A stretch of 63,997 bases of DNA, filler included, from Gonapodya sp. JEL0774 (lineage: Eukaryota), in assembly GCA_027604505.1 (NCBI GenBank). It is 13 parts of 13 records of this genome, joined end to end, with 100 filler letters (N's around TTAATTAATTAA, not from the genome) between each part and the next. Parts side by side here need not be neighbours in the genome. Positions count along the whole stretch, not along the records: positions 19,898 to 24,757 come from JADIIX010000839.1; 12 more parts are not named here. The stretch is one strand, 5' to 3'. Shown here piece after piece: positions 1 to 63,997 of this stretch. The notes beneath the pieces were generated by a model. The model was not told the DNA's origin and did no database searches. It was given only the letters and a program-made list of their open reading frames with translations. The stretch's first letter is position 1; each line of letters opens with the position of its first letter. The position numbers were made by a program, and so were the translations under genes.

Positions 1-1798
1 CGCCAGCCCGAAACCCCTTACAAGCGCAACGGCATGCCCATCTCCCGCGTCCCCGACGGACAAATGGACAGGTTCGCCACCGTGTTTGGCGCCAGTGCCA
101 CGGACCGGAGCGGGAGCGGGAAAGGGAAAGGGAACGGGAACTGGCCAGGGAATGGGAACGGGACCGGGACCGGGACAGGTGGTGGTGACGGTGGACCGGT
201 AGACATAGGAAGGCGGTCCCGGCACCTCACATCCACCGGCACCGGCACCGTCACCGTGACCAACGGCAGTTCAAGTTCATCTCCACCGTCACCCACCCCC
301 CCACCTCCCCCTACGAACGGCCACCTCTCCACCCCCACCCCACCTTCGGCCAAATTCCCATTCCCTCCCGGCAACGGTATCGCATCCCCTGCATACTCCA
401 CACCCTCCGCATCCGCCCAGGGGTCCGCCGCAGACATGGCCGTCCTACCCCTTTCCAATCCCCTTCCCCCCTCCTCCTCCCCCTCTTCCACCACCTCCAC
501 CGCCCGCCCCTCCCTCACCCTACCCCACCCCCACCCGCACCCGCACCCACACCCCCTCCACGACCACCACTCCCTGGGGCCCCCAGTCTCCACCGCCGCC
601 GCTGTCCAAGGGCTCATGGCCGGCTCCCTCCACGTGCCCGGCGTGACCGGGCCGGGGTACAAACAGTGGTCCGCGAAGAGTGGCAAGCTCATAGCGGATT
701 TGTTAATGGTGGCGGGTGGGTTGTGGGGAGGGGGGTGGGGGGATCGCGGATTGATACTGATCGACTCTGCCGGTATGTACTGACTCGGACCCGTTTTCTG
801 GTCTGGTACTTCTAGGCGCAGACCACATCATGACCGTCGACTTGCACGACCCGCACTTTCAAGGGTTCTTCGACGTGCCGGTGGATAATCTCTCGGTGGA
901 ACCGGTCATGGTACGTTTCGTCGTCGCAGGTTCACACCGGGTATTCTGGAAACCCCCGGAAGCTGATGATGAATCCCGCATCCCGCCCGCCTCCAGGTCC
1001 GCTACATTAAGGAACACTTCCCCGACTGGCGCAACTCGGTGATCGTGTCCCCCGACGCCGGGGGCGCCAAGCGTGCGTCCAAGATCGCAGACCGGCTCGG
1101 TGTGGACTTTGCGCTCATACATAAGGAGAGGAGGCATTTCGCAGGGAACCACAATGGGAACGGGAACGGGAATGGGGCGGGTGGTGGTGGCGGTGGTGTG
1201 GTGGACGCACACGGGGAGGGTCACCACACCACCACGGTAGTGGAACTGGACGCCTCGTCCCCCGTGACACCCTTGGGAACCCCGGCCCGGTTGTCCCCGC
1301 CCGGCTCGGGCTCCGGCTCCGCGACCACCGTTGCCGCCGCGTCCGACATGCTCCTCGTGGGGTCCGTCTCGGGGCGCACCTGTCTGCTCATCGACGACAT
1401 CGCCGACACGTCCTTCACCATCACCAAGGCCGCGCACACCCTGGTCTCCGCGGGGGCAACCAGGGTGTGCGCCATCGTGACTCACGGCATCTTGTCTGGA
1501 ACCGCCGTGGCTCGCATCGCGAAATCCCCGCTCGACGAGTTGATCGTGTCCAACACGGTGCCGCAGGACGGACACAGACAGGCGTTGGGGGGGAAACTCA
1601 AGGTTTTTGATGTGGGGGCGGTGATTGCGGAGGCGATTAGGAGGATACATAATGGGGAGAGTATTAGGTGGGTGGTGTAGCTTGGGGGTGAGGGGGGTGG
1701 GGTGACTGGAGTGACGAACCGTAACACTGTTTTTGTCCCTCCTCTCGTACACCACCAGTTTGCTGTACGACAACTTATGGTCGCTCGAAACGGTTTAG
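1..1798 (+). CDS. Ribose-phosphate pyrophosphokinase (PRS5/PRS1-type with long low-complexity insertions), 5'-partial, multi-exon
   Basis: Motifs GYKQWSAKSGKLIADLL, ADHIMTVDLHDPHFQGFFDVPVDNL, IVSPDAGGAKRA, LIDDIADTSFT and AEAIRRIHNGES. Introns lie near 715-816, 911-997 and 1669-1758. Stop TAG 1796-1798. Confidence 0.92.
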
Positions 1799-2380
1799 CC
1801 TGGTGTGCTCCACACAGCAGTTTCTTTGGGCTTGAGCTTGAGCGGCAAATACAGTTTCTGTGTAGAGAAGTAACATACTCGATGCAGCCCCGAGCCCCGA
1901 AGCGCCGCCCGCCCACCCGCTACTTCGTGACAACTCCAATTTTTGTTTTCGAAGCAGTTTGATCTGATTTTCGAATGGTGTAGAGTCTAATAGATGTGTT
2001 CGCTACACTGTGATGCGTGGTCGAATTTTTGTGTGTGGGATGAAGACAGCGTTTGTCAAGAAAATGTAAAAGCTATAATACATCAGATGACACCAAGGGC
2101 CGAACCGGTGGTAGCCCAATCAGTGCAGGAAACGACGTTTTCAACCGGTCGTGGTCCGTTCGTTCTGTTGATATAAGCGCCCGTCCCGACCGGAGGCGAT
2201 TGAACTGGCCCGGGCGAGCTTTCAGACAAAACGCCTCTCCACCTTATTTTGGCGTGCTGGTTCCCGCGCTCGTTGGTTTCGCACGTCGGCTTTGGCCTGG
2301 GCCAGGTGGGTACGCACGCACCGACCAAACAAACACCCTCCCGCCCCCACGATTCCCCGAACCCCCCACGCGATTAATTC

Positions 2381-4883
2381 ATGCACTCGCTCGCCCACCT
2401 TTTCAAATCGCTCCGTCCGTCGATCCCTCATACCGCTTCCGATGGCGATATCCCTGCTCCCGCAGATGCCGATCCCCCCGATCCCGACGTCGCACCTGGC
2501 GCGTGGCACGACGACGATGCCGATGCCAATCCGCCTGACCCGATCCTCCAGCTGGCGACGGTATCGGACGTAAGCGACTCGCCGTCACCGGATGGAGACG
2601 ACGTTGGATCCACCTCGGACGATTCCGCCGACTTTCGAACCGCCATGGTCCCCCACATCGACACGACCAACACCACGGGCGTCACGTTCCTCCCACCACC
2701 TCCCACCCATGCCCCCGGAGCCCGTCCCCGTCCCGCCCCCCCGGCGCTGGCCAAAATCCCCGCCGTATGGACCATCAAGGACACCGACCTAGTCTACTCG
2801 GTCCACGACGTGCTCGGTAGGGGCGGGTACGGCGTGGTGTACCGTGGCACGTGGCTCGTCGACGTGGACGTGGCCGTGAAAGTCGTCACGGTGGGAGAGG
2901 GGTACGATGAGAAGGTGGGTCGTGAGGGGTTCGGGGTACGGGATCTCCTTGGTGCGAGATTCGCTCAAAAGAGACCCGCTCCAACCACCACGGCTGACGG
3001 CCCACACCAGTCCTTCGAGGCCGAAGCCACCATGTGGTACAACACGACTTCACCACACGTACTCCCCCTACTGGGAATCGTCCAACAGAACAACAAGCTG
3101 GCTCTGGTCTCTCCCATTCTCGAAAACGGCACCGTGCAGGCTTACCTCAAAACGTTTTACAGCGACGAACCTCGACGGCGCAGGTGGCGATCCAACTGGT
3201 GAGTTTTCAGCTTTTGTAATCTCAAGAACTCATAAAGCTTTCACCTCTCATCCGACCTCCCCCGCGTTACCCCCAGCTCCTGGACACCGCCCGAGGCATG
3301 CTTGACCTCCACTCCAAGGGCATTGTTCACGCTGACTTAAAGCCGGGCAACACCTTGGTGAACAAGCAAGGTTGCGCCGTCTTGCCTGACTTTGGATCCT
3401 CCAAGCTCTTGGGTGGTGCAGAAGCCAATAATGTGACGGGAGACAGGATAGGCACTCCCAGGTACATGTCACCAGAGAGGTTGAGGGAGGAGGGGACAAC
3501 AAAGGCAGATGATGTGTACGCTTTTGCAATGATGATTTATGTGGTGAGTTGGTACAAAAAGTCACTTTTGGTCCTCTGTGGAGGGCGGAGCTGTGGAGGC
3601 TTGAGAACACAACATGAACTGAGCTCTTCCTGGACACAGCTCTGGACCAAAAAGGAGCCCTTTGCTGAGCTGTCACAGATGCAGTTCTATGCTCTCTTGC
3701 CGTCCATATGTGGGCCTCCACACATTCGTCCAGAGGTTCTGTCAGATGGAGCCATGCCTAAGGATTTGGAAACTCTCATGCATCAGTGTTGGGATCCTGA
3801 CCCAGACAATCGACCATCGTTCTCCCTTATTTGTGAGACACTGTTTCATCTATGGTGCGTTTTTGTTTTGTTTTGCTTTGTTGTTTTTTTCTGTGATTGT
3901 GCACTGTTCCTTCTCAATTAGCCCACAACAAGAACCATCTGTTGAACCCTCCACCCCAAACTCATCCCCTGAAAATCTGGATGGTGATGCATCATCCCTC
4001 TTCTCTCTAGCCGCTTCTCTCCACCATGGCTTGAATGGACATGTGAAGGATCTTGAGAAAGCAGCCGAGGTCTATGCAAGGGCGGCAGAGTTTGGCCACC
4101 CTGAAGCACAGTACGCACTCTGTTTCTTCTACTCAACTGGGCTGGGTGTGCTGCAAAAGGATCTTGAGGTGGCTTTCCAGTGGTGCCAGAGGGCTGCTGC
4201 CCAAGATGTGGGGCTTGCTGTTCTGGGCCTCGGCACCTCATACTACTATGGCCAAGGAGTGGAAGAAGATAAAGCAGAGGCAGTTAAATGGTGGACCAAT
4301 GCGGCAGATATGGGTAATGACGAGGGACAGTTCAATCTGGCTACCTGTCTGTTGTACGGCACTGGAGCTCCAAAGGATGAAAAGAAGGCTGTGGACTGGT
4401 TCAAAAGGTCAGCTGAGCAAGGTTACTTACAGTCACAATATTTCCTTGGTCTGCACTATGAGAATGGCATAGGAGTGGAGAAGAATGGAAGGGAAGCAGC
4501 TGGGTGGTACAGGAAGGCAGCTGAGCAAGGGAATGCAGATGGACAGACTTGCCTTGCTATGTGCTATCAAGATGGGATTGGTGTGGACAAGGATGAGAGT
4601 GAGGCTGTGAAGTGGCTTGCCAAGGGTGTGGAGCAAGGCAACCCTAGAGCACAGGATCTTCTTGGGTTCTATTATGAGAAGGGGATCATGGTGGAGAAGG
4701 ATGAAAGGGAGGCTGTGAATCTTTACAAGAAAGCTGCAGAACAAGGTTATGCTAATGGACTGAACAGTCTTGCTGTGTGCTACAAGAATGGCATAGGTGT
4801 GGAGAAAAATGAAGCAGAGTCATTGAACTTGGTCAGAAGATCTGCAGAGCAGGGAGATCCAAGGGGACAGCATCTTCTGGGTG
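2381..4883 (+). CDS. Tyrosine-kinase-like (TKL) protein kinase fused to Sel1 repeats, 3'-partial, multi-exon
   Basis: Kinase motifs GRGGYGVVY, VAVK, HADLKPGN, DFG, GTPRYMSPE and CWDPDPDNRPSF. These are followed by repeated ~36-aa Sel1 units such as YFLGLHYENGIGVEKNGREAAGWYRKAAEQG. Confidence 0.9.
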
Positions 4884-4983
4884 NNNNNNNNNNNNNNNNN
4901 NNNNNNNNNNNNNNNNNNNNNNNNNNNTTAATTAATTAANNNNNNNNNNNNNNNNNNNNNNNNNNNNNNNNNNNNNNNNNNNN
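4884..4983. other. Artificial contig spacer (N44-TTAATTAATTAA-N44)
   Basis: The same 100-nt spacer also lies at 9858, 14830, 19798, 24758, 29716, 34674, 39625, 44572, 49515, 54448 and 59375. The 12-mer stops all six frames, and contig lengths do not increase along the window (4874 down to 4827). Confidence 0.99.
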
Positions 4984-5331
4984 TGAAACTGAGCATCTAC
5001 AACAGGTGTCCTGGAGGATACGTATTGCGATCCATTCACAGTTGTCAAGTGGCGGTTGGTGAAGAAACATGCACGAACGTGATTAAAATACGCTGGCTCA
5101 GGGTCGAAGCGTCGCGGCGTTTTCTAAATTCAATCAGAAAATGCTCCGCGTCGGCTCGCTTGGCGGGATCCTTTGGTTCAAGAGTAATCCGGGGGCAGGC
5201 AATAAAGCTGATCTTCATAAGTTGGATGAGGGAAGAAGAGGAACAGAAAACACACAACAGACCTGCAGTTCTTGACTGGCTACTTCAAATCGTGCAGCAG
5301 TCACCGATGCGTCCTCAGGCAACGCCATCAT
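4984..5331 (-). CDS. N-terminus of an importin-beta family karyopherin (exportin-4-like), 3'-partial
   Basis: DPAKRADAEHFLIEFRKRRDASTLSQRIL resembles the IBN_N segment R-x2-AE-x2-L-x2-FRK of exportin-4. Confidence 0.55.
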
Positions 5332-5478
5332 GTCACTTCCGCGAGAGGTGGAGTTTGATCGTTCGAAATCGGGTCCGTCCATTGAAAGTCAGATTGCTTT
5401 TGTTATGTTCAATCTCCTGATACAACATTCTATTCTCTGTTTTGCTCCGCTGTTGACGTGTCACTCTATGAGTTTATT

Positions 5479-7326
5479 TTAATACTCCTCGCCGCCCTCC
5501 GCAGTCTCTTCGAGGTCTTCAACGGGGGCATCGAATTGATCAACCTCGCTCCAGTTACCATCACCATCACCATTCACATCATTCCTTGTCTCGTTCTCCC
5601 CTTCAGAACTGTCAGTTCCTTCTCCGGCCGTCGCTTGGAAGGGCACACCGCCCATGGATGCCAATACCTCTCTAACCCTACGCCGTGTCTCTTCTTCCCT
5701 ACCATCATTCTCATCCTCTTCGGATTCCTGTATCTTGATTTCGATGATGCCATTCCAAACCACGTATCCCGCAAATGCCCCGATCGCACCAAATACTGTT
5801 GACCACTTCCACAGTTCGGCGTGAAGGGCACGATCATGACGCAAACGTTTCAGAAATTGCGTTGTAGATGCCACGGTTTGCTCAATAACGTTTGAGAGTT
5901 GGGGAAGAGAAGAGTACCAGGAACGCCGGGACTGATCCGAAGGCACAGTACGCAGGCGGATAAGGTGATGCTCCTCAAATCCGAGTGGTAAGTAGTAAGT
6001 ACGATGGCGTCGGGCGTAATCCAAAAGTCGAGGAAACTCGTTGGTGATCATGTCTGAGAGTGTGTGGTGTGGAAGTTCTGGTGGAGCATTGGCGAGGTGG
6101 TGGAGGAGATGAGCGAGGAGCACAGCATCCAGAGATGAAGGTCTGTTATGTAAGCAGTAAGCAAGTTGTGCAGGTATCAGTCTGAATCAATGGCCGGCCC
6201 TTTCATGGCAGGTCTGGAGACGTACCTTTTGCCGAACAGAAATGGTCCACGCCCCAACTTGCTCTCCAAAGCTCGGAAGCACGCTCGAGCATTAATATAT
6301 ACCTGAAAAATGTCAAGAGAGATTCACTACAGAGTGCCGATAGAAAGCACTGGTGGCTCAGGGGTAACGACTAATCACTCACATCAGACTCTCGTTCCGG
6401 TGTACGATCCTCATCGCGAGAGCTCGCCGCCCACAAGTCTGTATGTGGTACATATCTGCTCCTGCCATACATAGCTGTCCTTTCAAGAGCAACGGTCCTG
6501 ATCTGTTGTGGTGTCCAATACCGTGAGGGAAAAGATATGGTGCGAGAAAGATGGTATTGGGTAGAGGACGTGAAGTTTTCTGAGTCCGTGAAACGGTTGT
6601 AGAGCTGTATCGCAATGTAGACCTATTAGAGAGAGCGTGACCGTTGGTCCACACAGCGATACTCTCACCAGCGCGTCATAAAGTTCATTCTCAATCAACG
6701 CAGTGTAACTGAAAAGTGGACAGGTAATGGAAGAACTTGCTACGTTCTCGTTATTGCACTTGCAGTGACGCCGACGTGATTACGTACGCATGGATTTCGG
6801 CTCGCTCACTCCCATTCAAGTTAACATCCAAATCATGGCCCTGCACAAAACGGTGCCCCTTTAAAAACAACACGAACAGGATGCTTTATAACATGATCAC
6901 TACCTTTCGTTTCAAGTGACTGAAAATATTCCAACCACCCGAGACGTAGTGTGGTCCGTCCATCAGCGAAGGCAGTTGGCCTGCAGAGGGTACCGGAACA
7001 AATCATCATGATTAAAATACAGCAATGTCATATTCACAAGACTGAAGAGCTCACCAGCAGGAGGTAGTGTCGGTTCTGAGGTGTCCGAGATGACGAAGTC
7101 CACTTTCGCCATCGAAAGATATATCTGGAGCAACAGGCATCAGATACTTCAGATACATTCACATGCTCGCATTGGATTTCATCAGTAGACGATGTGTGAG
7201 TGCCCCCAACATCATTGGCGATTTGTGATATCAAGTTTTCTTACACACCATCACCGAGAGCCCAAACGGATCTGCGGACGGGAGACCAAAAGCGGGAGAC
7301 CACGCATTTACGAGATACGATGCCAT
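5479..7326 (-). CDS. SAM37: Metaxin/SAM37-like mitochondrial outer membrane protein, multi-exon
   Basis: N-terminal MASYLVNAWSPAFGLPSADPFGLS, then QLPSLMDG, IENELYDAL, PSSLDAVLLAHL and FPRLLDY. C-terminal TM segment (VFGAIGAFAGYVVWNGII) and acidic tail. Confidence 0.85.
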
Positions 7327-7551
7327 CCGAACCCGATTGCTACGTTGAACGCAATTTGGGTTGGTGGTTGGTGATTTTCATCCTCACCCAACGCCCACTA
7401 GGAAAACATACGTATATACCCGTTTCAAGGCAAGTTACTTATTGGTTTCTAGAGACAGACCTCCGTTTTTCCAAGTATTCACGCCTTTAACTATTATTGG
7501 ATCAGTAATTTATGATCATCTATCGCACCACCATGAAACGGTTTCCCCGCA

Positions 7552-9857
7552 CTACTTCACCACGCTAGTTCGCCCACTACGCTGCTCCTTCGACTCGGCC
7601 TCGGCTTGCTTAGATTTCACAATCAAAGGATCGAAACCTTGGTACTACGTGCAGTAAGGGCACTTTTGAATGCAGAAGCCATCAACACTCCCTCGAACTC
7701 GATTCTCATACCTTCTCTGCCAACTCCAAAAACCGCTTGGAGTTTTCCTTACGTCCCGTAGCTGCGAGGTAATGTTTTCGTTGGAGCAGCACGAACTCCA
7801 CATGAGAGCTGTGCTTGAGCGCAAGGTCGAGGGCACTACATTTGGGACAGGAGAATCGATGCACCGATCTGCTCAGTTTCGTGGTCGCTAGCGATACGCC
7901 GCAATCTCTCACCTGTCCCATCTATATGCCTCAACCCATGCCCGCACTCCCCTTGCGATACATCCGGCATTTGAGAATATTTCAACAGCATCGTCCACAC
8001 GACCCCTCAACATCTCTACTTCCCCTCGTCTCGCCTCTGATCCTTCCGGTAGTGATTTTGCAAAGTTCACGTGCCGCACGCGAGGTACATCTTCGAGGGC
8101 TGCAAGCGCCACCTCTGCAGTGTCCAGATGTGCTGTCGGGAGAAGGGAATGGGTGGCGAGAAGACACCAAAGCGACAGGTCCTTCGAAAATGCCACGAAA
8201 TTGCATGTAATGAGCTCTTACGAATGAAGAAACAGATCGTGTCCGGTATACTCACTTTGACATAACGGCACACTCGAACAGCCTCTTCCCACTGTCGTTT
8301 CACCACCAATCCATGTAGAAGTGCCGGATATGGCGAAAGGTTCCTTTTCAAATATAAAACCAATTAGAACTCTTGCTTCATATTTTTTGGGTGAATCGGA
8401 TGTTTGATCTCAAGTAAACGCCTCGGACGTACATACCCAATCATAGTGATTCCACCGTCTGCTTTCCGCAAAGCGATTTGGGATCCACAGTACCATTCAA
8501 TGCGGATGTCTCTCCCCAACTCCCTTACAACGGATTGACACCACGATTAGGGTTTTCACCGACTCGGCAAGAACAAACCACCAACCTGATTTCCTTCTCC
8601 CATCTCGCCCCTTCTCCTCCTGAAGCTAAACCTCTACTAACTCCTGCCACTGCCTCTTCCCCACACCACCAGACGATGACCTTTCCTCCTCCGACAGCAG
8701 CGAGTTCACCAGCCGCCTGAGTATCTTCGTTCCACTTGACGTGGTCGATACTAGCGGCAACTTTCGCTGATCGTCCACGCGAAGGTCCGGAAAGGATGTG
8801 CATATAGAGTGAACGGTTGGAGTCGAGGATCGCCAGTATTAGTTGGTGGGGTGGAGTCGACGATGATGTCGCTACAGCAGATAAATTGACGGACGTAGAG
8901 GGACACAGAGACAAAGAAACGATGGGATGAGTGTGTACTACAGTATTGGAATGGGTAGAGTCTGGAAAGAGAGGGAACGGCTTTCCTGTTGCGACATCGA
9001 ATAGATATGTGACTGCTCCGAAAGGTTACACGTTATGAGATATCACTGGTTCATCACTTCCCAATACCACTCTGCTAATAACCTACCTTTCCCTCCTGCT
9101 CCACGAATCGCGACTATTCCACCTGCAATGGCGACACCTTGATGATCCGGATTTTCTCCCTGGCCACCGCCGGCCGTCTGGGGGATACGCACAACTGAGA
9201 GCTGTCGTCCGTCGCGAGTAAAGCAATGCACAGCACCATTTGCGGCGATGAGCGCAAACGAGCTGTTTGAAAGCCGAAGTTCCGGGGGGAGTTTAGACTC
9301 AATTATAGTCGAGAAACAAATAAACAACTTACAACTCACTCTCTACCAACTACCGCACTTCTCACTGTCAACATTGTCGGCAACTCCACCACGACTGGTG
9401 TGTTCCATGCTCCTTCAGAGTAGAGGTAGCACCTTTGCGCAGGTGACCCAGACTCGGCACGGGTAACCACAAGGAGGAGAGAGTGCTGTAATGTCATGAG
9501 AGCCATAGTGACTGGGAGCTCTGTGGTTCAAAGCAGCGGAACTTAAAGTCAGGATTCTAACGGAAAATTTGTGTGAAACATACCAATTAGCTCATCCACC
9601 CCGGCAATATCATCCTTCACGAGTATCTTCGCTGGCTCCGTCTGCTTTGCTTCCAAATGTCGCCAGCTGGCTGTTCTACAATAAATAGAAGTAGAGTGTA
9701 TCTTACCGTCCGAAGAGGCAAGGGCAAGTTGGGATGAATCCGGGTGCCAGGCCAAACAGAGGACAGAATTAGTCGGATGGGAGAGGTTGAGTGCATGAGT
9801 CAAATGCTAAAAGGAGGGCAGTACAGTCGTGGGTGAGTTGAACATCGTTCTACTCAC
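7552..9857 (-). CDS. IFT80: Intraflagellar transport protein 80 (WD40), 5'-partial, multi-exon
   Basis: SPYPALLHGLVVKRQWEEAVRVCRYVK, TAEVALAALED, and ALKHSSHVEFVLLQRKHYLAATGRKENSKRFL match the IFT80 C-terminus. WD motif SVLCLAWHPDSSQLA. Confidence 0.92.
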
Positions 9858-9957
9858 NNNNNNNNNNNNNNNNNNNNNNNNNNNNNNNNNNNNNNNNNNN
9901 NTTAATTAATTAANNNNNNNNNNNNNNNNNNNNNNNNNNNNNNNNNNNNNNNNNNNN

Positions 9958-10699
9958 ACTATTGATCTTTCTACAAATGTTTGCGGGCTGCTTCAACAAC
10001 ACCATGAAGGTCGACAATTTCCGGGACCGATAATGTAGGGTCTATTCCAATTGAAAAGAACATCGAGAAATGAGTGAGCACGAACGGTATCGTGAAATTA
10101 AATACTCAGCCCACCTCCAAGGAAGTCCTCAAAATCAATTGTATCATCTCGGCCTTCCAGGATGTCGAGCGCGAAGTTGGACGTAGGAAGCACAGGTAAA
10201 CGTCGGGGCTACGAAATGACGCTCAGTCAATCGAACAGGAAGGTATTAAAGTGAAACATAAGGTCTTCACCTGACCGACTAAAGCCCGTTCCATCTGAAG
10301 GCGAATGGGAGCATGAACCCCATACATGGTACGGTGCATATTGTACTTCAGTGCCAGTTGCGTCGCGTTCCACTATTTTGGTTGGCAGGAGGTACCGTTC
10401 CAGGCACGTAAGGAAGTTTTCCAAACGTAGACAACCCAATGGATAGACAATAGAATAAAGACCAAAAACCTGATCCACCCAAAAAGTCTCGCACGTACCG
10501 TTTCTCCAATCCTACTCTCCACGGGGTGTTTGAATCCCTCTCGCATGACATCTCCCTTTACCGTCCGGAACCCGTGCCGAAGCGTGTCCTGTACAGCAAA
10601 CTCGCCAACGTTGTGAAGCTGCGCGAGAGTATCCTTAGTCTGTGAGGTTGGGTTGGGCACTTGGGCGGACGGAACGAGACGGAATTGGTTCGCCTGCAA
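9958..10699 (-). CDS. UMP1: Proteasome maturation factor UMP1/POMP, multi-exon; start uncertain
   Basis: QDTLRHG, KHPVESRI, MYGVHAPIRLQME and LPTSNFALDILEGRDDTIDFEDFL. Confidence 0.88.
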
Positions 10700-11395
10700 G
10701 TGAAGTTAGGTCGGTAACGGAAGCGTCGGAAGAAGATACGTTGCTGTTAGGCCAGGGGAGACACGCTCCACTGCGCAGAGTATGTGGAAAGCTAGAATGT
10801 TTTCGCCTGAATGCAATCATTGTCCATCCGTCTTGGAGAAAGCCCCCAAAGTCCCAATTCCATGTCCATTCATTTCAAGCTCATTGAAGAACCTGACGCC
10901 GGCCAAACCGCTCCATGAATCCTTGTGCGTGTGCCCATTTGTGCTTCACACTGACAGCGAGCGAGTGCTCACCATTGCAGATTGAATGGTTTAGTTGCAA
11001 TGGGTTGCGTTGTGAGGCAGTCGATTCTGTGGTCACCAGGAATCATATCAGATTGTGCAACCAAAACTTCTCCCGACCTTCAGTGTTACGGAGTGAAGAG
11101 ATTTCATCTCAGATCTGGTGCTTCTTGTCTTTTATTTTGATTGGAGCGCTCTTCTTATCGAGAGAGCGAGTCCTATTCGCAACACCTCAACCAACGGGAT
11201 CGTTTCGAGGAGGATCGTTTTCTTTAAGCGAGCTACTCACTGTGGCACTTCGGAAAACATCGCGAGCAGGACTGTCTCTCGTCTAAATGCTGGTACTGCG
11301 TGCGTCGGGGCGGGGGCTTTGCAATTGCCTGTCGGGGAATACAAAACGAACACTTCGACAACCTGAACTTTTCGCAAACCAGACACAATACACCA

Positions 11396-14300
11396 ATGAA
11401 ATCTTCCTTATCGTTTCCGAATTCGTATGTCTTTTTGGTGGATCCTTTGGACCAGGAGGATGTGCGGGAAATTGTGAGCGAGATTGATCTTCATGGATCA
11501 CCCTGGTGGTCTGATTGTTCTCTGAATCTGAATGGACTCTGAACCTGCCATTGGTACAGGAGCTTCTCTCGAATTATGTTCATCTCTTGGAGAAACTGGG
11601 TCTTCCCTCAGAGATAAAGCTCTCGGAATCTCCAGTTGGACATCAGCAAACCGTGCCTGGGGAGAATGTCATGGTTCAAAAGCTTCAAGAGGCAGTAAGT
11701 CAAATTGAAAAGTGAAACCCAGATTGCCATATTGTGATGCGGCAAAACTGTACAGGTGTCTCTTCAGCCTGGCCCTTCTCTCAAGGCTCTGACATACGGC
11801 ATTCTGGTGGATGTCCCAAATGGTGCATTAGTATGTGAAAGATTCAATTTAAAGAGAATGAAAATCAAAGTGCAGAGAAGCTAACAAAGGCTTTTGGTGG
11901 ATGATTACTGAATTCAATCAGCTTCTACGATTGCTTCCTCAAATCCCACTTGGAAGAAACACAGAAGCCATCATTGATCCTATTCTATACTTTCTTCAAC
12001 ATCAGAAGTGGAGAAACATCAGGTGGAGTGTTAAGAAGCAGGTTTGTGCACCAACTTGATGCTTTTTCATGCACATTCAGGCTTAAATGAATCTTGCGTG
12101 TCATATCTCATGCCATTATATATAGCTCTTGCTCCTTTTAGATTTTCTCCCATCATTGCTTCAATTAGCAACTGGAATTGTGGAGCGGCTCCACATTCTT
12201 TCCTTCCAGCAGATTCAAGGTGGAGACACAGATGTCAACTATCCTGCACACCTGAATTTGCACCTAAATACACCAAAACCATACCCTCATCACAAGTCTA
12301 TTGCATATGCCCATCTTTTGTTTGATAAAGTTCTGGTGAAGGCCCAAGATGATCTCTCACGTTATGAGCAGCAAAGCGGTTCTGGTGAAGGAGCTAAAAG
12401 CCTGGAGGATGGAGTGGTAGCGGAAGGTGTTGGGAACCAAAGATTTCTCTGGGTACCAAATGTTAATGTGAGGTGGACAGCAGGACTTATTAGTATGGTG
12501 AATCAATTCAAGTGAGTGTGAGATAATTAATGAGCTTGCATGACTGAGACCACAAACTTATTAGCAACATCACTCCATGTTACTAGAATCTGGAAAAGGG
12601 CTGACTCCACCCCGATGTACACAGCAATGGTCTTCCTCCTGTTATCTCGACTTGTTGCAGAACATCACATTTTCTTATCAGCTCCCAACAAGAACCCAGA
12701 AGCCTTTGTTGAGAATGACATTTTGTACTCTCAAATGAAGGTACAAGCTCAACTGAAAAGAGAGATGAAGGAGTTAATGGAGGTACAGGTTGCAATTTGT
12801 AGTGAGCTTATGGCAGAGCAGGTAAGACTCAATAATGTTGAGCTGTGGACACTAAATTCCTAGTATCCTGTTCATAGGTCTCCAGTATTCTGTATTTAGG
12901 CAGAGACCTGTTGAGGGTGCTCTCAGACCTCTCAACAACACCACCTTTTTCAGAATTTTTATCAAGGCTTATCTGTGATCCCAGCACTATTTCAGTTGCA
13001 AAATCTCCTTTTCAAGAAATACTGTCAGGCAAAGACACTTTTGGGAGGCTTACAGGGAGACTGGTTGATGCCAGTGCTCTTTTGAAGATTCCTTGTCCAT
13101 CAGAGATTCTAGCTGTAAGGTTAACACATGAAATGCGTACAGTCCTTTCATGGGTACTACAAAATGTAAGTAAGCCACATGATGGTCAAGTACTTTGCAC
13201 TGTATTCTTCCCCCTTTTTTGCAGCCCATCTTAGATGACAGTGCTTCAAAGTCATATCTTGCGTGGATCCAAAGCTTACTATGCCCTACTTTGTCATGTG
13301 AAACAATTTTTCTTCCAGATGTTATTCGCTATCTTGTGCGCTGTGTCCATCCCTCAAATGACTATCTGTTGCCAGTGTATCTCCAGCGCTTTGACTTTAT
13401 TGCTCATTGGCTCTTGGGAATTAGATCAGCAGTTGGTGCAGCATCATGTAAAACAGCACTTTTCTGGGACTGGATTGGTTACTCAACTGCAGGTCCTCAC
13501 AGAGTTCTTCTTGACAACATAATGAATGTGGAACCAGGAATCCTTCTCATTGCAAATCTTGCTAACAAGCACCCATTTTTAGCTCTTCAAATGCTTGAAT
13601 TCTTGTGTATGCTCCCTAAAATCTGGTTTACACCCTTTCAGAGCACTATTATGCAAAGTTTACAGCTTGTTATGAAGGAAATTCAAAAGCTTAAGGTTGT
13701 GACCAATCCTGAATCCTTCATAGCTTTGGCAGTGCAGCAAGGAAGCAATGAACTTTATCAGGAGCTTAAAGGTCTTTGGGGAGATCTTTTGGACATTCCT
13801 GCATTGTCTGTTATGCAAGGCTCAAATGGGGAGCAAAAGGAGAATGAGGTGCTGCTTGACTCTGAGCAGGACATTTTTTTTACAAAAGAAAAAGAAAGTC
13901 CATGGTCTGTTGGAGATGATGACATATATGGTGAAATAGGTAATCTTGAGTCAATGGAGGAAGTTGAAAAAATTCGTGATGATGAAATTGAGGGGTTTAC
14001 AGACAGTGACAATGACATGGACATTGAAGAGAATGGTGTGGCTGATATTTATGAGAATGTCACAGAAGGACACCATAGCCTTGAGTCCAATTGGCAGAAT
14101 GCTTTTGCAAAGGGTGACGTGGAAACTTGCAAGCGAGTGTTAACTCAAATTGCTGGTGGAGTGATTATGCAGGTGAGTGTGAGGTTATGAACAACATTTT
14201 AGTTTTAGTTCGCAAACTCACTTGGTTTTAACTATTATTTTCAGACCTTGCCTATCACAACACTAACAACTATTATTTCTGAAGTGCTTCGGACAGAAGA

Positions 14301-14829
14301 ATTGTCGCTCCCACTTTCAGGAGATTCATTGCATGATCCAAATGCACTTCTTCTGTCACCCTGGCTTGATATGACAATTGATGTACTCATCCAACAATTT
14401 GTGGATCCTCAAAATTGGAATAATTTAACACAAACTACTTGGATTAATACTGTCTCCAAACTCAACTTGTCAAGAAGACAAGTATTGTTGGTTGGTTTAA
14501 TTATAGTGTGTGCCAGGTGATTGCGTTGTTTTGTGAGCTTTCCTCTTTATCATTTACTAAGAATACTGGACAAGGCAAACCTTGGAGTTAAACAACAGTA
14601 CTGGGCTTCCATTGTATACCACCTGGCATGAACATAAGAGAAATGCACAGAAGAATATGACAGAGGATTTAAAGGTTTGTTCTAATTGAGACTCTTCTGC
14701 TTGTTGTTCAAAATCCTTTTTTACATGTTAATGAATACCAGTATGTCCAAGCACATAATCCTCATTTATTTTTCAACCTGCTACCATTCTCCCTAAAATT
14801 TCTGCCAAAATTGGGTGTTGGCAATACTG
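11396..14829 (+). CDS. INTS3: Integrator complex subunit 3 / SOSS-A homolog, 3'-partial, multi-exon
   Basis: PDVIRYLVRCVHPSND, AASCKTALFWDW and NIMNVEPGILLI match the INTS3 N-terminal domain (human DLIRYICGVVHPSNE, KLALFYDW, SIMNIEPAILVM). Confidence 0.88.
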
Positions 14830-14929
14830 NNNNNNNNNNNNNNNNNNNNNNNNNNNNNNNNNNNNNNNNNNNNTTAATTAATTAANNNNNNNNNNNNNNN
14901 NNNNNNNNNNNNNNNNNNNNNNNNNNNNN

Positions 14930-16050
14930 CCAGCCATACGCCCTTGGTCGTCTGATCCCCGGCGTATTTGAGCACCAACATCCGTGCGAGGAACATCCCC
15001 GGTGACGGGGGTTCCCGATTTCCATCGCGAGGCGATATCACCTGAACTTCCTCTTGACACAGGCAAGGATCCGTTGGAAGTACCACGTGGGAGTTCAGTG
15101 GGGTGAGCAGGTGGTGTTTCAGATCTACGACGCCCGTTCACGTCACCAGAACCCCCCCGTGAAACAGGTATAGACCCTCCGATGGTACGCGCTTGAGTGG
15201 TTAACGCCGCACTAACGGATGAGGTCGCTGGCCGTGTAAGCTTTGCCTCTACTGCAGTGTGCACAGTGCTCTTCCACGCGCTTGTTGCAAAATACGACGC
15301 ATTGGGAACGGTCGAAGGGGAGGCCGGAGTGGCGAGCCTTGTCATCCAGCCCGGCTCATAGTCCGGGGCAGCTTTTGACAAGGCTTGGGTGACGGAATCG
15401 GATGTATCCGATAGAGGCGACGTAGGAGAGTCCCGGCCGGTAGATGCGAGTGATGAATTAGACTGTATTTTGGATGGTGGGGGAGGCGGAACTGGTGCGG
15501 TGGTTGGGTGGTGAGTCGCAAGACGTGGACTCCTCGAGCGTGGTCGATTATTGGGCATTACAGCAAGAACGTTGACATTTCGAGCGCCTATCGAGATTTT
15601 TCGAGTAGGGGAGGCCTTTGGACTGGGTGAATGACTTGCAGTTCTGGTCGATTTGCGACCTGGAGAACTTCCAGATCGTGAATTCCCCGATCGAGTGAGC
15701 GATGGCTCACCCCACTTGGCTTTCTCAATCGAATCCCAAGTCTCAGGGGCCTGTGCTGAGTTGGGTGTCGAATAATAGCTGTCAACAAGATCATTATAAT
15801 CCCCATCTGCGTCCAGTTCGACCTGCCAACTGTCCCCCGACCCCAGATGTTCATCCTCATCCCGACCGTAATGTATTTTTTTGTGCGGAGGAAGGTGGCT
15901 TGCTGACGTATTCAACACCCTGACACTGTTGGGCCCTTTGGAGTTTGTTGACGTGGGCGCCGCTGTTCCCACCACCATTCCAACACCCGATATTGCTCCA
16001 CGAAGGGGACCGAGAATGTCACTACCGCTTCCACTACGGCGCTTCATATC
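14930..16050 (-). CDS. Hypothetical Ser/Pro/Arg-rich disordered protein, 3'-partial
   Basis: Long open frame (14878..16269 in the track) with low-complexity composition and no recognisable domain. Confidence 0.5.
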
Positions 16051-18805
16051 TATGATTAAGATTGGGATGACAGTGTCATGATTCAGTTGAGACTCTGTGT
16101 CCTTCAGAACTAAGACATGGTTCAACCGCCCTCGCCCTCCTTTCCTGCCAAAGCGCGACAATAGAGTCCACTCCCAACCGCATGCACAGTTGATGTACGA
16201 AAGGTGATCCCAAACGACGTTCACCGTCCCCAAAGCGCTCCTGTCTAATCCGACAAATATGATGTGCAATACTCCTCATATGATTCTGGATGCCGCTACG
16301 GGTCATCGTTCCCAGGGAAACGCTCCACTTCACTGTTCAATGATGATTTCCGTCCCTACGGTCACGCTGCTCGATTTCCCTCGACGTCGTGCTTACCTCT
16401 CAAACTAAAACGGGAGCTCGCTCCTGTTTTCCAAGTCCTTTCCCAGCCCCCCGCTAGATTTCCTCCGTGAGCGTACTTTTAACGTGTTGGCCTACGTTTC
16501 TCAGCGTCCGAATCTTTGTGGGATCGGTTGGTGCAAGTCGGCAATGTAAAATATGTTGCAGCCTGCAACGCGCTCCGAAGTTTTACACCAGGTCTGTCCA
16601 AGTGATTCCCCATTTCACAATGGCATTATACCACAATAACGGACGACCCAATGATAAAAAGAGTCTGCTTAGCATTCAAAGGTAATTCGTCGACCGATAT
16701 GCTTCTTTTCCCTTCCCGCGTTCTACAAGTGGTAAAGACGCGACGACTTTTGAATTTGAACGAATGTTGGATTCACTACTTTCTCGCTAGTCTCCGATTC
16801 ATATCTGGAGCCATAAATTTTGTTGTGTGAAGCAGAATGCATTGCAGTCTGCATCGGGGTTCATATTGCGGTGGTGCTTACCACAAGCCCATGAACATTC
16901 CCTTTGCCCTAGCTACGATGAACCTTCGGGCATGTGAGTCATCCGTTCTTCACATATTCGTAGTTAAAGTTACGTAAAGCAGCCATCACATCCATTGACT
17001 CCATCCGTCCTAAAAGAGCTTTACCCCAATCCAAAAGGTGCAAGCAAAATCGTGATGATTAAGGAAAAAATATGATTCAATAAAATCTGATGTGCACAAT
17101 GGTTGTTTGAAATTCTTGGGAGCCAGCGGCAACCGCCCTGTACTCTGTGTCGCACTCCACTTTTGTGGAGCATCGGACCATTTGCATCTTGGCTGGAGAA
17201 TGAATCAGATGCATAGCTCTATTTTATGAATGCATTTTGGGATTCTTATTTCTGATTATTACTTTGTGTGTGTAGGTGGGAAAAGTTCGGACTCAGCGTG
17301 TTGCTGCGCGCTCAGCACTTTTCGGTGCGCAGCACTTTACTGCGCATTCTAGCCTTCAGATGTATATAAAAGGAACATTTTTCTTAGCTCGAGTAGGATA
17401 GGATATTATCAAAGGTCAAATACATTGAAAGCCGCGACGGCGCTTGAGCATACTTTCATCTCGCCCACGACATTATTAAATCGTCTGGTCCGAGAGATCA
17501 TTGTCTCATTGACTCCGATCAGTTCTTTCATCGAGATCTTCCCTTCCTCCACAACTCCGCGGCGAACAGCAGAGATAACATATAGACAACGACACAGACA
17601 TCAAGCACCGACACTCGCAATCTTCACACGCTCACAAACTCCCAAAGCATTCGGAATACGGCAACATCCAATTTCTTTTACGCCATGCAGGAGAGGTCAC
17701 ATCCTTTCTTGTGCTAGAAACCTTTTGAACCTACGACCAACCTTCTCAACCCACGTCGGTGCACGTGTAAGTCCCAAACTAACTCGATTTACCACAGCAG
17801 CCATCCAGCCTTCTTATTGACTGCTAGTAGTTTGTGATCATCGAATCGAGTATATTTGTGGGAGAGTAACAACGCCGACGACCCGCACAAATTTTAAGTG
17901 CGACACTCTGGCACAAGGTGCTGTCTTCGCACCCTTGGACTGAACTCGATTGATTGAAGCGGTTGCTGCAACGTTGGTGTACCCGCTTCCAGACTTCGCC
18001 TCCTTTGCCCCCTTTACCATGCTTCTGGTCGTCATGTTTGCTGCTGCACCCGGTCGGGGTCCTTGGGAGGCTGGTTGTCGCTTTCGTTTTCGAATCACCT
18101 GTTGAGCTTGGATTATCACACATGCAGGTAATGCCATGGATGACCTAGGGGGTAATTGAATAACTGGAACTGTGCTCGAGATTCCTTCAGAATAAGGACA
18201 TCCATATTACTATGATTACTTGTGAAAGCTAAAACTCGGAGAGCTTACCATTTGGAGCGAAGAAATCTTGAATATCTTGTGGCAGCTCGGCAAACACATA
18301 CAGGGCGGCAGGCTCCGCGGCTTTGTCGCCCGTTTTCTAGTACCAAGGAGAGCAGTCAAGAAAAGTCACGCTTAATGAATTCAAATGCATTTGCGATTGC
18401 GATTCAAAAATAGAGCTCACAGATTATTCCAGCCAAACCGATCAGCCATTGATGCCAAATCCTTGGGAGAAGCCCTCTTCGCAGGTGTATAGTCTAATGC
18501 ACCTCCAACATATCGGACGATTTTTCGCAACTCCTGATACGAGAAGTCCAATGTGCTTGCAGCACATGGGATTGAGGCTGATTTGAGGTCCTGTGGAGTC
18601 GCAAGGCTGCCTGGCTGACCTGGCAGGACAGGTGCGGCTTGACCCATACGGTGCGCAAACGATATGATGAGGGGAACAGTATTCCTTTCGATGAAATCAA
18701 GAGATTTTGCGGCTTCCAAAAGATATGCTGGGGGGTCTATCCTAGTATCCACATTCAGGAAGGACTACAAGGAAGGCGCTGCACAAGCACGAAAAGGTTA
18801 TCCAT

Positions 18806-19739
18806 TCACGAATGATGCGATAGAAATAATTGAAACATGGCGTACTCACAGTTGGGCGAATCCAAGCAACGAAAAATGCCGTAGAGGATATCTGCTCTTG
18901 CCGAATTTCCAAAAGCGTCATGCCATCGTGAAGACAGACACAATACGGCTTTCTCCGCCAGTTCCTGATTCCAGTTACCAGTACAATGGCGATCGAAAGT
19001 GGCACGAATATTGCTATCTTGGGGAAGGTATTGGAGGTATGAATTCATCATTGCTGTCCAGTTGGGCACGCCCTTTGTGGAGGTTCCAAAGATTGGGTAT
19101 CCAGCAACAGCTTCCCCAACAATGGCGCCAAGAGACCATACATCTTCAACATTTTCAAGAAGATATAAAAGGGAGGTAGGTTTCGGGGGTTTTGTCCAAT
19201 TTTTCAAGAACCAACGAAGACATCAACAACACAACTCACCAATCTCTGAGCCATAGATATCACAGCCCTCAATAAGAAGCTCGAGTGACCTGTACCACTC
19301 AGTAACCACCTCACCAGAGTTCAACAGGGACTGCCCTGGTTCTCGGGATCGAAGTTTTGTTGCCATCACGAAATCTCCTATCCTGATGTGCCCACTGCGG
19401 TCCATCAGAATATTCTGAGGCTTAGGGTCCTAAAAATCGATTATAAAAACAAGTACTATGAGTGGTGTCAGTGCAACCGATGTCTGTGGCAACATACTCT
19501 ATGTATTATCCCGTACCATGAAGATTGGCGAGGGCAACTGCAAGCAATGACGCGATGGTTGTGACCAATGAGAACGGCACGTGGAAGTCGTGCTGCCAGA
19601 AGCTCATGAACACAGACTGTTGCAATAGCTGGAACTTATCAATGACCCAACAATGATGTCTGTGTCCATAAGATCTCACCCGTAGGTCCAATTCGTACAT
19701 CAAACCTGGCACCTCGTACCTGTTATCTGTTTTCTGCAA
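18806..19739 (-). pseudogene. Degenerate CMGC/CDK-like kinase (pseudokinase or pseudogene)
   Basis: HR|DPKPQNIL, RIGDFVMA, VVTEWYRSLELL, IYGSEI and DVWSLGAIVGE. Canonical HRDLKP, DFG and APE read HRDPKP, DFV and SLE. Confidence 0.7.
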
Positions 19740-19897
19740 TGACAGCGGTCTGGGCGTAGTCGGGCAGAGGTTCCCCCGTAGCGTAGCACTTATCTTGNNN
19801 NNNNNNNNNNNNNNNNNNNNNNNNNNNNNNNNNNNNNNNNNTTAATTAATTAANNNNNNNNNNNNNNNNNNNNNNNNNNNNNNNNNNNNNNNNNNNN

Positions 19898-20637
19898 GAG
19901 ATGCCAGGATTTATTTGACACAGTTCAAACCTGAAGGTTGCAAATTCACTCACCTTTACTACTCTCTGGTACGTTGTCACAATTGACTCAAGATGCCCAG
20001 GAGCAAGTAAATCCTCATCCCGTACCATAGCAATGAGCTCATACCATTTCTTTGTCTTGAGTACATCAATTTCATCCTAATTGGCTCAATGTTGCGGTGG
20101 AGTGTTCCCAATTTGATGACAAATGTGCAAACATTGCAACATGCCATCACACTAACCTGGCGTTTCAGTTTCACAAGTTGTTTTGAGATCTGCTCAACAA
20201 GATTTGCCGTCACACCAGTGAGACGATGCCGGCCATCAACAGTGCCATATCCTGTTCCACCAGGTTGAGGTGCATCAGGGGCTTTCAACCAAAGTATCCC
20301 TGGAGTAGTGTCTGACCATCCACGAGCTTTAAGTGAATCACTATATAGTAATGTATATGCTCACAAATTAAAAAATTGGTCGCAGTTGGACTAAATGAAA
20401 CACTCACCAGACAGGTTGGAGGGTCTGTTTGCTTTCATCGCACTCTCAGACATCCACATAATCGTCAGGATCAATCAGTTCCAAGCTGATCTTGTGTATT
20501 TTACTGGGGGAGACCTCCCATTTATGGAGCTCATTTGTGAAGTTCCCGCGTGCCTCAATGGCAGCTGGAGATGGGGACTGTGACGTACCTCTTTTTGGTG
20601 GTTCCTGTTTGGCTGCTTTTTTTGCCTTTGGAGGCAT
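19898..20637 (-). pseudogene. Intron-containing ParB/sulfiredoxin N-terminal-domain gene with a nonsense codon, 3'-partial
   Basis: Splicing GTGAGT(20407)..TATAG(20341) gives ISLELIDPDDYVDV*ECDESKQTLQPVCDSLKARGWSDTTPGILW...GYGTVDGRHRLTG, which fits the ParB-N pattern. The TGA at 20446-20448 sits where a conserved Arg (CGA) is expected. Confidence 0.7.
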
Positions 20638-20759
20638 GATGTTTCCAGATTGTGATGGAATGTATTGAATGGATATCTCTGATGGAAACTTGACTTCAGG
20701 GTGTGCTGTGTGTGGCTGATCAACAGCCGTGTTTTTCTGCACTTGACAACTTTTTTGCT

Positions 20760-20862
20760 CTGTCGGGCCAACAGACATTCAAAAATTGCACTTCTGCAGA
20801 TTTGAAAGTCGAAAAGATCGTGAAGTTTAACTGCAATTACCAACGCTCTGTCGGGTCAACAG
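20760..20862. repeat. Two copies of the CTGTC-N5-RACAG palindromic unit upstream of the ParB-like start
   Basis: CTGTCGGGCCAACAG at 20760 and CTGTCGGGTCAACAG at 20848, 88 bp apart. Confidence 0.75.
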
Positions 20863-21899
20863 AAGTGTGAAAACAGCAGCACTTCCAGGAATGAACCAAT
20901 AGACAGGTCCTGCACATTTCAATCTAACAAATTTGATGATGTTCATGTATTTCTGAAATGCTTCCATCATTCTGACTGTGTATATACAATTGCATAACAT
21001 ATTGTATATCCTATCCCACAAAGTTGGGCACAACAGTTTGAACAAGACCAATGTGAACATCTCAATACATGATACATGTGTGTGCTTTGACACTCTTTGC
21101 GCTCCCAGCTGCTCAAAGATTAGTGTTCCGCTCACTTCACTTTCATCCATGACACCATCCTCATGGAAACCACCAACCCCTGAGGTATGGCAGTTGTGAC
21201 TGCTCCTCTCATAGTTGGCAGTGCTTGTGAGTGGGGCAATGGGAGCAGCGCTCCTTTCTGCGTCCACTTTTCCATGCTCATCTACTTGGCACCTGTTTCC
21301 ACTCACCTCGAGCAACTCCTGTTCAATCCACAGTCTCCTTTCGCAACCCCAGAGCACGTTTTCATTGTTTTTGACTTTTAGTGATGATTTCGACAGGAAA
21401 AATGTTGGGAGTGAGAGGAAATTTGCAGACTTCAGGGGAATGTTCTGTGATATAACTGCTTGAGAGACAACAAGTCCCACCTTGAAAACCGTTGTGGTCG
21501 CTTATTTGAGAGCTAAGGAAGCTTGCAAACACCATCTGGGCATGCGAAGAGCAAACCAGAGTCCAATATGTGGGTCGGACATGTCTTTGTGCATCAAACA
21601 CACTCACCTCCACCCTGATGTAATTCGACCAAAAATGAGTCATTCTCCAGTCTATTGTTCCCATATTGAGCTTGCACTGTGTTGGAATGGTCCTGATGGC
21701 AGTCGCTTGCACGTTTCTCCGATCCCAGACTGTGTTGTGTTTTGTTGACCTTTTCACCAACGCCCACGCCCCTGTGTGACCATTCACAAGACCTCTCCCG
21801 GATTCTAAAGATGGGATGGTTGGGGTCTGGGGAAAGTTGTATCTAGGGTTAAGAACAGTGTTCTTTGCCTTCTGTTCCTTCACAAACAAAACAGTGCAC

Positions 21900-23095
21900 A
21901 ATTGAAAGCGCTGTTGGCCCGACAGCAATTCAGAAATTGCACTCGCTCCCATTGTGCCCGTTTGGATTGAAATGTGCAATTTCTGAAGCTTTGTCCGGTT
22001 GACAGCAATTCAGAAATTGCACTCGTGGAATGTTCACTTGCTCCTATTGTGCCTGCTTGGTATGCTATTTTTGAAGGTCTGTCGGATTGACAGAGCTTCA
22101 GAGCTTGCACCGTTCAACTCATTCTCAAAAATTTTGAGAGCATTGAAATGTGTGATTTCTGTTGCTCTGTCAGGCTGACAGAGCACCAGAAATTGCACAC
22201 ATCAACTCTGTCCCCAAGCATATTGAGAGCACCCAAACGTGCTATTTCTGATGGTCTGTAGGGTCGACAGTGCAAAAGAATGCACATGTATAGAACGAAT
22301 GTCATTTCAAATGCTTACAAAAAGAGGGAATGAAAGAAAAAGGATTCCGCCAGTGAACCCATGCCGGTCAAATAGCAGCAAGTGGATAACCCACTGCACT
22401 GCACGTTGTGCCCTCAATTCTGCTCCGAATTTAAGATATATATCTTTGTATGACAAACTCTTTCATCGAAACACGTAAATTCTGAAGGCCTGTCCACCCA
22501 ACAGCGCTTCTGAATTTGCACATATGAAACAAGAAGCAGAGGGCTCTTGATTTTCATAACTTGCAAATTTTGAGGGTCTGCTGACCTGACAGCGCTTTAG
22601 AATTTCCACATATGAAACCAGAAGCAAAGGGCCCTTGACCTTCAAAACTACCTTCATAAATTGCAAATTTTGAAGGTCTGTCAACCCGACAGCGCTTCTG
22701 AACTTGTATTTATGTAACAAGAAGCGAAGGACTTCGGATCTTCGTGACATCCAACTTAGAAAGGCCTGCCCACCCAACAGCACTTCTAAATTTGCATTTA
22801 TGAAATGAGAAGCAAAGGATTATTGACCTTCTTGGCCTGCAAATATGGAAGGTCTGTCGACCCGACAGAGCTTTCAAAATCGCACATGGGAAAAAAGCTG
22901 CAAACTACTTTTGACCTTCGCAACATGCAAATTTGGAAAGCCTGTCTGGTCAACAGTGCTTCTGAATTTGCATATATGAAGTGAGAAGCAAAGGTCTGTC
23001 GAGCCAACAGAGCTTGGAAAGTTGCACGTATCAAAGAAGAGGCAAAGGTCTTTTCACCTTTGCTACAATGCAAATTTGGAAAGTCTGTCAACGCT
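21900..23095. repeat. Degenerate tandem array, ~88-bp period, each unit centred on a CTGTC-N5-GACAG palindrome
   Basis: Cores at 21911, 21991, 22079, 22167, 22256, 22490, 22578, 22678, 22766, 22854, 22942 and 22996, plus a half-site at 23085. Shared flanks are GAAGGT and GCTTCTGAATTTGCA. Confidence 0.9.
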
Positions 23096-23225
23096 TTTCA
23101 AAGAGTTGACATGCAATCAATAGTAAAGACATATTTACTGAACGTGTCACTAACAACCTACGAGCAACTTAGAGACAGTGTAAGGACTTGGTGATGCACC
23201 ACTCCCTCAGAATTCATTCCCAAAT

Positions 23226-24757
23226 ATGCCAATCCAAATAAAAATGAGAATTGATTCTACAATTTTCAAGTCATACGCTGATGGACCACTTACATCCAGC
23301 GCTTTCTGCACGGACTTTGGCTTACGTGATGGAATTAGAACCACAGTTCTGGTGCCGGACACGGATCCGGATCTCATGTTCTTCCCCAACAATGATGGGG
23401 TTTTTGAAGTTCCTCTCATGTCTGGCTACACTATTGTAGGAAAAACATCCTGCAAGGGGGCTGTTTGCAGTGGAACAGGCCTTGACTTGATCGAATGGAA
23501 CAGCCAACCCAGACAGGCACCAGGACTGGACAATGATTCATTCTCTGTTAGCTCAGGTGTGACTGACATGTCAGTGATCAGTGTGTTGCATGCAGAATTG
23601 GAAGTTCCCCAATCATTGTCTGCCACCCATCCAGGAATTGTCAGAAGCCCTGCTGATATTCTATTTTCACCTGAAGAGGAAGCAATTGTCCAGGAACACG
23701 TTCAAGAAAAGGCCGATCTTAGAAATCTACTTGTCTATAATGTTAACCCGCCAGATTGCGGGTAATGCAAAAAGCAAAAGAGAACCGATTTTCATAGAAA
23801 AGTATGTGGTTTTTCAATACCGATAGTTGAATCTTGCTAAATGCTCCTTTTAAGGGTCGCAAACATTTTCCTGTGATTGGAGGTGAATTACACTACCAGG
23901 ATGCAGACAGAGTCCTCGAACATTGCTTTGCAAGAATTGAGGAAGTATGAACAACCTATCCCCGTACACTCACTGAATACTCAAATTTGTCGAAGGCAGA
24001 TTAAAGAAGCAATCTACAAATGTCACTTTTCACCTGATAAAGGAAACCGTTCAGGTGTTAATCAGACGCTCTTCAAGATAGGTCAAAAAGGCTACACAAA
24101 GAGCTTGTGGAGTCTCACTGTCTCCATCATTTGGAGATGCCCTGTCTGTATTGTGGAGAAGCAGTGTCCATCTCCTGCACCTCTGATGCCAATACTTACT
24201 CATACCCCACATGACATGGTAAAGTGTCCCTTTTGTGTTCCAAAGCCAGGTGTACTGACTCAATTTTCCACTGTCTGTTATTAACTACACCAAGTTGGGT
24301 GCGTTCTGGGTTCTGTTTATGGTGTGCCACTTCAGCAAACTATTGTTTGGTAAGGCATTTAAGAATAAGATGATCAACTCAATTTTTTTTGTTCAGCTGT
24401 GCCCTCCTAAATGTTATTGACATATATACAGTCAGCATCAAATGTTGTTCAGTTCCTAACAGATGTATTTACTCAATTTGGGGCTCCCCTGGTCCTCCTC
24501 TCTGATAATGGTAGAGAGTTTATTGCTCAATCTGTGACTAAACTGCTGGAAAAATGGGGTGTTGATCCACGGAATGGAGCTCCTTACAAGCCCACTGACC
24601 AGTGATGCATTGAAAGGTTTAATGGCACAGGCAAAAGAAGGGACAAGAAACATCTGATGCAGTTGGGCCTAGATCTTGCTTTTCTGACATTAGATGCCAT
24701 CAATACTGTTATCACAAACATCACAAACACTATGAATCATGAGAAGTGTGCTGCTAC
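23226..24757 (+). mobile_element. Decayed Ginger/KRBA2-like DDE (rve) integrase/transposase with introns
   Basis: H2C2 remnant (KCHF...CPVC), PLMPIL, VCHFSK, FGAPLVLLSDNGREF and GAPYKPTDQ*CIERFNGT. In-frame TGA at 24603-24605. The first catalytic Asp reads Asn (VINYT, 24283). No RT/RNaseH is visible upstream. Confidence 0.85.
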
Positions 24758-24952
24758 NNNNNNNNNNNNNNNNNNNNNNNNNNNNNNNNNNNNNNNNNNN
24801 NTTAATTAATTAANNNNNNNNNNNNNNNNNNNNNNNNNNNNNNNNNNNNNNNNNNNNGGTTGCGACATATTTGAACTCATGTTTGATCCACTAGTAGTGG
24901 CGGGTACTGCAGGCGGTGAAACAATTTTGTGACCGATTTCAACGAAGCCGTG

Positions 24953-27900
24953 TTAGAATGACCTACTTGAAGAATTCTCCTTCGAGACTTTCGAGGTCAA
25001 GATTTCCCCAGAGTAAGATGGTCTCTGATGTGCCATCACAGCACTGGTCGCGCTTTCCGCCGAAGCCGGCAGCTCAACATCACGGTCACCGCTGAGTGTG
25101 CGATGCGAGACGACAGCAGTTGCCTGGCTATCGGGTTCTTGGTTTCCACTCGCATACGATTCATTCTTTGATTCTGTGGATTCACCAACATGGTTGCTGG
25201 GATTGTTGCTAGTGTTCAGTTCCCCTTCAACAAGCAGTACTGCTGACGAATTATTGTCAATTGGCAATCCTGTCGGCTCTCCATTGCTTTCTAGCCGTCC
25301 TTCTATGTCCCCAAGTGACTTCTGTTCGGAGCTCTGAATAAGAGGTTGGCTGAGAGGCGAGGACGGTTGTTTGTGACTACGGGCGGTTACAGCCACGATC
25401 GCGGTGCTAATGTCACTTGAAGCTTCGCTAACGCATTGACCGTAACTGTGGTCGTTCTCGTGCATAGTCGGCGGTTTTGCACCGCTGATAGTGATTTTGG
25501 AGTCCTCTCTGTTGACCACTCCTGGAGGTCCAACTCCACCAACCTCCTCGGAAATCTCGGGCACATCCTGCGCCTCCAGTCCCGACTCGCGTGAGCTTTC
25601 GATCCCAAGGCGCGGTGAATTGCCATCCCGATGACCGTCATCCAGATCTTGCATATCTGGCACTGTGACACCGACCCTACGTTCCGAGAGGAACTCAGGT
25701 TCCTCAACAGCTTTGTTTTCGACATTCCGTAGAGCAAAGTCTGCAGCCGTAACTTCGTCAGTACTTGCGGCAGACGCTTCATTCGCTCCGTCGATCTTCA
25801 TGCCAGTGCATGGGACGCACGAAGATCCGAGGTTTGCATCGCCGCCTTGATTTTCCAATAATCCCACGTCACTGTCATCGTCCACAACCCCACCATCCTC
25901 TACCATCGGCTCGTCATCTGATTCCGGTATGTCAGGCGGCAGGTCCTCATCAGCGAGGTCTATCACGGGTACAAACGTGTACCTTGATCTCTTCCTTCTG
26001 ACGTGATCAAAGTCCGGTCCGCCATCTGAATCCCAACTCTGTCCATCGTCCCCACTCTCGTCCACCAAGTGCTCTTGATCCATTTCACTGTCGCCGCGGT
26101 CTCGCTTCCTGTTGTTTGGAGTGGCGCTCGGAGCACATGAAAGAGTCCCTGGAATTCAACGTGGTCCGGTCAATATTATCCACCGTAATACCCTTCAAAA
26201 GAATATGGTTGCGTACCATCCGCCTTAAGTAAAATCATGTCGGCGTCGGGAAAGCGCTTGAGGGCATCAAACAGAACCGGGTCTACTCGGAGGCGCTACA
26301 AACACCGTTAGAAGGTATACTTGATCCGCGAGATGGATTTGACTGCGATCAGGACTTACCTGAACGGCTATATTCTTCGCACATCCGAATAGAGGACATC
26401 TCCAGTCTCTTGCGAACTCCGTGCTTCGTAGGAAATCAATCAAATGCTAAATCCCAGACGCGACAATATTTGGGATACCATCAGCGCGTAGAGCAAAGGT
26501 CCCCTCAATTACATCAAGATTGCCCACCTCGGCGTCAAATGCTGCCGAATGCTGACACTCGCATGATTTTACAGGGACCCGCATTCGAACCAGTGTCAGT
26601 GCGCACCTGAGAGACACTTTCTCGTCACCGGCCGCAAGGTCATCGGTCGGTATGAAAGCCAGGGACCGATTGCGAATTGCATGATCTAAAAGTTGGGGGA
26701 GGAGAGCAGTATATAACTGATGGGGAGTAACATTATGGCGGTATGGATTATCATGATGTCGCAAGGCGAGTCGTTTGGCTGAATGAAGAGGAGAATTTTC
26801 AGTTGAACGTTTTTATGCATCAAAATGCAACAGTCAGTGCGAATCTGTGGGTTGAGGGACATTTGTTCACTCACCTTCTACCAATTCTTTTGGCAAGTCG
26901 TTATACGTTTGCCTGTAGATAGACGAGATGACACGCTGTGCTTTCTTATCTTTCACCATTACGAGAGCAATATGGTTGGACTCTTGAAGGCTGAAATGCA
27001 CGGGTAGCAGGATTCTGCACGACCCTTCAGCCTCGCTCCGAAGCACAACGTCGCACTCACAGCTCTCTTTCAACCCTCACACCACCTTCCCAATCATCCG
27101 CGGTTCCAATGACTACCCAACTTTCTCTACCCTGTGTTTTCCACGGGAGGAATTTGTCAAACTCGCCATCGAGTGTGTGAATAGAAATATCCCGAGGAAA
27201 CTGGTATCTGCTGAAGACTTCGTCCTTCCTAGAGGGCAATACAGCCAGACTGAGGTTAATTGCGATTACAGGGACTGGAAGCAGAAGATGTACCCTTGAG
27301 AAAGACGCAGAAATGCGAGAGCTAACTTTGATGTGCCTTCATCATTCTGGGAGAGATCAGCCAAATCCGGGGGAGTTCGTAGAGTGACAGTTCGACTGCT
27401 ATTTAACTGTGGAAAAACAACGGCGTTATGATCGTTGGTGACTGAGGACTCCCCATTCTCTTCATGGACACTTACAATCTGCTGCACACTCAAGACCTCC
27501 ACATCCCACACCCACCGAGCCGCGGTTGACAATGCTTTGAGAACTCGGCCCTTAGTGACCTCAATGTTCTCTGGCGGGGGGTCTGGAGCAAGCTCGACAG
27601 TGTCGTTAAGTCGCTAGTAGTTTCGATTTATAGAATAAGTACATAAAGGCAGACTGTTTTAACGATGACTACACCATGAAACGAGAAGTACGCACACGAA
27701 TGTAATCAACTTTGTTTCCCTCGAGTCGGATCCTCTGTCCCCGATTCTCGCGTAACCATCGAATGATCTTCCTGAGCTCCGCGACAGTGAATCCACTAAA
27801 ACCCAAGGATATGTCGCATTTGACTAGGCCTGTGACGGATGCATTATTCGAATTTCAGATTGGAACGAAATGCACAAGTCTTGAGCTGCTCTCACCTCGT

Positions 27901-27968
27901 GTCTTTCCGAGGAGCTGCGCGACAGCCCCGACATCGTCTTGGGAGAGCTGCAATTTCGTGCTTTGCAT
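24953..27968 (-). CDS. SIZ1: SIZ1/PIAS-type SUMO E3 ligase (SAP, SP-RING, SIM, acidic tail), multi-exon
   Basis: SAP-like FTVAELRKIIRWLRENRGQRIRLEGNKVDYI. SP-RING VSLRCALTLVRMRVPVKSCECQHSAAFDA...WRCPLFGC...LRVDPVL. SIM VPVIDLADED lies in the last large exon. Confidence 0.82.
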
Positions 27969-28320
27969 GTCGTTGCTCAATCCTCGTGGGGATGTCGTCT
28001 GCGAAATGGTGGTAAATATGTATAGTTTGGAGCTTGTCAACACCTTATCAATGACACCAGCTCGAGCGTAGTACAACACGGTGTTAGGACTCCCTTTTTG
28101 AAATTTTCTGCAGGAAGAGACTAGACAAAAGTGATATATATACCTACTACAAGAGCTCATGAATAACCGCTTTGACGGGTCATTTGGAGGGCGGGGGCAC
28201 TCTATTCCCTCGGATCGCGGAGCAATGTACCAAATCCAAAAGTCATGATACTCCCCTTGGCGGCCGCAAACAGGTGTTAACCAGCTCTTTCAGTGAAAAC
28301 CAATTGTCATGATCATCCAA

Positions 28321-29706
28321 TCACCTTGTCATTGGACGCTTCCACACCGTCACAGCACATGTCCCGTCCCACCCTTTCAATTCCTCTGGCCAGCTCGCCG
28401 TCCTCGTTTGCTGACGCCATACATTCCTCACATCGTTTGAGAAACTGCTGTTCGCCAAGTCCCGAACGATCTGATCGAGGTCGAACCTGCAGCCGGGTGG
28501 AAATGCCTCAAAAATAACCCTCAGAAATGTCCGTATCGCCGAGAGTGCCACGGTCAAATCTGCACACGGTGAACCACGGCTCAGAGTACTAAGAGGGGTG
28601 CGGATAGCCACGCATGTCACGCCAGGCAAGGCTTTCGCCAATGAGGTAGCGAATTCGGCCATCAAGGAAGTCGATAGAGCTTTGTCACTCGGTATGGCAA
28701 TGGTAGGAGCTTGAAAAGTGATACGGAACTTGCGTATCCCGGGTAATGAGACACGGGCGAGTTCGTCCACATTCAGAATCTTTTGACTGCTGAACTTGGT
28801 CCTTCCAACCTCGAAGTGACGCCTTTGAACCGCGAGTACGCCCAGCTCCTGGAGATAAGGATATACCGACGATGCAGAAAAGAACGTAAGCAGAGGTTTG
28901 GGTCCTTCCAGCCACGGTAGGATCAGCAATGATCGAACTCCATCCCGCCACGACAGCGGAAACATCTCTCGTGCGTGACGCTCAGCCATTTCAAGCCCAC
29001 AAACGAGTGGAAAGAACGATCGTCCGACAAGGGTCGTCGCATGGGGGAAGAGCACAGGAAAACGTTGACACATGGATGCATCCAGGGCATAGAAACTCAA
29101 ATAGGAGACTGTTTCCAGAGAAAGATTCGGACGATGTGGATCAATCCACCAAGGAAATACATCACTCCGGCGGTCATGCACTTCTGGCACTTGGTATCTG
29201 TTCGCGAAGGAACGCAAATGACGACCTAACGTCGGCTCGTCCTGAAATGATGAGCAGCGAGGGTGCCTTGCGATAGACACTGGCGCGAGCATTGTGCGAT
29301 TACGTCGTTCCGGTTTCGCAATGTTTGGATGTGTGGTGCTTAAAATACTCCAGCATGTAGTGTCGAACTCATTTTCCAGGGCACCCGCGAGAACCTGCCG
29401 GGGCGAGACTGTGACGAAGACTGAACGGGAGGTCCATACTGTGCTCCCTGAACTTGTCGTTAATCCCTGAAAGTCGTGCAGATCTTCGATAGGTGGAGGT
29501 ATCACGTTGTTGTAGTGCGTAGATTGGTCGCCAACAATAAGCTGGATAGCGATGGCCACGGTGTCGCCAGGACAGCCTGGAATAGCACCTAGTGTATCGA
29601 TACGAAAACGTCGGGAAACAAGTGGGATAATGCGGTAGAAGGTGGTGGGTGGGAGGAAGCGGAATACTCTGTGGAGGAGTTCGGGAGGGAGGGAGTGGAT
29701 TTCCAT
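28321..29706 (-). CDS. F-box domain protein, intronless, 461 aa
   Basis: N-terminal IHSLPPELLHRVFRFLP...LVSRRFR. Confidence 0.8.
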   Translation of the reverse strand: MEIHSLPPELLHRVFRFLPPTTFYRIIPLVSRRFRIDTLGAIPGCPGDTVAIAIQLIVGDQSTHYNNVIPPPIEDLHDFQGLTTSSGSTVWTSRSVFVTVSPRQVLAGALENEFDTTCWSILSTTHPNIAKPERRNRTMLAPVSIARHPRCSSFQDEPTLGRHLRSFANRYQVPEVHDRRSDVFPWWIDPHRPNLSLETVSYLSFYALDASMCQRFPVLFPHATTLVGRSFFPLVCGLEMAERHAREMFPLSWRDGVRSLLILPWLEGPKPLLTFFSASSVYPYLQELGVLAVQRRHFEVGRTKFSSQKILNVDELARVSLPGIRKFRITFQAPTIAIPSDKALSTSLMAEFATSLAKALPGVTCVAIRTPLSTLSRGSPCADLTVALSAIRTFLRVIFEAFPPGCRFDLDQIVRDLANSSFSNDVRNVWRQQTRTASWPEELKGWDGTCAVTVWKRPMTR

Positions 29707-31070
29707 GTTGGTCGANNNNNNNNNNNNNNNNNNNNNNNNNNNNNNNNNNNNNNNNNNNNTTAATTAATTAANNNNNNNNNNNNNNNNNNNNNNNNNNNNN
29801 NNNNNNNNNNNNNNNTCAACCTCCAGCCTTCTCTTCCCTGTTTGCCCTCTATGCCGTCGCTCCCTTTCCGTCCGCCGCAGCTGTTGCTGCAGTAGGAGCG
29901 TCCCCTCTATTACTTGGGTTGGCAAAAGCTGTGGGGGGAACAGCGTTCGGTTACAAAGCTGCCAGTGGGATTAGGCATATCGTGAGTTGAGTTCGTGGAG
30001 CAAGCTTGCTCCTTGTTGTGGGTTCTGACGGTGCTGTGGAGGAATGTCATGGACAACACTCAGCATAGCCCCAAGGGTCCCAAATTGTTTCGGCGCCATT
30101 CCCTATCACGGAACTTGACTCACACACCCAAAATACTTTCCGCATTCGCACTCACCCACAATCTTTGCCGTCTCCGCAGTACTGGGACTACAACCCCAAA
30201 TCCGTCACGAACGAATTCGGCGAGAAGAGTGCGTACGTCCTGTGGGGTTTCGCCGCTCTTACAGGTGTGGGGCTGTTGTTGGTTTAAGTGTATCGCAAGA
30301 AGGGCGGCAAAGTGGAGTAGCTTAATTCTTCGCTTGGATGTATTCGCCAGATGGTTAGGGGGATGACATAGAGTTATTTGGGAGAGATCGCCCCCGCAGA
30401 TAGACGAGACCTTTGTGCGAAGGTGGAGATGATTCAAAATTCCATGCCTGGCGGTTGCGAGTGGTTCTAATTGGCACGGGAAGCACCGTGCACGTGGCCT
30501 CAACACAGCCAATCAAAGCCAGAAAGGTCAACGTTTCAGGACGCCTGCACACGAATACTCCCGACTCTTCGTGGCGAATTTGCCTCCTCCTCTCGTCGTG
30601 AGCGTGTTTTCTCAGATTAGAGACAGGAGTTGCCAAAGCATAATTCATGTATGGAATCATCTAACTGGAGAGCGCAGGTAACAGAAGCGGAAAGGCTTTG
30701 TAATGCTGCCACTCCCTTCCGATTTGAAATACGTCCACGAAAGGGTTTTCCAGCTCTTGCATCGAGTTGGGAGACAAAGAGTGGGAGGCGAATCATACCT
30801 GTGCCTTGCAGACAGCCCATGAGGACTCATGTTCGAGGTATTCACCTTGGGTCGATATAGAGATTGGTTTGAATGACTGAATTTATTCATGCGGAGAAGG
30901 CAGCCTTCCAGTATCCCGCCATTTCCGCGATTGTCGCGAGCGGTTTCAGGTATCCTAAAAACAACAGCGCCTCTTACAATATTCTGAGGGCCGGACAACA
31001 CAACAACCAGCAATCGCCGTTAATCCACCCCACAGCGAGCCCTCCTTTTCCATTCCGTCAGCGCCGATTG

Positions 31071-31910
31071 ATGACTGAAACAAGCAAAACCCTCTTCAGG
31101 GTCGAAGCCATCCCCGAATCCGCTCCTCAACTACCATCGGACATCCAAGAACCATCGTCAAACCGGGAAGAGTACAGGCCGAAAACACGGACAGGGATGC
31201 TGGCGTACAAGAAGATAGAAAAGGGATACAAAGCATTTGCGGGCGGTGGCGATCTGACAGGTCAGTGGTTGTTGTCCCAATGATTCATTCCATGACTCTA
31301 TGAATGCACCATCATTGCCTTGTGTATTCAGACCTTTGGGAAAGCTATGCAGATGGCTCTGTGACGTACTTCGCAGGGAACATGAAAAAGTCAGTGCTCC
31401 AACTGCCCTTCGCTTCTTGTTTTGACTTCCCTTTGTTCGTTCATTCTGCTCCCACAGTCTGAATAGATATCCACGTCCATCAAAGGAGTTTTGGGCTGTG
31501 TTCTTTACACTGGCGAAGTATGGACTAAAGGTAATGCCCTCACTGCCGGCCTCCGTAATTTTTTTGGTACTAACAGCCTGTGAATTCTTTTCTTCGCCGT
31601 CCACTTCCCGCCGATTTCTTTGTCGAATTTTGATGGCTCACAGGAAATTGTAAGCAACTCGATTATCGATCTTCTCGTCTGGGATAATGGGTACGCTTTC
31701 GCCACATTCAACAATTCCTACACCACCTACTCCGGCACAACGTGGACCGGAAACTCCTTGAATCGGATGAAGTACGACGATAAGGGACAGATATACGATC
31801 AGGCGTTTTATTACGAGGATCTGAGAGGGATCGATAAGATCACGGAAGAGCTCTTCGAGTTACAAGAGGTCAAGGACGAGTTGTGGGAGATGTTTGGGAG
31901 GCGATTCTGA
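31071..31910 (+). CDS. Uncharacterised protein, possibly NTF2/SnoaL-like fold; tandem paralog 1, four exons
   Basis: Exons are colinear with paralog 2 (FRVEAIPESAP, KGYKAFAGGGDLT, EIVSNSIIDLLVWD, LWEMFGRRF*), while the introns have diverged. Confidence 0.75.
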
Positions 31911-32706
31911 CTCTCGGATTCCGATGGCAAGTCCAAAAAAGGAGGAGAGGGAGGAGCAGCGGGGAAATTTCTCGTATAACCCTAGAACTTCAGATTTTGG
32001 CCCCACTCGGTGATTCTCACGTACTCATACCGTTGGACAAGGTTTCTGTATAATTCAATCTTGCATTAGTCATGTGCTCACGGCATTGAATATCACTATT
32101 AATCCTCATTCATTCCATGCCTTTTTCGCTCCACTGCCTTTGTCGCGCCCCCCCGTCATCACATTTACTCATTTCTACAATTCTACTCGCGAGATGACTC
32201 TGCGAACTCGGTCAATCTGATTACTCGTGAAATCCGCGCATCTGGATTCGCTTGGAAGGGCACCCAATGTGTATTAAATAACCCCGGTAGTGAAAGCATG
32301 GGAGCATTGTGCGCAATCCGACGGGCCAATTGTGGACAAAAACAGAAGTGAGTCGTGATCTATTTGATTCTGACCTAGGAATTACTTCTTTTGAGGTCCC
32401 TTGTTTAGTTCGGCACTGGGAGACATATCTTCGACAGGGACGGGCTGTTTGGACGTACCTGGGGACTATTGCGATGAAGCCTTCGAGAAAGGTACGTATT
32501 CAAAACGAAGTGCATTTTGGGACCTGCCAAGACATCCGACAAGTCGTAGGTCCGGAAGTGCCATTTGAAGTGGGCAATTACGGAACTGGGGACCTACAGT
32601 AAACAAAGACGAAAATCCACCAACGACAATCCGAGGGTCCGCCGAAAGGCACTGATCACCATATCCATCAGACTATACCCAGCCATCACTTCTGCATGGC
32701 CGTCAA

Positions 32707-33547
32707 ATGACCGAAAAAGCCAAGCCCGTGTTCCGCATCGAAGCCATCCCCGAGTCCGCTCCTCACCTTCCAGACGAGATCCACAAGCCTTCGTCATCCA
32801 GAGAAGAGTACAAACCCAAGACATGGACAGGCATGCTGGCGTATGAGCGAATACAAAAGGGATACAAAGCGTTCGCGGGGGGCGGGGATCTGACCGGTCA
32901 GTGGTTCAGCCATTTGATGGACAGCTTTTGGGATGTGCCGCTTGCGAACACACCAGTACTTTTTCCGAGCGCAGACCTTTGGGAGAGCTATACAGAAGGC
33001 TCTGTGACATACTTCGCGGGAAACATGCCAAAGTGAGTATTGATGGCGGCGATTCTTACTTTTAGTACCGCAGGTATTTCACCATCATCAGTCAGCCTCA
33101 ATAGATACCCACGCCCCACGAAGGAGTTTTGGCCAGTGTTCTTTACACTTGCAAAACACGGACTCAAGGTACTTCTACCTGTTTCCACGGTGTTTGATGA
33201 CTCTGTTGGAGGCCAGCGACTGTGCAGTAACATCGTGTATCCCACTCAATCCATTCTACTGTGGTATCACCGGGTTGCAGGAAATCGTCAGCAACTCGAT
33301 TATCGATCTCCTTGTGTGGGACAGCGGGTACGCATTCGCGACAAGCAACAACAGCTACACCACGCACTCTGGGACCTCGTGGTCTGGGAACTCACTGAAC
33401 CGGATGAAGTACGACGAGAGCGGGCGCATTTACGACCAGGCATTTTTCTATGAGGATCTCAAGGGAATTGACAAGATTGTGGGCGAGCTCTTCGAGTTGC
33501 AAGACGTGAAGGATGATCTTTGGGAGATGTTTGGACGACGGTTTTGA
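32707..33547 (+). CDS. Uncharacterised protein, possibly NTF2/SnoaL-like fold; tandem paralog 2, four exons
   Basis: Same exon structure and highly similar protein to 31071-31910. Confidence 0.75.
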
Positions 33548-33972
33548 GCCCATTGGCAGTCACCATGTCAAGGATTGTGGCAAGCTTTTCACTTCCGTTT
33601 TCAGTCTCTCGTACATATTTGGTATCGTGAAAGGTTCAATATGGGGATGAAAGAGATTCGAACATGCACATGAAGTGGCGGTTGAGGCAGTCATTGTATC
33701 CGAAGTCACGCTCTCGAAGAGGAATCGATAGGGTTGATTGAGATGCTTACTGTGAATGATCTTTACATACGACGGATGCCAGGATAGTCTTCAACGGGCA
33801 CGTGGTTGCCAAAAAGTCGAACCGAGTTAAATACGAACAACAGCATCATTTATAATAATTCTTTAGCAAGACGTTCCTTGTAAATCATAATGTGTTTCGA
33901 TTGCCAAGTTCGTTGTCAAGTGCACAGGACGTCTTCGATTTTCATCCAAACCTGAGCACACTTTCGAGAACC

Positions 33973-34673
33973 ATGAATCCGTCGAACCCTCCAACACATC
34001 CACCGCCGAAGCCTCATACCCCATCACGGCGACGGGATGGGAACCGGACCGGGGTTCTTGTTGGGTCTGCGCCACTCGGTGCTCGCCAATATCCGAACCC
34101 GCACCCGACACATTCGGCGACCCAGAGTGCGAGCATAAAACCGAATTCAGTAAACTCAGGCTCCACGTTGAGCACGCGTTCTGGACGCTCTTATGGACAG
34201 ATACACGGACAGGGATTGCGGCAGCAGCCGTACGGGGTCGGTGGTGGGAGGGAGAGGCAGGGGGAGGGGGAGACACCGCGGCATGGACACAGAAACAGAG
34301 CACAGGGAGTGGCACAGCACAGACAGTCTGCGGCCGCAGCGGCACCGGCGGGGGTGACGTCAACTGCGCACTCGCCCGACTCGACACTCCGCCAGAGCTC
34401 GGGTCACTCTCACGTCCCAGTGACGTCATCTCCCGACTTCCCCTCGCTCGCTGACATATTCAGACATGCTCTGCCACAATCCAATCCCCCTTTGCCCTGG
34501 CCGTCGCCACCTCCAGAATCGCCATTCTCTCCTTCCCACTCACTTTCTCATGTCCCGCACGCTCCCACTCCGGCAATTCTCCCCTTTGGTCCTGATGCCG
34601 TGCAAATCCATCCGATACCTGGAGCATCGGGCACAGTCTGGGGTGCCCGGTCCAACGCCGAATCTGTCCGCTC
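33973..34673 (+). CDS. Hypothetical Pro/Ser-rich protein N-terminus, 3'-partial
   Basis: Open frame to the contig end, low complexity. Confidence 0.4.
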
Positions 34674-35668
34674 NNNNNNNNNNNNNNNNNNNNNNNNNNN
34701 NNNNNNNNNNNNNNNNNTTAATTAATTAANNNNNNNNNNNNNNNNNNNNNNNNNNNNNNNNNNNNNNNNNNNNAGTCTCACAATGTGTGACCAATCAGGG
34801 GCTCGCCACCCGGGGCAACTGGAATATCATCACGCTTGGGTGAAAAGATAACGGTGTCGGGCCTGAGTGTAGTCGGAAGCAAAATTCAGACCTTGGTGAC
34901 AAAGTCATGTCATCAACGTCAACGGAACCGTACTCACCATTTGAGTCTCGCCAATACAAAGAGAGCGAATAGCAAGCCAATGATCGGGACTACTCCGACC
35001 TCCAGAAAAGCCATGGTTGAGTGCGGGAGCAGCTGAAGGTAAATCGGGATCGAAAGATGCCGAGTGAACTCTCGTCTTCACTGAGAAAGGTTTCACAAGT
35101 TTTTACTTCAACAGGTTCTTGAGTCGGTCAATGTTGTGCTCTGATTCGGTGCAACGTACCGGTGTCTGAGTGGTTTGACTTGGGAGACGTGTTCGGGCGG
35201 GGAACAAGAAGACTCGGCTGGACCCCAACGAGCCGATGGTTTTTCCGTTCCACGCTCACAAGGAAATGCCACATTTATCCGAACATTCTCCGTTCATATT
35301 TATTTTACTTTGATTTGACAGTGATTTGTGGAGACGGCAGACAAACAGGGAGCGCGCAAAACGTAGCCATTCTGCCCAGGGACAGTTGTCATGAGATGTG
35401 TTTGTGAATTAAAGCGCACTCGATTGAGAGCTCACCAGGATGCGAGAAATCAGTTGTATTTCACCCAAGAATGAAGTTTGCGGGGAACAGATCACGGTGT
35501 GTCGTTCAAGAAGGAAGTTCCCACCATCACAGCCGCGAAGTCCCAATCCCATTGCATCCTCGTGAAATCGAGTACAGTGTTAGCCTCCATCAGCTTTTGT
35601 CGTCGGCTCGCGAGTCGAAGCCGTCACTCGCGAGAAGATCAGCGGTCACGTACTCTAATACATTGTCG

Positions 35669-37703
35669 ATGCACCAGGAGGACGCTGATCTTTTCGATGC
35701 ACCCGACACCCACGGAGACCCGACCATCGCCGCATTGCACGGTCACTCTCATGCCACACGCCAATTGTGGCTCTGGTCGGCCTGGCGTGCGGCCATACTC
35801 TCGCGTTCTACGGCAGTCTCCATCCTTTACATCGCGGTATGGTTCACACTATCGCTCACTCTCAATGTGATAAACAAATGGATGTTTGGAACGGTCGGTA
35901 GACCAGATTTTAACCGCTTTCAATCGGAAAGAACCGCCGAACTAACGATGCTTTGAACCTGAAGGAAGGCTTCAACTACGGTTTCCCTCTAGCTCTGACC
36001 TCATTGCAGGCGATCGTCCAATTTCTTCTCTCCTTTCTTGCTCTCAGTAGTGTGTTTAGAAGCTGGCGAAATGGGCCGTTGTTCCCTCCCTTGGCACGAT
36101 ACATGTGCGTTCTCAAATCTCGCCGAGCTCACAATTCAACAAATGCCCCACTACCTAAACTGGACATCATTGGACTCTAATTTTAGGACTCGCGATCTTC
36201 CTTGCGGCTTCACAACTGGACTCGATATTGGTATGGCCAACGCATCACTGCGATACATTACTATGATGGTCTACAGTTGAGTCACCTTTGCAGTCACTCG
36301 CCATCACAGCACAGTTCTGTGTTGGAAGTGACTATTGACTCAACACGCGTTGTTAGCTATGATCCGCTCCGGCAGCCCCGTCGCGGTCCTCTTTTTCGCC
36401 TTCCTTTTCCGCGTCGAGCGTGTTCGATGGTCGCTCGTACTGGTCATTGTGGTGATTTCACTGGGTGTTGCACTCATGGCCCTCTCACCAGATGATGTTG
36501 CGAGGTTGGTGGGCGGTGCGCCCTCTCCTGTTGTACCTTCACCTGGATCCCCTGCTGCCGACGTACCGACCCATTTACACTTTATCGGGTTCGTCTTTGG
36601 ACCTCATGTGCTGCCATTTCCAGCTTAGTGCATGATCTCATATCGCTTCACGCACTCAAATCCAGCATCACTGAAGTAATAGCGGCCACTGTTCTGTCGG
36701 GTCTGCGCTGGGCGCTGACCCAGATATTGCTTCGAGGAGACGGCGGACAGAATCTCGCATCGCATCGGACAAGCGATGAAGCCCATGATGCACTTGACGA
36801 CGATGCTACAATACTCGTGATGGGACCAGAGTCAGCAAAAAGTCCTCGAGCATTGAACCACGGCTCGAATCCACTCCTCACCAATCTGCGACTCACACCG
36901 TTTATGTTTGTGAGCATAGCCACTGCCGCTCTCGCACTAGAAGGTGTACCGGACCTATCGCGTGGGTGTGCCTTCTTGCCGAAACCAATCGTCATAAGCT
37001 CCAATGATGTTTTCGGTTCTTTTCAGCGAAAGGTGCTCCAAATGTATTCGGTTTCGTTCTGGTTGCTGGATGTGTGGCATGGTGTATGACGCTCGCTGAG
37101 TACGGGTTAATCAAGCATGCAGGGGCGGTCGCGTTCAGTGTAGCGGTGGGTGTTGCGGGCTTTCGGGCACCGGCCGCGCTACGGGTCTGCATTTGGGACC
37201 AAGCTCACTTGTGATAGCTCTGTTCAGGGCATCTTTAAAGAAATTCTCGCACTCGTCACCTCCCACTACGTCTTTGGTGACCAACTCGTCCCAATCAATG
37301 CTGTGGGGCTCGCCGTCTCGCTCGCGGGTATTGTGGGTTTCAATTGGCTCAAGATCACAGAGAGCATGCAAAAGCCAGCATCACATCCTCCTATGGAGAT
37401 CAAGCAATCGGATTATTTTGAAATGGGTGGGATGGCGGGGGAACAGGAGAGTGAGTATGATGGTGACGGGGTCGAACACCTGGATTCCAGTGGAGATGTA
37501 GATATAGACGCGCGAGATTCGGAGCCTGCCGAGTGGAACAGGGGCGTTGCAACTTCGCTTGTACATTTGTTTTCCAGAAGGGACCCGCAATACGAAAGAG
37601 TGGAAACATACTTTGAAAATGATGGAGTTGGAAGACCGGTGACCAAAGCTCCGCTTAACCAGAGACTCACTACTTGGTTCCGCCAGCACACATTCACGAT
37701 ACC

Positions 37704-37722
<19 letters not shown>
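35669..37722 (+). CDS. Triose-phosphate/nucleotide-sugar transporter family (SLC35C2-like), multi-exon
   Basis: YIAVWFTLSLTLNVINKWMF, FPLALTSLQ, TGLDIGMANASLRYIT, LSGLRWALTQILL and GIFKEIL. Confidence 0.88.
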
Positions 37723-39624
<1,902 letters not shown>

Positions 39625-39724
39625 NNNNNNNNNNNNNNNNNNNNNNNNNNNNNNNNNNNNNNNNNNNNTTAATTAATTAANNNNNNNNNNNNNNNNNNNN
39701 NNNNNNNNNNNNNNNNNNNNNNNN

Positions 39725-40757
39725 AGTATATCGGCGACCAAGTCGGGTTTCATGGGTACGTCACCGGCTTCGAGAATTTTTGTCGGCTCAGGTTTTGTTT
39801 TATTCTCCTCGATGAAACCGGGACTGTCGATACCGGCAGGAATGAACAGATGCACCTTGATTCCGTGTGGTAGAAGCTCGTTTCGGAGTGTCTCTGCCAG
39901 TGCTAGAGCAAGAAGTTAGAACCTTCACATGATGCATCCGCCCGCCCATCGTATCCCATCGCTCACATTTGAGAGCAGCTTTCGAAGGAGCATACGACGA
40001 ATATCCTACGAAGCCTACCATCGAAATTATTGAGCCGACGAACGCGATGCGACCCTCAACGCCATGTTGCACCATTAGCCTTGCCGCTTCCTGTTCGCAG
40101 ACCGATTTCACTGAGTGTAGCCAGCTAAACTAACAGCCAGAATCAGAGTTTCTCTTACGTGTGCGGTGTACAATGCACCAAGGTAGTTGACTTTGATGTT
40201 TTGCTCGTGATTGGAGATGTGGTCCTCCTCCAGGAAGTAGCCAGGGCGAGCCAGTCCTACCATCGCCTATCTCATAAACAGATGGTACCCAGCGATGCAC
40301 GCGAAGATAACGTACCAGCGCAAGTAATCACTATTTCAGGAACACCAGCTACCTTCACAGAGTTCGCGATGGCATTCTTGCATTGCTCGCTTGACGCTAC
40401 GTCCGCCACGAAGTATTGTATCTTCTGATCCTTTGAAGATGCTACCGCCTTTCAAAGAAATAACGAGATAGTCAAGATTGTTATTGAAATGCATCATGAG
40501 GTTCACCAACCTGGACCTCCTCCAAAGCCTTCTGCAATTTCACCTCAGACCGCGATACAATCGTGACATTGGCCCCTCGTGCTGCGAGCTTTTTTGCAAC
40601 TTCAAGACCTAGTCCTTCCGATCCACCTGTTATATACACATGCTGCCGTGGAATGCAAAAAGATCAGTTCCTGCAGTCATGAGCACATATGAGAAAGAAG
40701 CAGCGTTAAGCACGGTACCTTTCCAACGACCTCTAGTTTCGAAGACCACGATCCCAT
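39725..40757 (-). CDS. TSC10: 3-ketodihydrosphingosine reductase (SDR family), 3'-partial; start uncertain
   Basis: HVYITGGSEGLG, GYSSYAPSKAAL and SPGFIEENKTKP. Confidence 0.9.
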
Positions 40758-41361
40758 CGAGTTGGTTCCGGGGTCAGACAGCAGCAGTGGCGCCGAACAA
40801 CATAAGAAGGCTGCCAAGCATTTATCATCTTCACCATCAACAAGATCCTGCCTGCTCCCCTTTGCGAGCACAAAAAAGCAGAACAAAAGCGAAAAAGAAG
40901 ATTTTGCTGACTTGCTTGCGTAATATGCAAGGGGCGATGCACTTCAGTAGGAGAGAACCGTTTCCCGGCTTAATTCTTCTGTTACAATAACTTATGATCT
41001 CATTTTTTCAGAAGAGACTTCGTTAACTTCCTAGTTTCCCCCTTAGTTCGCGGACGTGTTCGGGAATGGTGCAGGCCGTGGCGCGGTTGGCGGTGCACCC
41101 GGCGGGACCTGCAATTCCAAATTTCCATCTCAGTATGACAGAGGGGCTCTTGAAAACTCATGGCAAGGTACCACGCGTCAAATCCTTCCCTGCTGCTTGT
41201 GGTGTCACTTGGAACGCGTCGCCGCACATTTTAATGATGACGTTCGGCTTCGATGCAGGCTCGCACAAGGACACGTCCTGGAGAAATCCGCGTGGATGGT
41301 TGGTACCTTTGCTTTCTTTGATTGCGTTACCCTTTGTGCATACCTTTGATGACCATCTCCT

Positions 41362-42866
41362 ATGTCCATTTATACAAAAGACCTGGGACACCTCACTCCG
41401 TACGAATTAGTACGACCAGCGATTCCGATATTCACAAGCGCAAACGACGAAAGGTCTATCCCGACGGTGGAGCTCGAGAAGGTCTTTCAGTGTCCCATAT
41501 GCTTGGAGATCATTTCAGATTGCGTGGCAACAACTGCTGTAGGTTGTCCCGCCACTGTTATTCACGAAACACCGCTAATGGCACTCTAACTAAGCAGTGC
41601 TTGCATCGATTCTGCAAGCGTTGTCTTTCATCTCATCTATACCGCGCGTTAGTACCCTCCTGAAGCTGTTCAACCACTTGATATGAATGACGTCATAACC
41701 AAATCCATACCATCTCATGACTAGAAAAGACAAATTGTGCCCGACTTGTCGCAAGCCTTGCATTTCCATGCGTTACACCCGAGAGGACCCCAATTTCCAA
41801 GCAATTATTGACACAGTGTTTCGCGGATCGAAAGTAAACGACGACTCTGTTTTTCCCTACATAACGGTCAGTCTGAACAGTGGCTTTGAAATTTCCAATA
41901 ACTACTAGAAATCAGGTACTTCAAGGCCCCAGCAACCTTCTCATCTGGACAAAGACTCCTCGAGCGACGCCGAGTTCGAAAGTCCGAACAGCATCCGTGC
42001 AGAACGCGGAGGTGAACGCTCTGCCTCCCGATTACAACACCGCAAGTCCACTGAAAAGGTAAATGGAGCAATTGGGGCGTGAGAGTTGCAATGATCATTT
42101 GAGGCCTCATCAATCCGCGATGGATTCTTCCATTACAAAATACCGTCTGCGTTTTGGAACAAACACTCATGGAAACCAACACCCGATCTCCCGAACCGCT
42201 TTCTGATTTGAGGTTGGGCTTCGTGGGAGACGCAAAAGCCGCTTGGACACACACGATCAGATCAGCTTTTCGCACGGGGATGCATCTCAAGCCGCGAACG
42301 ACGGTTACGGCGAGCAGGTACAAAGAGATGAGAAAAATCCTGAATGTGTGAGTGAGGTTACCTGGAAAATATCCACTCTGACAATTCGTCCTGTCATTAA
42401 CGATGTGTTGCATATAATTTCACAAATTGCAGATCAAAGGTTGCGATGTCGAGGTGTCAACCTCGTGTGATCAAGGACAATCCTTTCGACTAGCAACAAC
42501 ACTAGACTGCACTGGTGAGAGGAGGCCATCATTTTGTTTTCGCTCGCGCATTTTGTTTTCGCTTCCGCCTTTAAATGACTGACTGTTCCGCATTATGTAT
42601 ACATATCATGGACGTCTCGAAAAACGTTCTTCAAAGTCGGCCACCTGCGACAACTTCTTTTGGAGTTTTTGCCTGTGGGTGCAGATTTGACATTGTGTTT
42701 GGCGTTGAATGGTGCACCTGTTCATGATTCTCGGACAATGGGGGATATCAGGACACAGGTGAGAGGTAACAGAACCATACCCAAAAGCATGGAGACGCTA
42801 AGATTTTCGACACAGCTCCATCTCTCTGAAAAAGAGCCTGTTCCGCTGCAATTGATGGCACAGTAG
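41362..42866 (+). CDS. RING1/RNF2-like E3 ligase (C3HC4 RING with probable C-terminal RAWUL domain), multi-exon
   Basis: LTPYELVRP...FQCPICLEII...CLHRFCKRC...CPTCRKPCISMRYTREDPNFQAII. The C-terminal YISWTSRKTFFKVGHLRQLL...DSRTMGDIR segment looks ubiquitin-like. Confidence 0.8.
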
Positions 42867-43165
42867 TTGACCCTTATGCAACTCGATGAATATGCATGTT
42901 TGGCGGGGCCAAATTCTGAGTCGAATCACCGTCTAAGAAAACACACCTCACCATTATATAATTACGTGGAGCCTGTAGACGTAATTGTCTGTAACAGTTT
43001 GTGTCGGAGAGTGAACCGGCTCCGCGCCTTTCAGTGTACTGTGATCGTTCACCAATACAACTCACTTTGTATCCTTTCATTGCCTTGCACGACGCGGAAT
43101 AGATTCCAAGTGCTTCTGTGGTCACTTGTTGCAGTCATTCCCCTTTCTCTATCCCTTTCTCTATT

Positions 43166-44571
43166 ATGGCCTCACTCGAAATCGAGTCCGCCGATGTGAT
43201 TCGGCTGATCGAGCAGTTTCTCAAAGAAAACAATCTTATCAAGACTTTTCGAACGCTTCAGGAGGAGAGTACGATCAACCTCAACACGGTCGAGAGCGCA
43301 GACAGTTTCTCGAGCTCAATAACGTCAGGTGACTGGGAAGCGGTCCTCCGGACATGCCAGCAGCTCAGCCTCCCTCCGAAGAAGCTGGCTGATTTGTACG
43401 AGCAAATTGTGCTGGAACTCATCGAGATGCGAGAAATGGCAGCTGCGAGGTCGTTGCTTCGGCAGACGGAACCCATGCAGATTCTCAAAGATTCGCAACC
43501 GGAGCGGTATCTGCACTTAGAACATTTGCTATCAAGATCCTTTTTTGATGAGAAAGAAGCATATGGGGAGGACACCACGAAGCAGCGACGGCGACAACTT
43601 ATCGCGCAAGGTTGGTCTACATCTGGGGGTCTAAGAGAGCACGGCAGCAATACTTTGCCCGAGCTTCCCTCCCTGACCACGAATCAAATACTCGTAGGCG
43701 CGGGAGGTATTTTTGTCACTATATGTTGACCCTGCTGGGCACTCAGAAAGAACTACACGGATATAACTCATATCGCGGAAACCTGTGGATCAATCTGAGT
43801 GGACCTTCACTTCACTATTGCGGCATGTACGGCATGTCGCTTATTGTATATGCGTCTTAGCTATACTGCCAGTACCTGGTACTGATTTCTTTATCTCGCC
43901 ACCCACTCTTCTGGCGTTCCACCGCTTTGGGGAACTAAGCTCTCTCCAGCGAAGTCACCGTCGTCCCTCCTTCCCGCCTCCTCACCCTTCTCGGACAAGC
44001 TATTAAATGGCAGTTTTCGCAGGGTCTGATCCCCCCCGAGTCGGCGTACGACCTGTTTCGGGGAACCGCGCCAAGCCAAAAGGCTGAGGAAGACGCTGTG
44101 CCTGGGATGTGTTTCAACACGATTAAGGTGATGAACCCATCTGAGCTCAATTGAGAGCTGTGTACGCTCGTTACAGCCGTCCTGATGATCACTGAAATTG
44201 TGAACTTTTATACTGTTTGTAGTTCCCCCGAAAGCAACACCCAGAATCGATAGCCTTTTCTCCAGACGGACAATATCTTGTCACCGGCGGTGTGGATGGC
44301 ATCATAGAAGTGTACAACTACTTGACTGGAAAGCTGAGGAAGGACCTGCAGTATCAGGTGGAGGTATGAAGGGTTGCCGATTCCCCACCACTCGCGAATA
44401 CGCTCATACATATTTCAAAACCATTTAGGGTAATCTCATGCTCATGGACGATGCAGTTCTGAGCCTTGCGTTCAGCCGAGACTCAGAACTCCTGGTCAGC
44501 GGTTCACAAGACGGAAAGATCAAAGTCTGGAAGCTGAGCACGGGTCAGTGTACCAGACGGTTTGCACCCGC
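43166..44571 (+). CDS. SMU1: Spliceosomal WD40 protein SMU1, 3'-partial
   Basis: [41 protein letters not shown] and [20 protein letters not shown]. Confidence 0.96.
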
Positions 44572-44671
44572 NNNNNNNNNNNNNNNNNNNNNNNNNNNNN
44601 NNNNNNNNNNNNNNNTTAATTAATTAANNNNNNNNNNNNNNNNNNNNNNNNNNNNNNNNNNNNNNNNNNNN

Positions 44672-45641
44672 AAACGGAACTTGGCACAACGGGATGCGAG
44701 AGGTTCAATAATACTTTTTCGTGAGCAGAAAGATGCGATATGAGCGTACATTCCTTGGGATCTCCAGCTGCTGTGACTCACCGACTAACGTAGTTGCAAA
44801 CGAGGCAAAATCGCGTAATCTTGGAGTACTGCTCCATTGTTCTACGGAGGGCAGATTGAGCATCGTTCGTCATGGAATCAGCTTCGTCCAAAATGATGAT
44901 TTTGTATGGAGGTAGCGGGCGGGAGGAGGCGCTGTGAGAGTGGACTCGCACATCAGAATGAGGAAGAGGTTTGTGCGGTCCATGCACACTCGAAACTAAC
45001 CCCTGCACTCCAGAAACCTGCACTCGCGCAAAGTTCTTCACTTTCGCTCGAATGACATCTATCCCTCGTTCATCGGACGCATTCAACTCAAGAACTCGAG
45101 CCTTGTAGACCTCCGGTCTGGAAATAGGTGACCCGCAACCGTGTTATTGTATGATTCGGGTCTTCTCCTACTCTGAAGAGAAAAGCTTACCCGTAGAGCT
45201 CTACGATGGACGGCCATGAACAGAAAAGGCAAGGAGGGATAATTGGGGTCTTCTCACAAGGCACCGATATGAAAGGGACGTGAATACGAACCTCGACAGA
45301 GCGCCAATATGGTACTCGTTTTTCCTGTTCCAGGGTTTCCATAGAACAGGAGATGCGGAAGCTAAGGAACGGGTTTTCAGATCTCGGAGTTCTTTGCTAG
45401 ACACGTACGCTCCTGCTCACGTTAGCTGTCTCCATTGTTCGCTTCAGGACTTGCACAACCTCCTCCTGGGAGCTGACCTCATCGAGATTCCGTGGCCGAC
45501 TGAATAATGGAAACAGTGTGCCATGACTGTTACGACATGGCGGGTTGATTCGAAGCCAGAACTTTACTATTTCTCGATCCATGGCCGATTATCAACTGAG
45601 TTGCTCGTTTGCTGCGCTTGCTTGTCTTTCTTGCTCGTCAT
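44672..45641 (-). CDS. RFC2: Replication factor C small subunit (yeast Rfc2 / human RFC4 type), 3'-partial
   Basis: [37 protein letters not shown] and SRCAKFRF. Confidence 0.95.
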
Positions 45642-45744
45642 TATAGAGTAATTCCTCGTTGATCGAAACCGTCAGTTCGTGGAGGATATACAAAAAAAGG
45701 GCTTCACCATGAACCTGCAGGTGGCAACTACCTCCTTCGGAACA

Positions 45745-47373
45745 ATGTCAACTTTATCCACGCTTCCCTTCGAGCTGCTCTCTCGAATCGTCGCCCCTCT
45801 CGAGCTAAGAGGTATTCTTGCTTTTTGTCCTGTTCTCCAAATCCTGCACTATTCACGACCTGTTATACTCGCCCAAACCAAAGATCTTTCTCACCTAGCA
45901 CGCACGTGCAAACGACTGCATCGCGCGGTTTCTACCAATGGTCTCTCCCAATTTTTTCACAACCATCCTTTCTTTCATCCGTTGGGGTTCAGAACTCCCC
46001 CAATTCATCAGAATTGGGAGTTCCTTGCTACTTGCACTCGGACAGAACAGAATTGGTGCAACGGGCACGTAACGAGTGGACATAAGCTGATGACGACAGA
46101 CAAGAAGTTTGTGCCAGTGTTCCAACACGACGTCGACCGTAGTAGGATGCTTGTGGGATGCGGGAACCGCTTAGGATTTATTGCGGATAGGAATGCGCAT
46201 CATCACAGCCCACCAGACCGAACCGATTTTGCTTGGCTGGGATACTTACCTTCACACGATATTACTAGTTTGCTGTTGTCGCGAGACGGTAAAGTGGTGT
46301 ACACAAGCCATATCGACGGATGCGTACATCGGACTCTTCTACAGGACAGGGATTTTCGACCCGAAACATCTCTGGGGTACGAAAGAGCAGGCCATCGTGG
46401 CCATAGGGCCGGGCTTGCTCGCCAATCCTCAAACAGCACTCGATATCCTCCAGTTCGGCGACTCTCACCGACAGGCAGTGCACGGGTGGCCACCAGTTCT
46501 GTTATATCGCTATGTTCTATTGATGATGGTGGTGCACTGGCTTGCGCTTCCTTTGATGGTTCCATTAGAGTTCTATCTGGTGGCCTGGAGGAGGAACTCT
46601 GTAGTCTTCAGTTTGCGCAACTTCGCCACGGAGCATTGGAATCGCTCAAGGAATCGAGCACCGCAGATGCCTCCGAGCTTGAACTTGTACCGGGGACATA
46701 CCGACGAATTTGGACGATGGCCCGGGCTCCCAAAACGAACCATTTACTCGTAGGAACAGTTGCCACCCAGGCCAAAGCCGGACCAAGAGACACTCTCCAC
46801 ATGGTTTCTCTTGAGCCATCTGGATTGAGGCATGTTCGGTCGTTTTGGGCACACCGAGGTAGGTGGTCCAGTATTCATGGAGACAGCTGGTCACAATTAG
46901 ACCTATCATTTCCTTAAAAAGGCGCCACCTACGCGATCTCTGCTCCTGACGCTCATGTGTTCTCTACTGCTGGCTATGATGGTATTGTTCTCTCCTGGGA
47001 TATCCGGCTTCCACCATCTTCCGGTCCTGTCTCCAGATGGGAGGATTTGGATGACTACCCATTATTTTCCTTGTCGTCTGATCCCCCAAGATCGTGGTGC
47101 GTCGCCGTAGGCACCGGCGTGCACTCAGTTGTCCGCATTTATGACCGCCGAGGGGTGGGTGGGTTACGACGTGGGTTCCGGTCTTGGACGAAAGCCCCGC
47201 TGGCGTACTCCGTGTTTGCGAATAGAAGGCTGAACTCGCCTGTGTATGGAGTCCAGAAAACACTAGAAGGGATAGTGGTTGCAGTTCAAGGTGAACTGAG
47301 GAGGGTCGGGTTTTGGTGGGAAGGACAGAGTACCAGACTCCAGAGGGGCACGAACGACGTCGTGGTGTTCTAG
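45745..47373 (+). CDS. F-box/WD40-like protein
   Basis: LSTLPFELLSRIV...HLARTCKRL, with WD-like ACASFDGSIRV and STAGYDGIVLSWDIR. Confidence 0.75.
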
Positions 47374-48308
47374 TTTGGAGAATCAAATTAGCGACTGTGA
47401 AGTTGTGGATTTCGTGCCTTGCCATCCTTGCTGTTTTGTAAGTTTACTAGAAGCAGCCAAATTTATCAGGAGAGGACAACGCCACGCCCATCTCAAGTGT
47501 TGAATATATATACCAGCGTCTGGCCAAGCGCTGATGTATTATTCACTGGCGGTCACCTTAGCGTGGTTGCACAAAAAAATGTCATCAAGCCAAGCTTCGC
47601 TTCAAGAAGTTCAACCCTTTCCCGACTATTCACCGCAGAGAATTACCACCGCTCAGAAATCTAACCAGCAACAGCGCAAAGCGGTGAGCTGCTATGAATG
47701 CGTGTCAATGCCGGGCGCCAGAAACGACCTCCGATATCTTCATGGGCAAGAGATTCTCCTTCGTCACAGACGTGCTTGTCCTCATTTGATTGCTTCACTC
47801 CGACAGCTCCATGCTATCTCCCTGAAGTAAACCCTGCCGAATAAGGTTGTTAGCTCATATGCTTCTCAGCCAGAGACCCCGCGGGGAGATGCGCATGCCC
47901 AGCATCAGTCCAAGTCTTGTAGAGCGCGGATCAGCCTCTCGACAGACACCATGCACCAGGGAACATCATGATTTCCCGATAAAAGATAATTCTGAGGTAA
48001 GCGAACGACCTAAATATGATTGAAGTAGAAGTCTCACCTTTGAGTCACGTTCTTTATTGGCTTGATCACACAACTCCCCTCAACAAGGTGGGTACGAATA
48101 AATTCCATGCTTCGGAAATTGTGGTGTATAACGGAAAATGGGGGTTTCGCATGAAGGTTGGGATCAGACACTGACGGATCAGAAGGGACAAAGCTCTCTG
48201 CAGTTCTCCTTGCATCGTCCTCTGCTTTCTTTTCATGCAATTTTTGTATCTCCCTCCAACCGTTACTCGCCTTGAATCAATGTCCTTGGTTACAACCATG
48301 ACCGGCAG

Positions 48309-49100
48309 ATGTGGCAGCACGACCTGTACCTTGACCCCTCTCTGCACTTCCGCGGTTTCAAATGGCATTGCGCGCCATCGACGGGGTATAGCACTAAAAT
48401 CAGAATTGAAGGTCTACATTGGAATGTCACGAATGCAGACTTGGTCAGTGCCTGTGACAATCTCGAACAGATGTTCCAGTCGTTGCTCAAGCTTCATGCT
48501 GCGAAAACTTCATAAACGTACTTTCTCCATTTCGCTCGGTTTTAGAAGGAGCTTTTGTCTCTTGTAGGCACTGTGACGTCTTCGAAAATTTTCTTCGACT
48601 CGGCAGGACGCTCACAAGGTGCAGCTGAAGCAACGTTTCTTGAACCTCGCGATGCAAGAGTGGCAGTTTTCAAGTTCAATGGAGAGCAGCTCGATGGAGA
48701 AACCATGAAAGTTACTCTCGTGAAGGGAACGAGTAGGATTGCACAGCAAGGAAAATGGTGGAATGTGCGGGAAAGATCGGGGAACAGAAATGTCATCGAC
48801 GTGGATGCAATCAATGAGGAACCCATCATTGTCGAGGATAGTGACGACGAGTGGATTGACACACGCAAGGATAGCCATGGAATTCGCAGAGCGGCTACTG
48901 GCCGGAGCACCGCAGCTACATCCACACACCCCTACAGCAAGCGTTCTGAGAATCGCAGAGGAGACGCAAGGGGTGATCGTCAGAGACATACTGGACGAGA
49001 TAGGCGGGATGGTACGTCTACCAGATCGAAGGGCAAAAGAGTGTCGGTATCGGCTGCGTCGCTTGACGCCGATCTTGAGACTTACATGAAGGTATGTTGA
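48309..49100 (+). CDS. ALYREF/Yra1-like RRM mRNA export adaptor; ends approximate
   Basis: WQHDLY, TKIRIEGLHWNVTNADL, FDSAGRSQGAAEATF, FNGEQLDG and C-terminal UBM SLDADLETYM. Confidence 0.85.
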
Positions 49101-49614
49101 ATGAGAACCTACTTCAAAATTTGTCTGAAAACTAGGGAAATCCCTGGATGGGATACACATGCGACAACAAGGGCAAACGTGCATTACCTGGTAACTCCCG
49201 CCCAAACGAGCAACCGGTACTTGCTTCACCGAAAGGGAGGCAGATCATCTCATATGATGACGTCTTATACGATGACATCTTGTACGATGACGTCTCATGC
49301 GAAGACATATAGGCGGACTGACATTCTAATGGATGGCGAGGGGGGATGTTGCACACTAATGCTCGCAGGAATCACCTGAAAATGACACTTTTCATCACAC
49401 ACTGCACCAAGACCCATGTCATGAAATGCACTTTGAAAATAAATTTCGTTTTCTTGCCTTGGAATTCGCGATGCCGTTTCGTCCCGTACGACAGAGACCA
49501 ACAGACCTCATTTCNNNNNNNNNNNNNNNNNNNNNNNNNNNNNNNNNNNNNNNNNNNNTTAATTAATTAANNNNNNNNNNNNNNNNNNNNNNNNNNNNNN
49601 NNNNNNNNNNNNNN

Positions 49615-50440
49615 GGAAACCTCCGAAATTTAACAACGCTGTGGCTCAATGACAACAACTTTTCATCAATCGAGAGCTTGGCCGCATCATCCTCTATCAC
49701 AGACATGTCGTTTTACAACAATCAATTATCCGGAAATATTGACGGCAAGCTTCCCCAAACCATCAGGACGTGCTGGAGCAGCTATTCGGGAAACCCCAAC
49801 ATGTACTCGTGTTCTGGCGACGTCCCTTCCGTGTGTGGGATTCCCATTGGTGGCCCAGACTGCAGTCCTTTCAGCACCCGCACCACAACATCCAAATCCA
49901 CAACGACGTCCACATCACGATCCCCAACTCCAACTCTGGGCCAGACGTCTTTGGCCGATTGCACATTTGTGGAACAACTTTTCAATCAGTCCAGTATCGC
50001 GATTACGTGGAGCACGGGACAATGTTGCGGGGCCTCCGGCAGTGGGGCTACTTGCTCGAATGGAAGAATCACGAGAATACAGCTATCTCGATCAAAGCTG
50101 AAGGGGAACTTGCCTAACCCAGCCAGCTTGACCGCCCTCACCTTCCTGGATCTGGAAGTCAACCAACTTTCTGGAGCTATCCCAGGATCGTTGGGAAACC
50201 TCCGAAATTTAACAACGCTGTGGCTCAATGATAACAACTTCTCCTCAATCGAGAGCTTGGCCGCATCATCGTCTATCACAGACATGTCGTTTTACAACAA
50301 TCGAATATCCGGAAATATGGACGGCAAGCTTCCACAACGTCTCTCGACGTGCTGGAGCAGCTATTCGGGAAACCCCAACATGTACTCATGTACTGGCGAC
50401 GTCCCTTCACTGTGTGGTATCCCGAGAGGTGGCCCCAACT
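49615..50440 (+). repeat. Intragenic direct duplication of the LRR ectodomain module
   Basis: 49615-49860 is nearly identical to 50194-50440. The offset is 579 bp (193 codons). Confidence 0.92.
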
Positions 50441-51200
50441 GTACTTCCACATCCACCACAACCGGTTCATCTTCATCCCCTTCAGCTTCCACAACCGGTT
50501 CATCTTCATCCACTTCAGCTTCTAATTCCACTGGATCATCCATACCCGGCTTCGTGTGGCCGCTTGTTGGCGCGATAGGAACAGTAGTGGTTCTCGTGCT
50601 CCTTTGGTATGTCTCAAGAGTGCTGCTGCCCTGGAAAAACTGTTGATGACTTTCAAATTTCAATTGGTCTCGCACATAGCGCTTGCTGCGGGTGCGATTG
50701 TTTTGATATCTGCTGCTGTTTTGAAGACTGTGATCTTGAAGACTGTTTCTGGTACGAACTGCGGAACAAGTATGTTTTGGCGGTGGAGCTAATCAATTGT
50801 CATCGAAAGCTGTTGTTGTGACCTTTGTGAAGGACTCTGTGACGCTTGCGAGAAGGAGTCTCCAACGGCTGTGACGAAGGCTGGTACGTGATCACTGCGG
50901 TCCACGCACACGCTGAGCTCACCTGTTCATAACTACCCTTCCTGAAAGCAGGTACCGCGACAACCACGACATCTCCTGTTATTGTCGTCCCAATGGCTCC
51001 CATAAGCCCCCCCGTCGTCCCAGCGGCCACCACTGCCCCCCCTCCGATTTCCACAGCACCATTGCCTTTTGGCGCTCCGGCTGTTGTATTTGCCCCAGCG
51101 CCTGCATCGCCTGTTCTAAGTCCCACGGCAGCTCCGACAGTGGTTCCAACGGCTTCATTGGGAGTGGTTCCAGGACCTATGGGTACCTCTCAAGTGAGTT
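49615..51200 (+). CDS. LRR receptor-like membrane protein (plant-type LRRs, S/T stalk, TM, Cys-rich then Pro-rich tail), 5'-partial
   Basis: LTFLDLEVNQLSGAIPGSLGNLRNLTTLWL and TM FVWPLVGAIGTVVVLVLLW. Downstream putative exons read CCGCDCFDICCCFEDC and CCCDLCEGLCDAC. Confidence 0.8.
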
Positions 51201-62637: not shown

Positions 62638-63997
62638 ATGCTCAGAGCCAAACTTGCCGACCAGAACCGCCTCAAAAAAATGCTCGGAGCAGTGGAACCG
62701 GAATCTCGTGACAGTCCGAGGACGGGATCTTCACCCACTCAGGATAAGGAAAATCCACCACCAGAATATTACGAGCATCGAAAATTGCCTGAACCTGCTG
62801 CGGGATGGGCAGGACTTTGGGGTATGGTGATGTGCGCCGCAGTACGTGTTCTTTCTCTGGCATCGTTCATGGGTTCTGTCGTATGTGTATGGAGAGCCAG
62901 AGATAAACTCGCGGTAAATTCCACTAGCTTTCTGGGGCGTTTTTTGGACCAACAGCTGGATTGGAAGAGGGGTTTGGGAACTTTATCTGCGCCTTCGTCA
63001 TTGTGGGTGCTGAGTCATGTTCTCCTTGCAAGCTATTTTCATCCGACTGATCGTCTGTCTAACCCAACCCGTCAAACGAACCAAAAATGTTATACCCCAA
63101 GGTTACACTCGCAATGTGGTGTTTGGTCGCAAGCCTCACCGAACTCACCTCTTCCCTCCCCTTCTCCGGAGGCCCCGCCGTCTTTGCCCGTGAGCTCATC
63201 TCACCACGTTTCTCGCCGCGTTTGAAATTGCAATCGTCTCATCTCCAATAACCCCGACATTCGGTGCCCACCAACCGACCCTTGCTCGCGCACGCCCATC
63301 CTTGCCTGGTAGATGCCGCTTTTGGTGACAGCTACATTGCCCGCTGCGTCATCGGATACTCCTACACAGCATCATACATCTTTGGCTCCTCCACTGCTGC
63401 CGTCGCATTCGGTGATGCCGTGACCGCCATTTTCTCCACTCCTGTCGCGGTGGAACCTCTCTGGTGGATCCTGTGCTACGCCATCTCCATCACCATATGC
63501 AACTTGCCCGCTTCTAGAATGTACTGGTGCTCTGTTGTTGTAGCATTGTGGGTGCTGGCGACCGTAGTCGTTTTGCCAATCGCGGCTGCCGCGACCAGGT
63601 ACGATTGGACGCTGACGGTGGGCGACACGAGCGACATCGGAGCGTTCGAGACCGGGGTGCAGGGCTTCTTTAGATCGTGCGTAAATTGCTTTTGGTTCTA
63701 TTTGGGAGTGGAAATTTTCGCTGTGGTGAGTTGGAGGAACGGTTCCTGAGGTTGCGACATAGGAAGTTGCTCTGCATAAAACGGACAAACCTTTTTATTT
63801 CCGTTCTCATACGCATGACGTTTAGATGGCGGAGGAGATCAAGTCTCCACGGAAGAATATGGTACGGGCCCCTCCGTATTCGATTTTCCCCACGAGGTGC
63901 TCCTGCTGACCAGGTATGCTATTTTTGAAACTAGGCGCCCGCCGCCAATCGATCCTTCTGGACATTTGTAGCGACCTCCGTGTGGATCATTCTTGTG
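62638..63997 (+). CDS. APC-family amino acid permease, 3'-partial, multi-exon
   Basis: AGWAGLWGM...GWNSWIG-like first TM region, multiple TM segments and FWFYLGVEIFAV. Confidence 0.8.

What the first reader, a model, noticed from the sequence alone, without database searches (positions are those of the whole stretch)
19898..24757. Candidate eukaryotic mobile element with a ParB-like gene, a parS-like palindrome array and an rve integrase
Seen in one contig: a spliced ParB/Srx-like gene (minus strand) and a Ginger-like integrase (plus strand) point away from each other. Between them are 14 palindromic CTGTC-N5-GACAG sites at a conserved 88-bp spacing. Known: bacterial ParB CTPases load on clustered ~16-bp palindromes (parS), and Ginger-type elements encode a lone rve integrase that can carry introns. 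Inference: the three parts form one element in which a ParB-like clamp binds its own array, for segregation, transpososome assembly, chromatin protection or autoregulation. I know of no described eukaryotic transposon with this layout. Both genes are inactivated in this copy.
Basis: partly seen in the sequence, partly recalled or inferred. Interest (0 to 1): 0.88.

Follow-up and report, generated by a model that had tools for sequence, protein, structure and literature searches.

The report
Fungal transposon relic with ParB-like gene
This is the decayed, cut-off interior of what is likely one jumping gene of a water-dwelling fungus, carrying an integrase, a likely ParB-like DNA-binding gene and evenly spaced palindromes in front of its genes, a design already proposed for seaweed transposons but, in my searches, not yet reported in fungi or with this kind of integrase.

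Summary
The observation largely holds. The stretch is one 4.86-kb contig, cut inside both outer genes. It holds a spliced rve integrase (plus strand, Pfam E 2.8e-10, Ginger1-like motifs), a spliced minus-strand gene, a probable third decayed gene, and 14 copies of a 47-bp palindrome. The copies lie in three clusters, not one array; 8 of 13 gaps are 88-89 bp. Between clusters the palindromes stay 62-66% alike while the spacers are at chance level, so site and spacing look selected. A site lies 130-135 bp before each gene start. The ParB call is moderate: no Pfam, NCBIfam, PHROG or PDB hit, but a ParB profile aligns over 61 columns (GxxR kept) above 300 shuffles and 259 decoy ORFs. A second decayed copy is on record in Gonapodya. 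The layout is not new: ParB accessory genes beside inverted-repeat arrays are described in red-algal Plavaka and a ParB-methylase in brown-algal Sola1 transposons. Best reading: a self-regulating or anti-silencing module in a new host group and on a new transposase type. Segregation is unlikely. Ends, target duplication and binding are untested.

The parts
19898..24757 (.). Whole contig: interior fragment of a decayed DNA transposon, both ends missing
   Evidence: Bounded by N spacers with a linker; CpG observed/expected 0.41 overall, 0.12-0.57 in all 12 400-bp windows
20408..20637 (-). ParB-like gene exon 1 (basic N-terminal tail, start of the ParB-like domain; stop at codon 64, 20448-20446)
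20157..20340 (-). ParB-like gene exon 2 (helix SLKARG, strands, DGRHR = GxxR P-motif); 67-nt GT-AG intron before it
19954..20076 (-). ParB-like gene exon 3; 80-nt intron before it, junction also present in KAJ3329087.1; gene runs off the contig inside the next intron
20744..20878 (.). Palindrome cluster 1: two 47-bp sites 88 bp apart; nearest centre 130 bp before the ParB-like ATG
20830..21783 (-). Probable third, decayed spliced gene of unknown family; start and frame uncertain
   Evidence: ORFs of 224 and 215 codons (2 and 0 of 1000 shuffles); donor-like GTGAGT at 21607 and 21306; frame scores ambiguous; no family hit
21895..22286 (.). Palindrome cluster 2: five sites (gaps 80, 88, 88, 89)
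22474..23110 (.). Palindrome cluster 3: seven sites (gaps 88, 100, 88, 88, 88, 54) plus a half-site at 23084; centres mostly in the opposite orientation to cluster 2
23226..24757 (+). Spliced rve integrase gene: exons 23226-23801, 23855-23944, 24000-24218, 24295-24369 (or from 24250), 24432-contig end; stops at 23763 and 24603 (a third at 24256 if exon 4 starts at 24250); last donor site non-canonical; C-terminus missing

Best explanation
The contig is the broken interior of what is likely a single multi-gene cut-and-paste DNA transposon of a zoosporic fungus, in which a likely ParB-fold accessory protein is predicted to bind the element's own 47-bp palindromes in front of each gene and so would keep those genes active or regulated against host methylation. 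Shown: spliced rve integrase, spliced opposite-strand gene, palindrome clusters with a fixed 88-bp period, CpG decay, stops, a second copy of the minus-strand gene on record. Inferred, with my odds: all parts belong to one element (0.85); the minus-strand product has the ParB/Srx fold (0.75); it is the protein that reads the palindromes, as a dimer on two-fold sites and cooperatively along the 88-bp lattice (0.55); the purpose is transcriptional self-control or anti-silencing, perhaps through a DNA-modifying C-terminal domain that lies beyond the contig end as in algal relatives (0.45-0.5). This copy lost that contest: it was methylated, deaminated and is now dead.
For: One element: the same palindrome stands 130 bp before the ParB-like ATG, 135 bp before the first ATG of the middle gene and (as a half-site) 135 bp before the integrase ATG; no related DNA elsewhere in the window (one 1-mismatch core at 29561); CpG loss is even across the contig. 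Selected site and spacing: between clusters palindromes 62-66% alike, spacers 28-32% against a shuffled 27%, spacer length 41 in 8 of 11. ParB fold: colinear match of 61 columns to a profile of 37 bacterial ParB_N domains, HHalign score 25.3 (probability 39%, E 3e-4) with 0 of 300 shuffles reaching it, 26.8 (51%) for the window's gene alone against a maximum of 18.8 in 259 real-ORF decoys; GxxR present; a ParB_N cluster is among 30 Atlas neighbours of exon 2 (rank 14, 0.85, a lead only). Transposon: five exons join in phase 0, introns and no reverse transcriptase in front argue against an LTR element. Precedent: PAG3 and its arrays, Sola1-1_Ec32, VANC binding to motif arrays in non-coding regions of VANDAL (PMC5735166, passages).
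Against: No Pfam, NCBIfam, PHROG or PDB match to any ParB family for the single exons or the exon 2+3 profile. HMMER score with my profile is only 6.6 bits, rank 2 of 2430, level with the best shuffles; a narrower first profile gave rank 4 and an HHalign score reached by 1 of 100 shuffles. Box III (EN..R) and an HTH are not seen in the part held, so the sequence-specific DNA-binding domain is assumed. The integrase-side site is only a half-site (nearest full site 223 bp), and the middle gene's ATG frame has 3 stops in its first 176 nt and a lower coding score than two other frames, so the 130-135 bp pattern rests on one firm case and two soft ones. CpG loss is also seen in host genes of this window, so it does not mark the element alone. 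No termini, no target duplication, no second locus with flanks: co-occurrence of the three parts across copies was not tested.
Confidence: 0.5

Rival explanations
1. One element, but the palindromes are read by another protein: the integrase (synapsis or autoregulation, as for subterminal repeats of En/Spm, recalled), the third gene's product, or a host transcription factor; the ParB-like gene is other cargo such as a nucleotide-dependent enzyme.
For: The DNA-binding part of the ParB-like protein is not in the contig; the integrase has an unexplained 180-residue N-terminal extension; many ParB-fold proteins are enzymes without parS binding and bind ATP or GTP (PMC12704722, passages); the DGRHR motif is nearer the DGQHR/DGQQR/FGGCHR type than to GERR (PMC4619093, passages).
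Against: The array is internal, in front of genes, with a separate pair right before the ParB-like gene; ParB genes recur beside such arrays on unrelated transposase types in algae, which points at the ParB protein rather than the transposase.
Confidence: 0.25
2. Chance nest of transposon debris, or two elements lying head to head, each with its own sub-terminal repeats.
For: Fragmented assembly, decayed sequence, no ends seen; clusters 2 and 3 have unrelated spacers and mostly opposite centre orientation around a 234-bp gap, as two facing ends could.
Against: All three clusters share one palindrome and one period; no inverted terminal junction was returned for the 234-bp gap; every gene reads away from the gap.
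Confidence: 0.12
3. The minus-strand gene is not of the ParB fold; the match is a chance likeness of a short motif, and the element is a multi-gene rve transposon with cargo of unknown family.
For: No library hit; HHalign probability only 39-51%; Atlas gave nothing for the Gonapodya copy.
Against: Colinear match across a splice junction, better spliced (26.8) than either exon alone (20.4, 11.4), above all shuffles and decoys.
Confidence: 0.1
4. A true parS-like partition system: the ParB clamp loads on the array and segregates an excised, episomal form of the element, or the contig is part of an endogenous DNA virus.
For: Palindromes in tandem at fixed spacing recall plasmid centromeres (recalled); GxxR kept.
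Against: No ParA gene, no ParA-binding motif in the N-terminal tail, no Box III, no replication or capsid gene in the contig; spliceosomal introns in all genes; no relative in viral contigs.
Confidence: 0.03

Closest known systems
PAG3 of giant Plavaka (EnSpm/CACTA) transposons of red algae (Petroll et al., bioRxiv 10.1101/2025.02.11.637652; passages and section 8 read; supplements closed)
   Same: Eukaryotic DNA transposon with an accessory gene bearing an N-terminal ParB-like domain (their HHpred E 0.29, also weak), tandem arrays of inverted repeats next to it, further accessory genes, most copies degenerate; self-binding proposed, untested.
   Different: Fungal-type host and rve integrase instead of an EnSpm transposase; the 2OG-oxygenase domain could not be looked for (contig ends); no sequence relationship tested; their repeat unit and spacing were not seen.
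Sola1-1_Ec32 of Ectocarpus (PMC12477816; passages, outline and part of the reference list read)
   Same: ParB-like accessory gene on the strand opposite the transposase.
   Different: Sola transposase; ParB fused to an N4C/N6A methylase, which is not visible here; no array mentioned in the passages read.
Ginger1 / Ginger2-Tdd DNA transposons (Bao et al. 2010, PMC2836005; parts 1-2 of 5 read)
   Same: Lone Gypsy-like integrase with introns; a YPYY-like stretch (by eye) before the zinc-finger region; second Asp and Glu of DDE present.
   Different: Described members carry one gene; Ginger1 was reported from animals only; ends, 4-bp duplication and GPY/F lie outside the contig; no tree could be built.
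VANDAL/VANC anti-silencing system of Arabidopsis (PMC5735166; passages)
   Same: Transposon with an accessory protein and dense arrays of a family-specific motif in its non-coding regions, formed by tandem repetition, in a host that methylates transposons.
   Different: VANC binding and demethylation are shown by experiment; its motif is a 9-bp direct repeat, not a 47-bp palindrome; no homology to ParB claimed.
Bacterial ParB-parS and orphan ParB regulators such as KorB, VirB, BisD (PMC12704722; passages)
   Same: N-terminal domain with C-motif helix and GxxR P-motif; two-fold sites.
   Different: No ParA, no ParA-binding motif, Box III not seen, HTH not in the contig; sites three times longer; gene is spliced.

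Membership tests
ParB/Srx fold | Profile match to ParB_N | tested here: inconclusive
   No Pfam/NCBIfam/PHROG/PDB hit for single exons; own profile: HHalign 25.3-26.8, above 300 shuffles and 259 decoys, probability 39-51%; HMMER 6.6 bits, rank 2 of 2430
ParB/Srx fold | Box II P-motif GxxR after two strands | tested here: met
   DGRHR aligns on the profile's dGerR; the Arg is Cys in the Gonapodya copy
ParB/Srx fold | Three-dimensional fold | tested here: inconclusive
   Model of the exon 2+3 homolog from 3 rows, pLDDT 54, pTM 0.29; too poor for a fold search
Canonical ParB CTPase clamp (ParABS) | Box III (EN..R) P-motif | tested here: not met
   Not aligned; at most a loose likeness in exon 3 without the EN pair; Box III is often absent in orphan ParBs
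Canonical ParB CTPase clamp (ParABS) | ParA partner and ParA-binding motif | tested here: not met
   Motif absent from exon 1; no ParA in the contig; rest of the element unseen
Canonical ParB CTPase clamp (ParABS) | Central HTH and C-terminal dimer domain; CTP binding; parS loading | not testable with these tools
   Gene is cut by the contig end after 179 codons
Ginger DNA transposons | Gypsy-like rve integrase without reverse transcriptase, introns allowed | tested here: met
   PF00665 E 2.8e-10; retroviral integrase structures E 1e-6; four introns in phase 0
Ginger DNA transposons | DDE triad and H2C2 finger | tested here: inconclusive
   Second Asp (SDNG) and Glu (IERFN) present; first Asp not present in either exon-4 model; CxxC and one His present; no Pfam zinc-finger hit
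Ginger DNA transposons | YPYY motif (Ginger1) and GPY/F motif | tested here: inconclusive
   YPYY-like stretch across exons 1-2 judged by eye only; GPY/F would lie past the contig end
Ginger DNA transposons | TG..CA terminal inverted repeats and 4-bp target duplication | not testable with these tools
   Contig ends inside genes; no genome or reads held
Ginger DNA transposons | Grouping with Ginger1 or Ginger2 in a tree, apart from Polinton and IS481EU | not tested
   No reference integrases were obtained (empty)
PAG3-type ParB accessory modules of algal transposons | ParB-like N-terminal domain next to tandem inverted repeats inside a DNA transposon | tested here: met
   with the moderate strength of the ParB call stated above
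PAG3-type ParB accessory modules of algal transposons | C-terminal 2OG-oxygenase or DNA methylase domain; homology to PAG proteins | not testable with these tools
   C-terminus missing; PAG sequences not available (bioRxiv supplements closed)

The most novel reading that the evidence does not exclude
Eukaryotic DNA transposons of unrelated superfamilies share a mobile, bacterially derived ParB nucleotide-switch clamp that loads at promoter palindromes set on a fixed 88-bp lattice and slides over the element to hold off methylation; this contig extends that module to fungi and to Ginger1-like integrases, and gives a defined site (47 bp, two conserved blocks per arm) and period with which to test the first NTP-gated sliding-clamp regulator in a eukaryotic nucleus.
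Probability: 0.25. Interest if true: 0.85.

Novelty: new variant of a known kind. Interest (0 to 1): 0.5.

Why it matters
ParB-type accessory genes beside inverted-repeat arrays were proposed only in 2025, for algal transposons, and have not been tested. A case in an early-branching fungus, on a retroviral-type integrase, suggests that the module travels between kingdoms and transposon superfamilies, as TET/JBP genes do between fungal transposons (PMC12730594, passages). The conserved 47-bp site, the sequence-independent 88-bp period and the position before gene starts give concrete probes for binding and spacing tests. The value is limited by the state of this copy: decayed, cut at both ends, ParB identity moderate.

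Tried and rejected
No genome is held for the window and no sequencing run was listed, so ends, copy number and expression could not be examined. Three homolog searches (ParB exon 2, integrase zinc-finger region, rve core; longer proteins only) found nothing. The full HMMER search with exon 2 gave 5 hits, of which 4 are repetitive proteins matched by chance. Both structure models were unusable (pLDDT 54 and 38), so no fold search was run; no complex was predicted. A two-site pattern found 0 viral contigs and 54 metagenome stretches; the 52 loci returned show other tandem repeats without the outer palindrome arms and no DNA or protein similarity to the contig. A one-site pattern gave 1 viral hit inside a gene, judged chance. 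Exon 2 gave 2 bacterial loci matching 21 residues inside an unrelated large ORF, 26 weak plasmid matches at E up to 10, and the exon 2+3 profile 8 of 301 genomes at E 0.003-0.045, none followed up. The rve core gave no viral locus. Rfam: no match. Rejected: LTR retrotransposon (introns, no RT); plain satellite (spacers at chance level between clusters); protein-coding repeat (period 88 is not a multiple of 3); the idea that the stop at codon 64 sits on the conserved Arg (it aligns one column later). Literature: ParB+transposon+eukaryotes+integrase+chytrid 0 papers; ParB+Ginger+transposase 1 unrelated paper; ParB-like+fungal+DNA transposon+palindromic 0; other searches were read as listings.
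Full report
Setting. The window is a string of unrelated contigs of about 4.85 kb joined by N spacers with a linker; the finding is exactly one of them, 19898-24757. Neighbouring contigs therefore say nothing about flanks. They do show an intron-rich flagellated eukaryote (IFT80, Integrator subunit 3, Sel1 repeats, F-boxes). The only true homolog found for the minus-strand gene is KAJ3329087.1, a partial hypothetical protein of Gonapodya sp. JEL0774 on a 3541-bp contig, 70 of 82 residues identical to the spliced window gene. The host is thus likely a Gonapodya-like zoosporic fungus (inference), and the gene exists in at least two diverged copies. No genome and no reads were available.

The array. 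Fourteen sites match CTGTC-N5-GACAG with at most two mismatches in register with the repeat (4 exact, 8 with one, 2 with two; two further 2-mismatch matches at 21319 and 22159 lack the outer arms and were left out). Twelve sites at one mismatch or less compare with a mean of 0.22 and a maximum of 2 in 100 shuffles of the contig. The real unit is a palindrome of about 47 bp: besides the core, an outer block 16-23 bp from the centre is kept in 20-26 of 28 arms at 7 of 8 positions. The sites form three clusters of 2, 5 and 7, plus a half-site at 23084; 8 of 13 gaps are 88-89 bp. Between clusters the palindromes are 62-66% alike while the spacers are 28-32% alike, against 27% for shuffled spacers; only cluster 3 has related spacers (56%); spacer length is 41 in 8 of 11. 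So site and period are conserved where spacer sequence is not, which fits selection for a protein-binding lattice better than a drifting satellite (inference). The core CpG is intact in 9 of 28 arms and reads CA or TG in 14, the mark of methyl-cytosine decay.

The minus-strand gene. Exons 20637-20408, 20340-20157 and 20076-19954 are joined by GT-AG introns of 67 and 80 nt; the contig ends in the third intron, after 179 codons; codon 64 is a stop. The second junction is present in the Gonapodya record. Single exons hit no ParB family in Pfam, NCBIfam, PHROGs or the PDB. I built two profiles from bacterial PF02195 matches and phage P1 ParB. The first, mostly canonical, gave HMMER rank 4 and an HHalign local score of 17.8 reached by 1 of 100 shuffles. 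The second, 37 more diverse domains, gave a colinear match from the first strand through the helix SLKARG to DGRHR on GxxR: HHalign 25.3, probability 39%, E 3e-4, 0 of 300 shuffles (mean 10.5, maximum 21.9), while HMMER gave only 6.6 bits, rank 2 of 2430. The window's gene alone scores 26.8 (51%); 259 decoys cut from other long ORFs reach at most 18.8; the exons alone score 20.4 and 11.4. The ESM Atlas lists a ParB_N cluster at rank 14 of 30 for exon 2 (0.85, a lead only) and nothing for the Gonapodya copy. A fold model was unusable. I put the ParB/Srx fold at about 0.75. Box III, a ParA-binding motif and an HTH are not seen; McLean-type orphan ParBs often lack Box III and may bind ATP or GTP (PMC12704722, passages), so CTP cannot be assumed.

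The integrase. The core matches PF00665 over its cut-off, IS481/IS3 models and retroviral integrase structures. Five exons (23226-23801, 23855-23944, 24000-24218, 24295-24369, 24432-end) join in phase 0 with stops at 23763 and 24603 and a non-canonical last donor. A YPYY-like stretch, a partial H2C2 finger, the second Asp and the Glu are visible; the first Asp is not, in either model of exon 4. Introns and the lack of reverse transcriptase point to a DNA transposon of the Ginger kind as defined by Bao et al. (PMC2836005, parts 1-2 read), but ends, duplication, GPY/F and a tree are missing, so 'Ginger-like' is a likeness, not a tested membership. Muszewska et al. count rve-type DNA elements as ubiquitous in fungi (PMC5751038, passages).

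A third gene. The 1-kb gap between clusters 1 and 2 holds minus-strand ORFs of 224 and 215 codons (reached by 2 and 0 of 1000 shuffles) and donor-like sites at 21607, 21306 and 21135. Frame and start are uncertain and no family matches.

One element? The nearest palindrome centre lies 130 bp before the ParB-like ATG, 135 bp before the first ATG of the middle gene and 135 bp (half-site; 223 bp for the last full site) before the integrase ATG. All genes read away from the 234-bp gap between clusters 2 and 3, around which the centres mostly flip orientation. CpG loss is even over the contig (0.12-0.57 in 12 windows); the contig value is 0.41 against 0.80-0.99 in 10 of the 11 other contigs measured. 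Against this, host genes in the window show the same loss, and co-occurrence in other copies could not be tested. Pattern scans of viral and metagenome contigs gave no relative.

What is known. Petroll et al. (section read) report PAG3, an N-terminal ParB-like domain plus a 2OG-oxygenase, with tandem arrays of inverted repeats next to it across Plavaka families, found also with Zisupton and Fanzor elements, and propose that it binds and modifies its own element. Dinatale et al. report a ParB-plus-methylase gene opposite the transposase of Sola1-1_Ec32. Iyer et al. (PMC4738411, passages) note ParB-type HTH fused to adenine methylases in chlorophytes and chytrid fungi; that is the HTH part, not the domain matched here. 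VANC proteins bind motif arrays in non-coding parts of their own VANDAL elements and lift methylation. Earlier notes of this scan describe like designs in other eukaryotes; they are unchecked leads and were seen after my own measurements.

Mechanism and verdict. Most likely the ParB-fold protein, as a dimer, reads the two-fold sites before each gene, helped by the fixed period, and keeps the element transcribed or shields it from methylation, perhaps with a modifying domain beyond the contig end (confidence 0.5). Rivals: another protein reads the array (0.25), chance nesting or two facing elements (0.12), no ParB fold (0.1), true partition or virus (0.03). It is a new variant of a recently described kind: real, worth following in better assemblies, not categorically new. 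Interest 0.5.

Noticed in passing
window 11558-14829 and 3201-4883: Host genes (Integrator subunit 3; the Sel1-repeat part behind a kinase) lose CpG sharply inside the gene (observed/expected 0.00-0.43) while their 5' regions stay near 1, the pattern left by gene-body methylation, which is unusual for a fungus (recalled).
   Followed up: partly
window 1-63997: The window is 13 contigs of about 4.85 kb sorted by length and joined by N runs with a TTAATTAATTAA linker; neighbours are unrelated.
   Followed up: yes
window 23226-23760 (+): The integrase has a 180-residue N-terminal extension with no family hit; a single-sequence model (pLDDT 38) was uninformative.
   Followed up: partly
window 22287-22473: Gap between clusters 2 and 3 holds an AT-only palindrome near 22434-22447 and some intact CpGs; a candidate two-way promoter.
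   Followed up: no
window 56940-57878 (+): ORF with a His-Me finger homing-endonuclease-type domain (PF05551, E 1.6e-10).
   Followed up: no
window 2378-4882 (+): Kinase domain followed by seven Sel1 repeats, a receptor-like or signalling protein type.
   Followed up: no
L005, L007-L013, L017-L021 and many more: Most metagenome pattern hits are one abundant 89-bp satellite with a CTGTT-N5-AACAG core, unrelated to this element.
   Followed up: partly
L032:249-527: A CpG-poor tandem repeat of 88-bp period with a perfect 15-bp core of the same form but without the outer arms; the 1056-bp contig shows no gene similarity to this element.
   Followed up: partly
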